A stretch of DNA of 64,000 nucleotides from Candidatus Aenigmatarchaeota archaeon. Its GTDB lineage: Archaea > Aenigmatarchaeota > Aenigmatarchaeia > QMZP01 > QMZT01. The notes under the pieces are model-generated. The model made no database searches. It was given only the letters and a program-made list of their open reading frames with translations, and had not been told where the DNA came from. Below, in pieces: positions 1 to 64,000 of this stretch. Within the stretch, counting starts at the first letter, position 1; the number at the start of each line of letters is the position of its first letter. The translations under genes and the position numbers were made by a program. The DNA is taken from the NCBI GenBank assembly GCA_026397315.1, contig JAPLVC010000001.1, positions 64,001-128,000 on the forward strand, read 5' to 3'.

Positions 1-1014
1 CTGAAAGAGAGTAAGGTTGAAACGCAGGTTGATATGAGATTTAACCGTAATGTAGCAAAAAGGGGTGGAAAATTAGAGCAGGGCACCATGAACACATACA
101 CGCAAAAGGTCAAAAGATTTTTCCGCTACCTCCACAATACCGGAAGAGACACCCCAAAAGTCATACGAGACGCAGACCTCAAGCAGAAACAGGTGGCATT
201 CAAGCTAACCAGTGCAGACCTGCCCACCGAACAGGAAATACTGAATATGATAAATGCGACCGAAAGTCCACTCTATAAGGCGCTTTTGGCGGTCATGTAT
301 GACACTGGTATGCGAATAGGGGACATACTTGACCTTAAGTTTAAAGACCTAATGGTGACCGAAAACGAGGTAAGGCTTCGATTTTACATAAGAAAGACGA
401 AACAACACCTGCTTTACAGTCTTGGCAGTTCGGTAGGCTTTCTTATGAACTGGCACAACCTGCACCCCACCAAAGACCCAGAAAGCCCTCTTTTCTGCAC
501 AACAGCGACAAACTGCCGTGGTAAGAGGATGTCGCACACAAACGCATACAACATGGTCAAAATGCTCGCAGAAAAGGCTAATATACACAAGAAAGTGTCC
601 TGCCATACCTTCCGGCATTGTGCGACTGCGAGAGATAAGCCGCATTATAGCGATGAAGAGCTTCGCGTACTTCGTGGATGGACGAGGAATAGCACTATGC
701 CTTTGAGATATGCGCCAGTCTCAAATGATGCCGTATTTCGAAAGAAACAGATTTTAGAGGGCAAGATTAAGGATGAATTGCAACCAAAAATCATAGAAGC
801 CCGTAGCTGTCCGAGGTGCAAGAACACTGTCACGCCTGATTCCGCTTACTGTTGCGTGTGTGGTCAACTGCTATCGAAAAAGGTTATCGGTCTCAAGGAC
901 ATGCTCGAAAACCCTCTCATTTATGAGACCATGAAATCCGAAATCGAAAGGCGGGAAGATTTGAGGCAAAAATACCAGCAACAACTCAATGAGCGGGTCA
1001 TGGCTTTTTCATGA
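1..1014 (+). CDS. Tyrosine recombinase/integrase with C-terminal Zn ribbon (possibly 5'-truncated by the window edge)
   Basis: Frame is open from base 1; catalytic motifs TGMRIGD (R), HTFRH (HxxR) and GWTRNSTMPLRY (W..Y); C-terminal CPRC...CCVCG. Confidence 0.92.
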   Translation: MKESKVETQVDMRFNRNVAKRGGKLEQGTMNTYTQKVKRFFRYLHNTGRDTPKVIRDADLKQKQVAFKLTSADLPTEQEILNMINATESPLYKALLAVMYDTGMRIGDILDLKFKDLMVTENEVRLRFYIRKTKQHLLYSLGSSVGFLMNWHNLHPTKDPESPLFCTTATNCRGKRMSHTNAYNMVKMLAEKANIHKKVSCHTFRHCATARDKPHYSDEELRVLRGWTRNSTMPLRYAPVSNDAVFRKKQILEGKIKDELQPKIIEARSCPRCKNTVTPDSAYCCVCGQLLSKKVIGLKDMLENPLIYETMKSEIERREDLRQKYQQQLNERVMAFS

Positions 1015-2059
1015 CCTCACTTCTTTTTTCTCTTTCAAACTTTGTCATCGTAACCTCAATCTTTCTATCTTCCTTTTTCAACTCATCGAAAAGTTTTTCC
1101 ATTTCTTTCATTTTAGAGTGAAAGTTAACAATGTCTTCTTTCTCATTCAACAACCCATTACACTCTTCAAAAAGCTTCAGACCTCTTTTGCCTATATCTT
1201 CAATATTGGAAAAATATTTTCCCTGCAGGTCAATTATTTTTTGAAAATATTCCTTTTTTTGTTCAAACAACATTTTTTCCATTATATTAATGAATTCCAA
1301 TGTTCTGTATCTCTCATTGATTTTTTTCTGTTTTTCGTTAATTTTATCAATTATTAATCTCCGTATCCTTTCTGGTACATCATATTCGCTTAACCTTTCT
1401 ATTTCTTCCCTCGTTCTATTACCAACAACGATGAGTTTGCCAAAATTTTCAGGTTCTGGGAACAAAACAGATAGCAATGCAAGTCTTATATCCTCTTGCT
1501 CATTTGTTGTGATATTTCTTTTAACGTAACTTTCTACTTCTCCCCGAACATTATTATAACCCATTGTCTTGAGGATTGTTTGTATTTTTAGTGGGTCAGG
1601 TTCTATCCCTAAAATCTGAGAGAATATGTTACAAAATCCAAAATTTTCTTCTTGATCTAAATTCATCACTTTAAAACCTCTACAATACAAACCATTGACT
1701 TTAGCATATTCAAGATAACATTCTATTATGAAATTGACATCCGCTTGATATTTTTCGGGAATTTCAACTGCTCCCCCTCGTGTTAATTTTTTCTTCACAA
1801 GATTTTTTAACATTAGTCTTTTCAAATAGCCGCTTGCATCTTTAGCATCTGTCTTTTTTAAGAGTTTTTTAAAATCATCACATCTTACGACTCTTTTTTC
1901 CAATATATAGAGAAGAATTGCATTTGTTTTTGTATATTTCTTCAACTCATCAATTATTTTTGTTGAATAGTTTTTAGAGTGCATTTTTGTAATATGTATC
2001 TTTCTATTCCTCTCGCTTTCAAACTCATCTCCGCATTCTTCGCATCTCATAAAAAACAT
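998..2059 (-). CDS. C2H2 Zn-finger / wHTH / coiled-coil protein of unknown function
   Basis: CEECGDEFESERNRKIHITKMH C2H2 motif, a wHTH-like segment (ASGYLKRLMLKNLVKKK) and a long E/K-rich C-terminal coiled coil; 3' end overlaps the integrase 3' end. Confidence 0.7.
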   Translation of the reverse strand: MFFMRCEECGDEFESERNRKIHITKMHSKNYSTKIIDELKKYTKTNAILLYILEKRVVRCDDFKKLLKKTDAKDASGYLKRLMLKNLVKKKLTRGGAVEIPEKYQADVNFIIECYLEYAKVNGLYCRGFKVMNLDQEENFGFCNIFSQILGIEPDPLKIQTILKTMGYNNVRGEVESYVKRNITTNEQEDIRLALLSVLFPEPENFGKLIVVGNRTREEIERLSEYDVPERIRRLIIDKINEKQKKINERYRTLEFINIMEKMLFEQKKEYFQKIIDLQGKYFSNIEDIGKRGLKLFEECNGLLNEKEDIVNFHSKMKEMEKLFDELKKEDRKIEVTMTKFEREKRSEVMKKP

Positions 2060-2128
2060 TCCTTTTTTTCATGTTTTACTTTACGCAATATATACCTTTA
2101 AAAAAACGTTTTTTTTGGGTGGCGTAAC

Positions 2129-2281
2129 GTGGACAAACAAAAACTTATCAAGCGACTTCGACAAAGTGCAGACCCGGATGACGCTTTACTATCAAAATTA
2201 TTAGAGGATAACGTACTCGAAATGCCTAAAGTCGAAGAAAAGAAAGTGGCGGAGGGCAAGGAGGTTCGTCATGAATCCTGA
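2129..2281 (+). CDS. Small hypothetical protein (50 aa, not in the ORF track)
   Basis: GTG start, MDKQKLIKRLRQSADPDDALLSKLLEDNVLEMPKVEEKKVAEGKEVRHES; overlaps the start of the next gene. Confidence 0.45.
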   Translation: MDKQKLIKRLRQSADPDDALLSKLLEDNVLEMPKVEEKKVAEGKEVRHES

Positions 2282-2561
2282 CCTCGCCCCTAAAAAGCAG
2301 TTAACGGTGGCTAATTTAATAGGTTTAGCCTTTCTGGACAAGATTTCAGACGGACAAATACACGGTGTCAAGGAAATTCGCTTAACGTCTAATTGTTTCT
2401 TTAGGGGATTCACGCTGTCAAAAAAACAGGTTAATCATGTCTTGCTTGGTCTCGAAAGAGGCGGCTACATCGAAATTAGACGGCGTGGGTTCGGCATAGA
2501 TGGGATAAAAATCACCGATTATGGTCTCGCATTTATTAAAGAAAGTGGAGGTTGTTTATGA
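2271..2561 (+). CDS. Small winged-helix DNA-binding protein
   Basis: SD GGAGG; LSKKQVNHVLLGLERGGYIEIRRRG...IKITDYG wHTH pattern. Confidence 0.7.
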   Translation: MNPDLAPKKQLTVANLIGLAFLDKISDGQIHGVKEIRLTSNCFFRGFTLSKKQVNHVLLGLERGGYIEIRRRGFGIDGIKITDYGLAFIKESGGCL

Positions 2562-3040
2562 CTGAAAATAATAAGGTACTGGAAAAGCTCGATACTCTGA
2601 TTGAAGGGCAAAATCGAATAGTGGAGATGCTCCACAAAAAGGGGTATAGTTCCGAACTTGATATCAAAAAACTTATCGAAATGGTGAAGATGAGAAAAAC
2701 AATTAACAGGGAAACTGTTTGTAGAGAGTTTCAGATTTCTTCGCCAACTGCATTAAAACTCATGAAAAGAATCGATAAGGTCGAAGGAATTAGGTACGGT
2801 ATTGGCATCGGTCGTGTTCAATCTTTTCTGATGTGTGTTGAGCCAAATTCCGTCACCGATAAGGCGTTCGACATCGTTAATGATGTGCCCAAAAAAAGTT
2901 CCATGACCATTGACGAAGCAATGAAAAAATTCAAAATTAATGGCGATGATGAATTTTGGGCAGTGATTCGAAAAATACGTGACTTATTTTCCAATGTAAT
3001 TTTCACGCAAAACGGGAAGCTTGTGAGGTCAGGATTATGA
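2558..3040 (+). CDS. Tandem wHTH-like protein
   Basis: ATGA overlap with the upstream gene, SD GGAGG; RETVCREFQISSPTALKLMKRI HTH-like segment. Confidence 0.65.
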   Translation: MTENNKVLEKLDTLIEGQNRIVEMLHKKGYSSELDIKKLIEMVKMRKTINRETVCREFQISSPTALKLMKRIDKVEGIRYGIGIGRVQSFLMCVEPNSVTDKAFDIVNDVPKKSSMTIDEAMKKFKINGDDEFWAVIRKIRDLFSNVIFTQNGKLVRSGL

Positions 3041-3252
3041 CGTCATTAATTGATATAATAAGCGTTAAGGTATTAGGCGGTGGTTTAAATGGGAAAGTAC
3101 CTATAGTTCGTTTAGCGCTTACCTTAACGAATATTGTAATTATTATAAGAAACATAAAAGTAAGTACTATAGAAAAAAACTTCCTTCTTCTTCAAAATAC
3201 CATTACTACTACGTTAACGCCTCTTGTAGCCATTATGAGGGTGTTTGAATGA
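3037..3252 (+). CDS. Hypothetical protein (doubtful; overlaps an inverted-repeat region)
   Basis: ATGA overlaps at both ends suggest translational coupling, but the composition is odd and no motif is recognisable. Confidence 0.3.
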   Translation: MTSLIDIISVKVLGGGLNGKVPIVRLALTLTNIVIIIRNIKVSTIEKNFLLLQNTITTTLTPLVAIMRVFE

Positions 3253-3524
3253 AACGAGGAAGAAAGACAAACGAAGAAGCGAGAAAATGCATAAAAGAGC
3301 TCTTAAATAATTCTCTAAAAGGAGTGGTCACACGCGAAGACCTGTGGCGAAAGTTTAAACATGATTACGGCAATGTATGCTCAAAAAGCCTATTCTTCTC
3401 GATTTTAGATGACTTTGAAAGAAAGGGCTGGATTAAGCGAGAAGTTATTTACAAGTTCTCAAAAATAGCGGCGTACAAAGTGCTTAAAATTATCGTAGAC
3501 GCGGTCATAGCAAATGTAAAGTAA
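3249..3524 (+). CDS. Small winged-helix protein
   Basis: VTREDLWRKF...CSKSLFFSILDDFERKGWIKRE wHTH pattern. Confidence 0.65.
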   Translation: MKRGRKTNEEARKCIKELLNNSLKGVVTREDLWRKFKHDYGNVCSKSLFFSILDDFERKGWIKREVIYKFSKIAAYKVLKIIVDAVIANVK

Positions 3525-3602
3525 GTAGGAAATAAAACTGAGACTGTCCTATTAGAAAAACATTTTCGATATGCGTTTATAGCCTAAATACAACATTATG
3601 AC

Positions 3603-4280
3603 ATGATTGAAATAGACACTGCGATTTTACAATTACTCTTTACAGCAGTTGGTGGTTTCATAGGATTTTGTGGAGCCTATTTCATATTCAGACGTCAGGA
3701 AAAAGTCAAAATACAGCTAATGCACTTCGAGAGAATAAAGTTAGAAGTCTTGGAGCCTTGGTTGGATTTCTTGTTACAGGAGGATGTAATGGAGAATTGG
3801 GAAGATGGACAATGGACGGAAGCAATGAATGAGTATGAATCCATGAACAAACAACTATTAAATGACGTTCTGATAAATCATTTTCCTAAACTAAAAATTC
3901 TTAAGAGGTCTTTTGAGAAGGAAAAAAGAATAATGAAAGTGAAGATAAAACAATTGGAGGAAATTTATAAAGGTCGATTTCCAGAACTTGAAACAGTTGT
4001 CGGTAAATCTATAATGAATTTTTTCATAAATGAATCGGATTTGTATAAATTGCATTTGGAAACTACAAATTTGTCTTTCGGTGTAAAGGTTATTGCTCAT
4101 GGAGAAGAAAGGCTATTGAGCAAACTCAAGACTGAGTTAGAAAAAGATTACGGTGGTAAATTAGGAAAGGAAACAAGAAAGATTAACCATAACATAATCA
4201 AAAAATCGAGTTTGATACATACCGAAATAGAGAAGGCTTTGGCAATAGAAAAACTGCCGGGAAAATGTAATCTTATCTGA
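3603..4280 (+). CDS. Hypothetical protein with N-terminal transmembrane anchor
   Basis: Hydrophobic ILQLLFTAVGGFIGFCGAYFIF followed by a helical soluble domain. Confidence 0.7.
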   Translation: MIEIDTAILQLLFTAVGGFIGFCGAYFIFRRQEKVKIQLMHFERIKLEVLEPWLDFLLQEDVMENWEDGQWTEAMNEYESMNKQLLNDVLINHFPKLKILKRSFEKEKRIMKVKIKQLEEIYKGRFPELETVVGKSIMNFFINESDLYKLHLETTNLSFGVKVIAHGEERLLSKLKTELEKDYGGKLGKETRKINHNIIKKSSLIHTEIEKALAIEKLPGKCNLI

Positions 4281-4327
4281 AATTCAAGTCAAATGAAATT
4301 TTTAACTCTCTTCGACAACCTTCCATT

Positions 4328-5362
4328 ATGAAGAGAAAACGGCTTCCCACATTAGTAGCAATGATTTTAACAATCCTGTTTATTTTCGTATTAAACCCGA
4401 GTGTTACATGGATAGCTTATGTGAACTATCCGTTATGCGATATGCGTTTGCATGATTTAGCATCAGAAATAACCAAAAACTCTACGAATGATACACAAGT
4501 TGTTTATGATATAGCATGGTGGGTTTCTAACAACGTAAACTGGAGCGCACAATTCTACTGTCAAAGGTTTCTGTCGGATTGCGAAACTGTATACAAACAG
4601 TGCGGTTCTTGCGGCGGCAAGGCAGACCTCGTAAGAAGCCTCCTCTACACGCTAGGATTTAACGAGGCGACGAAGGGCGGAACCCAAGGTGAAGACCATG
4701 AATGGAACGAAGTCTTTGTAGATGGCAGCTGGATTGCTCTAGATGCATCGGGGGACAGGTATGTTCTCTGGAACTTCTCGAAGAGGGAGCTGGAAGAGAT
4801 AAAGGGAGGAGGCAACGGCTCGTTAAGGCGGTATTCCATAATCAAGAAGTACTACCCTAACGGCACTGTGGTCGATGTCACGAACGAGTACACCGATACG
4901 GGTCATGTCGTTTTAATGGTCTTGGACGAGTATGGAAAGCCAATCGATTCCGCCACAGCGACTGCGAAGAGCCACTCGCTCATGGAAAGCGACCCAACCT
5001 TCACCGCCCCGAAGGACTCGGAACATTGCATTACGAACTCTAGCGGCATCTGCGAATTGAACTTAGGTGGTAACAACTACACATTCGCTGTCTCAAAATA
5101 TTTATTCGTCTACATGAACGAGACGGAGAGTCTTGTAAGCGAGAACTCCAACCTTGAAATAACCATAACATCAAAAATAGACCCAGAAAAGGCGGTTTTA
5201 CTGTTTGTCATAATTGCAGTAACGTCGGTTACAATTCTGTATATCTTTATCAGGTTTTATGTCCCCATGATGCGTAATTGTGTAGTTCGAAAAATTCAAA
5301 ATATATCTCATTCAAGAATTTTAATACAAGAAAGGAAAACAATTATGCTGTCTGAGAGCTGA
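4328..5362 (+). CDS. Membrane-anchored transglutaminase-like (papain-fold) protein with an Ig/carboxypeptidase-regulatory-like domain
   Basis: Cys-His-Asp triad GSCGGKA / DHEWNEV / WIALDAS; N- and C-terminal TM helices; VLDEYGKPIDSAT...TNSSG beta-sandwich motif. Confidence 0.8.
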   Translation: MKRKRLPTLVAMILTILFIFVLNPSVTWIAYVNYPLCDMRLHDLASEITKNSTNDTQVVYDIAWWVSNNVNWSAQFYCQRFLSDCETVYKQCGSCGGKADLVRSLLYTLGFNEATKGGTQGEDHEWNEVFVDGSWIALDASGDRYVLWNFSKRELEEIKGGGNGSLRRYSIIKKYYPNGTVVDVTNEYTDTGHVVLMVLDEYGKPIDSATATAKSHSLMESDPTFTAPKDSEHCITNSSGICELNLGGNNYTFAVSKYLFVYMNETESLVSENSNLEITITSKIDPEKAVLLFVIIAVTSVTILYIFIRFYVPMMRNCVVRKIQNISHSRILIQERKTIMLSES

Positions 5363-5964
5363 TGATGATGTCAAAGAAATTCAACGCTGTGGAAATAAGT
5401 TCAGATTTTAGAAAACAAATCGATGGAGAGATATCTTGGATAGAAAAATCCTGTAACGACTATAAATATTTCAGACAATTTATTATAATCTCGTACATAG
5501 ATATTGATTTGTTTGTCGAAAAAACTCTAATAATTTTTTTTAACTGGTTACAAGAAAATGTTAGATATGCGAAAGCAGGGAGTAAAGAAGAATCGTTATT
5601 ATTTAAAGTGAGTAATTTTCATCTCGGAGGTCTTTTTCTGGATGCAATAAATGGAAAAAAACTGCACAGTAAGATGGAAATTTTGGAAAAATATTTAAGC
5701 AAAGAAAGTAAAACTGATTTCAAAAATTTCCGAAAAAATGTCAATATCATCAGGGATTTGAGAAACCAAGCTGCCCACGGACTTGTTACTGAAGATATGA
5801 TTAAATTCAAAGGGGAAAACGTAAGGATGAATATGGAAGTTTTCGAGGAGATAAAAAGCCTCGTTATAGGTACGATAAAATTACTTGAAGATATAGAAAT
5901 AGACCCGTATATGGACAATAAAAATTTTATGAAGAAACTTTTTCAGATTAAAACAAGTATGTAG
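5362..5964 (+). CDS. HEPN-like domain protein (putative RNase)
   Basis: All-alpha protein with an RxxxxH motif (LRNQAAHG). Confidence 0.65.
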   Translation: MMMSKKFNAVEISSDFRKQIDGEISWIEKSCNDYKYFRQFIIISYIDIDLFVEKTLIIFFNWLQENVRYAKAGSKEESLLFKVSNFHLGGLFLDAINGKKLHSKMEILEKYLSKESKTDFKNFRKNVNIIRDLRNQAAHGLVTEDMIKFKGENVRMNMEVFEEIKSLVIGTIKLLEDIEIDPYMDNKNFMKKLFQIKTSM

Positions 5965-5990
5965 AAATCATTTTATGTTTCATATGATGA

Positions 5991-6290
5991 TTATTTCATA
6001 ACTTTGTACCCACACCTTTCCAGCAACTTCTTCGCGTTCTCTATCTCGTTGTTCTTCGGCTCAAAAATCTCTCTCAGAATTTCCAGCACGTGGTCGTTTC
6101 TAAATTCTTTATCGTTCTTGATGGACTCATAATAACTTTTTAATGCCCTGATTTCAGACTGTCTCGCCTCTTTCATTGCATTTTGAAAATCGGCATCATT
6201 TTTGAACTTCTCCCCCATTTCTTTTTCCATGTAGCGCAGTCCAAACATTCTCAATATGCTATCGAAAATCTCGGATTTTATTTGGTTCAT
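5991..6290 (-). CDS. Hypothetical protein
   Basis: 99-aa helical ORF co-oriented with and downstream of the RM genes. Confidence 0.55.
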   Translation of the reverse strand: MNQIKSEIFDSILRMFGLRYMEKEMGEKFKNDADFQNAMKEARQSEIRALKSYYESIKNDKEFRNDHVLEILREIFEPKNNEIENAKKLLERCGYKVMK

Positions 6291-6316
6291 TTTTCTTTCT
6301 CATATCGCATAAATTT

Positions 6317-8086
6317 TTAGTTGAAAATTCTCATTTCTGGTTTCTTGTGCTTTGGATTTTTCATGGTTTCTATCAACTTTTCTCTTAATGCCGGTTTGTA
6401 AGCACAATTGATTAAATAATTTTTTGTAACGAATAGAACACTAACCGCATCGGACATGATATCGGAAATAATCTTTTTGGATTTTCCATCAAGATTACCC
6501 TCATAAACTATTGTTATAGAATCTGATTTAACTTCATCAATGTAGGTCTGATATATGATAAATTCTTTGGGTATACTCTTGACATTGGTTAAGGGGTATC
6601 GCCATTCTCCTATACTCTTACATTCAACCAATGATTCTATGCCGTTCTTTATCAGCATGTCCGGATTATTTTCAAAGAAACGAGCGATGTATGATTTATG
6701 GCATCTATCTGCAAGCTGACCCTGATACTTAATCGCATTGAGTTTAAGAAGCCGAAGCAATATTGCAACTTCTTTCTCAAAATCGCTTCTGTATTGATTT
6801 AGAATTCCTGTTGAAGGTATAATCTTTTCAACCCTTTCCAAAACTGGGTCTTCTATTATCCTCGTGTTTTCAGAGAATTTGTTTACAATCCCGATTTTGA
6901 GTTTGTTATGTTCAGTTTCAAGCATAGATTTAAGCGTACTTATGGAATAAATTTCTGTCATCTTGATTACGTCACTAATACTCTTCGAATATAATTTTGA
7001 TAGTCGCTTAAGAATGCTAAATATTTCATCTTTATTTTCAGGAGGTACATCATATTCCAAAGTGAAATCTATTTCTGTATGAAGCGCTGAAAATCCTCTC
7101 TCAAACTTAATGTTATTTTCTTTAGTAAGAGCATGAAGGATATCTCTGACCTTCATTCTCACCAGACCGAACGCTATCTCTGAATCTAAAAATTTCGAGT
7201 TTATGTCGAGTTTAATATGCTTAAGAAAATCACAAAATATCAACAACGAAGCCTTCAAACTTTCGTGTTTTTTTAGGTCTATGAACCACAAAGGCGTCTT
7301 TTTTCTGTATATTTCAAGTATCTTCAAACCTCGGTCAGTTAAGGTGTACCATCTTCCTCTAACGCCCTCTATATCACTTGACGCAATAAGACCGAGGGAT
7401 TCGCACCAATCAAGGAGCGGTCTCATATTTCTACTCATATTAATTCGGTTTCTTTTGCTTATGGAAAAATCACTATAGAATTTTTCAATGGTAACCTTGT
7501 TCTTCTCTTTATATGCAGATACAGAACGCAATAATCTTTTTTCTGTCGAGCCCATGAGAACTGGGTCAGATTTTTTTGTCCCGCATTCTAAAGCAATTTG
7601 ATGTTCATGCAAACCAGCAACACTATTCAATAAACTAAGGATATACAAACACGGTCTTGAACGAATATCCAAATATTGACCACCAGATTGAATATCAAAT
7701 ACGTTGGTAATTTTCATTCGCATTAGTTTGTCGATAAATACAGATTCCTCGTTCTCATCATTTGGACATTCTTGGTCAAAGGTATACTTAGATAGCATCT
7801 TACCCGATTCTGTGCAAAAGTAGCGGAAAGGTCTGCCCTTTCTACTAATCAACCCCATATAAGAGGCTGTGAGCAAATGGTCCCTTGCCCTGCGCATTAT
7901 CCTATCTTTCATTTTTTCTTTTCTAAATTTGCTCAACTTTGATTCTGCGAGAACCTTTGCTATCTCCTTATCATTTGGGTATTTGCTTTTTTCATTCTCT
8001 TGGTAAACCGCATTAGATATTGTCCTAATCCTGAATATGTTATGGACTCTCGTAATTGGTTTCATGTATTCCTGTTTGCCAATCAT
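6317..8086 (-). CDS. Putative restriction endonuclease with FokI/AlwI-like (Type IIS-like) architecture
   Basis: Two wHTH-like regions (RARDHLLTASYMGLI..TESG; LLDWCESLGLI..YTLTDRG) and a C-terminal PD-(D/E)xK domain (FEKEV...NPDMLI...VECKS); starts 1 nt after the MTase stop. Confidence 0.75.
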   Translation of the reverse strand: MIGKQEYMKPITRVHNIFRIRTISNAVYQENEKSKYPNDKEIAKVLAESKLSKFRKEKMKDRIMRRARDHLLTASYMGLISRKGRPFRYFCTESGKMLSKYTFDQECPNDENEESVFIDKLMRMKITNVFDIQSGGQYLDIRSRPCLYILSLLNSVAGLHEHQIALECGTKKSDPVLMGSTEKRLLRSVSAYKEKNKVTIEKFYSDFSISKRNRINMSRNMRPLLDWCESLGLIASSDIEGVRGRWYTLTDRGLKILEIYRKKTPLWFIDLKKHESLKASLLIFCDFLKHIKLDINSKFLDSEIAFGLVRMKVRDILHALTKENNIKFERGFSALHTEIDFTLEYDVPPENKDEIFSILKRLSKLYSKSISDVIKMTEIYSISTLKSMLETEHNKLKIGIVNKFSENTRIIEDPVLERVEKIIPSTGILNQYRSDFEKEVAILLRLLKLNAIKYQGQLADRCHKSYIARFFENNPDMLIKNGIESLVECKSIGEWRYPLTNVKSIPKEFIIYQTYIDEVKSDSITIVYEGNLDGKSKKIISDIMSDAVSVLFVTKNYLINCAYKPALREKLIETMKNPKHKKPEMRIFN

Positions 8087-8087
8087 A

Positions 8088-9365
8088 TCACACCTTCTGA
8101 AATATTACAATGCTTTCTCTCGAAATTGTCTCTCCAGTTGGAGTCTTCCAAGGTATCATTTTCATAGGTATTTTTCGGAAGAAACTATTAACATGTCTGA
8201 ACCCTGCCGCATTACCAAGCTCAACCGTGACCTTTTCCATGTCTAAAGATCTTTTTCTTATCATTCTGTCACCGACAACAACGCAGTAGTATGCTCCATC
8301 TTTAACTATTCGATAAACTTCCTCAAAAGTTTTCAGATAGTCAAAAAAGAAAGGTAAAGCATCTATCACTCTTTCTTCATCCGTTTTGGCAAGTTCATAT
8401 AATACATTTATTGTTGTTTTTGATGGTAACTCTTTTAGTCTGCCTACGACATCTTTATTGACCATTGAACCCAAAGCGTTCTTTTCGGCTTTATTCATCG
8501 AACCATGATTCATTTTTAGCCAAGCAACAGAAAGTTTTGACCATCTTGCGTAGCCTATGGTATTTTTCTCCTCTCCATATGGAGGTGAAGTTATAGAACA
8601 ATCGAATTCATTGTCCTTGAATGGGAGTTTTCTTGCATCATTTTTTGTGATTCTGACTGTGGGTATTCTTTTTAATCCAAGTTTTTCTATTTCTCTTACG
8701 AACTCGTTCATCATTTTCAGAGAGTCAAATGTGTTTTTGCTGAAAACCGCAAAAGTATTGGGTTTGAATTTTGACAATTCATCCGGCTGTAATATTCTAA
8801 TGAATCTGCTGGAACGATGGTCTATGTTCGACACATCGAACACTGTTTTTGAGAAAACTACCTTGAGAAAATCTTTTATATCATCATTTTTTACTTTGTT
8901 TATCTCATTCAAAATAAAATCCAACCGACAGGCAACGTCTTCCCTAAACCAATGTAGAAGATTGGGCAATATATCCTTCGGTGGTTCGATAAGTTTATTG
9001 GTTTTAAACCCGTCGTTAATGCCAGAAAGAAAATCTGTCATATTAAAATTTAACTTCCTGAATTCGATGGGTGTTGATTTTACTTTTGTGAGTAAAACAG
9101 CAAGAGGATTTATGTCATTACCAACCGAGTTTCTCCTCAGAAGCAAAGATTCGACAAGTACCGTACCACTACCACAAAAAGGGTCGAGAATAGTATCGTC
9201 TTCCTTAGAATAGACTTTAATCAATCTATTTGCTATTTGTGGTATCATCCTGGCTGGATACTTATGTATTCCATGAGTAAGATAACTCGTATCAGCTCCA
9301 GCAAAATCCCAATCTTCTATCTTTTTCCCACTCAATGTAGTTTGTGCGGTTTTCCTATTCTTCAT
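8088..9365 (-). CDS. Amino-DNA methyltransferase, alpha group, probably N4-cytosine
   Basis: THGIHKYPARMIP; motif I DPFCGSGT precedes motif IV TSPPY. Confidence 0.92.
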   Translation of the reverse strand: MKNRKTAQTTLSGKKIEDWDFAGADTSYLTHGIHKYPARMIPQIANRLIKVYSKEDDTILDPFCGSGTVLVESLLLRRNSVGNDINPLAVLLTKVKSTPIEFRKLNFNMTDFLSGINDGFKTNKLIEPPKDILPNLLHWFREDVACRLDFILNEINKVKNDDIKDFLKVVFSKTVFDVSNIDHRSSRFIRILQPDELSKFKPNTFAVFSKNTFDSLKMMNEFVREIEKLGLKRIPTVRITKNDARKLPFKDNEFDCSITSPPYGEEKNTIGYARWSKLSVAWLKMNHGSMNKAEKNALGSMVNKDVVGRLKELPSKTTINVLYELAKTDEERVIDALPFFFDYLKTFEEVYRIVKDGAYYCVVVGDRMIRKRSLDMEKVTVELGNAAGFRHVNSFFRKIPMKMIPWKTPTGETISRESIVIFQKV

Positions 9366-9638
9366 GAAATATTGTTATGTTAATTGCTTAAAAACCAAAT
9401 TTTACAGTACATGAATAACAATAAAATATTTGATTTTCAAATTTGACATTTTTCTTTTATACAAAAATGTTTAAACATATCTTTTTATAACGTACAGATA
9501 ACCCTAAAATATGCACGCAAGCTCTGAACTCAATGTGGACAAAAGTATTGTAGATTCTATAGCTGAAATCACAAAGAGAGTTATCAGAGAAGATTCTCTG
9601 GAAATAAGAACTTTACCTAAAAACAAAGGGATAGTGAA

Positions 9639-10118
9639 ATGAAGAACGTTGGTGACTACGGAGAAAAGATGGTTAGGGATATCCTAAGAAGAAAGGGATT
9701 TAACGCTAAAATCAAGGGAAAACGAACTCACGGTTATGATTTAGCCGTCAAAAAAAATGATAAGAAGACAGAAGTACAGGTTAAAACTATTCAAAAAGGG
9801 AAATTATTTCAGTTGACAGTAACGAATTTTCTTAAAATCGACATCATCGACGGAAAACAGAAGGTAAAAGGAAAAAATGATATCGGCTTGGATATTCCAT
9901 GGGTATTCGTGAAAAAAATTAAAAATGGTAATGAGTTTTTCATTCTTAGCAAATCGAACGTGCAGGATATCGTCTTGAGGAGCTATAGAGCAATGCTGAT
10001 AAAAAATAAGGGTTTTAGACCTCAAAATCATTACTCCTTTCATTGTACAATCGATGCAGACAAATTGACAAAATGGAAGAATAATTGGAAGCTTATAAAA
10101 AATAGCCTCCACCCGTAA
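9639..10118 (+). CDS. Small PD-(D/E)xK nuclease
   Basis: GDYGEKMVRDILRRKGF...GYDL...EVQVKT (E..D..QxK) motif set. Confidence 0.8.
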   Translation: MKNVGDYGEKMVRDILRRKGFNAKIKGKRTHGYDLAVKKNDKKTEVQVKTIQKGKLFQLTVTNFLKIDIIDGKQKVKGKNDIGLDIPWVFVKKIKNGNEFFILSKSNVQDIVLRSYRAMLIKNKGFRPQNHYSFHCTIDADKLTKWKNNWKLIKNSLHP

Positions 10119-10180
10119 CGAGTAGTTCAAAACAGCAAGTATCTATGTATTAAAATAGAAAAATTATACATGATGATAGA

Positions 10181-11278
10181 ATGAAAACAGTAAAGTTAAT
10201 ACACACATCAGATTTACACCTTGGGAAAACATTCAGTGAGCTAGGGGATGAGTCAAAGCTCCATAGAAATGATTGTCAAAACGTGTTTTCAAACATTATT
10301 GACTTGTGCATAAAAGAAAAGGTAAATGCACTGCTTATTGCTGGTGACCTGTTTGATAGTCCAGAACCTAATAAATCGCTAGTAAAATTTGTTATCGGAG
10401 AATTCGAAAGACTAAAAAACGAGAAAATTAGCGTTTTTATCTCATCCGGTAACCATGATCCATACAAAAAGGGGAGCGTCTGGCTTGAGCATAGATTTCC
10501 ATCGAATGTAATAGTTTTCAGTTCTGTCGATATGGAAGCCAAGGAGCTTGATGGAATAACAATATACGGGTTAGCTTATACAAACGATGCAAAAGAGCCG
10601 ATGAAGAACTTTGAGGCTGAAGATTCCGATAACTTCAAGGTTGGTTTGGTTCATGGCTCTACGACGGATATCAATTGGAATGAAGAGCCTGAAGCCGGAT
10701 ATAGGAGAATAACAAAAACTGACGTGGACAACTGCAAACTAGACTATGTCGCACTCGGTCATTTTCATGACATTATAGAAATCAAAAGCAAAACGAGGTG
10801 TTTCTATTCAGGCTCACCAGAGCCATTATCATTCAAAAACAAAGGAGATTCTTGTGTTCTATTGGTTACCCATGTAGATGGTAAAACTGTCGTTAAACCC
10901 ATAAAAACTAACATCAAGACATTCGAAACTTTGGAGATAGACTGCACAAATATGGAGTCAGACTCTGACATAAGAAAAATTCTTGAGAAAAATTCTGGTG
11001 AAAACAAGATTTTAAGACTAGTAATAACGGGCAGTCCATCTCTTGACTTGAATCTGGATAAAGAATTTCTTAAAAAGGAATTTGAGTCCAAGTACTTTTG
11101 CCTAAAAGTTGTTGATAATGTTCATTTACCTGAGAATCTAACCGAAGATGAGACAATCAGAGGACACTTCATCAGATTGGTTAAATCGGAAATAGATAAA
11201 GAGAAAGACTCTGAAAAGAAAAAAAGGCTTGAAAATGCTCTCAGACTGGGCGTAGGCTATCTGGATAAAAAACTGTGA
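10181..11278 (+). CDS. Mre11/SbcD-like (YhaO-type) metallophosphoesterase nuclease
   Basis: DLHLG, AGDLFD, GNHD, HG and ALGHFH motifs, followed by YSGSPE. Confidence 0.93.
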   Translation: MKTVKLIHTSDLHLGKTFSELGDESKLHRNDCQNVFSNIIDLCIKEKVNALLIAGDLFDSPEPNKSLVKFVIGEFERLKNEKISVFISSGNHDPYKKGSVWLEHRFPSNVIVFSSVDMEAKELDGITIYGLAYTNDAKEPMKNFEAEDSDNFKVGLVHGSTTDINWNEEPEAGYRRITKTDVDNCKLDYVALGHFHDIIEIKSKTRCFYSGSPEPLSFKNKGDSCVLLVTHVDGKTVVKPIKTNIKTFETLEIDCTNMESDSDIRKILEKNSGENKILRLVITGSPSLDLNLDKEFLKKEFESKYFCLKVVDNVHLPENLTEDETIRGHFIRLVKSEIDKEKDSEKKKRLENALRLGVGYLDKKL

Positions 11279-11282
11279 ATGT

Positions 11283-13004
11283 ATGGTTCAACTACTAAGG
11301 CTCGATGTTGAAGGATTTGGGAAGTTCGATAGACACAAAACCATCAATTTTGAAAACGGCATAAATTTTATTACAGGACTAAACGAGACTGGCAAGAGCA
11401 CCATTCTTGAAGCAATTATGGCATCTATTTTCAAATACACCAGAGGTCAAATCGAACAGTTTCTATGCTGGAAAAATAATGATGTGTGCCGAACTGCCCT
11501 TACGTACAAGACAGAAAAAGGCGAAACATTCAAGATAACTTCGGACTACAAGTCTGGGAGAAGAAGACTTGACAAAATAAAGAAAGGCAATTCTGAAGAA
11601 ATAGCGACTCTGGACAAAACAATCGAGCCTTTCATAAAGAAACACTTCGGTTTTGATGACAAGAAAGTATTCGAGAATACCGCCTTCATAAGACAGTCTC
11701 AAATGGCTATCTTAGATGATAATTCTGTTAGAAATAAGATTAAGGACATGATTGAAGAGGTATTTGCCGGCAGAGCTGAGGCATCGGCAACAAAGGCGCT
11801 CGCAAAAATAAGAAAGATAGCAAAAGATGCGACAAAGGAAACAGAGGTTCTTGAAGCGGAACAACACGAGCTAAAGAAAAATCTCAGGTCGGCGGAGGAT
11901 AAAAGAGAATCTGTTTCTAGAGACAGCGGAGAGTTTGAGAAGGTAGACAAACAACTCAATGAGAAGAGCAAGGAACTTGAAAAACAACAGAAAAACAAGA
12001 AACTCTTCGATGAAAAAGAAAAACTACTGAAGGAAAAGGAACATCTGGACGAACAGATGACAAAGGTCGATGAGTTGTTAGAAACGCTTTCTGAGGGAAA
12101 AGAACCCCAGAGAGAACAACCTTCCAACAAGAAAACAACCAGTGTCATTTTAATGGTCATAGGTGGTTTGCTCTCGATTACTGTAATAGGAGCAATAATA
12201 GGCATTCCGTTGATAATCTGGGGAATTATGAAATTAAGAAAGAAAGAAGTAGCGATTAAACCGATAAAAAGTGACGACGAAAAAATATCCAAATACAGAA
12301 AGGAAAAGAAGGAAATCCTCAACAAAAAAGCGGTCATTGAAACGAGACTAGAAGAGTATAGTCTAGTAAATTTTAATATAAATGATTTCGACGAACTTGA
12401 GACTCTTAAAAAAGATGTGGACTCGCTGAAGGAGAAAAAAACAGAACTAAAGACTAGCATCAAAACCACGACCTCTCTTGTAGAGAGTCCTGAAGATGTA
12501 AGAGAAATACTAGATGCGAATAAAGAAAAGCGACTCGGTTTTATTATGAAAATCGAGGAGCACGAACTAGCAGCAAAATTCTTGGAGATGGCTGAATCAG
12601 AAGTACATCACAAATTAACTCCAGCCATTGAGAAAAATTCCAAACCCATTTTAAAGAAAATAACGAACGAGAGGTACTCCGATTTAAGGGTGGAGGAGGA
12701 TACCCTCGATATCAAAATCAAGGCTCCCGAAATTAAAGATTATGTTGACGTGTTCTTTCTTAGTCAAGGCGCAAGAGACCAGTTATATTTCGTGTTAAGA
12801 GTAGTAATGTCAGATTTGCTTGGAGGAGAAGCAAACATACCTCTCATACTTGACGACCCTTTCCATAACTTTGACGACCCGAGACTAAGGAATACAATCG
12901 ACACTCTAAAACAAATCGCTAAAAACAAACAAATAATTTTGATTTCCCATAGACCTTATCATCATGAATTCAAAACTGTTTGCGATAATGTTGTTGAGTT
13001 ATGA
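11283..13004 (+). CDS. Rad50/SbcC-like (YhaN-type) ABC ATPase with short coiled coils and a central transmembrane hairpin
   Basis: Walker A GLNETGKST, Q-loop FIRQ, signature LSQG, Walker B LILDDPF and H-loop ISH; hydrophobic VILMVIGGLLSITVIGAIIGIPLIIWGIM at the coil apex; no CxxC hook. Confidence 0.9.
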   Translation: MVQLLRLDVEGFGKFDRHKTINFENGINFITGLNETGKSTILEAIMASIFKYTRGQIEQFLCWKNNDVCRTALTYKTEKGETFKITSDYKSGRRRLDKIKKGNSEEIATLDKTIEPFIKKHFGFDDKKVFENTAFIRQSQMAILDDNSVRNKIKDMIEEVFAGRAEASATKALAKIRKIAKDATKETEVLEAEQHELKKNLRSAEDKRESVSRDSGEFEKVDKQLNEKSKELEKQQKNKKLFDEKEKLLKEKEHLDEQMTKVDELLETLSEGKEPQREQPSNKKTTSVILMVIGGLLSITVIGAIIGIPLIIWGIMKLRKKEVAIKPIKSDDEKISKYRKEKKEILNKKAVIETRLEEYSLVNFNINDFDELETLKKDVDSLKEKKTELKTSIKTTTSLVESPEDVREILDANKEKRLGFIMKIEEHELAAKFLEMAESEVHHKLTPAIEKNSKPILKKITNERYSDLRVEEDTLDIKIKAPEIKDYVDVFFLSQGARDQLYFVLRVVMSDLLGGEANIPLILDDPFHNFDDPRLRNTIDTLKQIAKNKQIILISHRPYHHEFKTVCDNVVEL

Positions 13005-14386
13005 AAAAATTTGATTTGAACATCGAGAAGGTACTTGAAGATTGGGAAGTTTTTCACGCGTTGAGGGAAGTTATAGCCAATGCGATTGACGAACAACTGC
13101 TGACAAAAACGAAGGAAATTCAAATTTTGAAGGATAAACATAATAAATGGCACATACGAGATTTTGGAAGAGGGCTAAAATACGAGCATCTAACACAGAA
13201 TGAATGTGAGGAGAAGTTAAAACATCCAGAGTTAGTTATCGGAAAGTTTGGCGTTGGCTTAAAGGACGCTCTGGCTACGTTCGAGAGGAGAAAAATCAAA
13301 GTCATAATAAAATCGAGACATGACGACATAACTCTTGGAATGTCTTCAAAGCACGGATTTGAAGATATGTTGACCTTACATGCGTTTATCTCGGAGCCCT
13401 CGGACAAAAATTTAATAGGAACGGAGTTTATTTTTGAGGGAGTAAAGGACAAAGACATAGAACTAGCAAAGGAGTTCTTTTTAAAATTCTCTGAGGAAAC
13501 CTTATTGGAAGATACGCCGCTTGGACAAGTCCTTAGAAAAGGTAAATCCAAAGCCAAAATATTCATTAATGGTTTAAGAGTTGCTGAAGAAGAAAATTTC
13601 CTATTTTCTTATAACATAACTTCCCTGACCAAAGCCATGAGAAAGGCACTAAACAGGGAAAGAACCCATGTTGGTAGAACAGCATATACGGATAGAATAA
13701 AGTCTATCCTTCTAGAGTGTAAGAAAAAAGAGGTTGCTGAATTATTGGTCGACGATTTGGACAACTTTGAAACGGGAAATTTGCACGACGAATTAGCTTG
13801 GGTTGATGTTTCTGCTCATGCCTGTAAACTGTTAAACGCTGCAGAGAAGGTAGTGTTTTTAACCTCATCTGAATTGATTCGAGCCAAGGATATGGTAGAT
13901 AGGGCTAAGAATGATGGCTTTGACATTGTAATGGTTCCCGAAAACGTAAAACAGAAGATAAGGGGAATTAAAGACCTTGAGGGGAATGTGATAAGAGACC
14001 TGGAAGAATACAGAGCAGAGTGGAATGAAAGTTTTGAATTCAAATTTGTCAAAGAAAAAGAGTTAACAAAACAGGAAAGAGAAGTGTTTTCTAAAACAGA
14101 TTTGATACTAAAGCTAATTGGCGGGAGACCAAAAAACGTAAAAGATATATTAATTTCCGAGACAATGAGACTAGAAACTATGGGTTATAGCGAAGCAGTT
14201 GGATTATGGGAAGCGGATAACCAACGAATAATTATTAAAAGGGAACAGCTTAGAAACTTAAGACCGTACGCAGGAACGCTTTTACATGAAGTAGCGCATG
14301 CAATAAGTGGCGCGTCTGATATTTCCAGAGAATTTGAAAATGAACTAACTAAAGTTATAGGCATTGTTTCATCAGAAAAACTATGA
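13001..14386 (+). CDS. GHKL (HATPase) ATPase fused to a C-terminal HEXXH zincin-like domain
   Basis: Bergerat motifs ALREVIANAID, IRDFGRG, GKFGVGLK and GT; C-terminal TLLHEVAH...FENEL; ATGA overlap with the Rad50-like gene. Confidence 0.85.
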   Translation: MKKFDLNIEKVLEDWEVFHALREVIANAIDEQLLTKTKEIQILKDKHNKWHIRDFGRGLKYEHLTQNECEEKLKHPELVIGKFGVGLKDALATFERRKIKVIIKSRHDDITLGMSSKHGFEDMLTLHAFISEPSDKNLIGTEFIFEGVKDKDIELAKEFFLKFSEETLLEDTPLGQVLRKGKSKAKIFINGLRVAEEENFLFSYNITSLTKAMRKALNRERTHVGRTAYTDRIKSILLECKKKEVAELLVDDLDNFETGNLHDELAWVDVSAHACKLLNAAEKVVFLTSSELIRAKDMVDRAKNDGFDIVMVPENVKQKIRGIKDLEGNVIRDLEEYRAEWNESFEFKFVKEKELTKQEREVFSKTDLILKLIGGRPKNVKDILISETMRLETMGYSEAVGLWEADNQRIIIKREQLRNLRPYAGTLLHEVAHAISGASDISREFENELTKVIGIVSSEKL

Positions 14387-14478
14387 CATCAAACTTTGAT
14401 TATTTATTTTCGGAATATATCTTTACCTAATAAGCCTGCTAAACGACCTTTTCATTAAGGAGAAAAACACAAAAAGAA

Positions 14479-14817
14479 CTACTTTTTGCCAATAATTATG
14501 TTCAATCTATACTGCTTATCTATTTTCGGGTCAACCTTGAAATCCCACATTATTGCGGAATCCTTGCCTGCTTTGAACGATTCTACGATGTTATCAGCAA
14601 TTTCCTTATTGACTAAATCCTTACTTTTTGCCGTGAAGTTCAGCAAAATCCCCGTTGCATTTCTTTTGATTTTTGTTAGCTCTTTCATAGCCGCTTGTTC
14701 AATATCATCACTTTCGATTATCACCTGTGAGATGGAATTTGCTGACGATAATAAAGTCATTAAGTCTGCCTTATCGAACCTCTTTCCTAAAATCTCATCT
14801 TTTATTATCCTATCCAT
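14479..14817 (-). CDS. Stand-alone FtsZ/tubulin C-terminal-domain protein (no GTPase domain)
   Basis: Collinear by eye with the host FtsZ C-terminal half in this window: RFDKADL~NLDFADV, ESD~ESD, ATGILLN~ATGALIN, IVES~IVEA, DSAIMW~DAKIIW, YRLNIIIG~IRSMLIITG. Confidence 0.75.
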   Translation of the reverse strand: MDRIIKDEILGKRFDKADLMTLLSSANSISQVIIESDDIEQAAMKELTKIKRNATGILLNFTAKSKDLVNKEIADNIVESFKAGKDSAIMWDFKVDPKIDKQYRLNIIIGKK

Positions 14818-14948
14818 ATTTACCGCCCCCTTAATTATTTAGTAAAGCGAAATATATTGCATACTTTTTGATACCTATTTTAGCTAAAGGGGTAAGCAAA
14901 ACGACCCTTTTATTAGGGAGAAAATAGGCTTTTTGCTAAATCTCAGTT

Positions 14949-15464
14949 TTATTTTATCCTATCAGTATGTTCATGTACAATTTTCCTTCGCTTCGTATTT
15001 ATCTTCTCTTTATTCTTATGGTAATAATCAAGATGATATTTTCGATACCATTCTTTGTACCTTTCCTTATATTTTTTGTCCCGAGCCTTTACATAAGGTC
15101 TTTTTGCGTATTCCTTTCTGTATTGCTTTATTTTCTCCGTGTTCTCAGGTTTCGAAACGTACTCTTTGAAGCGGACTTTTTGGCGTTCTTTGTGTTCTTT
15201 ATTGTATTTTTGATGATACTTCTGGTACCATTCATTCTTTTCTTGTTTCCGCTTCTTGTCGGCTTTCCTAAATTTAGGACTTCGGACATATTTTTTGTTA
15301 TATTTCTTCCTTTTCTCCTTGTTTTCAGTATTTGAAAGATAAGCCTTCAGATATGCTTTCTTCTTTTCTTTGTTTTTCTGATAGTATTGTTTCATATGAG
15401 TAAGTAATCTTTCTTTGTTTCGCAGATAATATTGACGATTGTATTCAGTTAAATCTTTAGGCAT
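14949..15464 (-). CDS. Highly basic K/Y/R-rich helical repeat protein
   Basis: Imperfect repeats such as KQYYQKNKEK, KEYVSKPENTEK and KEWYRKYH; no catalytic motif. Confidence 0.7.
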   Translation of the reverse strand: MPKDLTEYNRQYYLRNKERLLTHMKQYYQKNKEKKKAYLKAYLSNTENKEKRKKYNKKYVRSPKFRKADKKRKQEKNEWYQKYHQKYNKEHKERQKVRFKEYVSKPENTEKIKQYRKEYAKRPYVKARDKKYKERYKEWYRKYHLDYYHKNKEKINTKRRKIVHEHTDRIK

Positions 15465-15470
15465 ATTTTC

Positions 15471-16106
15471 TCAACCCATCTTTCTCCCAACAGGAACTCC
15501 TAACAAATGTAAAGCCCTTGCTGTCAGCGAATCTGTATAAATGACATAAATCCTTCTATCTTTTCTGATTGGAAATTTCTTTTTGAACACTTTTTGGAGT
15601 TTCCTTCCCAACCTATTCAGTTCGAAAGAGTCTGCACTCCATATTTTTGCCATGTTCAGTTTATTGTGTATATGTCCGTGGTCATGGGTATAGTTAACAA
15701 TGAAGTCCAAATCTTCGGATTTCCTCAACGGAAGCCACCTACACGATTTCAACATTTTGTAAACAGTGGGAGACATCGTCTCGTTTGCATAATAGCCAAC
15801 AGAGGATGGGCTTAATTTCATGTCTTTAGCGATTTGAATTATTCTTCCTCCCCTTTGCCTTGCTTTCATAATTTCAGGATATTTAATTACCCTTTCTCTT
15901 GTCATTAGTGAGTACGTTTCGAGTAAATCCTCAACCGAAACAGCTATGTTATCACCATTTTCCATAGTTTTGAGGCTTTTTGGGATTCTTTTAGGCTTAT
16001 TGAATCTACTTTCCCAGAAACATTGTCTTGAACAATATCGGGAACTTTTTCTATATACAATAATATGTTTTCCACAAGTTGAACATTTAATGATGCGACG
16101 TGGCAT
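15471..16106 (-). CDS. Zn-finger + HTH + degenerate LAGLIDADG-like DNA-binding protein
   Basis: CSTCGK...YCSRQC; IIQIAKDMKLSPSSVGYY HTH; C-terminal FIVNYTHDHGHI...ARALHLLGVPVGRK resembling archaeal LAGLIDADG domains. Confidence 0.6.
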   Translation of the reverse strand: MPRRIIKCSTCGKHIIVYRKSSRYCSRQCFWESRFNKPKRIPKSLKTMENGDNIAVSVEDLLETYSLMTRERVIKYPEIMKARQRGGRIIQIAKDMKLSPSSVGYYANETMSPTVYKMLKSCRWLPLRKSEDLDFIVNYTHDHGHIHNKLNMAKIWSADSFELNRLGRKLQKVFKKKFPIRKDRRIYVIYTDSLTARALHLLGVPVGRKMG

Positions 16107-16175
16107 ATTTGAGAATTTGAACTTGGATATAAATGGCTATGTTTAAACGAATGTTTAAACTTTTTGTTCCGATAG

Positions 16176-16420
16176 GATTGCAATCACATTATTGCTATGG
16201 GATTGCGTAGATTGCAATTGGAACATTATTGCAATCGGATTGGTGCAACATTGCATATCAGCAGATTGCACCTTCGGAAAAATATTTGTAGTAGGTATCT
16301 ATCTTTATAGAGTAGCATATTGAGGGATTGCAGTACATTGCTATTGGGGATTGCAATTGCACCATTATTATTGGAGGATTGTTGTTATAGCAATAATGTA
16401 TTGCAATGGTGGCGCAATAA
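16176..16420. repeat. Two-cluster array of ATTGC / ATTGCAAT motifs
   Basis: ATTGC at 16177, 16191, 16202, 16211, 16228, 16250 and 16265, then 16327, 16337, 16350, 16356 and 16400; five are the palindrome ATTGCAAT; a motif-free spacer lies at ~16271-16325. Confidence 0.85.
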
Positions 16421-16428
16421 TAATCTTA

Positions 16429-17199
16429 TTATTTTGTGTTGTATCCTATGCCCTCTATATCATTTCTGCCAACAGAATTAGTGATTTCAGAACATTGAGT
16501 AGAATGGATTTCTGCACCATCCAGGTCTTCTTCTGAGGGAATATCGAGGGTATTTATATTCTGAGATAATACTTCAAAGCTATCTTTGTTTACCACGCTT
16601 TCTTTACCGCTTGAATATTTGAGTCTAACAAAAAATCCTTTGAGGTCTACGCTACCAGTATTGAACAATCCCAAAGATAAAATCCCATCGGAAAAGGATG
16701 CTCTCTGTATCAGTATCGCAGCTTTTCCGCAAAACAAATTTTTCTCCTTCTGTGGTTCATAATAAATGTCAAAAAGGGAACCATAACAATACTTTGAATA
16801 AGGCGTCAAATCGCCAACAAGAGGTATATGACCTTCCCAATTAGACATCGGTACATGACAAGACATTTCATCTCCTACATGAAAATTTATTTCTGGCGTT
16901 GGGTTTTTCATGTCTGATACGACATATCTTACAATGCAGGTATCACCACTTTTGGTGAGGTCAATTTTAAATTTCACATACTTTTCAGAATTTCCAACTG
17001 TCGAATAAACAATTGAATCGGTACATGAAGTCATGTAGACTTGGCTTGTTTTTGCACACTCTTGGTCATCAGGAGAACAATCATAAGTTGCTTTGACAGG
17101 ACTAATGACACCGACATTACTCCCAGTCGTACAACCAGAAATTAAAACAACGCCAAATAACAAAACCGCTAGACTGCAATGAATTAATTTAGCCTTCAT
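16429..17199 (-). CDS. Secreted lipoprotein
   Basis: Signal peptide ending in the lipobox ISGC; Cys-containing domain plus C-terminal beta-sandwich (LGLFNTGSVDL). Confidence 0.75.
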   Translation of the reverse strand: MKAKLIHCSLAVLLFGVVLISGCTTGSNVGVISPVKATYDCSPDDQECAKTSQVYMTSCTDSIVYSTVGNSEKYVKFKIDLTKSGDTCIVRYVVSDMKNPTPEINFHVGDEMSCHVPMSNWEGHIPLVGDLTPYSKYCYGSLFDIYYEPQKEKNLFCGKAAILIQRASFSDGILSLGLFNTGSVDLKGFFVRLKYSSGKESVVNKDSFEVLSQNINTLDIPSEEDLDGAEIHSTQCSEITNSVGRNDIEGIGYNTK

Positions 17200-17292
17200 A
17201 TACTAATATAGTATCGAAGACTAATAAATCTACTACCTTTCTACGCTCTTTTAATAACTATGCAGTTATTCCGTTCAAACTAAAAATATTTT

Positions 17293-17562
17293 ATGGTTAA
17301 TATTGATTGGGAACTATATAGCTGGCTCGTAAGAGGCAGTCAAAGAAAAGCAATAATTGAGGCTTTAGAAAAACCTAAGATTCCCAGCCAGATAAGGAAC
17401 GACACAAAGTTATCAATTGCTAACGTATCAAAAATACTCAAGTTGTTTGTTGATAATGGAATTGCAGAATGTCTTAATCCGAATACGAAAATGGGCAAGC
17501 TCTACAAATTGACTCCGAAAGGTCAAGCTTTAAGAGAGGAACTGATAAGAAAAGAAGCCTGA
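17293..17562 (+). CDS. wHTH transcriptional regulator (ArsR/MarR-like)
   Basis: RGSQRKAIIEAL..PSQI...ANVSKILKLFVDNGIAECL...YKLTPKG. Confidence 0.85.
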   Translation: MVNIDWELYSWLVRGSQRKAIIEALEKPKIPSQIRNDTKLSIANVSKILKLFVDNGIAECLNPNTKMGKLYKLTPKGQALREELIRKEA

Positions 17563-17631
17563 ACGAGTTTGTCGAAGAAGGCATAGCGAAATATCCATTC
17601 TATATAAAAAAACAATAGATAAACAGATATT

Positions 17632-18708
17632 ATGTATTTCAGAGATAATAAAAAATCATGTAAAAGTATTTCTTTTGGTGATGGTCTCTATTTTCCTTAT
17701 TATGAATTTAGCAAGTTACAACAATGGTTGGAAGTTGGACAAAGAATAGAAAGGGTTTATAATTTGCATAGAGAACTATCAATCCTTTTAGATGGTTTAG
17801 ATTCAAAACATGGACCGATATTACAAAAAACGTATGATAAAACAACTGGATTCACATCAGCAACTGCTAAGCCAGTAAAACAATTTCTTCAAGATGAACA
17901 GATAAAATATTTATGCAGACTAATAGAAGAACTGTTTAACAAAGATTTAGAGTTGATTTCAAAGGCTGATATTAGAATTAGAGAAATGAGACCATTCAAA
18001 AATTTGATGGAAAATTTAAAGATTTACAAAGATGGAAATAATGTATCAAAGGAAAATGTTGAAAAATATTTTGACTTTATGATTTTAGATTCGTTGCGTC
18101 ATGATCTATTAGAATTATGGGATGATATTAGAAAATTTCTGGATGATAAAACAAATGAAATTATACTCCCTGAACCAACGATTGAGAATAGAGAATTTTA
18201 CTCGTATTTTCTTCAAAGTAGAGATTGTTATGTCGAGGCTAACGAAGAAATCGCATTAGCAGTAATTAGAAAAGCCGTTGAGGATATTCTAACCAGACTG
18301 TGGATTTTACATTTTGATAAATTAAATGATATTGATTTGAAGAACAGAAAGGAATTAGATAATCTTCCGGGATTTTTAAAGGGTAGACAAATATTATCGG
18401 AACAAGAGTTTAGAGAAGCTCAACCATTTGTAAAATATGGAAATGCAGGAATTCATATTTTAGGTGAAATTCCAAAGGAAAAATTAACGGAAAATGCAAG
18501 AAGAATGATTAATAATGGCATTAATTTTGTTAATAGTCTATCAAAAAAATACATCGAATTGATGAGAAAAAAGAATTACAGTAATATTGAATTTACCAAA
18601 ACAGGTTTTTCAATCAACATTGGGAAATTAGAAAATTATATCTGTAGCAAGACTTCTGACGATATTTTTAATAAAGAAGATATAGACGAATTTAGAGAAG
18701 AAGAATAG
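17632..18708 (+). CDS. DUF4145/HEPN-like domain protein
   Basis: ALAVIRKAVEDIL helix and a YGNAGIH motif (Arg replaced by Gly). Confidence 0.6.
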   Translation: MYFRDNKKSCKSISFGDGLYFPYYEFSKLQQWLEVGQRIERVYNLHRELSILLDGLDSKHGPILQKTYDKTTGFTSATAKPVKQFLQDEQIKYLCRLIEELFNKDLELISKADIRIREMRPFKNLMENLKIYKDGNNVSKENVEKYFDFMILDSLRHDLLELWDDIRKFLDDKTNEIILPEPTIENREFYSYFLQSRDCYVEANEEIALAVIRKAVEDILTRLWILHFDKLNDIDLKNRKELDNLPGFLKGRQILSEQEFREAQPFVKYGNAGIHILGEIPKEKLTENARRMINNGINFVNSLSKKYIELMRKKNYSNIEFTKTGFSINIGKLENYICSKTSDDIFNKEDIDEFREEE

Positions 18709-18757
18709 TGGTTCGAAATTATTTCATTGAGAAGCATTAACTACAATGTGAGAATCT

Positions 18758-18904
18758 TTACTCAGGCACTTCCATCAAAACCAAGTCTCCATTAGGATAT
18801 TCCGACCAGTCAAGAACCTGACCCTTCTTCCATCCCTTGCGCCTGATTTTCTCGTATGGTATGCTTATAACGAAAGTCCCACTGATTTGTTGAAGTTTTG
18901 GCAT
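18758..18904 (-). CDS. AbrB/MazE/SpoVT-family small DNA-binding protein (48 aa, not in the ORF track)
   Basis: MPKLQQISGTFVISIPYEKIRRKGWKKGQVLDWSEYPNGDLVLMEVPE; SD GGTGA upstream. Confidence 0.8.
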   Translation of the reverse strand: MPKLQQISGTFVISIPYEKIRRKGWKKGQVLDWSEYPNGDLVLMEVPE

Positions 18905-19036
18905 CTAATCACCTTTAGTTTATACCTATAAATAAACTATATGCAATATAAAGTTTTAAGGGTATAATTAATTAGGTGGCGCTAAAAAGCTTAACCTAGG
19001 ATACTGATTATTAAATAAAATTAATTTTGCCTTTTA

Positions 19037-19804
19037 TCATACGCTCTCGCTCTTCTCGAAGAAATAAGCGCCCAGAAAAACCATGACCGCGGATATGCAC
19101 AAAAGCACGGCGAAATCCAGCGCGGCCGGGAACGTCGACTGGCCTATCAGGGAGGCGCGCATGCCGTCGATGCCATAGGTGAGCGGGTCGATGTAAGACA
19201 CGACCTTTATGAAAGGGGGCAGGTTGTCAATCGGGTAGAGCGCTCCTGAGAGGAAGAACATCGGGAAAATGACGAAGTTCATTATCAGGTTGAAACCCTG
19301 CATGTCTTTCATCTTGGATGCGAATATCAGGCCGAGGCCTATGAACGAAGTCGATATGAGGAACATGAAAACCACCGCCAGCGCTAGCGAAAACAGGCTG
19401 GTCACTGCGAAGCCGAGAACCATCGAGATTAGCAGGATCGCCATGCCCTGTATGAGCGAAGTGGTCGCTCCGCCGGCTATCCTGCCGAGAACGATCGAGA
19501 CGCGGCTCACGGGCGCTATCATTATTTCCTTGAGGAAGCCGAACTCCCTGTCCCAGAGGACTGATATGCCCGCGAACATCGAAGTGAATAGCATGCCCAT
19601 GCCCACTATGCCGGGCACGAGAAACGTGATATAGCCTACGCCGCCTTCCACACCGGGTATTGCCATTTTCGAGAATCCCATCCCGAGGAACGCCAGGAAA
19701 AGCAGCGGCATGGCCAGCATGCCTATTATCCTGGACTTGGCCCTGACAAACCTTTTCATCTCCCTCAGCCACAAAACGTAAATAGCGGTAAAGTTTATTA
19801 TCAT
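19037..19804 (-). CDS. ABC-2 type exporter permease (DrrB-like)
   Basis: DREFGFLKE, FLSGALYP and PLTY motifs; 6 TM helices. Confidence 0.93.
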   Translation of the reverse strand: MIINFTAIYVLWLREMKRFVRAKSRIIGMLAMPLLFLAFLGMGFSKMAIPGVEGGVGYITFLVPGIVGMGMLFTSMFAGISVLWDREFGFLKEIMIAPVSRVSIVLGRIAGGATTSLIQGMAILLISMVLGFAVTSLFSLALAVVFMFLISTSFIGLGLIFASKMKDMQGFNLIMNFVIFPMFFLSGALYPIDNLPPFIKVVSYIDPLTYGIDGMRASLIGQSTFPAALDFAVLLCISAVMVFLGAYFFEKSESV

Positions 19805-19815
19805 GACAACAACCC

Positions 19816-20808
19816 TTACATGCCGTGACCCCTTCTCATCATCGGGCCGCGGAATCCGTTATGATCCGCTTCCTGCTCTCTGATGGTCTTGCCCGTGAAA
19901 TACAGGAACACGTCCTCGAGGCTCGGTTTATGCAGGTCAACGGAGCTTATGGTCATGCCGTGCTTTGGCGCGGCACACACGAGCTCGGGTATCCTTTTTT
20001 CCCCGTGATCCATCGTGAGGCACAGCTCGCCTTCGCGCATCTTGTGGTTTTTTATCCACTTGAGCGTCTTTACGAATTTCATGTATTTGCCCGTGCTGCC
20101 CTCTATCCTGAGGCACACGACATCGCCTCCCAGAACGTCTTTCAGCTTCTTCGGGGTGTCGAGCGCTATGATCTTGCCGCGGTCGATTATGGCTATCCTG
20201 TCGCAGAGGTAATCCGCTTCCTCCATGTAATGCGTAGTGAGTATGATGGTCACGCCGGCCTCCTTGTTGAGCTTCCTTATGTATTCCCATATGTGGCGCC
20301 TGGTCTGAGCATCGAGGCCAAGCGTAGGCTCGTCGAGGAACAGCACTTTCGGCCTGTGAATAAGGCCCCTCGCAATCTCCAGCCGCCGCTTCATGCCGCC
20401 GGAGTATTTTTCCACCAGAACGTCTGCCTTGTCCGTGAGTTCGACCAGCGCCAGAACGTCTCTTACCCTTTCCCTTATCACGCCGGCCTTCATGCCATAC
20501 ATCATGCCGTGGAACTCGAGATTCTCCTTGCCCGTCAGCTTGTTGTCGAGGGCAGGGTCCTGGAACACGATGCCTATGCTTTTCCTCACGTCTTCCCTGC
20601 TCTTGTTCACGTCGAAGCCGGCAACCTCCGCGCTGCCTGACGTCGTCTTTAGAAGTGTGCACAGCATGTTTATGGTCGTCGTCTTGCCGGCTCCGTTGGG
20701 ACCCAGCAGGCCGAACAGTTCGCCGGACTCGACCGAGAACGAGATGCCGTCGACTGCAGTGAAAGAATTGAACTTCCTGATCAGCTTATCGACTTTTATA
20801 GCGTACAT
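19816..20808 (-). CDS. ABC exporter ATP-binding protein (DrrA-like)
   Basis: GPNGAGKTT, YSGGM, LFLDEPT, TTHYMEEA, SLEDVFL. Confidence 0.95.
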   Translation of the reverse strand: MYAIKVDKLIRKFNSFTAVDGISFSVESGELFGLLGPNGAGKTTTINMLCTLLKTTSGSAEVAGFDVNKSREDVRKSIGIVFQDPALDNKLTGKENLEFHGMMYGMKAGVIRERVRDVLALVELTDKADVLVEKYSGGMKRRLEIARGLIHRPKVLFLDEPTLGLDAQTRRHIWEYIRKLNKEAGVTIILTTHYMEEADYLCDRIAIIDRGKIIALDTPKKLKDVLGGDVVCLRIEGSTGKYMKFVKTLKWIKNHKMREGELCLTMDHGEKRIPELVCAAPKHGMTISSVDLHKPSLEDVFLYFTGKTIREQEADHNGFRGPMMRRGHGM

Positions 20809-20891
20809 AAAATCACACGGTTATTTCTTGCTCAGAAGAGAGATAAATGCATTCGGATGTTTAAATGCTTTTCATGCGGCTGTTGCAAATG

Positions 20892-21377
20892 TCACCCGAA
20901 AAGCGTCGCTATGGCGTCGCCCACATAATGCGTTATGATTATAACGACCAGCATTATGCCGACGTGCTCGAAAATCACGTTTAACGGCTTCTGTTTCGAT
21001 GACTTGGCAATCTGGTAGCTTGCGAAAGTCATTATTATTAGGCCCCACGCTATGCTCACGAGCACTGCCGCAGGAAGCTCAAACAGCATTACCGGCACCA
21101 GGAAAGTCATGGCGAAAAGGAACTTGGCTATGAAAGTCGAGAATGTCGCCATCCATATCTCCCTGTTCGTGTGCTTGTTTTCAGCCTCTTCGGAGACGTG
21201 TATGCCCAGAGCGTCCGAGAACGCGTCAGCTATCGCTATCGTCAGAATGCCGCCCAAGACTATAAGCTTCGACTTGGTCCCAGCCTCGAGACCTGCCATG
21301 AGGCCGAGCGTGGTTATCGTTGCCGAAGTCAGCCCGAAACTGAACCCGGTCTTTAGCGAATGGTTAAGCTTCATCAT
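20892..21377 (-). CDS. VIT1/CCC1-like membrane protein
   Basis: FGLTSA..TLGL and IAIADAFSDALGIHVSEE motifs. Confidence 0.8.
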   Translation of the reverse strand: MMKLNHSLKTGFSFGLTSATITTLGLMAGLEAGTKSKLIVLGGILTIAIADAFSDALGIHVSEEAENKHTNREIWMATFSTFIAKFLFAMTFLVPVMLFELPAAVLVSIAWGLIIMTFASYQIAKSSKQKPLNVIFEHVGIMLVVIIITHYVGDAIATLFG

Positions 21378-21480
21378 ATAGAAATTGCACAGCTTTCTTA
21401 AAAAAGTTCACAGAAAATGATAAAAAGAAAAAAGGGCGAAAAACCGCCTTGAGTATAATTTTTGGAAGCCTGGGAAGCCC

Positions 21481-21585
21481 TCAGAACTCCTCTTCTTCCT
21501 CTTCTGTCGATTCCTCTTCCGTCGACTCTTCTTCCTTCTCTTCCTCTTCTACTTCTTTTTTCTTGCCTTTCTTGCCGAATGTCAT
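21481..21585 (-). CDS. 34-aa microprotein with basic N-terminus and acidic tail (not in the ORF track)
   Basis: MTFGKKGKKKEVEEEEKEEESTEEESTEEEEEEF; SD-like GGGAG upstream and T-rich tract downstream. Confidence 0.55.
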   Translation of the reverse strand: MTFGKKGKKKEVEEEEKEEESTEEESTEEEEEEF

Positions 21586-21770
21586 AATCCCACACTCCCG
21601 TTTATAAACATCGAAAACAGTCTTTGATTTTTTATGCGCCGGACCGGAATATAAAGCTTACGCTGCCATGCGGATTTAAGCTTTAACGCCCATATAATTT
21701 CCAGTTATTCCGGCTGTCCTGCGACCGTTCTGCTTTTCTGGTTTTTATGGTATGAAGCCCAATTAAAAAC

Positions 21771-22589
21771 ATGCACATTTTTCTCGGTCCTGCCGGTATC
21801 CCGCTGACGACGAAAGGCCCTTCGACAGTCGATGGTATTAGACGCGTCGCCGAGCTGGGCCTCAACGCCATGGAAGTCGAGTTCGTGCGCGGAGTACACA
21901 TGAGCATCGCGACAGCGAAGGAAGCCGGAGTCGTCGCTAGAGATGCGAACGTCGTGCTGTCGATACACGCACCCTATTTCATCAACCTGTGCAACCCCGA
22001 GAAAGCCGCAGCATCGAAGAAGCGTATCCTTGATTCGTGCGAGAGGGCGTATCACCTCGGCGCGTGGGTCGTGGTTTTCCACCCGGGCTTCTATGGCGCG
22101 CTCGAAAAAACAAAGGCGTTCGAGATGGTTCTCAGCGAGTGTGAAGCCATGAATGAAACGTTGCTAGCGAATGGATGGGATGTGAAGCTAGGTCTTGAGA
22201 CGACAGGCAAACCGTCGCAGTTCGGCACTTTGGACGAGACCATGGCGATACACCATAAAATAAAGAACTGCATACCAGCCGTCGATTTCTCCCACATCTT
22301 CGCCAGGGACGCCGGCCATATCGATTTTCACGAAGTCCTGAAGAAAATGGAGGCACTGGGCATGGACAGACATCACTGTCATTTCTCCGGCATAGAATAC
22401 ACCATGAAAGGCGAGAGACGACATCTAACCATCGACAGCAACCAGCCCGACTTCCCGGCGCTGGCGAAAGGCCTGCTGAAGACAAAAATAAGAAACATCA
22501 CGATAATTTCCGAGAGTCCCGTTCTGGAAAAGGATTCTATGAAAATGCTCGAAATATTAAAACAGGAAGGATACGCATGGAAAAAATAA
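21771..22589 (+). CDS. nfo: Endonuclease IV (AP endonuclease family 2)
   Basis: HAPYFINL, VFHPG, LETTGK..QFG, DFSH, HCHFSG and ISESP motifs. Confidence 0.9.
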   Translation: MHIFLGPAGIPLTTKGPSTVDGIRRVAELGLNAMEVEFVRGVHMSIATAKEAGVVARDANVVLSIHAPYFINLCNPEKAAASKKRILDSCERAYHLGAWVVVFHPGFYGALEKTKAFEMVLSECEAMNETLLANGWDVKLGLETTGKPSQFGTLDETMAIHHKIKNCIPAVDFSHIFARDAGHIDFHEVLKKMEALGMDRHHCHFSGIEYTMKGERRHLTIDSNQPDFPALAKGLLKTKIRNITIISESPVLEKDSMKMLEILKQEGYAWKK

Positions 22590-23002
22590 AAATTTACACT
22601 GACGGCGCTTCGCGCGGCAATCCCGGCCCGGGGGCAATCGCTTACATGATAGTGGATGAAAAAGGCGCTCTGATCGCGGAGCGTGCCGAATTCATAGGCG
22701 CGTGCACCAACAACATCGCCGAATACAAGGCCCTCATAGCCGGCCTCAAGGCCGCTGAAAAGCTCGCGCATGCAGGCGAGCTCACATGCATATCGGACAG
22801 CCAGCTGATGATAAGCCAGATGAAGGGGGAATACAAAGTCAAGAAAGGCCACCTCAAGGACCTGCACGACGAGGCGAAGGCGCTCGAGAAAAAATTCGCC
22901 AAAGTCGAATATGTCAATGTCAGGAGAACCGATCCTGTCATACAGAAAGCCGACAGGATGGTAAACTATGTTCTGGATTCGATGTCAAGATTCAGAAAAT
23001 GA
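22577..23002 (+). CDS. rnhA: Ribonuclease HI
   Basis: YTDGASRGNPG, TNNIAEY, SDSQL and KAD motifs. Confidence 0.93.
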   Translation: MEKIKIYTDGASRGNPGPGAIAYMIVDEKGALIAERAEFIGACTNNIAEYKALIAGLKAAEKLAHAGELTCISDSQLMISQMKGEYKVKKGHLKDLHDEAKALEKKFAKVEYVNVRRTDPVIQKADRMVNYVLDSMSRFRK

Positions 23003-23686
23003 TTTTTGCTTTTCGACCAGCTCTGCATTCTCGATTACGTATTCGCCTCTCGCGCCGTCCCATTCCTTGTGCGCGCGCAGTATCCTTATCTTCTTTTTGA
23101 ATATCGGCGCGTCAAGGACGAACGATTCGTACTCCCCGCCCTCGCCTCCCACGTGCACGCCGTATTTCTCGTGCAGCTTTTCCAGGTCTTTCAGCGCTTC
23201 TGCGTCGAGCCGCCTGCCGAGCCACTTCTCGGTCAGGCCTTCGGCCGCGACGGCCGTGAAAATGACGTCGAAGCCGAGCATCAGCAGTTCGCTCATGTAG
23301 TCCTTCATCGGCCTCTCCCAGTGGGGCGCGAACGATTCGAGGCCTATCTCCCTGCACACGTTGTCGATGCGTACGCGCTGGTAGCGGCTCGCGAGCGCGC
23401 CGGAAACGACGCCCTCTATCTCGGGCTTCAGCGACTTCAGTATTTCCTTCATCTCCTCGACTTCTTTCGTTTCTTCTCCGCTTACTTCCCTGAAGACTAT
23501 GGGGATGCCCATCGCCTCCGCGTGGAGTTTCGCCCAGCGCGCGTTGGGGTGGTGGAACATGTACGAGTCGCTCCTTGCCGGCACGAACGTGAGCAGCATC
23601 TTGACGTGCAGCCCCATGGCCAGCGCCTTGTATACCGCGAACGTCGAATCTTTAGCGCCGGAGAAAAGAACTGCTACGTTTTTCAT
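22985..23686 (-). CDS. dph6: Diphthine-ammonia ligase (PP-loop ATPase)
   Basis: SGAKDS PP-loop, SYMFH, GALASRYQ and GEGGEYES. Confidence 0.88.
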   Translation of the reverse strand: MKNVAVLFSGAKDSTFAVYKALAMGLHVKMLLTFVPARSDSYMFHHPNARWAKLHAEAMGIPIVFREVSGEETKEVEEMKEILKSLKPEIEGVVSGALASRYQRVRIDNVCREIGLESFAPHWERPMKDYMSELLMLGFDVIFTAVAAEGLTEKWLGRRLDAEALKDLEKLHEKYGVHVGGEGGEYESFVLDAPIFKKKIRILRAHKEWDGARGEYVIENAELVEKQKSFSES

Positions 23687-23713
23687 ATTATCAATTATCT
23701 TTTCGCGGGAGAA

Positions 23714-24517
23714 TTAAAAAAGGTCTTTGAGCTCGCCGAGGAACGTGCCGTCGAGCATGTAGACTTTAGCCGTTCTTAATCTGGCCGAGCGCACGAGAAC
23801 GCCTATGCCGCTCTGCTCGTTCTTGTGCTCCCTTTCTATTTCCGGCATCGAGTAGTTCATGGATATTCCTCCTGAGAGTCGGTTGAACTTCGGCACCATT
23901 ATAAGCTCCGGCAGCTTTGACGGGAGATTTTTGTATTTTTTCGCTAGCTTCACCCTGTCCAGCTCCGCGCGTATCCACACCTGCTCGTAAAACCTGTGGC
24001 CGAGCTTGTCGCGGAACTCGATTTGCGGATGCTCGTGGCCCACGAAAACATAATCAGCCTTCAGGAATTTTTCATCGGGCCATGCGTGGCCATGCAGGAA
24101 AAAGAAGCCGTCCTTTGCGAAGCCTGCGCTGGGATGCAGACGCACGTTCTCTGGCAGGAAGTTCTTCAGGTCCGTATCATGGTTGCCTGTAGCTATGTCT
24201 ATCGAAGTTTTTCTGCCCAGCTCGGAGAGGAATTCCGGTATCTCGCGCAGCTCCTGTTTCGTCGAGCCGGGGACCTTGTGCTTCACGTCGCCTAGCATTA
24301 TAAGGTTCCTGGCGCCCGTCAGGCCTATGAGCTCCTTAATGGCCTTCAGCAGGCCCGGCGTGTTGGAAGGTATGCGTATGCCGGATTTGTAATAACCATA
24401 TTCGACGCCTATGTGAAGGTCCGCGATGACCAGCGTGTCGTTCACCAGCACTGCAGGCTGGCCTGTCACGAACTTTATCTCCTGCTTCTGCACGACCGGT
24501 GCTTTCCTCATGGCCAT
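23714..24517 (-). CDS. ICC-like metallophosphoesterase
   Basis: ADLHIG, LGDVKH, GNHD, HGH and GHEHP motifs. Confidence 0.88.
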   Translation of the reverse strand: MAMRKAPVVQKQEIKFVTGQPAVLVNDTLVIADLHIGVEYGYYKSGIRIPSNTPGLLKAIKELIGLTGARNLIMLGDVKHKVPGSTKQELREIPEFLSELGRKTSIDIATGNHDTDLKNFLPENVRLHPSAGFAKDGFFFLHGHAWPDEKFLKADYVFVGHEHPQIEFRDKLGHRFYEQVWIRAELDRVKLAKKYKNLPSKLPELIMVPKFNRLSGGISMNYSMPEIEREHKNEQSGIGVLVRSARLRTAKVYMLDGTFLGELKDLF

Positions 24518-24565
24518 GTGATTTATTTGCGGTTTGTTTTTAAAATCTGATTACAAGAATAAGGC

Positions 24566-25495
24566 ATGGACGAGCGACGGATGGAGAATGAAATCCGCGA
24601 AGAACAGAAGCGCCTCCGCGATGAGATAAAGGCGGACGAGAAAGAAGCGGACGACAGGCTTGACCAGATACTTTTCAAGAGGAAGATTGATTTCTGCCCG
24701 CGCTGCGGCAGCAAGATAACGTCGCGCGCGGACTGGGCAGGCAGGTGCATGCACGAAGGCTGCGTCGAGATGCTCTGCTCCTCATGCTGGTCTTCCGAAG
24801 ATAAACGCTACTGCAAGAAGCACGAGAAAGACGTCGTGACGAGAGAGGAAGCTACTGCCGACGATGCAAAGAATCTCACGCTCAATTACATGGACTTCGT
24901 ACAGGAGCGGCTGAAGAAGTTTCACCTCGATTGGAACCACGAGGGCTACATAAAGAAGGCGAAGGCCTTCCGCAAAAACAAGAGATACGGCGAGTTCGAG
25001 ATGCTCGTGTGCGAGAGGAAGTTCTTCTCCAAGAAGCCAAAGGTCAGGATTCTCGTGAGGCCGCTTGCAGAAGCCTACCAGAACGAGATTAACATGGTCA
25101 TAGAAAATTCCGAGGACAGCGAAATTTACACTGTCTTTGTTTTCCTGGGCGGCGAGCCGCGGCTTGGCATGAAGGCCGTAAGACTGGCGAACGATTTCTC
25201 GAACAAGAAAGCCTCGCTTTTCGTCATGGACATGGAGAGCGGCAGGCTTAATTTCAACGCATCTGAAAAATTGTCCGAGCGTTACTCGTTCTGGCTCGAT
25301 CCGTCGAAAGTGCCTGTGACGTTCGCCGGAATGCTGGCGAGCGTCGCCGAAAGCGTGTCCGGCAGGAAGATCGTCCATGCACTGGACTTCGGCAAGATGC
25401 TCGGCAAGCCGGAAGACGAAGCTGCCAATATGCTGCGAAAGAGCGGCCTGCTCGAGGAAGCGAAGGGCACGAATTCTTTCATCATGAAGGAGTAG
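24566..25495 (+). CDS. Hypothetical protein with Cys/His Zn-binding cluster
   Basis: CPRC...CMHEGC...LCSSC...YCKKH; host-like codon usage. Confidence 0.7.
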   Translation: MDERRMENEIREEQKRLRDEIKADEKEADDRLDQILFKRKIDFCPRCGSKITSRADWAGRCMHEGCVEMLCSSCWSSEDKRYCKKHEKDVVTREEATADDAKNLTLNYMDFVQERLKKFHLDWNHEGYIKKAKAFRKNKRYGEFEMLVCERKFFSKKPKVRILVRPLAEAYQNEINMVIENSEDSEIYTVFVFLGGEPRLGMKAVRLANDFSNKKASLFVMDMESGRLNFNASEKLSERYSFWLDPSKVPVTFAGMLASVAESVSGRKIVHALDFGKMLGKPEDEAANMLRKSGLLEEAKGTNSFIMKE

Positions 25496-25557
25496 AGTCG
25501 CTGGCCCAGCGAAGGAAACTTATAAATTGCAGCGCTCTTTTATAGATATAAGTCAGG

Positions 25558-25673
25558 GGTCCCGTGGCTCAGCCTGGTTAGAGCGCCCGACTGATAAACT
25601 GCCAGCGTCATTCGAAATATCCGCTGGTGATTTCGATATCGGGAGGCCCTGGGTTCAAATCCCAGCGGGACCA
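25558..25673 (+). tRNA. tRNA-Ile(GAU) with a 41-nt intron at position 37/38 (25597-25637)
   Basis: Acceptor GGTCCCG/CGGGACC, D-arm GCTC..GAGC, anticodon stem CCCGA/TCGGG with CT-GAT-A, T-arm CTGGG-TTCAAAT-CCCAG; TATA (TTATAAA) ~35 bp upstream. Confidence 0.93.
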
Positions 25674-25756
25674 TTAAAGCTTTTTGGGAAAAAGCTTTAG
25701 CAAAAAACGAGAAAAGAAAAACTGAAAACGGATGCTTTCGGAAAATATGTGGAGGT

Positions 25757-26455
25757 ATGATTATGCAGCATGGAGATTTCGTTGAAGTGGATTACGTGGG
25801 AAGGGTAAAGATCACGGGGGATATTTTCGACCTGACAAACGAAGAGGTCGCGAAAAAGGAGAAGATACACGACCCCAAGGCGCCGTACGGGCCCGCGCTG
25901 ATAATCGTCGGCTCGCAGATGACCGTGCACGGCGTCATGAAGGAGCTGGAGCAGATGAACATCGGCGAGGAGCGCACGTTCGACGTGCTGCCGCAGGAGG
26001 CGTTCGGCCAGAGGGACGTGAGACTCATCAAGATACTGCCCACCTCGAAGTTCATAGAGAACAAAATCAATCCCGTGCCTGGAGAGTATTTCGACATCGA
26101 CGGCACGCAGGCGAAGATACAGAGCGTTTCCGGCGGGCGCGTGCGCGTCGACTTCAACAACCCGCTTGCAGGCAAGGCTCTCACATACGACCTGAAGGTC
26201 GTCAGGAAAATCGAAGACGATAAGGAAAAAATCGAAAAGCTGCTGAAGTACTACAGGGTCGACTACACGCACGTCGTCATCAAGGGCAAGGAAGCGGAGA
26301 TAAAAACCAAGAAGCCCGTCAACCAGATGCTCAGGAAGTTCATCGGCGACATCGTCACGAAATGGATAAAGGCCGTCGAGAAAGTTGAATACGTTTCCGA
26401 AGAGGACAAGAAAACGGAAGAAAAAAGCGAAAGCCAGGACGCGAAGAAGGAATGA
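25757..26455 (+). CDS. slyD: FKBP-type peptidyl-prolyl isomerase, long archaeal type
   Basis: GDFVEVDYVGR, FDLT, PQEAFG and VDFNNPLAGK. Confidence 0.92.
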   Translation: MIMQHGDFVEVDYVGRVKITGDIFDLTNEEVAKKEKIHDPKAPYGPALIIVGSQMTVHGVMKELEQMNIGEERTFDVLPQEAFGQRDVRLIKILPTSKFIENKINPVPGEYFDIDGTQAKIQSVSGGRVRVDFNNPLAGKALTYDLKVVRKIEDDKEKIEKLLKYYRVDYTHVVIKGKEAEIKTKKPVNQMLRKFIGDIVTKWIKAVEKVEYVSEEDKKTEEKSESQDAKKE

Positions 26456-26596
26456 CGTTTTTGCGCAATAAAATTCCGCAACTCTTGCCGCTTTTTCAAA
26501 GGCTGGAGTAAATAAAATTTAAATAGTTTATTCCCATTATTTTCTTATGAATATTGTTGAACTGATAATTATTCGAGTTTAATGGAGGGGTTTTGT

Positions 26597-27706
26597 ATGG
26601 GCGTAAGAAGTGTTGATGCTAAGGACGTAATAAAGGAAAGGGAGAGGAAACCGCATCCAGAGGTCGACGAGGAACTCAGGAAGATTCTCGAGTCCAAGAG
26701 GGCCGAGATCAAGGTCATCGGCGTCGGCGGCGCGGGAGGCAACACGATTTCCCGCATGGTGCAGGTAGGCATCATCGGCGCGGAGATGCTGGCCATGAAC
26801 ACTGACGCCCAGGACCTGCTTTACACTGATGCTGACACCAAGGTTCTCATCGGCAGGGAGCTTACCGGCGGCCTTGGATCGGGCGCTGACCCGAAGACGG
26901 GCGCGGAAGCCGCAAAAGAATCGAAGGAAGACATTAAGAAGGCGGTTGAAGGCGCAGACCTCGTATTCGTCACGTGCGGCCTTGGAGGCGGCACTGGAAC
27001 TGGAGCCGCACCCGTGATTGCGGACATCGCCAAGAAGAACGGCGCGCTTACGGTCGGCGTCGTAACGCTGCCTTTCACCATGGAAGGCAGGCAGAGAGCG
27101 AGGAACGCTCAGGAAGGCCTTGAAAACCTTCAGGCTGTTGCCGACACGATAATAATCATACCCAACGACAAGTTGCTGGAAATAGTCCCGGACGTCTCGA
27201 TAACGACCGCGTTCAAAGTCGCGGACGAGATTCTGGTAAACGCCGTGAAAGGCGTGACTGAGCTTGTCACGAAACCCGGTCTTGTAAACCTTGACTTCGC
27301 AGACGTGCGCGCTGTCATGGGCGCTGGCGGAGTAGCGATGATAGGCATGGGCGAGAGCGACACGGACAACCGAGCTATCGAATCGGTAGAGAAGTCGCTG
27401 AACAACCCGCTGCTGGATGTCGATATTGAAGGCGCGACGGGCGCCCTGATAAATGTCTGCGGCGGCGAGGACATCACGATAAAGGAATGCCAGGAGATTG
27501 TCGAGGCCGTCACGACTAAGCTTAACCCGGACGCCAAGATAATCTGGGGAGCGCAGATAGTCAAGGAGCTTGGCGACACCATCAGGTCGATGCTGATAAT
27601 CACGGGAGTGAAGACTCCGCATCTTTACGGCCCTTCGGAGAAGAAGATAACCAACGCCAAGCAGAAGGAAATAGAAAGGGTCCTGGGCATAGACTTCGTC
27701 GAGTAA
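26597..27706 (+). CDS. ftsZ: Cell division protein FtsZ
   Basis: GVGGAGGN, GLGGGTGTG tubulin signature, NLDFAD T7 loop and LGIDFV C-terminus. Confidence 0.98.
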   Translation: MGVRSVDAKDVIKERERKPHPEVDEELRKILESKRAEIKVIGVGGAGGNTISRMVQVGIIGAEMLAMNTDAQDLLYTDADTKVLIGRELTGGLGSGADPKTGAEAAKESKEDIKKAVEGADLVFVTCGLGGGTGTGAAPVIADIAKKNGALTVGVVTLPFTMEGRQRARNAQEGLENLQAVADTIIIIPNDKLLEIVPDVSITTAFKVADEILVNAVKGVTELVTKPGLVNLDFADVRAVMGAGGVAMIGMGESDTDNRAIESVEKSLNNPLLDVDIEGATGALINVCGGEDITIKECQEIVEAVTTKLNPDAKIIWGAQIVKELGDTIRSMLIITGVKTPHLYGPSEKKITNAKQKEIERVLGIDFVE

Positions 27707-27803
27707 AGCAGGTCTTTAGCCCTTGGTTTTTTTCCCTTTTCCAAACCTTTTTAAAGCAGTTATTTAAACAGATATCCTATATAATACAGAATAAGGTATC
27801 TAC

Positions 27804-27989
27804 ATGAAGTTCAAGGAAACCATTGAAAACTGGAAGAGAGTGCTGCAGGTGGCGAGGAAGCCGGACAAATTTGAATTTACCTCGACCAGCAAGATATGCG
27901 CCATAGGCCTTGTGCTCATAGGCGTGATAGGATTCGTGATATTCATGGGTTCTGTGCTGGCATGTTCGTTCGGAGGTTTTTGCTTATGA
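27804..27989 (+). CDS. secE: Protein translocase SecE/Sec61-gamma
   Basis: RVLQVARKPDKFEF...IGVIGFVI; canonical position after ftsZ. Confidence 0.92.
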   Translation: MKFKETIENWKRVLQVARKPDKFEFTSTSKICAIGLVLIGVIGFVIFMGSVLACSFGGFCL

Positions 27990-28528
27990 CCATATATACG
28001 GTAAGGACAACCGCGGGAAGAGAACTCATAGTAATAGACATGATAAACAACAGGGTGCGCGCGGACAACCTCAGGGTCAAGAGCATTTCTCATCCCGGCG
28101 AACTCAAGGGCTACGTTTTCATCGAGGGTCCGGAGGGCGACGTAAGGAAATCCGTCCAGGGAGTCATGCACATAAAGGGCTTCATAGAGAAGCCTGTCAC
28201 GCTGCCTGAAATCCAGCAGTTCTTCGAAACCAAGAATGTCAAGATAACCGTTAGCGAAGGCGATATTGTCGAGATTGTTGGCGGCCCGTTCAAGGGCGAG
28301 AAAGGCAGGGTCCAGAGAATCGACAAGGTAAAAGACGAAGTGACGGTCGAGCTTCTGGAGGCGAGCATTCCCATACCGGTCACGATTTCGGTAGAGCTGC
28401 TTAAGCTCATCAAGAGGGACAAGCCCGCACCCGAGGAGCAGGCCAAGCCAACGCAGCGCGAGCAAGAGGAGAAAAAGGAGCGCGCTTACAACCCGTTCGA
28501 GGACGAACCGAGCGAGCCGAAGGATTAA
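27986..28528 (+). CDS. spt5: Transcription elongation factor Spt5/NusG
   Basis: RTTAGRE, KGYVFIE and KOW motif GDIVEIVGGPFKGE. Confidence 0.95.
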   Translation: MTIYTVRTTAGRELIVIDMINNRVRADNLRVKSISHPGELKGYVFIEGPEGDVRKSVQGVMHIKGFIEKPVTLPEIQQFFETKNVKITVSEGDIVEIVGGPFKGEKGRVQRIDKVKDEVTVELLEASIPIPVTISVELLKLIKRDKPAPEEQAKPTQREQEEKKERAYNPFEDEPSEPKD

Positions 28529-28554
28529 TATTTAAATTTATGTGAACAATAAGG

Positions 28555-29169
28555 ATGATTATGCCGACGGAAAAGATAAGCGTCATGGTTGAAGGTGGAA
28601 AGGCGACGGCAGCGCCGCCGCTAGGACCAGCCCTTGGACCGCTCGGAGTCCCGATAAAGAAAATCATAGACGAGATAAACAACAAGACCAAGGGCCTTGC
28701 GGGCATGCAGGTCCCCGTTACTGTCATAATTGACAAAGCCACCAAGAATTTCGAGATAAAGGTCGGCACGCCGCCGGTCAGCGCGCTCATAAAGAAAGAG
28801 CTCGGCCTCGAAAAAGGATGCAGCGAATCCGGCAAGGTAAGGGCTGGCGACCTTACGGATGAGCAGGTCAGGAAAATCGCGCTCGCGAAATTCGGCTCCG
28901 ACGCTCCGCGTTATTACAACATGATCATCGGTTCTGCAAGAAGCATGGGCGTAACAGTGGGCAAAGGCCCGCTTTCCGAAGCTGAAGCGAAGGAATTAAA
29001 GAACGCCATGAAAAGAGCCGCAGAAGCGAAGCTTGGCGCAGCGGCGCCGGCAGCGGCAGCACCAGGCGCAGAAGGCGCTCCAGCTGCGGCGGCGCCAGTA
29101 GCGGCCGAACCCAAGAAAGAGGAAAAGAAAAAGGAAGAGAAGAAGAGAAAGGTCATGAGAGGCAAGTAA
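28555..29169 (+). CDS. rpl11: 50S ribosomal protein uL11 with Ala/Pro- and Lys/Glu-rich C-terminal extension
   Basis: GGKATAAPPLGPALGPLG, VPVTV, TPP and GSARSMGV. Confidence 0.95.
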   Translation: MIMPTEKISVMVEGGKATAAPPLGPALGPLGVPIKKIIDEINNKTKGLAGMQVPVTVIIDKATKNFEIKVGTPPVSALIKKELGLEKGCSESGKVRAGDLTDEQVRKIALAKFGSDAPRYYNMIIGSARSMGVTVGKGPLSEAEAKELKNAMKRAAEAKLGAAAPAAAAPGAEGAPAAAAPVAAEPKKEEKKKEEKKRKVMRGK

Positions 29170-29246
29170 GCTTCCCTTCCGCTTTTTACTTTATTTTCAA
29201 AATTTTCTTTTCCAGCTTGTTTTTCAGGTTACATTACTTTTCAGAA

Positions 29247-29765
29247 CTAGTAGTCGGTCATCTCTATCTTTTCAGCGAGGCCTTTCTTTACGAGGAGATC
29301 AGCATTAGGAGCAGGGATTGTCGCTATGTCGCCTTTACTGAAGGGACCGTATGCCTTCATGTTCATGCCCACGAACTTCGGCACGCCGTCCAGAAGCGTG
29401 ACCAGCACGAGGTTCTCGTCCTTCTTCTCCATCCTGCCCTCGCGCATCTTCTGGAACTCGTTGATGCACTCGACGACGCGCTCGAAGAACTTTCGCTCTT
29501 CATCGCTCATGTGCTCCGGCACGACGCCGGACTCGATGAAGCCGTGCGCGGAGTTGAGCATTTTCCTCTCGCGCCTCTCGAATATCGTCTTAAGCCTGCG
29601 CTTGACCGCGTCAAACGCCCATTTTTCGCTCTCGTCCCTCGCCATTTTCTCCTTCTTTTCCACGTAGGCGCGGACCTCGTCGAAAAAGCCGTCCGGCAGC
29701 TTTGACAATCCCGCTGTATTCCGCTCTTCTTCAGCGATTTTCCTGATAGTCTCGTCGGTGAGCAT
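29247..29765 (-). CDS. GINS complex subunit (Gins15/Gins51 type)
   Basis: LSKLPDGFFDEV, RRERKM, and B-domain PKFVG..YGPFSKGDIATIPAPNADLLVKKG. Confidence 0.85.
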   Translation of the reverse strand: MLTDETIRKIAEEERNTAGLSKLPDGFFDEVRAYVEKKEKMARDESEKWAFDAVKRRLKTIFERRERKMLNSAHGFIESGVVPEHMSDEERKFFERVVECINEFQKMREGRMEKKDENLVLVTLLDGVPKFVGMNMKAYGPFSKGDIATIPAPNADLLVKKGLAEKIEMTDY

Positions 29766-29836
29766 GATTAATGGTTAAAAGAAGGAAATATAAATTGTTT
29801 TATTTATAGCAATATCATACATAGTAAGTGATTCCT

Positions 29837-31558
29837 ATGCCCATACGACAGCCGATAATATCAGTGCTGGGTCACGTTGACTCGGGGAAGACGACTTTGC
29901 TGGACCGCATCAGGGGTAGCACCGTCGCTAGCGGTGAGGCTGGCGGCATAACCCAGCACATAGGAGCCAGCGAGGTGCCGATAAACAAGATAATGGGCGT
30001 GTGCGGCAGCCTCGCCAAGAAGATGAACGTTGATGTAAAGATACCGGGACTTTTATTCATAGACACGCCCGGCCACGAGGCGTTCATTACGTTACGCCGC
30101 CGCGGCGGCTCAATCGCTGATCTCGCAATCCTGATTATCGACGTGAACGAGGGCCTGCAGAAACAGACGGAAGAAAGCCTCACGTTCCTGAAGGAGTTCA
30201 AGACCCCGTTCGTCGTGGCCGCGACGAAAATCGACCGCATACTCGGTTGGCGTTCCGAGGAGAATGCATGTTTTCTAAAGGGATACTCAACGCAGGACGC
30301 GCGCGCGCAGGACGAACTCGAGGAGAAGATATACAGGATAGTCGGCCAGCTTGCCGAGCGGAACATAAAATCAGAGCGCTTCGACCGCGTCGAGGATTTC
30401 TCCAAGCAGGTATGCATCGTTCCCGTCTCGTCATTAACGGGCGAGGGGATTCCCGATCTTCTCATGCTGCTCACGGGGCTTGCGCAGAAATACCTTGAAA
30501 AGCGGCTCAAGGTAACGGAAGGCATAGGCAAGGGGACGATACTCGAGGTAAAGGAATACCGCGGCCTGGGGGCGACCATAGACGTCATCCTTTACGACGG
30601 CTGCGTCAGCCGCGGCGACATTCTCATCATCGGCGGACGAGACGTGATAGTCACGAAAGTCAAAGCTCTCCTCAAGCCGGAGCCGCTCAAGGAGATGCGC
30701 GTGGAGCGCGTGTTCCAGACCATTGAAAGCGCGACGGCCGCATGCGGCGTGAAAATATCATCCCCGGATTTGAGTGGCGTCATCGCCGGTTCCCCGGTGC
30801 GCTTCGTGAAAAGCGAGAAAGACGTCGAAGCCGCGACGGCTGACATAGCGAAGGAGATAGAGGAAGTCGAGATAGAGACTGAAAACGACGGCGTCATAAT
30901 CAAAGCCGATACGCTGGGAAGCCTCGAAGGCCTGATAAAGGTGCTTAAAGACAACGGCATACCGATAAGGAAGGCAAAGGTCGGTAATGTGCTCAAGGGG
31001 GACGTGATGGAAAGCTCCAGCATGAAGAAGCCCGTAGTTTTCGCCTTCAACGTCGATGTCCTTCCCGATGCCGACGAGAGCGCGAAGAAGGCCGGCGTAG
31101 AGATTTTCAAGTCCAACATAATCTACCGGCTAATCGAGGGATACCAGAAATGGGAAGCGGACCTCAAGAAGAACGCGGAGGCGAAACTTCTCGACAGCGT
31201 GACGCATCCCGGGAGAATGATAATATTGCGCGGCTACGTTTTCCGCCAGTCTAAGCCGGCGATTTTTGGCGTCGAAATTCTTGCGGGCCAGGTGAAGACC
31301 GGATACAAGCTGAAGAAGAACGGCATCATGATCGGCGAGGTAAAGGAGCTGCAGGCGGAGGGTGACAACGTCCCGATGGCGAAGGCTGGGGACAAGGTTG
31401 CAGTGTCGATGGACGGCGTCACGATAGGGCGCCAGATAAACGAGGGCGACGAACTGGAGAACGCGCTCTCCGGCCGCGACCTGGAAATTCTGGCGAGGGT
31501 GAAGCACAAACTGCCAGAAGACGAGCGCAGAATGCTCGATGAAATGCAACAGATTTAA
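29837..31558 (+). CDS. infB: Translation initiation factor aIF5B (IF-2)
   Basis: RQPIISVLGHVDSGKTT, GGITQHIGA, DTPGH and KADTLGSLE. Confidence 0.97.
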   Translation: MPIRQPIISVLGHVDSGKTTLLDRIRGSTVASGEAGGITQHIGASEVPINKIMGVCGSLAKKMNVDVKIPGLLFIDTPGHEAFITLRRRGGSIADLAILIIDVNEGLQKQTEESLTFLKEFKTPFVVAATKIDRILGWRSEENACFLKGYSTQDARAQDELEEKIYRIVGQLAERNIKSERFDRVEDFSKQVCIVPVSSLTGEGIPDLLMLLTGLAQKYLEKRLKVTEGIGKGTILEVKEYRGLGATIDVILYDGCVSRGDILIIGGRDVIVTKVKALLKPEPLKEMRVERVFQTIESATAACGVKISSPDLSGVIAGSPVRFVKSEKDVEAATADIAKEIEEVEIETENDGVIIKADTLGSLEGLIKVLKDNGIPIRKAKVGNVLKGDVMESSSMKKPVVFAFNVDVLPDADESAKKAGVEIFKSNIIYRLIEGYQKWEADLKKNAEAKLLDSVTHPGRMIILRGYVFRQSKPAIFGVEILAGQVKTGYKLKKNGIMIGEVKELQAEGDNVPMAKAGDKVAVSMDGVTIGRQINEGDELENALSGRDLEILARVKHKLPEDERRMLDEMQQI

Positions 31559-31591
31559 ATCCCCCCGCGCTATTTGTAGTTATTGATATTC

Positions 31592-32008
31592 ATGCAGCCG
31601 GAAAATTCATACGACACTCTTTTGAAGCAGGCATTTGACAAACTGCCGAAGAAGTCGGAGGGGACCGACCGCTTCCAGATGCCGAGGGCGAATGTCCAGC
31701 CGGCAGGCGCGCGCACGATAATCATAAACTTCATAGACATAGCGAACACCTTCCGCCGCGAGCCGGACCACATGCAGAAATTCATTCTCAAGGAACTAGC
31801 GACTTCAGGCGAGATGCAGAGCGGCAGGCTGGTCGTGCAGGGCAGGTTCAGACCCGATGTTGTAGACAAGAAGATCGAGCTTTACGCGAAGGAATACGTC
31901 CTCTGCCCGGACTGCAACAAGCCCGACACGAAATTCATCAAAGACGACCGCTTCCTTTTTCTCAAGTGCGAGGCCTGCGGCTCGAAACATCCCATAAAAA
32001 AAGTGTAG
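31592..32008 (+). CDS. eif2b: Translation initiation factor aIF2 beta
   Basis: RF.MP, KELATSG and the Zn ribbon CPDCNKPDT...CEACG. Confidence 0.95.
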   Translation: MQPENSYDTLLKQAFDKLPKKSEGTDRFQMPRANVQPAGARTIIINFIDIANTFRREPDHMQKFILKELATSGEMQSGRLVVQGRFRPDVVDKKIELYAKEYVLCPDCNKPDTKFIKDDRFLFLKCEACGSKHPIKKV

Positions 32009-32014
32009 AAACGT

Positions 32015-33085
32015 TTATAATCCGCCGGCCAGCTTGTTCATGTCCGGTATCTTGACGCAGTCGCACAGAGTTCCCCCGTGCGCCGAGCATACTTCCGCGT
32101 TCTGCATTATCTGCTCGTTGGTTATGCCCGTCACGCTCATGTCCTGCGGGAACGTTATAGCTAGCGTGAATTCTTCTCCCTGAAATTCTGTCTTCTGCAA
32201 GATAAGGACCTTGCGCCCGGTCGCGCTTTCTATGCTCGCCTTGAGCGCCTCGTCCATGTAGGCGCTCTCGCTGCCCACCATGTTTATGCCCTGGCTCATA
32301 AGTATGCGGACCGTCGGCACGCAGCCTTCGGGCAGCGAAGTCCCGCCTGTGAGGGCCTTGAACTGCTCGTCGTTCATGCCTAGCATCGAAGCCACTCCCT
32401 CGGTCACGCTGGGCAGGCCTTTGAAAAACAACACCGAGAAAACAAGCAGGGCTATTATCAAGGCTATGCCGCCCAGCCTGAACGGGTCTGAAAATGGCGT
32501 TTTTGCATAGTCTATCTTTTTGACCTCGCCCGTGTATGCTCCCATCACGACGACGGCTTTCTTCTTGTCTTTCTCCAGCAACACTTCCCAGTCCGTGTTC
32601 TTGAGATTAGCCTGTTTCGCTTTATACCCTTTCACCAGCGCCTCGGCCGTCTTTTTGACTTCATCTTCCTTGAGCGTGGTAACCTTGCTCTTGACAAGCA
32701 GTCCCTCGAGCAGTTTGACGCGCTCCGTGAGCTTCTTCACCATGCTCGTGTCCGTTTCCTCTTCCTCGTCGCGCGTTATGAGGTAGAAGGCTGCGCCAAG
32801 GCAGCCGGCCGCTATTATGCCGCCGATGAACAGGTCGAGCTGTATCATCTCGAATATCGTGCCCTTGAAGAAGAACATGAAGCCGCGTATGGCAGCTCCC
32901 GCCATGACGCACAGGAAGCCGGCGCCGAGCATGGCTACTATCCTTATGGCGAACGGAATTTTCTTCTTCATGCCGCGAAAAGCGAAGGAGCCGAAAATCC
33001 ACGAGAGAACAAAATACATCACTATCTGAGCGAGCATGAGAAGCTGCGGCAGCGTTTCCATGATGTCCGATAGCGAAAGCGCCAT
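32015..33085 (-). CDS. Membrane protein with a PepSY-like domain
   Basis: Four TM segments; WEVLL...VVMGAYTGEV PepSY-like pattern; Cys-containing C-terminal domain. Confidence 0.65.
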   Translation of the reverse strand: MALSLSDIMETLPQLLMLAQIVMYFVLSWIFGSFAFRGMKKKIPFAIRIVAMLGAGFLCVMAGAAIRGFMFFFKGTIFEMIQLDLFIGGIIAAGCLGAAFYLITRDEEEETDTSMVKKLTERVKLLEGLLVKSKVTTLKEDEVKKTAEALVKGYKAKQANLKNTDWEVLLEKDKKKAVVVMGAYTGEVKKIDYAKTPFSDPFRLGGIALIIALLVFSVLFFKGLPSVTEGVASMLGMNDEQFKALTGGTSLPEGCVPTVRILMSQGINMVGSESAYMDEALKASIESATGRKVLILQKTEFQGEEFTLAITFPQDMSVTGITNEQIMQNAEVCSAHGGTLCDCVKIPDMNKLAGGL

Positions 33086-33106
33086 GAATAATATTTGCCG
33101 GGGCTG

Positions 33107-33343
33107 CTATAAATTGGATATGTTGAAGAAACCGCTCTGCAGGAGCTTGATTATTTTTTCCTCTTCGGGCATGTTCGCGGCAAGCAGTATTTTCAGGTCC
33201 TGCAGCGCCTCCGAGTAGAGTGTAGCGCCGATGGCGTTCGTGTCGCGCAGCTCCCATTCTTTGTCGCGTATTTTCGTGTAGATGAAGAACGCTTTCCCGT
33301 CCGTCGTAATCTTATGCTCCTGTCCCTCAAAAATAGTTTTCAT
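33107..33343 (-). CDS. Small hypothetical protein
   Basis: 78-aa ORF with host-like codon usage, co-oriented with the downstream gene. Confidence 0.6.
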   Translation of the reverse strand: MKTIFEGQEHKITTDGKAFFIYTKIRDKEWELRDTNAIGATLYSEALQDLKILLAANMPEEEKIIKLLQSGFFNISNL

Positions 33344-33426
33344 TATTTTCTAATTCGGTTAGTACGGATTTAAACATATGTTGTCCCAAGCTCGCCTTTT
33401 TAAATACAGGCCGCCACTATAATCTC

Positions 33427-33481
33427 AAGAACAAGACAGTTCGTCAGGAACTAGCTTGTATCCGCGACATTTCTTGTTCTT
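33427..33481 (+). promoter_or_regulatory. Structured 5' leader of rps15 (candidate ribosomal-protein leader)
   Basis: AAGAACAAGA (33427-36) pairs with TCTTGTTCTT (33472-81), enclosing an AGTTC/GAACT hairpin; lies just downstream of the TATA-like TTTAAATA at ~33399-33406. Confidence 0.5.
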
Positions 33482-33513
33482 ATAAATTCCATAAAACGGA
33501 GAAAGGTGTTTAT

Positions 33514-33936
33514 ATGACAGAAAATAATGAGAGCGAAAAGAAAGCGGCCAATTGGGTCGACTATAAACCAAAGGAAATCGAAGACCTTATCATAAAATAC
33601 GCGAAGCAGGGCACAACGAGCGCGCACATAGGCCTGATGCTGCGCGACCAGTACGGCATACCATCGGTGAAAGCGGTCACGAAGAAAACCATCAGCCAGA
33701 TACTGAAGGAAAACAAGGCTTACCCGAAGCTTCCGGAAGACATCCTGAACCTCATGAAGCGTGTCGTCGAACTCCGCGTCCACCTGGAGCGCAACAAGAA
33801 GGACTACCAATCTTACAGGGGCCTCGAATTGGCCGAGTCGAAAATCAGGCGCCTTGCAAAGTATTACAGGAAGAAAGGCATTCTGGCAAAGACTTGGAAA
33901 TACAATTCGGAGCAGGCAAAGCTGTTAATCCGATAA
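33514..33936 (+). CDS. rps15: 30S ribosomal protein uS15
   Basis: IGLMLRDQYGIPSVK, LPEDILNL and ESKIRRLAKYY. Confidence 0.96.
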   Translation: MTENNESEKKAANWVDYKPKEIEDLIIKYAKQGTTSAHIGLMLRDQYGIPSVKAVTKKTISQILKENKAYPKLPEDILNLMKRVVELRVHLERNKKDYQSYRGLELAESKIRRLAKYYRKKGILAKTWKYNSEQAKLLIR

Positions 33937-34017
33937 GTCCGAAAATATTTTCAAAATTCAAGCGGCTTTATTTTTCCGCTCACTTTTATTTTTATTGTTT
34001 TTAATAACAATATACAC

Positions 34018-34917
34018 ATGGATAAAACCTACACGGAGAAAATTAAAAGATTATTTTATTTCGCCTGGCTGGAGCTGAAGAGGAACTTGGCCGGTGTCAA
34101 ATATTTTGCGGAAGCTGACGTGACTGACAATTGCAATCTCCGGTGCAGGCATTGCTATCATTTTCACGGCAAAAATGATTTTGAAAAAAAGGAGTTCACG
34201 GCGGCTGAATGGAGAAAAAGGTTCAAAAGTCTGCATGAAACCGGGGTGAGAATTATCATGTTAGTTGGCGGCGAGCCCGCCCTGCGGCAGGACGTTCTCA
34301 TGTTAGCCGACGAAATTTTTCCTATCGTCTACGTCATCACAAATGGTACCATAAGGATACGCGATGACTTCAAGCACATATTATTTGTTTCATTGGAAGG
34401 CGGCCAGAAAATAAACGATTATATTAGAGGAGAGGGCACTTTTCAAAAAACATTGAAAAATTATTCAGGTGACGGGCGTGTTATTATCAACATGACGCTG
34501 CAAATGGAAAATTATAAAGAACTCGAAAAAGTCGTCAAGATAGCAAAGGATAACGGCTTCCGCGGCGTGGTGTGTAATATATGCCAATCGGGAACACACG
34601 CTGACAAAGTCTTATATCAAAAAAGCGTGAAAATTCGTGAGAGGGAAATTATAATTAAAGAGGTCGAACGAGTGAAAGCTTTATATCCGAAAGACTTTCT
34701 TATTAGCAAGTCCATGATAAAATGGTACAAAAAACCAGACCATAAAGATGGGTGCTATTGGAGCAGAGAATGCCTGCATTTCGATGTTTCATGGAACAAA
34801 AGGAGATGTTTTTTAAAAAACGTTGACTGCTCAAACTGCGGATGCTTCGCTGGCACATTTCAAAACCCGCTTTTGACAGCATTAAGGTATCCGCGGGAAA
34901 CAAAAATGCTAGTTTAG
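34018..34917 (+). CDS. Radical SAM protein with Cys-rich C-terminus
   Basis: CNLRCRHC, GGEP and ITNG motifs; AT-richer than its flanks. Confidence 0.9.
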   Translation: MDKTYTEKIKRLFYFAWLELKRNLAGVKYFAEADVTDNCNLRCRHCYHFHGKNDFEKKEFTAAEWRKRFKSLHETGVRIIMLVGGEPALRQDVLMLADEIFPIVYVITNGTIRIRDDFKHILFVSLEGGQKINDYIRGEGTFQKTLKNYSGDGRVIINMTLQMENYKELEKVVKIAKDNGFRGVVCNICQSGTHADKVLYQKSVKIREREIIIKEVERVKALYPKDFLISKSMIKWYKKPDHKDGCYWSRECLHFDVSWNKRRCFLKNVDCSNCGCFAGTFQNPLLTALRYPRETKMLV

Positions 34918-34940
34918 ATTGCGCGCGTATGCAGTTTAAC

Positions 34941-36140
34941 CTATTTGTAGTTCTCTTTCACGTATTCTTCCAGCTTGTTCAGCGATTCCTCGAGCACGTT
35001 CATGGGCGGGAGGAACACGATGCGGAAGTGGTCCGGCTTTGGATAGCCGAAACCGGATCCGAAGACTGCTAGAATGTGTTTTTTGTATAAGACGTCCATG
35101 ATGAACTGCTTGTCGTCCTTTATGTCCAGCTCGATTTTCGGGAACGCGTAAAAGGCGCCCTTGGGTTTCGTGCAGGAAAAGCCCTCGATTTCGTTGAAGC
35201 GCTTGTATATCAGGTCGCGTCTCTGCCTGAGTTTCCTGTTCATTTCTGGAATGTGGTCCTGCGGTCCTTCCAACGCTGGTTTAATGGCATACTGGAACGG
35301 GCCCGGCGCGGACAGTCGCGATCTAGCGAGCTTGGAAACAGTCTCCTGAAAATCAGCGCGAAGCTCCTGCGGTCCGCTGAATATCATCCAGCCGACGCGC
35401 CATCCGGGCACGATGTAGTTCTTCGAGAGCCCGTTGAACGTAAGGATGGGAATGTCGTTCGCCAGCGACGCGGTCGAAACGTGCCTGTCGTCGTCGAGCA
35501 GTATCTTGCTGTAAATCTCGTCGGAGAAAATGAGCAGGTTGTACTCGCGCGCGATGTCGATTATCTCTTTCAGCGTTTCTTTGGGGTAGAGCGCGCCCGT
35601 GGGGTTGTTCGGATTGATGAGTATTATGCCTTTCGTTTTAGAGTTGATTTTCTTCCGGATGTCGTCAACGTCCGGCTGCCAGCCTTCCTCTTCGATGCAG
35701 TTGTAGCGGTTGTGCACGGCGCCTATCTTGTTGACGATCGCGGAATAAACCGGGTATCCCGGAATGGGTGTCAGCACGTTCTCGCCGGGGTTGAGCAGCG
35801 CGTTCATCGCCATCTCTATGCCCTCGCTCACGCCGGCCGAGATGAGCACGTCGTTCTTCGTTACGCCTTTGATGCCGTCCCTGGCCGCTTCTTTCACAAT
35901 CGCTTCTCTCGCCTCCTCGATGCCTGCTGAATCCGCGTAATTGTTGAGGTTCTTTTTCATCGCTGTGTAAACGGCCTCCACGAGGTGTGCTGGCGTTACG
36001 AAATCGTAGACGTTCGGGTCGCCTATGTTGAGATGGAGAATCTTCTTACCCTGAGCCTTGAGCTTGTTCGCCTCGACAACGACGTCTCGTATAGCATAAG
36101 TGACCCTGCTCGCCCTTTCGGCCGGGATTATCTTTTTCAT
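34941..36140 (-). CDS. PLP-dependent class I/II aminotransferase (AlaA-like)
   Basis: YAIRD, LNIGDP, NPNNPTG, DEIY and GLSKNYIVPGWRVG. Confidence 0.93.
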   Translation of the reverse strand: MKKIIPAERASRVTYAIRDVVVEANKLKAQGKKILHLNIGDPNVYDFVTPAHLVEAVYTAMKKNLNNYADSAGIEEAREAIVKEAARDGIKGVTKNDVLISAGVSEGIEMAMNALLNPGENVLTPIPGYPVYSAIVNKIGAVHNRYNCIEEEGWQPDVDDIRKKINSKTKGIILINPNNPTGALYPKETLKEIIDIAREYNLLIFSDEIYSKILLDDDRHVSTASLANDIPILTFNGLSKNYIVPGWRVGWMIFSGPQELRADFQETVSKLARSRLSAPGPFQYAIKPALEGPQDHIPEMNRKLRQRRDLIYKRFNEIEGFSCTKPKGAFYAFPKIELDIKDDKQFIMDVLYKKHILAVFGSGFGYPKPDHFRIVFLPPMNVLEESLNKLEEYVKENYK

Positions 36141-36265
36141 AACATCACCGCCAATAAACCATAACTGAAATATCTGTAATAATCGTCTCTATATTAAATA
36201 CATTAGTCTGGCAAAATTAAAAAGTTAAAAGTAGATTTTCGATAAACCTTTTTTTCAAAAGGTTT

Positions 36266-36964
36266 TTAATCGCAATTCTCGAAGCTTTTTTCCGTGAATG
36301 CTGATATCGCACCGCTCGTGCCGAAGTCCTGCAGTTCCATCTTCGACGTAACGTCTTTGCCGGCAACTGTCATGTTCGTCTCGCTCCAGACAAGCACGAA
36401 AGGCACCTGGCCACTGTACCAGTATTCCCCTATCACGCCACCGATGGCTGTCCTGTATTTGGTGACTGCCACTGATTTGCCTGTCGGGGTCGTGTATGTG
36501 CCCGCGCCAAGTTGCGTTACGCCGCTAGTCGGCTTCTCGTACGGGTCTGACGTGACCGGTAAGGTGTTGGGCGCGGTTGTTAACGAGTTGCAGAGAGTTA
36601 TCTGGCCGAACTTGCTGAGGGAGTAAATCTTCGTCCCGGGTGTGCTGGCATCCTTGCCTTTCTCCCACATGACCAGCGACGAGCCAGAAACCGTCTCCGT
36701 CTCCGTGCCCGTGTACACCACAGCGCCGAGGGTTTTCTCGACGTATTTGTAGGTGAACTCGACCGGCTTGGCGCTTGTCGTGGTCAGGGCAATCTTGGCC
36801 CATGAGCCCGGCTGCGTGACCGGCTGCTGGAAGACGTTCTGAGGCGGCTGATTAGTATTCTGGTCTCCTCCGTTGGTTGCAGGTGCTGCGGGCTGCTGAG
36901 TGCAGCCGCTGGCCAGAACCGTTGCGACTAAAAGCATTGCCAGAACGGCAAATGTTTTTTTCAT
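36266..36964 (-). CDS. Lipoprotein
   Basis: MKKTFAVLAMLLVATVLASGC lipobox followed by a Q/P linker and a Thr-rich beta domain. Confidence 0.8.
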   Translation of the reverse strand: MKKTFAVLAMLLVATVLASGCTQQPAAPATNGGDQNTNQPPQNVFQQPVTQPGSWAKIALTTTSAKPVEFTYKYVEKTLGAVVYTGTETETVSGSSLVMWEKGKDASTPGTKIYSLSKFGQITLCNSLTTAPNTLPVTSDPYEKPTSGVTQLGAGTYTTPTGKSVAVTKYRTAIGGVIGEYWYSGQVPFVLVWSETNMTVAGKDVTSKMELQDFGTSGAISAFTEKSFENCD

Positions 36965-37001
36965 GGTATAGTTTTCGGTTTTCGCCTTATTAATCTGCAG
37001 G

Positions 37002-37685
37002 CTATTCCCAGACGTATTCGAAGCCCCTTTCGCCGAACTTTTTCTCACGATGGGCGAGCGTCCACACGGCCATTATGAGCAGACCGGTGACTATGCCGCC
37101 GACGTGGCCGAAATTCGCCACTCCTGGCTGCAGCCCCATGACGCCGAGGAACGTTTCCTCTATTATCAGGAAGACCAGCAGGACAGCCGCGGGCATGGGA
37201 AAGAAGCCGAAGATATAGACCCATGACCTAGGATATTTGAACGCGTATGCGGCTATCACGCCGAACACCGCCCCGGACGCGCCTATGAGCGAAGCCGTCT
37301 CGCCTGTCAGGAAAAGCGGCATGAGGTAAACGTAAAAAAGAGCCGAGCCTATGCCGGACAGGAAGTAAAGCGCGGCGAACTTTTTCCTGCCGAGTCCCTG
37401 TTCCAACTGGAAGCCGAATATGGCCAGCACGAACATGTTCATAACAAGGTGGACCGGGTAGATTGTTATACCTCCGCTTGCGGTTTCGGCGAACGTGGCG
37501 TGCAGGAACATGTAAGTGATGAACTGATATACATGACCCGCATCGAGTGTAGCCGGATCCAGAGCCAGCGTGTCCTCAAGGATGGGATAAGCTGCTATCT
37601 GCGCGAACCATATCGCTACATTCACCATGATGATGGCGAAAGTGAGCGTTTCGAAAAAAGTGTATTTTCTCCTGACCAGCGCCAT
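37002..37685 (-). CDS. Rhomboid intramembrane serine protease
   Basis: YMFLH, HLVMNM, IGASGA and GHVGG. Confidence 0.93.
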   Translation of the reverse strand: MALVRRKYTFFETLTFAIIMVNVAIWFAQIAAYPILEDTLALDPATLDAGHVYQFITYMFLHATFAETASGGITIYPVHLVMNMFVLAIFGFQLEQGLGRKKFAALYFLSGIGSALFYVYLMPLFLTGETASLIGASGAVFGVIAAYAFKYPRSWVYIFGFFPMPAAVLLVFLIIEETFLGVMGLQPGVANFGHVGGIVTGLLIMAVWTLAHREKKFGERGFEYVWE

Positions 37686-37689
37686 TCGT

Positions 37690-38391
37690 TCACCTGTTAA
37701 TTTTTTGTTTTGGTTTTGAAACTCTTATCTTATTGGAATTATAATAGGCGCAAATCTTTTTCAGTTCGCATATCCCGCACTTCGGCTTTCGCGTGACGCA
37801 TATTTCCTTGCCGAAGCTGACGAGGCCTAGGTTCACGATGTACCGCCCGCTCTCAGGCACGAGCTTCTCAAGGTTAGCGCGGATTTCTTCGTATCTCGCA
37901 TTCGCCCGCGCGAAGCCGAGCCGCTTGGAGACGACGTCGACATGAACATCTACCGCAATCACAGGCACGCCATACCCATACGAAAGCACGATGTCCGCGG
38001 TCTTGGGCCCGACGCCGTAAAGCGACATCAGCGCCTCTCGCGTGCGCGGGAAGGAGTTTTTGTATTCTTTTTCGAGCGTCCTTGAAATCGCGATTATCTT
38101 TTTCGCCTTCTGGCGGAAGGGACCGGACTGCCGGATGAGCGACTCGAGTTTTGCGCGCCTGAGCTTCAGGATGTCCGCAGGCGTTTTGACCTTCGAGAAT
38201 AAACGTTCGCTGACGACTTCCGTCGTCTCGTCGAGCGCGCGCTGGGACAGCACGGTCGAGATGAGCAGGCGAAACAGGTCGTTGCGCTTCTTGAGAATCG
38301 ACATGTCGACTTCGCGGCCGTATTTTCTCTCAAGGTATGCGAGAACGATACGCATCTTTTGCCTGCATGCTTCTTCCGGCTTCTTGGCCAT
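37690..38391 (-). CDS. nth: Endonuclease III (HhH-GPD glycosylase with 4Fe-4S cluster)
   Basis: LSQR, LYGVGPKTA, VDVHV and C-x6-C-x2-C-x5-C. Confidence 0.92.
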   Translation of the reverse strand: MAKKPEEACRQKMRIVLAYLERKYGREVDMSILKKRNDLFRLLISTVLSQRALDETTEVVSERLFSKVKTPADILKLRRAKLESLIRQSGPFRQKAKKIIAISRTLEKEYKNSFPRTREALMSLYGVGPKTADIVLSYGYGVPVIAVDVHVDVVSKRLGFARANARYEEIRANLEKLVPESGRYIVNLGLVSFGKEICVTRKPKCGICELKKICAYYNSNKIRVSKPKQKINR

Positions 38392-38438
38392 GTAGTTAAT
38401 ATTGGATTGGGATTTTAATTTTCACAGAATCTAGGAGT

Positions 38439-39209
38439 TTATTTTTTGGCCACTTCTTTCATGCTTTTGGACATGTGGTACATGCCGAAGCCTATCGTAA
38501 AGAATGCTATGGTGAATATGATGTCCACCCAGGATGCCGTGTAATATGCGCCTATGCTGGTGGTGTAAGAAAACGCGAAATCTGCCACGGCCTCTATTAT
38601 AAACCCTAGGCTGATTATGCCGAGCGACTTGAAAAGCATGCTGCCGTAGGTGATGGTCAGTATGGCTAAGGCAAATGACAGGAAAACCACGTCCCCAAGC
38701 GGATAAACGACGTTGAGTATTTTCGTGAGCATCGGTACTTCCTCGAAAAGTTTCTCATAAATGAAAATGGGGAATATGACCAAGAACACGAGCAACGGTG
38801 GTATTATGACTTTGGCGACTGTCTTGGCGTCCAGCTTGACTTTGACACTTTTCAGTAGAAGAAAAAGCCCGTACGCTGCAAATGGTATAGTTCCAAGATA
38901 TCCTATGTCCGCCAGGGAAGGATACGGGACCTCCGAGCCAGATATGTTGTAAAAGAACCACACGAGATTTCCCAGCCCCCAAGACAGCAGACCGATTGAG
39001 ATGTAAAAAAGCGACTTTCCGAATGCGCTTTTGAATGTGAAAGTCCTTGCGCTGTCGACGCCGACCCAGGTGCAAATGAACAGGATTATGGTCGTGTTCA
39101 GCAAAAGCAAATATCTTGTTAAAGCGGGGCTGTCCTGGGTCTGCAACATCATTCCTATAACGGTCAATACCGTCAGAATGGACAGCAAAAGTATCTTTTT
39201 TGGCATCAT
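38439..39209 (-). CDS. Multi-pass membrane protein (sensor-like TM domain)
   Basis: About eight TM helices; VPYPSLADIGYL and YPLGD motifs. Confidence 0.7.
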   Translation of the reverse strand: MMPKKILLLSILTVLTVIGMMLQTQDSPALTRYLLLLNTTIILFICTWVGVDSARTFTFKSAFGKSLFYISIGLLSWGLGNLVWFFYNISGSEVPYPSLADIGYLGTIPFAAYGLFLLLKSVKVKLDAKTVAKVIIPPLLVFLVIFPIFIYEKLFEEVPMLTKILNVVYPLGDVVFLSFALAILTITYGSMLFKSLGIISLGFIIEAVADFAFSYTTSIGAYYTASWVDIIFTIAFFTIGFGMYHMSKSMKEVAKK

Positions 39210-39286
39210 CTGTTATAAAATTTGGTTCCGCCTGAATATAAACTACGTTTAAACACGCAACGTCGCATCCGGCTATCCGTTTCGTC

Positions 39287-40489
39287 TCAGAAATCCCCTA
39301 GTCGCCGCTGTTTCAGGATGATGCTCTTCTTGACGTATTCTGCGACCGGCGTTCTCAGCCGCGGGCCGATGTAGGCCAGCGCTTCGCGGAGCGTCGCGAA
39401 CTTCGCCGGCTTCTGGCGGAGCGCGTTCCTCGTGTTTTCCAGACACTGCCACACGCCGACAGGGATGGTATAGCCTTCATGTATTTCGCGGAAGATGACA
39501 CAGCGCGCTTGCCGCCGCATTTTCTCGAGACCTTCGGCGAGGCCCAGTCGATTCGCATAGAACCCGCCGCCCTGTTCGCTGGCATATGTGGTGCGGCCTT
39601 TGTGGGGCTCGTATTCCTGGGTTATCTCGGGCGCTTTAAGACTCTGCGCCCAGTACGCGCCCGGAGACCAGCACTCGAAATTCTCGTATTCCCAGTTGCC
39701 GGGCATGAGCAGTATCTCGTAATGGTTGTCCAAGTATTCGCTGGAATAGACATGGTAATCGTTTATCGACGGGTAATCCTTGATGTTGCTGATGAGCTGG
39801 TTGGCAAGCATCGTATGCGTGGCTGTTATGCTCCAGCGCGTCGGCACCAGTTTCCGCCGGTCTTTCATTCCAAAGATGCCTGACGAGAGGATTGTTATGA
39901 GCTTGTATATGTCCGTGCCATGCGTGTAAAGCTCGTAGCTGGCTTCGACTGTCTTCATTTCATCGTTGATGATTTTCTCGACTTTCTGCGGCACCTTGGG
40001 GTTGCCAACGACCTTGAACTTGTCTATCGTCCCGGAAGGGCCCATGGGATGGGTGATGTCCGAGAACTCGAAGGACATCTTGGGCACGTTCTTGAACAGT
40101 ATTTCGACATCCGTCGGCTTCGATGCGAGAGCGAGCTCCTGGTTCTGCTCTATGAAGCGCGAGCGGGAGAAGACGTTTTCCCTGAACTGTGACCTGAGGA
40201 GCAGCGAGCGGAACTGGATTATGTCGCCATATGGCATGCCGAACCAGTTCTGGGGGGCGTCGGCAATCTCGGCCTTGCTCGCATCTAACGCGGCCATGGG
40301 CCCTACATACACGTCCGGGTAGAAATTATGGCCGACAAACACGGATGTGCTCGGACCGAAGAAGTCCTTCTTGAGCGAGGACTGGATTTGAGGAGCTAGC
40401 TTAATCTTGGAATATAACGGGCACGTGCGCCAGCCGCAGAGGTTGCGCGAGCCCTTGCACACGATGCATAGCCTGGCCGGAGAAGTCAT
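39287..40489 (-). CDS. nreA: Nre-family DNA repair protein
   Basis: CIVCKG..LCG..CP, RKLVPTRWSITA, PVGVWQ and C-terminal PIP box QRRLGDF. Confidence 0.92.
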   Translation of the reverse strand: MTSPARLCIVCKGSRNLCGWRTCPLYSKIKLAPQIQSSLKKDFFGPSTSVFVGHNFYPDVYVGPMAALDASKAEIADAPQNWFGMPYGDIIQFRSLLLRSQFRENVFSRSRFIEQNQELALASKPTDVEILFKNVPKMSFEFSDITHPMGPSGTIDKFKVVGNPKVPQKVEKIINDEMKTVEASYELYTHGTDIYKLITILSSGIFGMKDRRKLVPTRWSITATHTMLANQLISNIKDYPSINDYHVYSSEYLDNHYEILLMPGNWEYENFECWSPGAYWAQSLKAPEITQEYEPHKGRTTYASEQGGGFYANRLGLAEGLEKMRRQARCVIFREIHEGYTIPVGVWQCLENTRNALRQKPAKFATLREALAYIGPRLRTPVAEYVKKSIILKQRRLGDF

Positions 40490-40751
40490 ATGATTAATTA
40501 ATATAGTAAAAATTATAAGGCTTTCCGCCTCTCAAAAGGCCGTTTGTGCTGTCTGGATTGCTGCTCGGGCGCCTTATACTTAGAATAGGAAAAATAGGCA
40601 ACTTTAAATTGGAATAAAAAGGATTTATATGTATAACGGTCATATATAAGATTCTTTAAACGGTCCCGCAAAACACCACAAGCGGCCGGCAAAGCCATCC
40701 ATAATGTCGAATGATGTTCAAAAAGTCCTGACACGGACTGAAAAGAGGTAT

Positions 40752-41093
40752 ATGCTTATGGAAAAGGACAAAAATATAGACGTATTGGAAGAAATCAAAA
40801 CCGCTGAAAAGGAAGCCAACAGGACGCTCGAGAAAGCACAGGAGCGCAAGAGCGAGATAATTCTTGAGATGCACAACAAGGCAAGGCAGATGGAAGAAAG
40901 AGAGATGGCCAGGATAAAGAGAGAGATGGAAGAGGCGATAAAGAGTTTTGATGCCAAGGCCGACAAGGACAGGGAACGTCTTCTGGCAGACAAGAAAAGC
41001 GAGACTGAGAGGCTCAAGAAATCCGCATCTTCCAAGGTCAGCAAGGCCGTGGAGAACATTAAGAAGGAATTAAACGCCTTCTTGGGAGAGTGA
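40752..41093 (+). CDS. atpH: A/V-type ATP synthase subunit H (G)
   Basis: LEEIKTAEKEA coiled coil; first gene of the operon. Confidence 0.8.
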   Translation: MLMEKDKNIDVLEEIKTAEKEANRTLEKAQERKSEIILEMHNKARQMEEREMARIKREMEEAIKSFDAKADKDRERLLADKKSETERLKKSASSKVSKAVENIKKELNAFLGE

Positions 41094-42943
41094 AACTGAT
41101 GTTTTTTCCCAATGAGATGAAAAGGATAACGGTAGTTTCCCATAAAATACACCTCCAGGAAGCCGTAAAAGCGCTTTACGACGCCGGCGTCCTGCATCTC
41201 AAGGAATACGTGCCCAGCGAGGGCGATCACTACCCCATAGGAACGCCTATGGAGAACGCGGAGAAAATATCCGAGCTGCTGCTGATGCTCAATTCCATAA
41301 AGACCCAGGTCGACCTGAAAGCCGTGACGAAAACGAAAGCGGAGTTTGACCTGGAAAGGCATGAGAATTTACTCAGAAACTTCCAGGCCGATGTCAACAG
41401 GATCAACGAGGGCATAAAGCAGGCAGAAGATGCGCTGAAAGCCGGCGAGAGGCGCAGGGAAATACTCGAATTCCATTTGAAAGCGGGCGTGCAGAAATTC
41501 GATGCGCTGAAAGGCTACGACTCCCTGGACGTCCTGAACGGCTACGTGCCCGACATCGACGTGCTGAAAGTGAGGATGGCCAACGTGGAGCACGAACTCA
41601 TGGCAGGTGTGGAGAAGATGGCCGGCGGCTTCCCCGTAATAATTTTCGTCAAGAAAAGCGACATGGAAACGGCAAGACATGCGCTAGCGTCGGCGGAGTT
41701 CACCAGAGTCGACGTGGACATGGACTGGAGAACTGCAACGCCTCAGGAGGAGAGCGCCATTTTCACCAAGGAAAGGAATGCCCTGGTGAAGAAGGCTGAC
41801 GACCTCAGGAAAGAGCTGGCCGACTTGACGAAGGCGAAGGGCGGGGAGATTCTGGGAACGGAAGACGCCCTCACGACTGAGATACGCAAGTCGGAAGCGC
41901 CTCTCAAGTTCGCGGTAAGCAATCACAGCTTCATGATCCAGGGATGGGTTCCGAAAGGCAAGGAGTCCAGTCTGGAACAGAAGCTCGCGTCCATAACGGA
42001 CAACATGTATTTCTCCGCGGAGGACGTGGGCGAGGACGAGCCGGCTCCGATACAGCTCAAGAACAAGGGCCCGGTCAAGCCGTTCGAGTTCTTCCTGCGT
42101 TTGTATTCGCTTCCCAGCTACAAGGAAATGGACCCGACCTTTCTCATTTTCCTCACTTACCCCATCATCTTCGGCATAATGATGGGAGACATAGGCTACG
42201 GCCTGGTGCTGTTCCTGGGATTCGCGTTCATCAAATACAAGATGAAGAAGATGCGCTCTGTCGCTTCGGTGCTCATGATTTCATCGCTGTTCAGCATACT
42301 GTTCGGCTTCGTATTTGGAGAATTTTTCGGCTTCGAGGCGATAGGCGGGATAACGCTCCACCCGATGATAGCAAGGGCAGAAGGCCTGAACGCCATGCTG
42401 CCCGTATCCCTCATGATAGGCCTGGTGCACCTGAACTTGGGCATCACGACCGGCCTGATAAACGAGCTGCGCGAGCACAAGCTCAGGCATGCCATGGGCA
42501 AGGCCAGCTGGTTCATACTGGAGGCGGGCGGCATACTCTACCTGATGTCGACATTCTTGAAGATGGAGACCGGAGTCGACCCGAACCTTAGCCTCGGCAT
42601 ATTCCTTGTAGGAGTTGTTTTGTTAACCATAGGCGAGAGCTACCGCGGGCTGATAGAGATTCCAGCGCTCGCCAGCAACGTGCTTTCATACGCTCGTATA
42701 GCGGCGCTAGGGCTTGCCGGCGTGCAGCTGGCGCTGGTCATAAACGGCATGGCGGATGGCATGTTTCATGCGGGGGGAATGTTCATGGTGATGGGGGTCG
42801 CGCTGCTCTTCGCAGGCCATGCGGTGAACATGCTGCTGGCGCTCATGGGCTCGTTCCTGCAGTCGCTCAGGCTCCACTACGTGGAGATGTTTTCAAAGTT
42901 TTATCATGGTGACGGTGAACCTTACAAGCCGTTCGGAAGTTAA
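41090..42943 (+). CDS. atpI: A/V-type ATP synthase subunit I (a)
   Basis: EMDPT, GDIGYG, LSYARIAALG and LRLHYVEMFSKFY. Confidence 0.96.
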   Translation: MKLMFFPNEMKRITVVSHKIHLQEAVKALYDAGVLHLKEYVPSEGDHYPIGTPMENAEKISELLLMLNSIKTQVDLKAVTKTKAEFDLERHENLLRNFQADVNRINEGIKQAEDALKAGERRREILEFHLKAGVQKFDALKGYDSLDVLNGYVPDIDVLKVRMANVEHELMAGVEKMAGGFPVIIFVKKSDMETARHALASAEFTRVDVDMDWRTATPQEESAIFTKERNALVKKADDLRKELADLTKAKGGEILGTEDALTTEIRKSEAPLKFAVSNHSFMIQGWVPKGKESSLEQKLASITDNMYFSAEDVGEDEPAPIQLKNKGPVKPFEFFLRLYSLPSYKEMDPTFLIFLTYPIIFGIMMGDIGYGLVLFLGFAFIKYKMKKMRSVASVLMISSLFSILFGFVFGEFFGFEAIGGITLHPMIARAEGLNAMLPVSLMIGLVHLNLGITTGLINELREHKLRHAMGKASWFILEAGGILYLMSTFLKMETGVDPNLSLGIFLVGVVLLTIGESYRGLIEIPALASNVLSYARIAALGLAGVQLALVINGMADGMFHAGGMFMVMGVALLFAGHAVNMLLALMGSFLQSLRLHYVEMFSKFYHGDGEPYKPFGS

Positions 42944-42958
42944 AATGGAGGTGTGAAT

Positions 42959-43180
42959 ATGTCTGATATAGCAGTAATCGCAGCAGCAGCGACGATATGC
43001 ATAAGTGCGATAGCGACGGCGTGGGCTGAAAAAGAGCTGGGAACGTCGGCGATAGGCGCCATGGCGGAGAAGGAAAGCCTTTTCGCCAAGGGTCTTATCA
43101 TTACGGTCATCCCGGAAACCATAATCATTTTCGGCCTGGTCGTGGCGTTGCAGATAATCGGCATGGCCGGAGGCGCGTAA
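42959..43180 (+). CDS. atpK: A/V-type ATP synthase subunit K (c), single hairpin
   Basis: AWAEKELG...IPETIIIFG. Confidence 0.95.
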   Translation: MSDIAVIAAAATICISAIATAWAEKELGTSAIGAMAEKESLFAKGLIITVIPETIIIFGLVVALQIIGMAGGA

Positions 43181-43192
43181 AGGCGAATTGAT

Positions 43193-43756
43193 ATGAGTCT
43201 GAACAAAGTATCATCTGAAATACGGATGAAAGCGGATAAGGAAGCCCAGGGCATACTCGGCGAAGGCAGGAGAGAAGGGGACAAGACAATCGAGGCAACT
43301 AAAAAACGCCTGAAGGAATACGAGAATGCTATGAAAATCGAGATTGAGAACGCTTTAGGGCAGATAAACATGCGAAGCCAGGCCGTCATGAAAAAGCAGC
43401 TCAAAGAATTCGCCATGAACACCAAGAAGGAAATGGTGGAAATGGTTTACAATGAGTTTCTCGACTACCTGAAGAACATGAAGGGGGATGAGAGAACAAG
43501 AATTTACAGGAAGATGGCGGAAAGCACGAAAAGCCAGATAAGCAAACCGGGAGTCGTTTACGTAAGGAAAGACGATATCGCGCTCGTGAAGAAGCTGTTC
43601 AGAGGACTCGAAATCAGGACGCAGGAAATGGAAGGCGGCTTAATGCTGGAAAGCAGCGACGGCAAGGAATTGGTTGACTTCAGGTTCGAGACGCTCGTGG
43701 AATTGCTGAAGGGGCGCACGCTCAAAAGCGTATCAAGGATTATGTTCGGTGAATAA
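43193..43756 (+). CDS. atpE: A/V-type ATP synthase subunit E
   Basis: Coiled N-terminus, GGLMLESSDG..VDFRFE; operon position. Confidence 0.9.
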   Translation: MSLNKVSSEIRMKADKEAQGILGEGRREGDKTIEATKKRLKEYENAMKIEIENALGQINMRSQAVMKKQLKEFAMNTKKEMVEMVYNEFLDYLKNMKGDERTRIYRKMAESTKSQISKPGVVYVRKDDIALVKKLFRGLEIRTQEMEGGLMLESSDGKELVDFRFETLVELLKGRTLKSVSRIMFGE

Positions 43757-44962
43757 ATGAGAATACCTTTCAGGAGAAACCCGGAGGGAGCAAAAAAGAG
43801 AATAAAGAGGCTGAGGTTCAAGTCTTACCCTTACACGGTAACGAGGGTAAGGGTGATGAAGTCGAAGCTTCTCGGTGAGGAAGATTACCTCAGGATGAGG
43901 AAGATGGGCCTCAACGAAACGATACGCTTCCTCGAGGAAAGCGAATACAAGCACGAAATAGATTTGCACTCGAAGGAATACCGCGGCGCGGAGCTTATAG
44001 AGCTCGCGCTCAACGAGAATCTCGCCAACGTGATAAACAAGCTGCTTTCAATTTCGCTCCATGAAGAACTGAAAATGCTGATACAGTTCTACTCTCTGAA
44101 ATGGATACTGAACAACATAAAGCTCGTGCTCAGGACGCGCATGAACAAGCTGTCGGAGAGCGACCTGAAATACGGCGTGATCCCGATACAGCCGACGGAT
44201 TATGAGACGTGCATAAAGCTCTACCGCGGCGGAGGAGACGAGTTCATTGAAACGCTGAGCGGCATAACGAGCATAGAGCCGCACAGGCTCAGGGAACTTT
44301 ATGCAGCGAATGACCTGGTCGGGCTGGAGAATGAGATTGACCTGACGTTCTACAACCGCATGATAGAATTGTACAAGAGGATAAAGATGAGGCGATCCGA
44401 CCCTCTGAAGCAGTTCTTCGACAACATCGTCCAGCTCAACAACCTGCGCAACATAGCGAGGTTCAAGAATGAGGGCATAAACGAGGAGACCATACGCAGC
44501 ATGCTGGTCATGGAGCACAAGAGCAAGATCACGGTAAAGACCTCGGTAATATTGATGAAGATGATGAGGTTCAGGGTCAGGCTGATCAAATTCAGGTTCA
44601 AGAAAAGCAAAAGGGAAGACAAGCTCATAGAGGCCATGATAAAGGCCGAGGACATGAAAGCGCTCTTCGATGCGCTGAAAAAAAGCAGGTACAAAGAGCT
44701 CGTCACGCCGGACGTCGAAAAGAACCCGTCGAGGCTCGAAGGGACGATAGACAAGTTCCTGCTGAACTACGCGACGAAGCTTCTGCACAGGAAACCGCTT
44801 TCGGTTTCGCCGATATTCGGTTACCTGCTATGGAAGGAGATAGAGACGAAAAACATCAAGCTGCTCGTCCACGCTAAGGCGATGAATCTCGATGAAAACG
44901 TCGTGGACACCAATCTCATAGTGGTTAATGATTCATGGATGAAGGTGATGAAGCACGCATGA
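43757..44962 (+). CDS. atpC: A/V-type ATP synthase subunit C
   Basis: YPYTVTRVRVMKSKLL and PIFGYL..KEIE..NIK. Confidence 0.92.
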   Translation: MRIPFRRNPEGAKKRIKRLRFKSYPYTVTRVRVMKSKLLGEEDYLRMRKMGLNETIRFLEESEYKHEIDLHSKEYRGAELIELALNENLANVINKLLSISLHEELKMLIQFYSLKWILNNIKLVLRTRMNKLSESDLKYGVIPIQPTDYETCIKLYRGGGDEFIETLSGITSIEPHRLRELYAANDLVGLENEIDLTFYNRMIELYKRIKMRRSDPLKQFFDNIVQLNNLRNIARFKNEGINEETIRSMLVMEHKSKITVKTSVILMKMMRFRVRLIKFRFKKSKREDKLIEAMIKAEDMKALFDALKKSRYKELVTPDVEKNPSRLEGTIDKFLLNYATKLLHRKPLSVSPIFGYLLWKEIETKNIKLLVHAKAMNLDENVVDTNLIVVNDSWMKVMKHA

Positions 44963-44972
44963 AATAGCCGTA

Positions 44973-45269
44973 ATGGGAAGCGAATACTTCACCCTGGGTT
45001 TCCAGGCAGCCGGCGTACGCAACGCGTTCGTCGTGACCAGGGAGACGATAAACAGGAAGTTCGAGGCAGTCATGGAGAGCAAGGACATCGGCATCCTGAT
45101 AATGAACAACGACGATTTCCAGATGCTGCACGAGCGCTCGAAAGAACGCGCATTGGTCCAGGTCAAGCCGACCGTCGTCATACTCTCTCACGACATCTCC
45201 GCGGAGGAGAATCTCCGCATCATGATCAGAAGATCTCTAGGCGTAGATCTTTGGAATAAGAAAGATTGA
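44973..45269 (+). CDS. atpF: A/V-type ATP synthase subunit F (start uncertain)
   Basis: (IAV)MGSEYFTLGFQAAGV...IRRSLGVDLW. Confidence 0.9.
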   Translation: MGSEYFTLGFQAAGVRNAFVVTRETINRKFEAVMESKDIGILIMNNDDFQMLHERSKERALVQVKPTVVILSHDISAEENLRIMIRRSLGVDLWNKKD

Positions 45270-45286
45270 AAGGTTAGGTGATATTG

Positions 45287-47050
45287 ATGAAAGGAAAAAC
45301 AGACGCTAGTGCGAAAGGCAGGATTTTCAGGGTATCCGGACCCGTTGTTATAGCTGAGGGCATAGACGCCAGGATGCACGACCTCATGCGCGTCGGCAAA
45401 GAGCAGCTCATGGGCGAGGTCATCCAGATAAATCCGGACAAGATTACCATTCAGGTTTACGAGGACACGTCCGGCATAAAGCCGGATGAGCCCGTCGAGA
45501 ACACGGGCCAGCCGCTTATAGCGGAACTTGGCCCAGGCCTGCTCACGAGCATTTACGACGGCATACAGCGACCGCTTCCCGTGCTTCAGAGCATGATGGG
45601 CGACTACATATTGAGAGGCGCGAAGACGCCGGGCCTTGACAGGAAGAAGAAATGGCATTTCAAGCCGGTCGTCAAGAAAGGCGAGGACGTCAAGGAAGGC
45701 CAGATAATCGGCACCGTCAAGGAAACGAACGTCATCGAACACAAGGTCATGGTGCCTCCTGGCGTCTCTGGCAAGATAAAGGCCATAGAGGAAGGCGACT
45801 TCACCGTCGAAGAAACGGTAGCATCGCTAGCGAACGGCAGGAAGCTGACGATGATGCAGATATGGCCCATTCGCAAGTCGCGCCCGTGCAAGGAAAAGCT
45901 CACTCCAGAAATTCCGCTCATAACAGGTCAGCGCATTCTCGATGCACTGTTCCCGCTCGCGAAAGGCGGTGCAGGCGGCATACCGGGTCCGTTCGGTTCC
46001 GGAAAGACGGTCACGCAGCAGCAGCTTGCGAAATGGTCGGACGCTGATATTGTCGTATACATCGGGTGCGGAGAGCGAGGCAACGAAATGACCGAAGTCC
46101 TCAAGGACTTCCCGAAACTCATAGACCCGAAAACGAACAGGCCGCTCATGGAGAGAACCGTTCTTATCGCGAACACGTCGAACATGCCCGTCGCCGCTAG
46201 GGAAGCTTCCATTTACACTGGCATAACCATCGCTGAATACTACAGGGACATGGGCTACGACGTCGCGCTTATGGCTGATTCGACGAGCCGATGGGCCGAA
46301 GCGATGAGAGAGATCTCGTCACGTCTGGAAGAGATGCCGGGAGAGGAAGGATACCCGGCGTACCTGTCCGCGAGGCTCGCGGAATTCTACGAGCGCGCGG
46401 GAAGGGTGAAGCCGCTTGGCGTGGCCAAGATAGGCTCGGTCAGCATCATCGGCGCGGTATCGCCGCCCGGAGGCGACCTTTCCGAACCCGTGACGCAGTC
46501 GACGCTGCGCGTCGTGAAGACGTTCTGGGCACTGGATGCGAAGCTCGCGCACAGGCGACATTTCCCGTCGATTAACTGGCTCAATTCGTATTCGCTTTAC
46601 GAGACCATACTTGAGCCGTGGTACACGAAGAACGTGGCCGCCGACTGGAAAAGCACAGTCAACGAGTGCAAGAAAATCCTCCAGGAAGAGGACAAGCTGC
46701 AGGAAATCGTGCAGCTGGTCGGTTCCGACGCTTTGCCGGAGAACGAGCAGCTAACGCTCGAAATCGCCAGGATGATACGCGAGTTCTTCCTGCAGCAGAG
46801 CGCTTATCACGAGGTCGACACGTTCTGCGACCTGAGGAAGAGCTACAAGATGATGAAATCCATCCTGCACTACGCCGACAAGGCGAGATACGCGCTGAAG
46901 GCTGGCGTGCACGTCAGGAATCTTCTCGAGATAAAGGCCAGGAACAGGATCGCTGACGCTAAATTCGAGAAGAATCACGAGAAAATACTTTCAGATGCCG
47001 AGCAGGCGATAGACAAGGAAATAGAGTCGCTGCTCATGGAGATCAAGTAG
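45287..47050 (+). CDS. atpA: A/V-type ATP synthase subunit A
   Basis: [16 protein letters not shown] and PPGGDLSEP; no intein. Confidence 0.98.
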
Positions 47051-47060
47051 TCGGGAGGTC

Positions 47061-48584
47061 ATGAACATGGAAATGAAAGAATACAAGACGATAACAAGGA
47101 TTGCGGGTCCTTTGCTTTTTGTGGAGAAGACGCATCCCGTAGGCTACGGAGAGATAGTCAAGGTCACGCTTTCAAACGGAGAGAAGCGGCTGGGCCAGGT
47201 GCTCGACACCTCGAAGGATATCGTGATAATCCAGAGCTTCGAGGGCACGAGCGGCATGGACAAGAAATCGAGCGTCCGCTTCCTCGGAGACGTCATGCGT
47301 TTGAAGGTCTCAGAGGACATGCTGGGCCGCATCCTAAATGGCCGTGGAGAGCCGATAGATAACGGGCCGGAAATAATCCCGGACGAGGAGCTGGACATCA
47401 ACGGAGCCGCGATAAACCCTTACGCGCGCGGTCCGCCTGAGGAGTTCATCCAGACCGGCATCTCGACGATAGACGGCATGAACACGCTGGTCAGGGGGCA
47501 GAAGCTGCCGATATTCTCTGGCAGCGGATTGCCGCACAACGACATCGCGCTGCAGATAGCCAGGCAGGCGAAAGTGCTCGGCGAGAAGGAAACGTTCGCC
47601 GTAATCTTCGCGGCGATGGGCATCACGAACGAGGAAGCGCAGAAATTCATCCGCGACTTCGAGGAGACCGGCGCTATCGAACACGCGGTCGTGTTCCTCA
47701 ACCTAGCTGACGACCCGGCTGTCGAGAGATTAATCACACCGAGGCTCGCGCTAACGACGGCGGAGTTTTTCGCTTACCAGAAGGGCATGCACGTGCTGGT
47801 CATACTCACTGACATGACCAACTACTGCGAGTCGCTGCGTGAGATCAGCTCGGCGAGAGAGGAGATTCCGGGCCGCCGCGGCTACCCGGGATACATGTAT
47901 ACCGACCTCGCGAACATATACGAGCGTGCCGGCATGATAAAAGGCAAGAAGGGCAGCGTCACGCAGATTCCGATCCTTACGATGATAGGCGACGACATCA
48001 CGCATCCGATAGCCGACCTTACGGGCTACATCACCGAAGGGCAGGTGGTGCTGAGCAGGGAGCTGCACATGAAAGGCATATACCCGCCCGTCGATGTTTT
48101 GCCGTCGCTTTCGCGTTTAATGAACCAGGGCATCGGCAAGGGCAAGACCCGAGAAGACCACCGACAAGTGTCCGACCAGCTTTACGCAGGCTACGCAGAA
48201 GGCAGGGACCTCCGCGGTCTTGTGGCGATAGTCGGTGAAGAGGCGTTGTCCGCCAGAGACAGGCGGTTACTAAAGTTCGCAGAGGCTTTCGAGAACACGT
48301 TCGTCCGCCAGGGCATAAAGGAGAATCGAGGCATTGAGAAGACTCTCGACGTCTCATGGAACCTGCTTTCCGTCATACCGAGGGACGAGCTCACGAGGCT
48401 GAGCGAGGACTTCAAGCGTCGCTTCTACAAGGGCGAAGGCGCGGAGCATGCCTACGTGAAAGAAGAAGTTGAAGAGAAGGTGGAGAAACGCGAAACAGAG
48501 AAAGCGGCGCCCAAAAAGGAAATCAAAGAAGCGAAGAAGAAGGCCGCTCCCGTCCACAAGAAACACAAGGCCAAAAAGAAGTGA
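47061..48584 (+). CDS. atpB: A/V-type ATP synthase subunit B
   Basis: [27 protein letters not shown] and LPSLSRLM; basic tail. Confidence 0.98.
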
Positions 48585-48619
48585 ACGAGGTAAAAACAAG
48601 ATTCGATTCAAGGTGAACT

Positions 48620-49234
48620 ATGACAGACGTAAAGGCGACGAGGTCGGAGCTGCTGAACCTCAAGAGAAAGATTAAGCTGGCTAATGCAGGCCACAAGCTG
48701 CTGAAAAAGAAACGCGATGGATTGATACTGGAATTCTTCGACATACTGAAGAACGCCAGGAACCTGCGCAAGGAACTCAACGAGCGCTATATACTGGCAC
48801 ACAACAAGATGAGGGAATGCACCGCGCTCGATGGTATGGTCAGCATAAAGTCAGTCGCCTTCGCGCTGCGTGAACATCCTGCTATCGAACTTGAAGTGAA
48901 GAACATCATGGGCGTCACCGTGCCGGTGATAAAGGCCGGCAGCATGAGGAAGAACCTCGTCGAGCGCGGATACGGCATGATGTCGACCAGCATGCGCATC
49001 GACGAGATGGTCAAAGGCTACGAATCGCTGCTTGAACAGATAATAACCGCGGCCGAAATCGAAACGACGATGAGGAAGCTGCTCAAGGAGATAGAATCGA
49101 CGAAACGCAGGGTAAACGCCCTCGAATTCGTGGTCATACCGCGCATCAAGAAGGAGGCCGCTTTTATTAACTTCAGACTCGAAGAGATGGAAAGGGAAAA
49201 CATATTCAGGATGAAGAGGATAAAGGGAAAATAA
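48620..49234 (+). CDS. atpD: A/V-type ATP synthase subunit D
   Basis: GHKLLKKKRD and TKRRVNALE. Confidence 0.96.
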   Translation: MTDVKATRSELLNLKRKIKLANAGHKLLKKKRDGLILEFFDILKNARNLRKELNERYILAHNKMRECTALDGMVSIKSVAFALREHPAIELEVKNIMGVTVPVIKAGSMRKNLVERGYGMMSTSMRIDEMVKGYESLLEQIITAAEIETTMRKLLKEIESTKRRVNALEFVVIPRIKKEAAFINFRLEEMERENIFRMKRIKGK

Positions 49235-49244
49235 AGGAGATATT

Positions 49245-49691
49245 ATGAACAACATGACCAAGAAAAGGATCATGGCCATATTCATCGGCGTGGTAATGCT
49301 GGCTTCCATCGCTGAAGTCGCGCTCCTGCGTAACAACCAGACCCAGAACACGGAACCGGCGCAGCTGCCGAACGTCATAAACCGCAAGCTCACCATCACA
49401 GAGATGAGAAGCGTGCTTTTGAGCAGCAGGGCGCTGATAGAGTATTTCTACAACGAATCCTGCAGCGATTGCGCGGCTAAAGAAGCGCTTTATCAGGAAT
49501 TCGCCAACTCCGACAACTTCAACGGCTATGTAGTCGTATCGTATGGTGTCTACAACGAAACGTCAGACTGGCTGCTTGACCTGACGGGCACGCAGACGGA
49601 CCTCACGAACATAACGACCCAGGCCGGCCTGAAGAAGATGTTCTGCGACACTGATATATCCACACTGAAGCCGAACGTCTGCCTGCTCTAG
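49245..49691 (+). CDS. Membrane-anchored hypothetical protein with CxxC
   Basis: N-terminal TM helix; YFYNESCSDC thioredoxin-like pattern. Confidence 0.65.
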   Translation: MNNMTKKRIMAIFIGVVMLASIAEVALLRNNQTQNTEPAQLPNVINRKLTITEMRSVLLSSRALIEYFYNESCSDCAAKEALYQEFANSDNFNGYVVVSYGVYNETSDWLLDLTGTQTDLTNITTQAGLKKMFCDTDISTLKPNVCLL

Positions 49692-49792
49692 AGCCTGTAA
49701 AGCGGGAAAAGAAGACCCAGAAGCTTAATAAATTAGGAAAATCTTATAAATATAACTCAACAGTTATAAAGTTATATTCCGCAGGTGATGCC

Positions 49793-50389
49793 ATGTACAA
49801 GATTTTTGACGTAAGCGACAAGGTAAGAGTTGCGCCGGACAAGTTCGGCCTTAAGCTCCAGGAAGCAGTCAAGACGAGCCTTGAGGAGAAGCTCGAGGGC
49901 TCGATAGACAAGAACCTGGGCGTGATAATGTCCGTAATGTCCGTGGAGAAGATAGGCGAGGGCATTATAATGCCAGGCGATGGAGCGCTGTACTACCCGG
50001 TCGACTTCAAAGTCCTCACGTACGTCCCGGAGCAGCACGAGATGGTGAAAGGCGAGGTAATAGACGTAACGGAATTCGGCGTTTTCGTGCGCCTTGGCCC
50101 GGTGGACGGCATGATACACGTCTCGCAGCTGATGGATGATTTCGTATCTTACGATTCCAAGAATATGATGTTCACGGGCAAGAAGACCAAGAGACGCGTA
50201 AAAGAGAAGTCGGTCGTCATGGCCCGCATAATATCCGTCTCCATGGCGGAGAACCAGTACAAGATAGGCTTGACGACGCGTCAGCCCGGTCTGGGAGCGC
50301 TCGATTGGTTCACGAAGGAAGACGAGGGCAAAGAGGCCGCGCCAGCCAAGAAGGACGAGAAATCCGCCAAGCCGGAAAAGAAAAAGTAA
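49793..50389 (+). CDS. rpoE1: RNA polymerase subunit Rpo7 (E')
   Basis: VRVAPDKFG, EFGVFVRLGPVDGMIHVSQ and LTTRQPGLG. Confidence 0.96.
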   Translation: MYKIFDVSDKVRVAPDKFGLKLQEAVKTSLEEKLEGSIDKNLGVIMSVMSVEKIGEGIIMPGDGALYYPVDFKVLTYVPEQHEMVKGEVIDVTEFGVFVRLGPVDGMIHVSQLMDDFVSYDSKNMMFTGKKTKRRVKEKSVVMARIISVSMAENQYKIGLTTRQPGLGALDWFTKEDEGKEAAPAKKDEKSAKPEKKK

Positions 50390-50401
50390 GTGGTGAATTT
50401 T

Positions 50402-50593
50402 ATGGTCGATAAGGAAAAAGTCTGCAAGACATGCAAGAGGTTCGTTTACGACGAGAAATGCCCCGCGTGCGGCACCAAGGACTTCACCAAGACGTGGAAG
50501 GGAATCGTCGTCATAAACGACCCGAACGAGTCTGAGATAGCGAAGCTGCTCGGCATAAACGTGCCGGGCAAATATGCATTGTGGGTGAAATGA
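50402..50593 (+). CDS. spt4: Transcription elongation factor Spt4 (RpoE'')
   Basis: CKTC..CPAC, WKGIVVI and SEIAK..PGKYAL. Confidence 0.95.
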   Translation: MVDKEKVCKTCKRFVYDEKCPACGTKDFTKTWKGIVVINDPNESEIAKLLGINVPGKYALWVK

Positions 50594-50916
50594 TGACATT
50601 GAAGATTATAGAGCACAAGAAGAACGCCCTCATGGGGCGTGACGAGGTTAAGGCGTTATACGAGCATCCTGGCAAGCCTACACCGACGCGCGAGGAAATC
50701 CTGCCGTCGCTGGAAAGCGTGCTGAAGATGAGCGGTGAGCACATAATTATCGAAAGGATATTCACTACGAAAGGCAAGGGAGAATCGCTCGTCAAGGCGC
50801 TCGTTTACGAGGAAAAGTCGAAGATGCCGAAGCACAAGCTGGACGTCATCGAGAAGCGCAAGGCAAAGAGAGGCGCGAAGACCGCAGGTGCAGAGGCTAC
50901 AGCGGCCAAGAAGTAA
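50590..50916 (+). CDS. rps24e: 30S ribosomal protein eS24
   Basis: [21 protein letters not shown] and TTKGKGES. Confidence 0.92.
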
Positions 50917-50941
50917 GCGTTTCGCTAGGAGGAGTGATTGT

Positions 50942-51106
50942 ATGGTTTCGAAATTCTTTCATGTAAAGTGCGAGAAGTGCAAGAACGAGCAGGTTGTTTT
51001 TGAGAAATCCGCGACCATGGTGAAATGCCTGGTATGCGGCGAGGTTCTTGTCAAGCCCACCGGCGGCAAAGCCGTGATAGCGAACGAAGGCGCTTCCGAG
51101 GTCTGA
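50942..51106 (+). CDS. rps27e: 30S ribosomal protein eS27
   Basis: [17 protein letters not shown]...[16 protein letters not shown]. Confidence 0.95.
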
Positions 51107-51107
51107 A

Positions 51108-51860
51108 ATGAAGGACAGACTGCCGAGATACGGGGAACTTGTCGTATGCAGGATAACTAGGATAAACCCGCACTCGGCCATAGCGCAGATAATCGAATAC
51201 GAAACGACGGGCATGATTCACGTCTCAGAGGTTGCGTCGCGCTGGGTAAGGGACATACGAGAGTTCGTCAGGGAAAACGAATACATAGTATGCCGCGTCA
51301 TCGACGTGAGGCCGGAAGGCATTTCCCTTTCGATGAAGCGAGTCCATCGTGAGGACACGGTGCGCAAGCTCAACGAGTTCAAGCGCGAGAAACGCACTGA
51401 GAAACTTTTAGAGATGTCCGCCAAGAGCATCGGCAAAACGCTCGAGCAGGCCAAGAAGGATATAGGAGACTTCATCATCGAGGAATTCGGCTCCTACACC
51501 AAGCTTTTCGAGATCGCGGCGAAGACGCCGGACCTTCTCGACAGGAAAGGCCTGCCGGACAAGTGGTCCAGCGCCATAAAGGACATAGCCAAGAAGAACT
51601 ATTCGGAGAAGATATTCATAGTCAAAGGCCGGCTCAGCCTCATCACAAACGCACCGAATGGCGTGGAAATCATAAAGAAAATCCTGCTTACTGTGAAAGG
51701 CCAGGGCATAAAGGTCCAATACGTCTCGGCGCCGAAATACATGATCGTGGGCGAGGGGAACAACTACAAGGAAGTCGAGGGCAGGATCCGCACAATCTGT
51801 GAGGACGTCGTGAAAGAGTTCAACAAGTTCGGGGAAGCGTCTTTCGAGCTGGAAAAGTAA
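51108..51860 (+). CDS. eif2a: Translation initiation factor aIF2 alpha
   Basis: S1 domain GMIHVSEVASRWVRDIRE and YVSAPKY. Confidence 0.95.
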   Translation: MKDRLPRYGELVVCRITRINPHSAIAQIIEYETTGMIHVSEVASRWVRDIREFVRENEYIVCRVIDVRPEGISLSMKRVHREDTVRKLNEFKREKRTEKLLEMSAKSIGKTLEQAKKDIGDFIIEEFGSYTKLFEIAAKTPDLLDRKGLPDKWSSAIKDIAKKNYSEKIFIVKGRLSLITNAPNGVEIIKKILLTVKGQGIKVQYVSAPKYMIVGEGNNYKEVEGRIRTICEDVVKEFNKFGEASFELEK

Positions 51861-51867
51861 ATATTTT

Positions 51868-52633
51868 TCAGAATAAAGGAATATAATGCTGGTCGTAAGA
51901 TTTGGCTAATTTTTTCCCATCTGCGTTTACTTCGGCCATTACTTTTTTGAGATTGGTACCGGAAACCCTTGTAAATATCGTGTGATCGGGGCCTAAATCT
52001 GTATCGCCTATTATACCGAAAAAGATCTGTCGCATTCTTCCGCTTCTGTCAAAAACATAATTCTTAAGGGCCACAGTACCAGTATATGTTGCGAATGTCA
52101 TAAATCCACCATATTTTAATTTTACAGCACTAGATGTCTGGAATATACAGCAATCCGTTTTCTTTAACGGCTTCAGCGAGCTGGCCGAAATCGTTTGAGT
52201 GATTAAACTTAAGCACCCTGTTTTTGTACAGCTCCCAGCACTGGCTTTCCGTTTCTTTAATTTTCCCGTATCTTTTGGGTGCAAATATACTCATGAAAAT
52301 TTTTCCCGGCTCAGATACGCGGACAGGGTTCACAGCATCGAATTTTACACCGATCAGGCTTTCCATTTCGTCGGGTTTAAACTCCGGCGTTCCGTGAAAT
52401 CCTTCCGGTGAGAGGTTTTCAGTCCTGAAAGACGTGCCGTTTAGCCTTTCGACAAAACCGCTCATGTTTTCAAGAGAATCCCTAGTTTCGACATTAGTGT
52501 AAGCATTACCTACCACATAACCTAAGCCAGCGCCAGCTAAAACAGTGGTCCCGATGTTTAAAAATTTGCGCCTGCTCATGGCTGCATAATCATGGTCTAT
52601 CTCTTTCTTGATTTGGTCCGCGTTCATTATCAA
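51868..52633 (-). pseudogene. AT-rich exported-protein gene with twin-Arg-like signal, split by an apparent frameshift near 52,135
   Basis: ORF 52130-52633 (MSRRKFL + TM) stops where overlapping ORF 51868-52284 becomes protein-like; total span is 766 nt (3n+1). Confidence 0.5.
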
Positions 52634-52825
52634 ATCACCCTCAATTATTTATGACTATTTGTCACTTGTTAATAGTTAAAATATACTACATTATTGGTTC
52701 AAGGGTATATAAAGCTTTCGGTAAACCGGGCTTTTAGCCGAGTGCGGTTTATGCCAATTCTACCTCTAAAGGTATATAAGGCAGAACGTTCAAACAATAT
52801 TATAAAATTCTAAGGGGTGTAAACT

Positions 52826-52981
52826 ATGGCTAAGAAAGTTGCTTTTGGTGGTTACACAATTTGCTTTGCCGGCAGGAAAGAAACTCTTGAAGATGTTTTC
52901 GGCAAGGGCAAGATAACTCCAAGCGAAATGACAAAGAAATTGTGGGTCGTCGTTAAGAGCAAGAAACTCGCAGGAAAGTAA
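52826..52981 (+). CDS. 51-aa basic protein resembling a truncated SWIB/MDM2 domain (not in the ORF track)
   Basis: MAKKVAFGGYTICFAGRKETLEDVFGKGKITPSEMTKKLWVVVKSKKLAGK; SD AGGGGTG, upstream TATA boxes and downstream T-tract. Confidence 0.75.
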   Translation: MAKKVAFGGYTICFAGRKETLEDVFGKGKITPSEMTKKLWVVVKSKKLAGK

Positions 52982-52986
52982 ACGGG

Positions 52987-53020
52987 TTTCTTCTCTTGTT
53001 TTTTTCTTTTTGTTTTCATT
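52987..53020 (+). terminator. Archaeal oligo-T terminator
   Basis: TTTCTTCTCTTGTTTTTTTCTTTTTGTTTT immediately after the stop codon. Confidence 0.6.
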
Positions 53021-53109
53021 TATATTTTCGCTTGCTTCCCGTTTAGCTGTTTCTCCGTCGTGGAATATTTATATACTGCCAATAATTCTATAACATCGCT
53101 AGGGAGAAC

Positions 53110-54447
53110 ATGGTACTGGACAAGTTCGGTTCGGGCATAAAGGACGTGTTCAAACGGGTCATGGGACTCGGCGTCGTCGACAAAGAGGCAGTCGAAGCCA
53201 TACTGCGCGATTTGCAGCGGACGATGATACAGTCCGATGTCGACGTCAAGCTCGTGTTCGAGATGACCAAGAGCATAAAGGAAAAGGTCCTCAAAGAAAC
53301 GCCGAAGGGAATGACGCTCAAGGAATTCTTCATCAAGACACTTTACGACGAGATAGTCGGCCTGCTCGGCCGGGAGAAAGGGAAGCTGGAACTGAAGAAC
53401 CAGCGCATACTTCTCGTAGGACTGTTCGGTTCCGGCAAGACGACGACCTGCGGCAAGCTCGCATTATGGTTCAAGAAGCGCGGCCTTTCCGTCGCTCTCG
53501 TCGCCTGCGACACGCACCGCGCGGCTGCGCAGGAACAGCTCAGGCAGCTTGGAAAGCAGCTGGACGTCCATGTTTACGACGAAGGCAAAAAACCTGAAGA
53601 CATCGCCAAGAACGCCGCGCAAAAGGCGAAAGAGGGTGTGGTCATATTCGACTCTGCCGGTCGCGACGCGCTTGATGGCGAACTGGCGAAAGAACTGAAG
53701 AAAATGGGCGAGGTCATAAAGCCCGACGAAGTCTTCCTAGTCATACCCGCGGACATAGGCCAGGCCGCGAGGAAACAGGCGGAAGAATTCAACAAGCTGG
53801 TGGGCATAACCGGCGTGATAATCACCAAGATGGACGGCACGGCAAGAGGCGGCGGATCGCTCGCGGCGACCAGAGTATCAGGCTCGAACGTCCGCATGAT
53901 AGGCGTCGGGGAGAAAGTCGATGACTTCGAGGAATACGATCCGCAGCGCTTCGTCTCGAGGCTCATAGGCTACGGCGACCTGCAGGGACTGCTGGAAAAG
54001 GCTAAGGATGCCGGCGCCGAAGAGACGGCGAAAAAGATGATGGAAGGCAAATTCACGATGAACGAGTTCTTCGAGCAGCTCAACTCGCTGCAGAAGATGG
54101 GCTCGCTATCGAAGGTCATGGACATGATACCGGGCATGTCTGGCGGCGGGATGATGAAGAAGCTGCCGCCGAACTTCCTAGACGTGCAGGAAGGGAAAAT
54201 GAAGAAGTGGAAGCACATAATAAATTCCATGACCAAGTCCGAACGTGACGACCCGGAACTGATAAAGCAGAACCGCATAACGAGAATAGCGAAGGGCTCA
54301 GGCACCCAGCCGTCCGACGTGAAGGAACTTCTTAAGAGCTACGAGCAGATAAAGAAGATGCTGAAAATGACAGGCAGCGCAAAGGCCTTCAAGCGCGGCC
54401 CGCTCGCTAAACTCGCTAAACAGTTCGGCATGGGCGCAATGGGTTAA
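53110..54447 (+). CDS. srp54: Signal recognition particle protein SRP54
   Basis: GLFGSGKTT, DTHR, DSAGR, TKMDG and the M-domain with RIAKGSG. Confidence 0.97.
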   Translation: MVLDKFGSGIKDVFKRVMGLGVVDKEAVEAILRDLQRTMIQSDVDVKLVFEMTKSIKEKVLKETPKGMTLKEFFIKTLYDEIVGLLGREKGKLELKNQRILLVGLFGSGKTTTCGKLALWFKKRGLSVALVACDTHRAAAQEQLRQLGKQLDVHVYDEGKKPEDIAKNAAQKAKEGVVIFDSAGRDALDGELAKELKKMGEVIKPDEVFLVIPADIGQAARKQAEEFNKLVGITGVIITKMDGTARGGGSLAATRVSGSNVRMIGVGEKVDDFEEYDPQRFVSRLIGYGDLQGLLEKAKDAGAEETAKKMMEGKFTMNEFFEQLNSLQKMGSLSKVMDMIPGMSGGGMMKKLPPNFLDVQEGKMKKWKHIINSMTKSERDDPELIKQNRITRIAKGSGTQPSDVKELLKSYEQIKKMLKMTGSAKAFKRGPLAKLAKQFGMGAMG

Positions 54448-54572
54448 CCCGATACTTGTTTCTGAGTCGCAGACCGAAAGAAAACCGCACCATTTAAATT
54501 CCCGGCGAACCAATATTTTTATATTAGGTATGAAAATCGAACTTTTGATTTTGCTTCGTGGAGGCTGAGAAT

Positions 54573-57500
54573 ATGAATGTCGGTTGTAACTCTAAGAAAA
54601 TTTTGTTTGGTCTTATTCTGTGTGTGTTTTTGTTTTCGCTCGTATCGTCTGTTTCTGCTGCGGAATATTGCGGCGACGGTACGTGTGAATATAAACAAAA
54701 AAGATTGTACCTGGGACAAACCTATCCGTTTCAGCTTTACGGAGCCAGCCATACCGCAAAATTTAAAAGCTTTAACATCACGAGCAAAAGCTCTGCGGTA
54801 GAAATAGACGGCGTAACTCAGATAATGTTCAGAGGTATAATGTACACTCTCTCTGGCGTTCCTGTATATGAGATGAGTTATAGTTACGATTCTACCGCTT
54901 CAAACGAGAGTTACGTTACTGTGAGATTGGGCGAGTTTGGACAATCATGCTCCAGCGACTGCAACACGCAAAAATGCATGCCTTACGTAGATGGCGTATG
55001 CCCCCAGACATGTTCTCTGGGTGTTGATGCAGACTGCTGCACCAACGCTAGTAAATATTGGCTGCAAACCGACTTTGGATTTTCATGTTATGACAATTTT
55101 TACAATTTATGGTGCAATCCCGAACAGCCATGCAGCAGCACTGCGGATGACTGCTGCCCCAACTGGTGCGCGGCAGGCTCAGACTACGACTGCTGCACAC
55201 AGAAAGGAATGTGCTGGACAAATAATGGCTGTTATACCTGTCAGAATAACACATGCACCGACTCCGACGGCGGCAAGAACTATTACGTGAAGGGAACAAC
55301 TACAGGACCGGGCTATGGTAACACAAGTAAACTAATCACATCCACCGACTATTGCGACGGCAACCTTCTAAAAGAAAGATACTGTGATGAAAATGATAAA
55401 TTTAATTCAGAAGATTACGCCTGCTCATACGGCTGCCTAGATGGCAGATGCAAAACAGGCCCTTATGTATGTGTTGATTATGAAGGTGAGAAAAATTATT
55501 ATAAGAAGGGTACAATTACCAATCAGTTCAATCAAAACTACACAGACTCTTGCACAAATAATACTTTAAGAGAATGGTATTGTGATCAGTACGGATCAGG
55601 CGCAAATGAATATTATGCTTGCCCGAACGGCTGCAAGGACGGAGCTTGTAATAATTTTGTTAACGCGTTAAAAGTAATAACGCCGAACGGCAACGAACAA
55701 TTCACAACAGAAAAGATAATAAAATTTTCTTTCTTAGTTAACTCTTATAAAAGTGGTTTGCTTAAATACTGGATTAAGAATTTTGCTACCGGCACAATTT
55801 ACAACATAGGTTCAGTTAGCGCCATACCATCTGCATTTGGTTACGTATATAACCTTGACTGGAATCTTCCCGTCCTTAAAGGGATGGGTGAAGTAATGCC
55901 TTCTGATGGCAAACAATACAAGGCATTCGTGGAATGGAAAAGTGATGATGGATCTGAAATACTTTCAGACGAAAGCGACAATTATTTCACAATCACTAAC
56001 CCACAGACATGCACAGATTCCGACGGCGGTAAAAATTATTATACGAAAGGAACAGTTACAGATGGCAATGGAGTCTCTACCGATGGTTGCTTTGTCCAAG
56101 GAAATAAAGATCCAAGTGCCCCACCAGAATGTTTTGGGTCCGATGGTACTGGAAATGGTAAGTGTATCAATGAAGGATTCTGCGAGAATGAAAAAACAAA
56201 TTATGCAATAGTTATGTGCCCGAACGGCTGCAAGGACGGGGCATGTGTTGGCGGCGACAACGTTAAAGAGCAGGTCAAGTGCGTTTTTGACGGGGCAACG
56301 GAAGATAACAAATGCTATTCCGATGCCGGCTTCAGCTGCCACGGTATCGGGAGCTGCGTGGCCGACGTCTACGGCAGCAAGGGACAGCAGTTGACGTGGA
56401 AAAGCAGTTGCGGTGGATACGCTTACACCGTAATAGACGGTCAGAACGAATATGCCAATTTCTACTGCAAACCCTCATCGTATTGCGGCAACGGCGTTTG
56501 TGAAATAGGAGAGACCCAGCAGAGCTGTCCTCAGGACTGCGTAAAAAATTGCCCTATATGGATAGACATGAGCTTCAACAAAGAGGTTTACTATCCCGGA
56601 GATTATTTTGAGGTGACCATTAAGCTCTATGACTATAACAAGAAACTGATGCCAAACCACGCCTTCAACCTGTATTACACAAATAATGGCAATGAATATC
56701 CGACATCGACAATGTATACCGACTCTGCCGGCATATACAAATCTTCTTCACAAATACCGAAGGATTTCCATGATTTTGGCGAATTCATCTTCGTGGCTTC
56801 AGCAGCAGAGGAAGGCTGCAATTACGTATATGACAAAGAGAATATTTACATAAACAATCTCGGCAGCTGCGGAGACAGCTACTGCAGCAAAGATGAAAAG
56901 GAACTTGTATGCACGACTACATGCGCCACTTGCCCGGTTGAACCAATCTCGGCTACTTCGAGCGTGGCATCCGCTGCCATAACCGGAGCTATAACGACGG
57001 CTGCGACAAATGATGTTTCGACATGCGGCTGCAATGAATATTGTTATGTGAAATGCGCCCGCGACTGCACGCCAAACTGTGGCAATGGTGTTTGTGATAC
57101 CATAGCATGCCTTGCTGAAGGCTGTCCTGTCCCTGAAAACGAGAAGAACTGCCCGAGCGACTGCGGCACAATCAATTATTGCGGTTCGCAGTCACAGGAC
57201 TATAACTGCGTCTGCCAGGAAGGCTTCAAAAAAGAGAAGTTTGAAGCGCCGTGTTCTGCAGTAACGGAAACTGCAAGCAGTACGGCAATTACAACGACAA
57301 ATAATACGATATGCACAGATTCCGACGGCGGGAAGAACTATTATGTTAAAGGATACTCAACCGGGTCAGATGGGTTGGACGGGACTTGGTCAAAAGAAGA
57401 TAAATGTCTGAAGGGTACGGGCGTTTTGGATTATGTCGAGAGTTGCAGCGGTAATGATTGTTATCTTCATGAGGCTATTTGCATAGGCAATCTTGCAACA

Positions 57501-59624
57501 GTTGAGGTTGGCGTTAAATGCCCGAACGGCTGCAAGGACGGGGCGTGCAACAAAACAAATGAAGAGGCTTATTTTAAATTCACTGATGGACACAATACAT
57601 TTATTTTCAAATTAACAGATTCGAAAAAGATACAAGAAGCTAGAGCCATACTTAATGGAAGCCAAACTAATGCTATACATGTTTCAGGCACAATTGATAA
57701 AAAAAGTATTGAAAAATCCGTTGATTACAATTCGCCATGGAACTATTATCTTATCCCTGCAACAATACATTTTTTTGATAACGCTGTTGAAGTTTGTGAT
57801 GCCAGTATTCAATATCTGGAAGACCATCTAAATGAATCTTGCGGCAGTTTTTTGCCAAATTGTGTGTGGTGTCCTTGGGGTTCTAAACTTATTGAAGAGG
57901 TTAAAATAAATCAAACACAAACCTGCACAGACACCGACGGCGGGATTAACTATGACGTGAGAGGCGATATCGTAGTCGTTTACAGTGATGGCACAGAGTC
58001 AGCATCGTGGGATCAGTGCAATTCGGTGGCGAACATATCCGGATATGGCGTGAATACATTATTGGAAAGATATTGCGGAAATGACCAGATTCAAACAATA
58101 TTCTATAACTGCCCCAACGGCTGCAAGGACGGGGCGTGCATAAAGGCTGATACCTGCACATACTACCGATGTATTCCATCATTCACATACCTTAATTTAC
58201 AGACGGACAAATACTATTACGACATAGGCGAGCAGGTGACAATAAGCACAAATTATTTAGACAAAGAAAAGATGACCTTGCAGGAGCTGACTGTGTCTGT
58301 CAAGGACCCTTACGGCAACCTGCAGGAAATCGTCATGAAGCCTGAATGCAACACGGCTGAAGAGTGCCCGCTATGCAAGCCGGGGGGTTATTGCCCGCCG
58401 TGCAGTAGCGTCACAACATGTCAGTTCAAGGGAGTTTACGCAGGAACAAAGATGGTTGGCCTTTACAGCGTGCAATCAGAAATGGCGATGAATAGCGCGT
58501 ATTTCAGGGTTTATGACTACTCCCTGCTAAAAAAATACCTGATACTCAGCGACATAGACGGCTACGTGTATAAGGATTCAAATTTGATGCAAGGCTCTGA
58601 GGACATCACTGTATATTTAGCGAGATATGAAAAGTCAGGCAAGACTTATGACGCGATGGTTGGTGAATTTGAAAGCAGGGACATCCTGAATAAATATCTT
58701 AGTGAAATTTTGAAATCCAATCCTCCAAGCGAGGAGAAGTTTGGCGGTCAGTACATATATGTTCTGAAAAGCGGCAGCCAGAAGGTATACTTCTGGACAA
58801 ACGGCCCATTCCTGATAGTGATATCCGAGGAGATGTATGCCCAGATGAGTGCTGCTGTCAAATCAGTCATTGAGCCAAGCAGCACGGAGACTTCTACCAG
58901 CATTGCCATCGCTGCAAGCGAGACTGCGACGTCTGCTTCCGGCGGGGGTTTATTCACGGGCATGATAACCGGCATGCCTGTTGCTACTGAATCAACAGAA
59001 AGCTTCAAACACTGCGGCGCGGATTCTGTATCATCTGAATGCGCGTGCATGGAAGGCGAGACTAAAGAGGAATTCATGCCATCATGCAAACAGGGCAGCG
59101 AATGCGAAATGGTCTTACATTACAGATGCGTGCAGAGAGAACCGACAGAACTGATAAATGCATACCTCGACAAATACCCGAGCGATATAAAGGCGACCGG
59201 GACGGAGTGCGAAACGAAGAACGGATACTGCATATACTTCCAGGACTCGTGCAAGGACGGCTTCGAGGATTCGGCTCTCGCGTGCAAGACGAAATCCGAG
59301 AAATGCTGCGTCAAGGAAGTGAACAGGGAAGACTTCATTGAAATTTCGCTGAAGCTTGAAAGCATGAGGGTGAAGATGGACACGTTCGAAACGAAGGCGG
59401 AAGCCCTCGCGGCCTATTACATGTCAGTGGGAGATGAGCAAAGAGCCGCTAAATTCCAGGAAGTGGCAGGCATGCTCTCCATGGCAAAGGAAAAGATAGA
59501 CCGCATAATCACAAAGATAAAGGACAACATGGACGACCTCGAGAGCGTAAGGGAAGAAATAAAAAGCGACATTAAAGGCCTGAGGAGTTACATAAGAAAC
59601 ATTCTTGTAAAGATGGTTTCCTAA
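54573..59624 (+). CDS. Giant modular Cys-rich secreted/surface protein
   Basis: Signal peptide; repeated CTDSDGGKNYY...CPNGCKDGAC modules, CG(D/N)GxC repeats, Ig-like domains, a BP74-like domain (VEVCDA...WCPWGS), a defensin-like C6 motif and a C-terminal helical bundle. Confidence 0.88.
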   Translation: MNVGCNSKKILFGLILCVFLFSLVSSVSAAEYCGDGTCEYKQKRLYLGQTYPFQLYGASHTAKFKSFNITSKSSAVEIDGVTQIMFRGIMYTLSGVPVYEMSYSYDSTASNESYVTVRLGEFGQSCSSDCNTQKCMPYVDGVCPQTCSLGVDADCCTNASKYWLQTDFGFSCYDNFYNLWCNPEQPCSSTADDCCPNWCAAGSDYDCCTQKGMCWTNNGCYTCQNNTCTDSDGGKNYYVKGTTTGPGYGNTSKLITSTDYCDGNLLKERYCDENDKFNSEDYACSYGCLDGRCKTGPYVCVDYEGEKNYYKKGTITNQFNQNYTDSCTNNTLREWYCDQYGSGANEYYACPNGCKDGACNNFVNALKVITPNGNEQFTTEKIIKFSFLVNSYKSGLLKYWIKNFATGTIYNIGSVSAIPSAFGYVYNLDWNLPVLKGMGEVMPSDGKQYKAFVEWKSDDGSEILSDESDNYFTITNPQTCTDSDGGKNYYTKGTVTDGNGVSTDGCFVQGNKDPSAPPECFGSDGTGNGKCINEGFCENEKTNYAIVMCPNGCKDGACVGGDNVKEQVKCVFDGATEDNKCYSDAGFSCHGIGSCVADVYGSKGQQLTWKSSCGGYAYTVIDGQNEYANFYCKPSSYCGNGVCEIGETQQSCPQDCVKNCPIWIDMSFNKEVYYPGDYFEVTIKLYDYNKKLMPNHAFNLYYTNNGNEYPTSTMYTDSAGIYKSSSQIPKDFHDFGEFIFVASAAEEGCNYVYDKENIYINNLGSCGDSYCSKDEKELVCTTTCATCPVEPISATSSVASAAITGAITTAATNDVSTCGCNEYCYVKCARDCTPNCGNGVCDTIACLAEGCPVPENEKNCPSDCGTINYCGSQSQDYNCVCQEGFKKEKFEAPCSAVTETASSTAITTTNNTICTDSDGGKNYYVKGYSTGSDGLDGTWSKEDKCLKGTGVLDYVESCSGNDCYLHEAICIGNLATVEVGVKCPNGCKDGACNKTNEEAYFKFTDGHNTFIFKLTDSKKIQEARAILNGSQTNAIHVSGTIDKKSIEKSVDYNSPWNYYLIPATIHFFDNAVEVCDASIQYLEDHLNESCGSFLPNCVWCPWGSKLIEEVKINQTQTCTDTDGGINYDVRGDIVVVYSDGTESASWDQCNSVANISGYGVNTLLERYCGNDQIQTIFYNCPNGCKDGACIKADTCTYYRCIPSFTYLNLQTDKYYYDIGEQVTISTNYLDKEKMTLQELTVSVKDPYGNLQEIVMKPECNTAEECPLCKPGGYCPPCSSVTTCQFKGVYAGTKMVGLYSVQSEMAMNSAYFRVYDYSLLKKYLILSDIDGYVYKDSNLMQGSEDITVYLARYEKSGKTYDAMVGEFESRDILNKYLSEILKSNPPSEEKFGGQYIYVLKSGSQKVYFWTNGPFLIVISEEMYAQMSAAVKSVIEPSSTETSTSIAIAASETATSASGGGLFTGMITGMPVATESTESFKHCGADSVSSECACMEGETKEEFMPSCKQGSECEMVLHYRCVQREPTELINAYLDKYPSDIKATGTECETKNGYCIYFQDSCKDGFEDSALACKTKSEKCCVKEVNREDFIEISLKLESMRVKMDTFETKAEALAAYYMSVGDEQRAAKFQEVAGMLSMAKEKIDRIITKIKDNMDDLESVREEIKSDIKGLRSYIRNILVKMVS
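55254..58140 (+). repeat. Intragenic near-identical DNA repeats bracketing variable modules
   Basis: TGCCCGAACGGCTGCAAGGACGG at 55620, 56217 and 57519 (identical) and 58110 (1 mismatch); TGCAC(A/C)GA..CCGACGGCGG at 55254, 56010, 57312 and 57924. Confidence 0.9.
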
Positions 59625-59635
59625 GGGGGTAGACT

Positions 59636-59902
59636 ATGACGAAAGACCTCTATGACAAAATAGCAGAAGAGGATAAAGGTAAAAAAGAAGGCAAAGGCGG
59701 CTCTAAAAAAATGCTGGCCTTGGTGCTGATAGCGGTGATTGCAGTCGCCGGAGTGGCGGGCTTTTTCATCATGAACGGCGGCCTGCCAAGAGGCGGAGAA
59801 ACAATAGCGAATAAGGATCAGGCGACCGACACGCTTTCCGGCCTTGGCAACGACGTCAATGGATTAGCCGAAGATCTTAAAGGCTTGGAAGGGAATCTTT
59901 AA
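59636..59902 (+). CDS. Small single-TM protein
   Basis: Basic N-terminus, one TM helix and an amphipathic tail. Confidence 0.7.
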   Translation: MTKDLYDKIAEEDKGKKEGKGGSKKMLALVLIAVIAVAGVAGFFIMNGGLPRGGETIANKDQATDTLSGLGNDVNGLAEDLKGLEGNL

Positions 59903-59903
59903 A

Positions 59904-61247
59904 ATGAACATGAAACTAAAAATTATCTTAGCTTGCACTTTTCTATTTTTCATATTCGTGCCTCTCGTCAGGGCGGACGGCATGGCATTCAATACCGGGT
60001 ATGATTTTTCTTCGAACGCATTGCACGGAGAGAATGTGCAGATAGCCGCGATAAACTATGAAAACGGTATGGAAAAGCTGGTTATAGCGGTAAAGATGGA
60101 CCAGATAAATGACAGTTCTGTCATTTGGATAGTGCCCGTGCCTTCAAAGCCCGAGAATGTAAAAATAAACGTACTCAAAAGCTTCCCGCTATTCGATGGT
60201 TATGAAATAATAAAAGGGGCTAGAAACAAAGTGAACCAGTTCACGAATAATGTCGGATTCGTGGTCATGCTTAACCAATTATGGCCAATTCCTATGATAC
60301 TTTTCGGGACAGGGTTTACTTCGCTTGCATCCCAGGGAGGAGTGCAAGTTTATGCCGAAACCCAGAAAGAAGGCATAACTACACAGGTCGTGACAGCGGA
60401 AACTTCACAGGGCCTTTATGATTACATCAGATCCAAGGGAGTGAACGTAAACTCTGTTTCCATACCTGTCATCGACGAATACATAGGAAAAAATTATTGC
60501 TTCGTAGTAAGCTGGATAAATGCAAAAACCAGTAAGGTTAATTACAATACTCCTTCAATTTTTGTCGAGTTCCCGACGGAGAGGATTTTCTACCCTCTCA
60601 AACCAACGAGCGTTTATGGCGAAAGGACCATACCGGTCATCATTTACATAATGGGCTTCGCCAAGCCGGAATTCTACGACGATATAAAGAGCTACGCAAG
60701 ATACAAATATTTCGTCAGAGAAAGCGGATATGTGCCTGAAAACTGGCCTTCTGAATTTTACAGCAAAGAGGAAGCTGGAAAATTATTTTATTACACCCGC
60801 ATGACCATAGGATATGAAAGAAGTTTCGGCTTTGAACCGGATATGATAAATATACCGACTCCGGCTGCTAGCAAATTCGTAGACGATTTGTGGATGGAAA
60901 AACTTGAAAAGGTACCGCCTGAAATAGAAGCCATTATCGCCAAGGCGGACCTATTGGACGCCATCTCAAAAAACAATTTTCTGCCGGTTGTATGGATCGC
61001 GCTCATGTCAATGATAACAGGAATGATAGCTGGGGTAATTGTGTTCAGGGACTTGAGAATAATCGGCTATGCCATTCTAGGGCTGGCAAACTGCCTGACG
61101 CTGCTCGGAGTGATTGCAGCAACTTACAAATTCATGAAAGATGAAAGCGGCAAAAAGAAAAAGGCTTTCATTATAGTTTTCATGCTGCTTTTCCTTGCGC
61201 TCAATTACGCAGGCCTTATGGTTCTGAGTGCTTTGATTCTAAACTAG
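59904..61247 (+). CDS. DUF2330-like secreted/membrane protein
   Basis: Signal peptide with ADG cleavage site, QIAAINYENG.E.L, WIVPVPS and YPLKPTS; C-terminal TM helices. Confidence 0.7.
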   Translation: MNMKLKIILACTFLFFIFVPLVRADGMAFNTGYDFSSNALHGENVQIAAINYENGMEKLVIAVKMDQINDSSVIWIVPVPSKPENVKINVLKSFPLFDGYEIIKGARNKVNQFTNNVGFVVMLNQLWPIPMILFGTGFTSLASQGGVQVYAETQKEGITTQVVTAETSQGLYDYIRSKGVNVNSVSIPVIDEYIGKNYCFVVSWINAKTSKVNYNTPSIFVEFPTERIFYPLKPTSVYGERTIPVIIYIMGFAKPEFYDDIKSYARYKYFVRESGYVPENWPSEFYSKEEAGKLFYYTRMTIGYERSFGFEPDMINIPTPAASKFVDDLWMEKLEKVPPEIEAIIAKADLLDAISKNNFLPVVWIALMSMITGMIAGVIVFRDLRIIGYAILGLANCLTLLGVIAATYKFMKDESGKKKKAFIIVFMLLFLALNYAGLMVLSALILN

Positions 61248-63074
61248 AACCCGCAACGTCCTCGCGCTGATTGCGTAAAGTATTTTCTTTCCCTCGTCGG
61301 ACTTCTTTTTTATGCGCACCTCGCCCTTGCCGCCTATGACAGGCGAGAAGAGATACGTCTCTCCGTCGTATATGTCTATCTGCTTGCCGACGTGCTCATT
61401 CCCCAGTATTATGCTGAACGCCTTGCCGCGCTCGCCTATCTCGAATGAGACGTCATGCTTGAACGTGTTCTGCAGCGGCTCGACCGTGATGCGTATGCCC
61501 GCGCGTCTCTCGAGCTCTTCGATGTTCCTGCCCTTCTTGCCTATGACCTGGGCTATGGCATCGTTGTTGACGCGCAGCACGACGCGGTTGTCCGAGGCGA
61601 ATTCGAGCTCGAAGTTCTCGTCTATCTGGCCCATCTCCTGCTTGATTATCCTCGTCACTTTCTCCACGACGGGCTTCGAGGCTTCCTTTATCGGGATGAC
61701 GACGTTCTCCTCGCCGAATGTGTAAATCTCGTATTCGAGCTTCTTCGTCTCGAAGTCGCGCACTTCCACGACCGGACGGGCGAGATCCGCCTCGGTCATG
61801 CCGCTAGGGACTTTGACGAGCAGGCCAAGCGTGTATATCCTCTCTATCCTGCCGTTGCGTATGTAGATTATCGTGTCGACCACGTGCGGGATCATGCCCA
61901 GCTCGATGCGTCCCATGAATCGCTGGACGGCAGAGATTATGTCGGTCGCGTGCACGACGCCTATCATGCCCACGCCCGCGAGGCGCATGTCCGCGAAGAC
62001 GCGGAAGTCCTTCGTCTTGCGCACTTCATCGAATACGGTGTAGTCCGGCCTCACCAGCAGAAGCATTTCTGCGGTCTTTTCCCAGTCGCCTTCGAGCGGC
62101 GCATACTGCGTTATCTCGGGCCCGACCTGCAGGTCTCGCGGCTGCTCGAACGTCTTGACTATCTTGCCCTTCGCGCACAGGAATTCCGCGACGCTCGCTG
62201 CGAACGTCGATTTTCCCGAGCCCGGTGGCCCTGCTATGAGCACGCCGCGCGTGTCGTTGACTAGCGCGTCCTCGAGGTCCTTGTGCAGGGCGTAGTCTTT
62301 CAGCTCGAGTTTTACGATAGGCCGCACGGCCGTGATTTCAGTCGCGGACGAGAAAGGTGGCCTTGTAATCGCGATCCTGTAGAGCCCCATCTGCACGACC
62401 ATTGCACTAGCGCCTTGTCGGCCTATCTCTATGAACGATGACGGGTCCTTGTGGACTTTCGAAAGTATCTCGTACACGATGGTCTTCAGCTCGTCTTCAT
62501 CGACCAGCTTCTCGCGTATGTGGACCAGCTTGACTTCGCCCGGCTTCCCTCGCTTCGCATACGGCCTTACTCCGACCTTGAGGTGAACCGATTGCGTATC
62601 GGGTGTGAAGAAGCCCTCTATCTTTATTTCCTTGTGGCTGATGTCGTACGGCACGTATTCTATCGATACGTTCTCCGCCTCGCCCACCAGCGCCTGTACA
62701 TAATCGCTGGTCAAAAGCGTAGCGCCTTCCTTGACAGCAAAATCGCGGATCAAAGCGTCGAGACGTCCTTTTTTCGCGAGGCTTATGTCGTCCTGAGACG
62801 GGCGGTCGCCGTCGAACGAGAGCTTGATTTTATGCTTCTCCGCCAGCAGGCGCACCTTCTTTATCTCCTCTAGGCCGCGGAAGCCTATGTCCTTGCCGCG
62901 CGACGCCTGCGCCTGCAGCTCGTCGATTACGATGCGCGGCACGACGATGCGTATGCCGTTCAGCTTGCCCTCCTCTATGAGCTCGGAGAGCTTCCTGTTT
63001 ATCAGCACTGAAGTATCAGGCACGAGCGTTTTAGAGCCAGTATTGGCTATGTTGCGAATAGTATTCATTACCAT
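61239..63074 (-). CDS. PINA ATPase (PIN domain + P-loop ATPase + KH)
   Basis: VPDTSV PIN domain, AGPPGSGKST, EQPRDLQ, DEVR, GVVHA and the KH motif IGKKG. Confidence 0.92.
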   Translation of the reverse strand: MVMNTIRNIANTGSKTLVPDTSVLINRKLSELIEEGKLNGIRIVVPRIVIDELQAQASRGKDIGFRGLEEIKKVRLLAEKHKIKLSFDGDRPSQDDISLAKKGRLDALIRDFAVKEGATLLTSDYVQALVGEAENVSIEYVPYDISHKEIKIEGFFTPDTQSVHLKVGVRPYAKRGKPGEVKLVHIREKLVDEDELKTIVYEILSKVHKDPSSFIEIGRQGASAMVVQMGLYRIAITRPPFSSATEITAVRPIVKLELKDYALHKDLEDALVNDTRGVLIAGPPGSGKSTFAASVAEFLCAKGKIVKTFEQPRDLQVGPEITQYAPLEGDWEKTAEMLLLVRPDYTVFDEVRKTKDFRVFADMRLAGVGMIGVVHATDIISAVQRFMGRIELGMIPHVVDTIIYIRNGRIERIYTLGLLVKVPSGMTEADLARPVVEVRDFETKKLEYEIYTFGEENVVIPIKEASKPVVEKVTRIIKQEMGQIDENFELEFASDNRVVLRVNNDAIAQVIGKKGRNIEELERRAGIRITVEPLQNTFKHDVSFEIGERGKAFSIILGNEHVGKQIDIYDGETYLFSPVIGGKGEVRIKKKSDEGKKILYAISARTLRVLV

Positions 63075-63199
63075 AGTATCTCCTCTTAATTCTATATCGT
63101 TTGCATCTAGATTGTATCGACTAAAACCAGCAGCTTATGTTTAATAGCAAAAGAGGTTTAAAAAACTTTTACAGCGCGTTCACAGCGTGTTTTGTGCGC

Positions 63200-64000
63200 T
63201 CACAGCGTATGATGGGAGACTATCGCCTTCTTCACGTCGCTGGCTGCGAGCAGCGTCTCTTTCCCGCTCTTCATGTCGCGCAGCTTGACCTTCTTCTCGG
63301 CGAGCTCCTTCTTGCCCAGGAACACGACGTAAGGAATCCCCAGCGAGTTCGCATAGTTGAGGTTCGAGGATATTCCCCTCTCAAGCAGGTCTATCTCCGT
63401 GCGTATGCCGCTCGCCCTCAACTCGTTCGCCAGCTTTATCGCTTCCTTCAGCGTGCCTATGGGTATGACCAGCGCTTCCGTCACCGTCTTCATCGTCGTC
63501 TTCTTCCTCTCTTTAAGCGCCTCGAAAATGGGCTCGATGCCGAACGAGATGCCGGTCGCCGGATATTCGCCCCGTCCTATGAACATGCCTATCATCTTGT
63601 CGTAGCGGCCGCCACCGGCTGCTGAAGACGTGACTTTCGAGTTGTTCATGAATACCTCGAAGACCGGCCCAGTGTAGTATTCGAGCCCGCGCGCCAGCGA
63701 GAAGTCGAGTTTTATCGCTACGTTCATCAGCTCGCAGTATTCCAGAAGTTCGCGCAGTTCTTTTATGCCCTCTTTCCCGTCTGCTTCGTTTTTCATGAGC
63801 TTCTCCGTCTTCTCAAGCATTTCCAAATTGTTGCCCTTGATTTCCAGAATCTTTAACACGGCGTCTATCGCTTTATCATCGAAGCCTTTCTGCTCCATCT
63901 CTTTCTTCACAACATCGATGCCAAACTTCTCAAGCTTGTCTATCGAGAGAATCGCGTCCATCTTGTTCTCCTTTATGCCCGCGTAGTCGAGAATGCCGTT
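63200..64000 (-). CDS. hisS: Histidyl-tRNA synthetase (5'-truncated by the window edge)
   Basis: LARGLEYYTG, GGGRYD, GISFGIE and anticodon-binding domain; frame is open to the window edge. Confidence 0.96.
   Translation of the reverse strand, partial: NGILDYAGIKENKMDAILSIDKLEKFGIDVVKKEMEQKGFDDKAIDAVLKILEIKGNNLEMLEKTEKLMKNEADGKEGIKELRELLEYCELMNVAIKLDFSLARGLEYYTGPVFEVFMNNSKVTSSAAGGGRYDKMIGMFIGRGEYPATGISFGIEPIFEALKERKKTTMKTVTEALVIPIGTLKEAIKLANELRASGIRTEIDLLERGISSNLNYANSLGIPYVVFLGKKELAEKKVKLRDMKSGKETLLAASDVKKAIVSHHTL

What the first reader, a model, noticed from the sequence alone, without database searches (positions are those of the whole stretch)
9639..14386. Candidate new defence system: PD-(D/E)xK nuclease + Mre11-like + membrane-anchored mini-Rad50 + GHKL-HEXXH fusion
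Seen: four co-oriented genes divergent from the RM operon, with a 62-nt gap, a 4-nt gap and an ATGA overlap; catalytic motifs appear intact. Known: archaeal housekeeping mre11-rad50 normally sits with herA/nurA (absent here); Rad50/SMC-like sensors drive Lamassu and Wadjet; GHKL ATPases occur in several defence systems. Inference: a DNA-end or foreign-DNA sensor at the membrane, coupled to nuclease and ATP-gated peptidase effectors. I do not recognise this combination as a named system.
Basis: partly seen in the sequence, partly recalled or inferred. Interest (0 to 1): 0.8.

Follow-up and report, generated by a model that had tools for sequence, protein, structure and literature searches.

The report
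Mobile Mre11-Rad50 pair plus ATPase-protease gene
The four genes are real, but they are not one fixed system: they combine three separately mobile modules on an integrated island of a tiny archaeon, and an uncharacterised ATPase-protease gene keeps turning up beside DNA-end-cutting enzymes in many microbes.

Summary
Observation confirmed. There are four co-oriented genes with 62-nt and 4-nt gaps and an ATGA overlap, in a 19-kb low-GC integrase-bearing island beside a type II methyltransferase.

- **g2+g3:** an obligate pair. g2 is an SbcD/Mre11 phosphoesterase. g3 is a short Rad50/SbcC-like ATPase whose coiled-coil tip is a hydrophobic hairpin (Pfam AAA_27 + DUF5362). This is the class of Bacillus SbcF/SbcE (YhaO/YhaN), not a new kind of Rad50. 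The pair occurs in 3 of 371 genomes of the phylum, and its third gene varies.
- **g4:** an Hsp90/sacsin-like GHKL ATPase with a Wss1/minigluzincin-like zincin (Pfam PF25856). The family has over 5,000 homologues at 55-84% identity across Bacteria and Archaea, with variable neighbours. Mre11/SbcD-SbcC pairs of several subfamilies lie within 8 kb in 10 of 80 loci. Holliday-resolvase-like nucleases and RmuC are also frequent neighbours. On plasmids it sits inside a type I RM operon and beside pAgo.
- **g1:** a small PD-(D/E)xK-type protein (E-D-QxK). It is not conserved with the others.

The region is therefore a mosaic, not a conserved four-gene system. A g2-g3-g4 trio recurs in three other archaeal records. 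Defence is plausible but untested. This scan met the GHKL-zincin family before on other genomes. Its link to Mre11/Rad50-type nucleases is the new point here.

The parts
9639..10118 (+). g1: 159-aa small PD-(D/E)xK-type nuclease candidate (E9, D34, Q47-V-K49; also conserved Q74, R127, S133, H135, W150)
   Evidence: Weak Mrr_cat and NOV_C hits. The family has 162 representative clusters, and relatives pass the Pfam PDDEXK_5 or Mrr_cat cut-offs. Conservation is shown. It was not found beside other GHKL or Rad50TM loci.
10181..11278 (+). g2: 365-aa SbcD/Mre11-family phosphoesterase (SbcF/YhaO-like)
   Evidence: Metallophos 8.7e-13. TIGR00619 sbcD 6.6e-27, above its cut-off. phrog_100 SbcD-like 5e-22. 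In the 50 related loci where a g2 match was found, the gene maps place it just upstream of the Rad50TM gene.
11283..13004 (+). g3: 573-aa short-armed Rad50/SbcC-like ABC ATPase (SbcE/YhaN-like) without a CxxC hook
   Evidence: AAA_23 6e-14; AAA_27 at 25.6 bits against a cut-off of 22; DUF5362 5e-07. The Rad50 equivalog scores far below its cut-off. Family alignment.
12135..12230 (+). Apex hydrophobic hairpin of g3 (aa 285-316), flanked by Lys/Arg on both sides, with conserved G294, G303, G307, P309, G314
   Evidence: Kyte-Doolittle maximum of 2.74 over 19 aa; an uncharged run of 32 aa; conserved across the whole family, including distant 690-780-aa members with 38-45-aa runs. Matches DUF5362.
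13001..14386 (+). g4: 461-aa Hsp90/sacsin-like GHKL ATPase + middle domain + C-terminal zincin (Pfam PF25856, MPN635_N family)
   Evidence: HATPase_c_3 3e-4. P_loop_sacsin 2.9e-4. Foldseek top hits are Hsp90, down to 2e-07. More than 5,451 homologues.
14042..14383 (+). Zincin domain of g4 (aa 348-461) with HExxH (H429, E430, H433) and a candidate third ligand E446
   Evidence: The C-terminal model has pLDDT 92. The best structural match is Wss1 (5xbn, Z 6.4), followed by abylysin, SPRTN and selecase. HExxH was found in all 77 homologues retained by the script, which kept only ORFs with a match to the motif.
8088..9365 (-). Divergent type II DNA methyltransferase (N6/N4 type)
   Evidence: PADLOC MTase_II 1.9e-92; N6_N4_Mtase 1e-19. 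Homologues with an MvaI/BcnI nuclease lie beside the Mre11-Rad50TM pair in L087 and L098.
6317..8086 (-). 589-aa ORF 1 nt downstream of the methyltransferase: candidate restriction partner with no family match
   Evidence: No hit in Pfam, PADLOC, NCBIfam or PHROGs. Position.
34..1014 (+). Tyrosine integrase at the island edge
   Evidence: Phage_integrase 3.7e-17. Related integrases lie near the module in L004, L065 and L105. Low-GC block at 1-19 kb.
9511..9642 (+). Unannotated 43-codon ORF whose stop overlaps the g1 start (ATGA), with a TATA-like TTTTTATAA about 25 nt upstream
   Evidence: Sequence and translation. No conservation was shown.
14399..14409 (+). T-rich tract after the g4 stop: possible archaeal terminator
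   Evidence: Read from the sequence. Inference only.

Best explanation
The region is cargo of a 19-kb integrated element, assembled from three separately mobile modules.

(1) g2+g3 encode an SbcF/SbcE-type (YhaO/YhaN-type) Mre11/Rad50-like complex. By homology it is an ATP-driven nuclease acting on DNA ends. Its short coiled coils end in a hydrophobic hairpin instead of a zinc hook, and this hairpin is predicted to hold the complex at the cytoplasmic membrane.

(2) g4 encodes a member of a widespread, horizontally moving family in which an Hsp90-like GHKL ATPase is fused to a small Wss1/minigluzincin-like zinc protease. I infer that it is an ATP-gated clamp-protease that works with whichever DNA-end nuclease lies next to it. 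It may remove or cleave proteins bound at DNA ends, or it may switch the nuclease on.

(3) g1 is a lineage-specific small PD-(D/E)xK nuclease add-on, possibly a separate transcription unit.

Together with the neighbouring RM genes, the set most likely attacks incoming foreign DNA near the membrane.

Shown here: gene structure, domain identities, conserved motifs, the obligate g2-g3 pairing, the sporadic distribution, and the recurrent g4-nuclease adjacency.

Inferred: membrane tethering, protease activity, physical or functional coupling of g4 to g2-g3, and the defence role.
For: - **Island.** GC is 35-37% over 1-19 kb against about 51% elsewhere. An integrase lies at 34-1014 and a type II MTase is adjacent.
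- **g2-g3 pairing.** tblastn found Mre11 in 50 of 82 Rad50TM loci, most of the rest being short contigs; the gene maps place it directly upstream.
- **Accessory status.** The pair is present in 3 of 371 genomes of the phylum and in none of 4 genomes of the same genus. A separate 783-aa Rad50-like ORF and a NurA gene lie elsewhere in the genome.
- **SbcE class.** AAA_27 and DUF5362 match, there is no CxxC, and the hydrophobic apex with a conserved Pro is kept across the family. This matches the description of B. subtilis SbcE (PMC2811018).
- **Variable third gene.** A HEAT-like 494-aa protein, a beta-propeller/TPR protein, or g4.
- **g4 family.** More than 5,451 homologues at 55-84% identity, found in 446 species genomes of both domains, and on plasmids and viral contigs.
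- **g4 next to Mre11-like genes.** This occurs in 10 of 80 loci, with at least four SbcC-like subfamilies: the TM type, a 1005-aa TM type, a CxxC type, and a type with neither. It also occurs on a Croceicoccus plasmid.
- **Sole SbcD copy.** In genomes of 6.2, 8.1 and 1.1 Mb, the only detectable SbcD lies within 8 kb of g4.
- **Flanking families.** The most frequent are Endonuc_Holl (7), RmuC (5) and SMC/Rad50-like ATPases (5) among 139 proteins.
- **Defence contexts.** g4 lies inside a type I RM operon of S. ruber pSR56, and between SIR2 and pAgo-PLD genes on a Natrinema plasmid.
- **Fold.** Hsp90-like N-terminal half and zincin C-terminal domain. HExxH is present in all 77 retained homologues.
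Against: - No experiment has been done on any of these proteins.
- Most g4 loci (about 85%) have no Mre11-like gene, and most close Mre11-Rad50TM loci lack g4. Neither needs the other, so adjacency could reflect clustering in defence islands.
- The three other records with the adjacent trio come from the same phylum and may descend from a single juxtaposition.
- Distant members of the SbcE-like family sit in conserved housekeeping surroundings (leuA/leuB), and B. subtilis SbcE acts in repair and competence. A repair role is therefore possible.
- Relatives of g4 are common in tailed phages, so g4 may serve mobile elements rather than hosts.
- The 32-aa hydrophobic run is short for two full membrane spans, and no dedicated topology predictor was run.
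- Structural Z-scores for the zincin domain are middling (at most 6.4).
- The whole-protein g4 model is mediocre (pLDDT 70).
- No co-fold of the complex was possible.
Confidence: 0.5

Rival explanations
1. g4 is a self-contained single-gene system: an ATP-gated protease, for instance an abortive-infection effector comparable to the Lit zincin. Its position after g3 reflects only the piling-up of defence genes in islands, and g2-g3 works without it.
For: - g4 has no obligate partner: 139 flanking proteins fall into 120 Pfam families, and the commonest covers only 7.
- About 85% of g4 loci lack Mre11.
- g4 sits alone among unrelated defence genes on Natrinema and Bacillus plasmids.
- Earlier follow-ups in this scan reached the same view on other genomes.
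- Most Mre11-Rad50TM loci lack g4.
Against: - The ATGA overlap or gaps of 4-41 nt to the preceding SbcC-like gene, in the same orientation, occur in the window, L004, L007/L091, L034 and L051.
- g4 is adjacent to at least four different SbcC-like subfamilies.
- The only SbcD gene of 6-8-Mb genomes lies within 8 kb of g4.
- The other frequent neighbours are also DNA-end or branch nucleases.
Confidence: 0.3
2. The cluster is a DNA repair or maintenance cassette. It would process double-strand breaks and DNA-protein crosslinks, with an MR-like nuclease plus a Wss1/SprT-like protease. It serves the cell or the element's own replication and integration, not defence.
For: - B. subtilis SbcE/SbcF act in double-strand-break repair and competence.
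- Distant family members lie in conserved housekeeping synteny.
- The best structural matches of the g4 zincin include the crosslink proteases Wss1 and SPRTN.
- From general knowledge, Mre11-Rad50 and SbcCD cleave protein-blocked DNA ends.
Against: - The 573-aa subfamily is sporadic (3 of 371 genomes) and sits on islands with integrases and RM genes.
- The genome has another Rad50-like gene and a NurA gene.
- g4 occurs inside a type I RM operon and next to pAgo and SIR2 genes.
- No close Rad50TM relatives were found in viral contigs.
Confidence: 0.15
3. One reading: g1-g4 form one integrated four-component defence system that is inherited and acts as a unit.
For: All four genes are co-oriented and tightly spaced, share GC content, and lie next to RM genes.
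Against: - A profile of the g1 family finds no member beside 79 other g4 loci or 80 Rad50TM loci, apart from one marginal hit.
- L004 and L007 carry g2-g3-g4 with other upstream genes.
- A TATA-like element precedes g2, and a separate one precedes the small ORF upstream of g1. This suggests two transcription units, but the evidence is weak in AT-rich DNA.
Confidence: 0.05

Closest known systems
SbcE/SbcF (YhaN/YhaO) of Bacillus subtilis and other Gram-positive bacteria (PMC2811018)
   Same: An SbcD-like phosphoesterase gene lies next to an SMC/SbcC-like ATPase. The ATPase has no CxxC hook and has a hydrophobic central domain with a conserved proline. The Pfam AAA_27 head matches.
   Different: - g3 has 573 aa with arms of about 110 aa, against about 300-aa heptad regions in SbcE.
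- There is no yhaM-like neighbour.
- g3 is archaeal, island-borne and sporadic, whereas SbcE is reported in all Gram-positive genomes analysed.
- The residue after Walker B is Asp.
- No direct sequence comparison with B. subtilis YhaN was run.
Archaeal Mre11-Rad50 and bacterial SbcCD
   Same: Calcineurin-like nuclease motifs, and an ABC head with Walker A, Q-loop, signature, Walker B and H-loop.
   Different: There is no zinc hook and no herA/nurA neighbours. Scores are far below the equivalog cut-offs (93.7 against 500 bits; 86.5 against 700 bits). The arms are very short.
Tiamat (GHKL + DUF3684 with an inactive Wss1-like fold + PD-(D/E)xK NOV_C nuclease); bioRxiv 10.64898/2026.09.30.754977
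   Same: An Hsp90/sacsin-type GHKL is followed by a middle region and a Wss1-like metalloprotease fold. It is associated with nucleases, helicases and methyltransferases, sometimes inside type I RM operons.
   Different: g4 has 461 aa, gives no hit to a Tiamat model or DUF3684, keeps an intact HExxH, and has no fused nuclease. g1 gives only a 0.014 hit to NOV_C.
VcSduA / paraMORC3 (Shedu type I-D) of Vibrio cholerae (PMC12137116)
   Same: A GHKL ATPase is thought to gate a fused effector domain. It is experimentally validated as phage defence.
   Different: The effector there is a DUF4263 PD-(D/E)xK nuclease, whereas here it is a zincin. No sequence match was found.
Lamassu (LmuB SMC-like sensor + LmuA effector)
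   Same: A short Rad50-like ATPase in a defence context. The best PADLOC hit of g3 is an LmuB model, over its full length (4.1e-12).
   Different: There is no LmuA or LmuC. The partner is a true Mre11-type nuclease. The hit is weak and consistent with general Rad50 likeness.

Membership tests
SbcE/SbcF (YhaN/YhaO) class | SbcD-like phosphoesterase gene adjacent to the ATPase gene | tested here: met
   g2 ends 4 nt before g3. A g2 match was found in 50 of 82 Rad50TM loci, and the gene maps place it directly upstream.
SbcE/SbcF (YhaN/YhaO) class | ATPase head of the AAA_27 (PF13514) type | tested here: met
   25.6 bits against a cut-off of 22. PF13514 is precomputed on nearly all homologues.
SbcE/SbcF (YhaN/YhaO) class | Hydrophobic central domain with a conserved proline in place of a CxxC hook | tested here: met
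   aa 285-316 are uncharged, P309 is invariant, and there is no central CxxC.
SbcE/SbcF (YhaN/YhaO) class | Long (about 300 aa) heptad arms and a yhaM exonuclease neighbour | tested here: not met
   g3 has 573 aa in all. No such neighbour is present.
Housekeeping archaeal Mre11-Rad50 | Zinc hook (CxxC), herA/nurA operon partners, and equivalog-level scores | tested here: not met
   No hook. NurA lies on another contig. Scores are far below the cut-offs.
Lamassu | LmuA effector gene next to LmuB | tested here: not met
   PADLOC gives no LmuA hit on g1, g2, g4 or the neighbours.
Wadjet | JetA, JetB and JetD together with JetC | tested here: not met
   Only P-loop-level JetC hits, 1e-4 or weaker, on aa 3-50. 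No JetA, JetB or JetD.
GHKL-zincin family (Pfam PF25856, MPN635_N) | Match to PF25856 | tested here: met
   PF25856 is precomputed for the window's own protein and for all 120 listed homologues. The name comes from the Atlas. The model is not in the local Pfam copy.
GHKL (Bergerat-fold) ATPases | N-box ExxxN, DxGxG, and GxxGxG motifs, and the fold | tested here: met
   The motifs are invariant in 13 sequences. Foldseek gives Hsp90 down to 2e-07. The HMM hits fall below the Pfam cut-offs.
Zincin metallopeptidases (Wss1/SprT, minigluzincin-like) | HExxH on the active-site helix, within a zincin fold | tested here: met
   HExxH is present in all 77 retained homologues. The model has pLDDT 92. The top 45 rows are zincin-like or metal-dependent hydrolases, with Wss1 best at Z 6.4.
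Zincin metallopeptidases (Wss1/SprT, minigluzincin-like) | Third zinc ligand and proteolytic activity | not testable with these tools
   E446 is invariant and is a candidate ligand. No assay was possible.
Tiamat | DUF3684 middle region and a fused C-terminal PD-(D/E)xK (NOV_C) nuclease | tested here: not met
   g4 gives no Pfam or PADLOC hit to these. g4 ends in a zincin.
Shedu type I-D (VcSduA) | DUF4263 nuclease domain | tested here: not met
   No such hit on g4 or g1.
PD-(D/E)xK nucleases (PDDEXK_5 / Mrr-like), for g1 | E...D...(D/E)xK core | tested here: inconclusive
   g1 itself scores below the cut-off (18.4 against 21 bits). Relatives pass PDDEXK_5 or Mrr_cat. The family has E9, D34 and QxK rather than (D/E)xK. 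There was no PDB sequence match, and the fold was not modelled.

The most novel reading that the evidence does not exclude
The GHKL-zincin protein is the common, portable component of a new class of conflict system. An ATP-driven clamp-protease strips or cleaves proteins that cap or protect foreign DNA ends (terminal proteins, end-binding anti-nuclease factors, stalled complexes). This licenses whichever end-processing nuclease is encoded beside it to destroy the invader. In this window that nuclease is a membrane-tethered Mre11/Rad50-like machine positioned where viral DNA enters.
Probability: 0.15. Interest if true: 0.8.

Novelty: new variant of a known kind. Interest (0 to 1): 0.55.

Why it matters
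Three points would matter if they hold up.

First, a very widespread protein family is still uncharacterised. It has thousands of homologues, is 55-84% identical between Bacteria and Archaea, and occurs on plasmids, proviruses and islands. This work gives it a concrete, testable partner class, namely DNA-end nucleases and especially Mre11/SbcD-Rad50/SbcC pairs.

Second, the SbcE/YhaN type of Rad50 relative, with a membrane hairpin in place of the zinc hook, exists as a short-armed mobile version in archaea, with a swappable third gene. That is how modular defence systems are typically organised. It could show what a membrane-tethered Mre11-Rad50 does.

Third, DPANN archaea have tiny genomes, so retaining such cargo suggests real selective value.

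The four-gene 'system' itself should not be entered in catalogues as a unit.

Tried and rejected
- **MADS membership.** The PADLOC mad3, mad8 and mad2 hits are generic ABC-ATPase or methyltransferase similarity. MAD3-MAD4 is an OLD-type module.
- **MANTIS.** It is unrelated.
- **g1 as the counterpart of the small proteins that often precede g4.** The hhalign comparison with the Endonuc_Holl pair gave a probability of 0.07%. The 165-183-aa 'c4' protein looks helical from its sequence and carries no nuclease motif.
- **g1 in the PDB by sequence.** No match.
- **g4 in the PDB by sequence.** Only the N-box matched gyrase B.
- **Close Rad50TM relatives in viral contigs.** None, only generic P-loop hits.
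- **g1 family in viral contigs.** The alignment was too diverse to make search patterns.
- **Bacterial promoter and terminator scan.** Uninformative for an archaeon: 20 sites against 15 expected.
- **Papers.** The ABC ATPase classification paper (PMC7544218) is not held. No paper on MPN635 function or on DUF5362 in defence was found.
- **Tools.** Both structure-prediction jobs went to g4, so g1, g3 and the complex were not modelled.

Full report
**What is there**

The window lies in a 1.05-Mb, 7-contig archaeal genome. Its first 19 kb has 34-38% GC against about 51% for the rest. This block starts with a tyrosine integrase at 34-1014 (Phage_integrase 3.7e-17).

Within it, four + strand ORFs sit at exactly the coordinates reported:
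- g1: 9639-10118 (159 aa)
- g2: 10181-11278 (365 aa)
- g3: 11283-13004 (573 aa)
- g4: 13001-14386 (461 aa)

The 4-nt g2-g3 gap and the ATGA overlap of g3 and g4 were read directly. A T-rich tract follows g4. Upstream and divergent lies a type II DNA methyltransferase (PADLOC MTase_II 1.9e-92), followed after 1 nt by a 589-aa ORF with no family match.

**Identities**

*g2* is an SbcD/Mre11 phosphoesterase. It matches Metallophos at 8.7e-13 and TIGR00619 at 6.6e-27, above the cut-off. All calcineurin-type motifs are present.

*g3* is a Rad50/SbcC-like ABC ATPase, matching AAA_23, SMC_N and AAA_27. It has Walker A, Q-loop, an LSQG signature, Walker B and H-loop, all conserved in 15 homologues. 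The residue after the Walker B aspartate is an invariant Asp, not Glu. There is no CxxC hook. Instead, aa 285-316 form an uncharged hydrophobic run flanked by basic residues, with invariant Gly and Pro. This run matches the two-span membrane family DUF5362 at 5e-07.

*g4* has the GHKL N-box, DxGxG and GxxGxG motifs, and a C-terminal HExxH. All are invariant in 13 diverse homologues.
- The whole-protein model is mediocre (pLDDT 70), but its Foldseek hits are all Hsp90, down to 2e-07.
- NCBIfam gives a weak sacsin-type ATP-binding hit.
- The C-terminal half, modelled with 55 sequences, reaches pLDDT 92. Residues 348-461 adopt a zincin fold.
- The best structural matches are Wss1 (Z 6.4), abylysin, SPRTN and selecase, and the top 45 rows are all zincin-like or metal-dependent hydrolases.

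*g1* is weakly Mrr_cat/NOV_C-like. Its family has 162 representative clusters, mostly 160-175 aa. It conserves E9, D34 and Q47-V-K49, plus a C-terminal R-P...S-H...W signature. Some relatives pass the PDDEXK_5 or Mrr_cat cut-offs.

**Is the cluster a unit?**

*The g2-g3 pair.* A scan of metagenome contigs with a g3 family alignment returned 80 loci, and two more came from the phylum search. tblastn found the Mre11 gene in 50 of these 82; most of the others are short contigs. The gene maps place it directly upstream. g2-g3 is therefore an obligate pair.

*The third gene.* The gene downstream of the pair varies:
- a 494-aa protein with a weak HEAT-like lead, in 4 loci
- a beta-propeller/TPR protein, in 5 loci
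- g4, in the window, L004 and L007/L091
- various others

*Distribution.* The pair occurs in only 3 of 371 genomes of the phylum and in none of the 4 genomes of the same genus. A separate 783-aa Rad50-like ORF and a NurA gene exist elsewhere in this genome. Integrases lie close to the pair in L004, L065 and L105. A homologue of the window's methyltransferase, paired with an MvaI/BcnI nuclease, flanks the pair in L087 and L098. No close relatives were found in viral contigs.

*Distant relatives.* More distant relatives (24-39% identity, 690-780 aa) keep the central hydrophobic segment, there 38-45 aa long. They sit in conserved housekeeping surroundings (leuA, leuB).

*Class.* All of this matches the class described for B. 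subtilis SbcE/YhaN and SbcF/YhaO. That class is an SbcC-like protein without CxxC. Its 'unique central domain' is hydrophobic in its first half and carries a conserved proline. The gene lies next to an SbcD-like gene, and the protein is seen at the poles of competent cells (PMC2811018).

**The g4 family**

g4 belongs to a very large family. More than 5,451 proteins match, the best 120 at 63-84% identity, from Chloroflexota, Acidobacteriota, Bathyarchaeia, Nitrososphaerales, Nanoarchaeota and others. Relatives were confirmed in 446 species genomes, on 13 plasmids and on 15 IMG/VR contigs. All carry Pfam PF25856 (MPN635_N). More distant relatives are common in tailed phages.

Its neighbours are highly variable. 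Among the 139 nearest flanking proteins, the most frequent families are Endonuc_Holl (7), RmuC (5) and SMC/Rad50-like ATPases (5). These are followed by methyltransferases, helicases and PemK toxins. PADLOC hits include type IIG RM and DrmMI.

An Mre11-like gene lies within 8 kb in 10 of 80 loci. The partner SbcC-like proteins are of at least four kinds:
- the 570-aa hairpin type (L004, L007, L065)
- a 1005-aa type with a central hydrophobic segment (L022)
- an 809-aa CxxC type in Nitrosopumilus (L034, L051)
- 985-1077-aa proteins with neither feature (L010, L063)

In the 6.2-Mb, 8.1-Mb and 1.1-Mb genomes holding L022, L010 and L065, the only detectable SbcD gene is the one near g4. By my estimate, a 16-kb window would contain an SbcD gene by chance in well under 1-2% of cases. 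The enrichment is therefore roughly ten-fold or more. That figure is an inference, not a formal test.

Annotated plasmids add further context:
- On Salinibacter ruber pSR56, g4 sits between hsdS and hsdR of a type I RM operon, which also carries a SprT-family protease.
- On a Natrinema plasmid it lies between SIR2/ATPase genes and a Piwi-PLD pair.
- On a Croceicoccus plasmid it lies beside a CoiA-family protein, 3 kb from sbcD and an SMC-family gene.

**g1**

A profile of the g1 family found no member in the ORFs of the other 79 g4 loci or the 80 Rad50TM loci, apart from one marginal hit at 5.8e-4. L004 and L007 have other genes in that position. g1 is preceded by an unannotated 43-codon ORF whose stop overlaps the g1 start (ATGA). 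A TATA-like element lies about 25 nt upstream of that ORF, and another TATA-like element precedes g2. This hints at two transcription units, but the evidence is weak in AT-rich DNA.

**Interpretation**

The locus is a mosaic of:
- a mobile SbcEF-type Mre11/Rad50 pair
- a portable GHKL-zincin gene
- a lineage-specific small nuclease

It sits in an integrative island next to RM genes.

*Most likely mechanism (confidence about 0.5):*
- g2-g3 form a membrane-held, ATP-dependent nuclease acting on DNA ends. The nuclease activity follows from homology. The membrane attachment is inferred from the hairpin.
- g4 is a dimerising ATP-gated clamp with a protease that cooperates with adjacent end-processing nucleases. 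This is inferred from the recurrent adjacency, from the analogy with validated defence proteins in which a GHKL ATPase is thought to gate a fused effector (VcSduA; Tiamat), and from the Wss1/SPRTN-like fold.

*Rivals:*
- g4 acts alone and the adjacency is island clustering (0.3).
- The cluster is a repair cassette for breaks and DNA-protein crosslinks (0.15).
- The cluster is a true four-gene unit (0.05).

**Relation to known systems**

Lamassu and Wadjet membership fails because their partner genes are absent. Tiamat and Shedu I-D membership fails because their defining domains are absent. Housekeeping Mre11-Rad50 fails on the hook, the neighbours and the scores. The SbcE/SbcF class fits on three of four features.

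Earlier follow-ups in this scan had already described the GHKL-zincin family on other genomes as widespread, uncharacterised and defence-associated. My independent searches agree.

**Limits**

No complex was modelled and no topology predictor was run. The enrichment estimate lacks a matched control.

Noticed in passing
window 9511-9642 (+): An unannotated 43-codon ORF whose TGA overlaps the g1 ATG (ATGA). A TTTTTATAA element lies about 25 nt upstream, so it could be the leaderless first gene of a g1 unit. No counterpart was seen upstream of a g1 relative in L210.
   Followed up: partly
window 6317-8086 (-): A 589-aa ORF 1 nt downstream of the type II methyltransferase has no match in Pfam, PADLOC, NCBIfam or PHROGs. 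It is a candidate novel restriction partner. Homologous methyltransferases elsewhere pair with an MvaI/BcnI nuclease instead (L087, L098).
   Followed up: partly
window 17293-17562 (+); L007 1-222; L091 218-478; L088; L098: A small winged-helix protein (HTH_45, 7.6e-06) of the island has homologues directly upstream of the Mre11 gene in L007/L091, and near the pair in L088 and L098. It may be a regulator travelling with the module.
   Followed up: partly
L165 (Salinibacter ruber pSR56) 5962-7404: The GHKL-zincin gene is embedded between hsdS and hsdR of a type I RM operon, in the position that PrrC holds in the E. coli prr locus. A SprT-family protease follows hsdR.
   Followed up: partly
L221 (Natrinema zhouii plasmid) 6983-8377: The GHKL-zincin gene lies in a dense defence island, between a SIR2 + ATPase pair with ADP-ribosylglycohydrolase genes and a Piwi-domain + phospholipase D pair.
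   Followed up: no
L038, L041, L050, L058, L059, L069, L008 (next to the g4 homologue): Tandem pairs of about 170-aa Endonuc_Holl (PF10107) proteins, often overlapping by 4 nt, lie directly beside the GHKL-zincin gene. The Endonuc_Holl cluster occurs in nine loci overall. This may be a second recurrent nuclease partner.
   Followed up: partly
L020, L071, L073, L077, L078 (directly upstream of g4 homologue): A conserved 165-183-aa protein, apparently helical and with no family match, sits 4-14 nt overlapping or up to 8 nt before the GHKL-zincin gene in five bacterial loci. It may be a small partner or regulator.
   Followed up: partly
L119, L124, L125, L129, L136 and others: Distant SbcE-like pairs (690-780 aa, with a full two-span hydrophobic apex) lie in a conserved leuA - MgtC - mre11 - rad50-like - glyoxalase - leuB - leuA arrangement. 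This looks like a chromosomal, housekeeping-type branch of the family.
   Followed up: partly
window 11283-13004 (aa 524-525): The Walker B motif is ILDD. The usual catalytic Glu is an invariant Asp in all 15 aligned family members, which may mean slow ATP hydrolysis.
   Followed up: no
window 4328-5362 (+): The island also carries a transglutaminase-core protein (8.3e-09), among several ORFs with no family match.
   Followed up: no
G000:C1:120095-122446 (L167 1498-3849): A second Rad50-like ORF of 783 aa stands without an adjacent Mre11 gene on the same strand. NurA lies on contig 4. The housekeeping genes appear to be dispersed in this reduced genome.
   Followed up: partly

Follow-up and report, generated by a model that had tools for sequence, protein, structure and literature searches.

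A stand-alone homologue of the FtsZ C-terminal domain on an archaeal mobile element, a possible modulator of host division filaments

The stretch of 64,000 nucleotides of aenigmatarchaeal DNA analysed here (the window) opens within a 19.3-kb integrative mobile element whose left end, marked by the left copy of the 11-bp direct repeat TTAAATAAAAT, is located 315 bp ahead of the window (G000:C3:63685) and whose right end is at position 19021 (Table 1). The GC content is 0.30-0.39 (about 0.35) inside the element compared to ~0.52 outside, and the sequences flanking it are 55 bp apart in the congener G349 and ~31 bp apart in G351, so that these two genomes of the same genus have empty sites. The earlier note had placed the gene studied here, P0002, on a mobile element, and the integrase, the repeats, the base composition and the empty sites bear this out. 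P0002 belongs to a minus-strand cluster. The lysine-rich protein encoded upstream of it has no match among Pfam, PADLOC or PHROG families, and the zinc-ribbon-like protein encoded further upstream weakly matches phrog_2308 at residues 6-38. The genome assembly (1.05 Mb in 7 contigs, 91% complete) encodes four FtsZ paralogues, of which P0001, located in the window, serves here as the comparison homologue and the presumed target. The closest relatives of P0001 carry names that place the genome in the Aenigmatarchaeota, a phylum of the DPANN archaea.

Table 1. Features of the mobile element and of the host ftsZ gene in the window
Feature	Position	Strand	Evidence
Tyrosine integrase, left end of the element; frame opens before the window	1-1014	plus	Pfam Phage_integrase, E 3.9e-17
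Type II methyltransferase, cargo	8088-9365		
Mrr-like protein (nuclease), cargo	9639-10118		
Module of SbcD-like phosphoesterase, SbcC/LmuB-like ATPase and GHKL-type protein, convergent on P0002	10181-14386		
Putative terminator (T-rich tract and small hairpin) directly 3' of the P0002 stop	14425-14478	minus	Sequence, RNA fold
P0002 coding sequence, stand-alone FtsZ C-domain homologue, ATG start, 112 aa	14479-14817	minus	ORF list, dN/dS, FtsZ similarity
Codons 13-18 of P0002, RFDKAD, corresponding to the FtsZ T7 motif NLDFAD	14764-14781	minus	Alignment A3 (26 sequences)
Conserved non-coding upstream region with SD-like G-run and AT-rich TATA-like box	14818-14930	minus	Conservation in L001/L002, 16S 3' end
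Second copy of the terminator-like element, 3' of the upstream gene	14885-14948	minus	Sequence, RNA fold
171-aa lysine-rich repeat protein, co-oriented, upstream of P0002	14949-15464	minus	ORF list
211-aa protein with N-terminal Cys4 zinc-ribbon-like motif, co-oriented, upstream	15471-16106	minus	ORF list
12 ATTGC motifs, several as ATTGCAAT palindromes, upstream of the minus-strand cluster	16177-16404	.	Motif count
Right copy of the 11-bp direct repeat TTAAATAAAAT	19011-19021	plus	3 genome copies, 2 at GC boundaries
Host FtsZ paralogue P0001	26597-27706	plus	Pfam Tubulin 1.4e-49, FtsZ_C 1.7e-33

Only two relatives of P0002 were identified among ~5.8 billion clustered proteins in a word-index search, namely P0003 (88% identical) and P0004 (62% identical), both encoded on metagenomic contigs of 567-579 bp. 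P0004 is annotated as a protein of 122 aa; its true start is probably the internal methionine that aligns with the start of P0002 and is located behind the same Shine-Dalgarno (SD) sequence. The family thus delineated consists of three known members, all with the same ends. When 1.84 billion representatives, covering all protein lengths, were searched exhaustively with phmmer, P0002 itself was the sole match; no relatives were found among the longer proteins searched, and no P0002-related loci were detected in metagenome, viral and genome collections; the same kind of search found no related loci for the 211-aa protein encoded upstream. PDB sequence searches returned nothing relevant, and neither PADLOC nor PHROGs yielded a match for P0002. 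The orthologue is absent from the 4 congeners, from 22 genomes of the same taxonomic family and from all 370 other genomes of the phylum. A search for other intact homologues of this kind in mobile elements had been suggested in the earlier note; no match was obtained when P0004 was compared with phages and plasmids by tblastn.

The immediate surroundings of the gene are conserved on one side only. A G-rich SD-like stretch, already pointed out in the earlier note, is located 5-14 nt before the ATG, is kept in both relatives and could pair with the 3' end of the 16S rRNA of this genome, which terminates in GGATCACCTCCT. Altogether, ~110 nt upstream of the gene are kept in both relatives, including the intergenic stretch 3' of the 171-aa gene with its terminator-like element, the AT-rich box and the SD. 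The non-coding region directly upstream of the start codon is almost unchanged in L002 and well kept in L001, despite the saturation of synonymous sites in the coding sequence (dS 1.3-1.5), and is probably the own promoter and ribosome-binding site of P0002. The two terminator-like elements have predicted RNA folds of -6.3 and -9.2 kcal/mol. Downstream of the gene, the sequence is different in all three loci. Taken together, the conserved upstream and divergent downstream sequences indicate that the gene travels with its upstream sequence and not with the convergent defence-type genes downstream.

Comparison of P0002 with protein families points to FtsZ through a series of signals that are individually weak. 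FtsZ_C (PF12327) is the best-scoring Pfam family for P0002 (E 0.011), with a score of 16.4 bits that is under the gathering cut-off of 27 bits; P0004 scores 14.6 bits and P0003 has no match. In BLASTP searches against the host FtsZ P0001, P0002 shows 24% identity over 107 aa (E 0.003), with residues 14-109 corresponding to FtsZ residues 232-335, whereas P0004 reaches 27% identity over 110 residues (E 3e-5) and matches the FtsZ paralogue L004 with an E-value of 4e-6. The scores are too weak to choose a single closest paralogue among the four. When a hidden Markov model of the FtsZ T7 loop and C-terminal domain (CTD) was run against the 7539 six-frame ORFs of the genome, the four FtsZ paralogues came first and P0002 fifth (E 0.0086), the next ORF following at an E-value of 0.87. 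The real score was reached by none of 5000 shuffled sequences for P0002 and P0004 and by one of 5000 for P0003, and reversed sequences, used as a control, scored ~2 bits. A phmmer search of the same ORFs with P0004 retrieved P0002 and then all four FtsZ paralogues at ranks 2-5 (E 0.009-0.11), with unrelated ORFs appearing only from E 1.6 upward.

The family profile also leads to FtsZ outside the genome under study. A six-frame search of 371 genomes of the phylum produced 26 non-self matches with E-values of 2e-4 to 1e-2, of which ~19 are full-length and co-linear (query residues 13-109 or 36-109) and fall in FtsZ-sized frames of 320-490 aa; seven of the eight matches that were checked are FtsZ by Pfam. 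Three partial matches of ~40 residues are read as chance similarities: G219 and G042 each gave an ABC-transporter ATPase, and the ORF matched in G192 falls in no Pfam family.

The weakness of the individual signals leaves room for the view that P0002 is an orphan protein in which a beta-alpha-beta-alpha-beta-beta pattern and a few motifs resemble FtsZ by chance or convergence. The E-values obtained with P0002 alone are only 0.003-0.01, a single-sequence phmmer search with P0002 finds FtsZ only at E 1.4-4.4, and an hhalign comparison of the three-member family with 20 FtsZ sequences, although it aligns 95 columns at P 0.0083, assigns a probability of only 4.8%; in single-sequence hhalign comparisons with FtsZ, two unrelated ORFs of the island gave similar P-values over short stretches. 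The AlphaFold2 models discussed below are closest, with weak Z-scores, to another fold class. We nevertheless consider the absence of common descent distinctly improbable, given that P0004, in the entire ORF set, matches the four FtsZ paralogues best outside its own family, that the same co-linear register recurs in the FtsZ of ~19 other genomes, that the real scores lie beyond those of shuffled sequences, that the independent ESM models match FtsZ and that the T7 and S9-S10 motifs agree. Judged by these sequence comparisons as a whole, the co-linear homology of P0002 to the T7 loop and C-subdomain of FtsZ is statistically supported, the single signals being weak but in agreement with each other, and P0002 very probably descends from the C-terminal half of an archaeal FtsZ. 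The alignment with the C-terminal half of the host FtsZ that the earlier note had made by eye is thereby substantiated.

At the level of individual elements, P0002 comprises counterparts of the last part of helix H7, of the T7 loop and H8, and of the four-stranded C-subdomain of FtsZ (S7-H9-S8-H10-S9-S10). Its N-terminus falls in the last turns of H7, that is, just before the T7 loop as noted earlier, and the ORF ends two residues after the glycine that closes S10, such that the flexible linker of FtsZ and its conserved C-terminal peptide, which serves membrane anchors, are missing. In the 26-sequence alignment, D15, A17 and D18 of the T7 loop are invariant, and E35-S36, G56, W91 and G110 are invariant or shared; E35-S36 belongs to the ESD motif after S7, G56 is the glycine before S8, W91 is the S9 tryptophan, present without exception in the aligned archaeal FtsZ, and G110 closes S10. 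Both aspartates of the T7 hydrolysis motif, NxDxx[D/E] (PMC12583498), are kept (D15 and D18), in accord with the original description of a change from NLDFAD to RFDKAD. The asparagine of the motif is replaced by arginine in P0002 and by lysine in P0004, and the conserved phenylalanine by lysine; P0004 reads GLVKLDKAD where FtsZ has GLVNLDFAD. Three T7-loop residues that are present in P0004 are missing from P0002 and P0003, and seven H9 residues are missing relative to FtsZ. The deletions in T7 and H9 imply that the docking surface is altered; the T7/H8 segment is, at the same time, the best-conserved stretch among the three family members.

Compared with the C-terminal subdomain of FtsZ as represented by PF12327 and the four host paralogues, P0002 therefore shows co-linearity over the whole stretch between the end of H7 and that of S10, with the same order of elements, and shares with the archaeal subdomain the T7 aspartate pair, the ESD after S7, the glycine before S8, the S9 tryptophan and a terminal Gly-x-Lys. 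It differs in its low identity to FtsZ (24-27%), in the basic residues that take the place of the T7 asparagine and phenylalanine, in the deletions in T7 (P0002 and P0003) and H9, and in being encoded alone on a mobile element, without the GTPase domain, the linker and the C-terminal peptide.

The N-terminal nucleotide-binding domain, with its GGGTG[T/S]G signature, is absent from P0002, as the earlier note had stated along with the lack of the tail, and no counterpart was found in the vicinity. A search of 524 frames of the island with an HMM of the FtsZ N-terminal domain (NTD) gave no match (best E 1.9), in line with the previous failure to see a GTPase-domain remnant upstream, and no other island ORF that could be a degenerate FtsZ front half aligned to FtsZ beyond 25 columns with hhalign. 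There is no NTD-only ORF in the 91% complete genome, where the only FtsZ-type nucleotide domains are those of the four FtsZ proteins.

Coverage of only half of the parent protein might suggest that P0002 is a decaying, functionless fragment of an FtsZ-like gene that was once carried by the element in full length. The substitution pattern points the other way: pairwise dN/dS values for P0002, P0003 and P0004 are 0.18, 0.17 and 0.15, with dS up to 1.5 (Nei-Gojobori), and therefore the frame is under purifying selection, which settles the question of decay raised in the earlier note in favour of an intact gene. The three members share the same ends, the gene comes with a conserved start, SD and upstream region of its own, it stops exactly at a domain boundary, and a remnant of the GTPase domain is present in no island frame. 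With this evidence against it, decay is scarcely credible, and P0002 is a real, selected gene for a functional small protein.

The order of secondary structure elements predicted for P0002, helix-helix-strand-helix-strand-helix-strand-strand, corresponds to the end of H7, H8, S7, H9, S8, H10, S9 and S10 of FtsZ. In the ESM Atlas, the models of P0002 and P0004 have pTM values of 0.63 and 0.58, respectively, and the structures nearest to them include FtsZ, with a TM-score of 0.76 over 109 and 119 residues, as well as clusters that carry only FtsZ_C. Also among the neighbours are small unannotated proteins of Bacteroidota (125-157 aa, TM 0.74-0.83), the clusters of which are the nearest Atlas neighbours by features too (0.92-0.93). 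These models resemble FtsZ-C in the same way as those of P0002, but the proteins are bacterial and have no detectable sequence similarity to P0002. AlphaFold2 gave a pLDDT of 57 with the three-sequence family alignment, and a pLDDT of 70 and pTM of 0.58 with FtsZ C-domains added (A3), the latter model not being independent of the hypothesis. The AlphaFold2 models of P0002 are nearest to IF3-C/Alba/SirA-like folds, with weak Z-scores at noise level. The secondary structure elements follow one another identically in the FtsZ-C and IF3-C/Alba-like classes, which are distinguished by strand order, and the quality of the models is too low to discriminate between the two. Predictions of a complex of P0002 (A1) with residues 30-345 of the host FtsZ (A2), GTP and Mg, carried out without controls, scored 0.00 in both runs and are evidence neither way.

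The resemblance of the AlphaFold2 models to nucleic-acid or protein binders, weak as the Z-scores are, is one of several observations that fit an exaptation, in which P0002 would descend from an FtsZ C-domain, would have lost contact with FtsZ and would perform another role for the element, such as binding nucleic acids or proteins during regulation or replication, in the manner of other small beta-alpha-beta-alpha-beta-beta proteins. The extreme divergence (24-27% identity, below the Pfam cut-off), the loss of the T7 asparagine and phenylalanine, the T7 and H9 deletions, and the link to the upstream genes for the zinc-ribbon and basic repeat proteins and to the ATTGC array are compatible with such a change of function. 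However, even at E-values up to 10, P0002 matches none of the Pfam families Alba, IF3_C, SepF and TusA. T7/H8 is, moreover, the best-conserved part of the family, and both aspartates are invariant despite saturated synonymous change, a pattern difficult to account for if the interface with FtsZ no longer mattered. We therefore regard this reading as unlikely, if deserving of serious consideration.

Our preferred reading is that P0002 acts on FtsZ, to which we assign a probability of about 0.5 given the sequence evidence. Within an FtsZ filament, each T7 loop enters the nucleotide pocket of the neighbouring subunit and completes the GTPase site, and the C-domain is called the GTPase-activating domain (PMC12583498). 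The bottom end is thought to be the one at which filaments grow (Du et al. 2018, as cited in PMC12583498). According to PMC9897490, a fragment of Caulobacter FtsZ that consists of H7 and the CTD carries, alone in solution, the regulator-binding C-terminal polymerisation interface. A T7-bearing C-domain shows only the bottom face and thus would dock on the nucleotide (top) face of another subunit. P0002 could accordingly be conceived as an interface mimic that offers the FtsZ bottom surface (T7/H8/H10) to the nucleotide face of at least one of the four host FtsZ proteins. If filaments grow at the bottom end, the top face is the one used by the incoming monomer and exposed at the shrinking end, and, given that P0002 has no top face, its complex with a monomer would not be extendable. 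Free FtsZ-GTP monomers would be prevented from adding to the growing (bottom) end, P0002 might also occupy the top (shrinking) end that filaments expose, and GTP at a bound top end would be hydrolysed if D15 and D18 are still catalytic. The net effect would be that Z-ring assembly is damped or stalled at a near-stoichiometric dose, whereby the element would delay or modulate host division.

Because only the bottom face is available, sequestration of monomers or binding to the shrinking end is to be expected rather than substoichiometric capping of the growing end, and the capping of growing filaments proposed in the earlier note does not agree with this geometry. Inhibition of FtsZ assembly by sequestration or shrinking-end binding is a tentative proposal, to which we give somewhat less than an even chance. 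The strongest argument that the FtsZ interface may still matter is the conservation of T7/H8 within the family. A strong effect is made doubtful by the basic residues in place of the T7 asparagine and phenylalanine, the T7 deletion in P0002 and P0003 and the large divergence. In addition, FtsZ mutants in which only the bottom face works are reportedly far less toxic than the reverse kind, so that a free C-domain would be a weak inhibitor.

The closest known parallel in terms of boundaries is artificial: the Caulobacter FtsZ 183-320 laboratory fragment (H7 plus CTD), employed in a study of MipZ, has nearly the same ends as P0002, but it was engineered from a normal FtsZ whereas P0002 is a natural gene, and the part of the source available describes no inhibitory role for the fragment (PMC9897490). 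With the inhibitors MciZ, SulA and MipZ (PMC9897490), P0002 would share the proposed principle that longitudinal association is blocked at the subunit interface. Those proteins are bacterial, are unrelated to FtsZ in sequence and engage the C-terminal (bottom, growing-end) interface, in contrast to P0002, a homologue-mimic predicted to engage the nucleotide face. Lambda Kil and T7 Gp0.4 are likewise small mobile-element proteins that target FtsZ assembly, an activity only proposed for P0002; both are short peptides of bacterial phages without FtsZ similarity, unlike P0002 (PMC3961180, PMC13423816). Our literature searches found no paper that describes a natural stand-alone FtsZ C-domain, nor any FtsZ regulator occurring in nature that consists of a part of FtsZ.

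The same inhibitors bring up the opposite function, namely that of a decoy or bait. In bacteria, MinC, SulA, MciZ and MipZ target T7/H10/S9 of FtsZ, and the isolated H7+CTD fragment is enough for MipZ binding (PMC9897490); a free C-domain that mimics this surface could soak up regulators or viral inhibitors and thus protect division, or report an attack within a defence island. The island is indeed rich in defence-type genes, including the methyltransferase, the Mrr-like nuclease and the SbcD/SbcC(LmuB-like)/GHKL module, and a phage FtsZ inhibitor in complex with FtsZ can be sensed by a defence protein, as reported in PMC13423816. The downstream defence neighbours, however, are different in both relatives, and P0002, with an identity to the host FtsZ of 24-27%, departs from it in most surface residues, which would make it a poor mimic. 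A role as a decoy is accordingly improbable. We know of no archaeal virus inhibitor of FtsZ, which also speaks against it.

The composition of the minus-strand cluster (ATTGC array, putative zinc-ribbon DNA binder, basic repeat protein and FtsZ C-domain) conceivably could reflect a segregation module that rides the host cytoskeleton, in which the C-domain would bind the FtsZ filaments of the host at their nucleotide-face end, tethering the DNA of the element to them. The logic would be partition-like as in TubZRC, but the element would supply only an end-binding fragment and borrow the FtsZ polymer of the host. We consider this a long shot.

Returning to the preferred reading, P0002 represents an archaeal, mobile-element-borne FtsZ C-domain without a paired front half that, judging from its relationship to FtsZ, may interfere with host division filaments. 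To our knowledge, no factor from a mobile element has been reported to act on FtsZ-based division in archaea. Binding of P0002 to the nucleotide face of FtsZ, if it occurs, would turn the protein into a genetically encoded, face-specific probe of filament polarity and of GTPase activation in trans. Such an activity, if real, would also show a route by which elements control cell division in DPANN archaea, whose cell biology is almost unknown and one of which, with a genome assembly of 1.05 Mb, encodes four FtsZ proteins.

The 1.05-Mb genome of this DPANN archaeon (Aenigmatarchaeota) encodes four full-length FtsZ paralogues (Table), three of which share 62-76% identity whereas the fourth is ~50% identical to each of these three. 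Two of the four lie on either side of the integrated element, ~10 and ~8 kb away.

Within the element, two consecutive genes are each followed by a copy of a terminator-like element that consists, in this order, of a T-rich tract, a short hairpin and GTCGTTT. The stems of the two copies differ by a compensatory change (CCTT/AAGG vs CCCT/AGGG), and the upstream copy is also kept at the loci of both metagenomic relatives of the stand-alone FtsZ C-domain homologue. The 171-aa protein encoded next to this homologue consists, over almost its entire length, of a lysine/tyrosine/glutamate-rich repeat, and searches of Pfam, PADLOC and PHROGs gave no family match for it. The non-coding stretch that separates the zinc-ribbon gene from a secreted/lipoprotein-like gene contains 12 ATTGC motifs, several of which form ATTGCAAT palindromes; it has the appearance of an iteron or operator array.

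Four other genes of the island form a candidate defence module made up of an Mrr-like nuclease, an SbcD-like phosphoesterase, an SbcC/LmuB-like ATPase (573 aa) with a DUF5362-like hydrophobic stretch at its centre, and a GHKL (HATPase_c_3) protein (461 aa) that matches phrog_6077 (E 1.5e-19); PADLOC recognised no known system among them. The 589-aa ORF adjoining the type II methyltransferase gene, for which no family was found, may encode the cognate endonuclease. In the congener genome G351, an insertion is located beside the empty attachment site, within sequence homologous to the element's left flank, and the attachment site may be an insertion hot spot.

Table. Locations of the features discussed (window positions unless a contig is named)
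Feature	Location	Strand	Remark
Transglutaminase-core protein	4328-5362		island gene
589-aa ORF	6317-8086
Type II DNA methyltransferase	8088-9365		PADLOC MTase_II, E 1.9e-92
Candidate defence module	9639-14386	plus	four co-oriented genes
Terminator-like element	14425-14478	minus	3' of gene
Terminator-like element, upstream copy	14885-14948	minus	3' of gene
171-aa repeat protein	14949-15464	minus
ATTGC array	16177-16404		230 bp, non-coding
FtsZ paralogue	C3:90561-91703		window 26561-27703
FtsZ paralogue	C3:53007-54179
FtsZ paralogue	C4:71538-72584
FtsZ paralogue	C1:100684-101814
Insertion in congener	G351:C2:946914-948131		~1.2 kb
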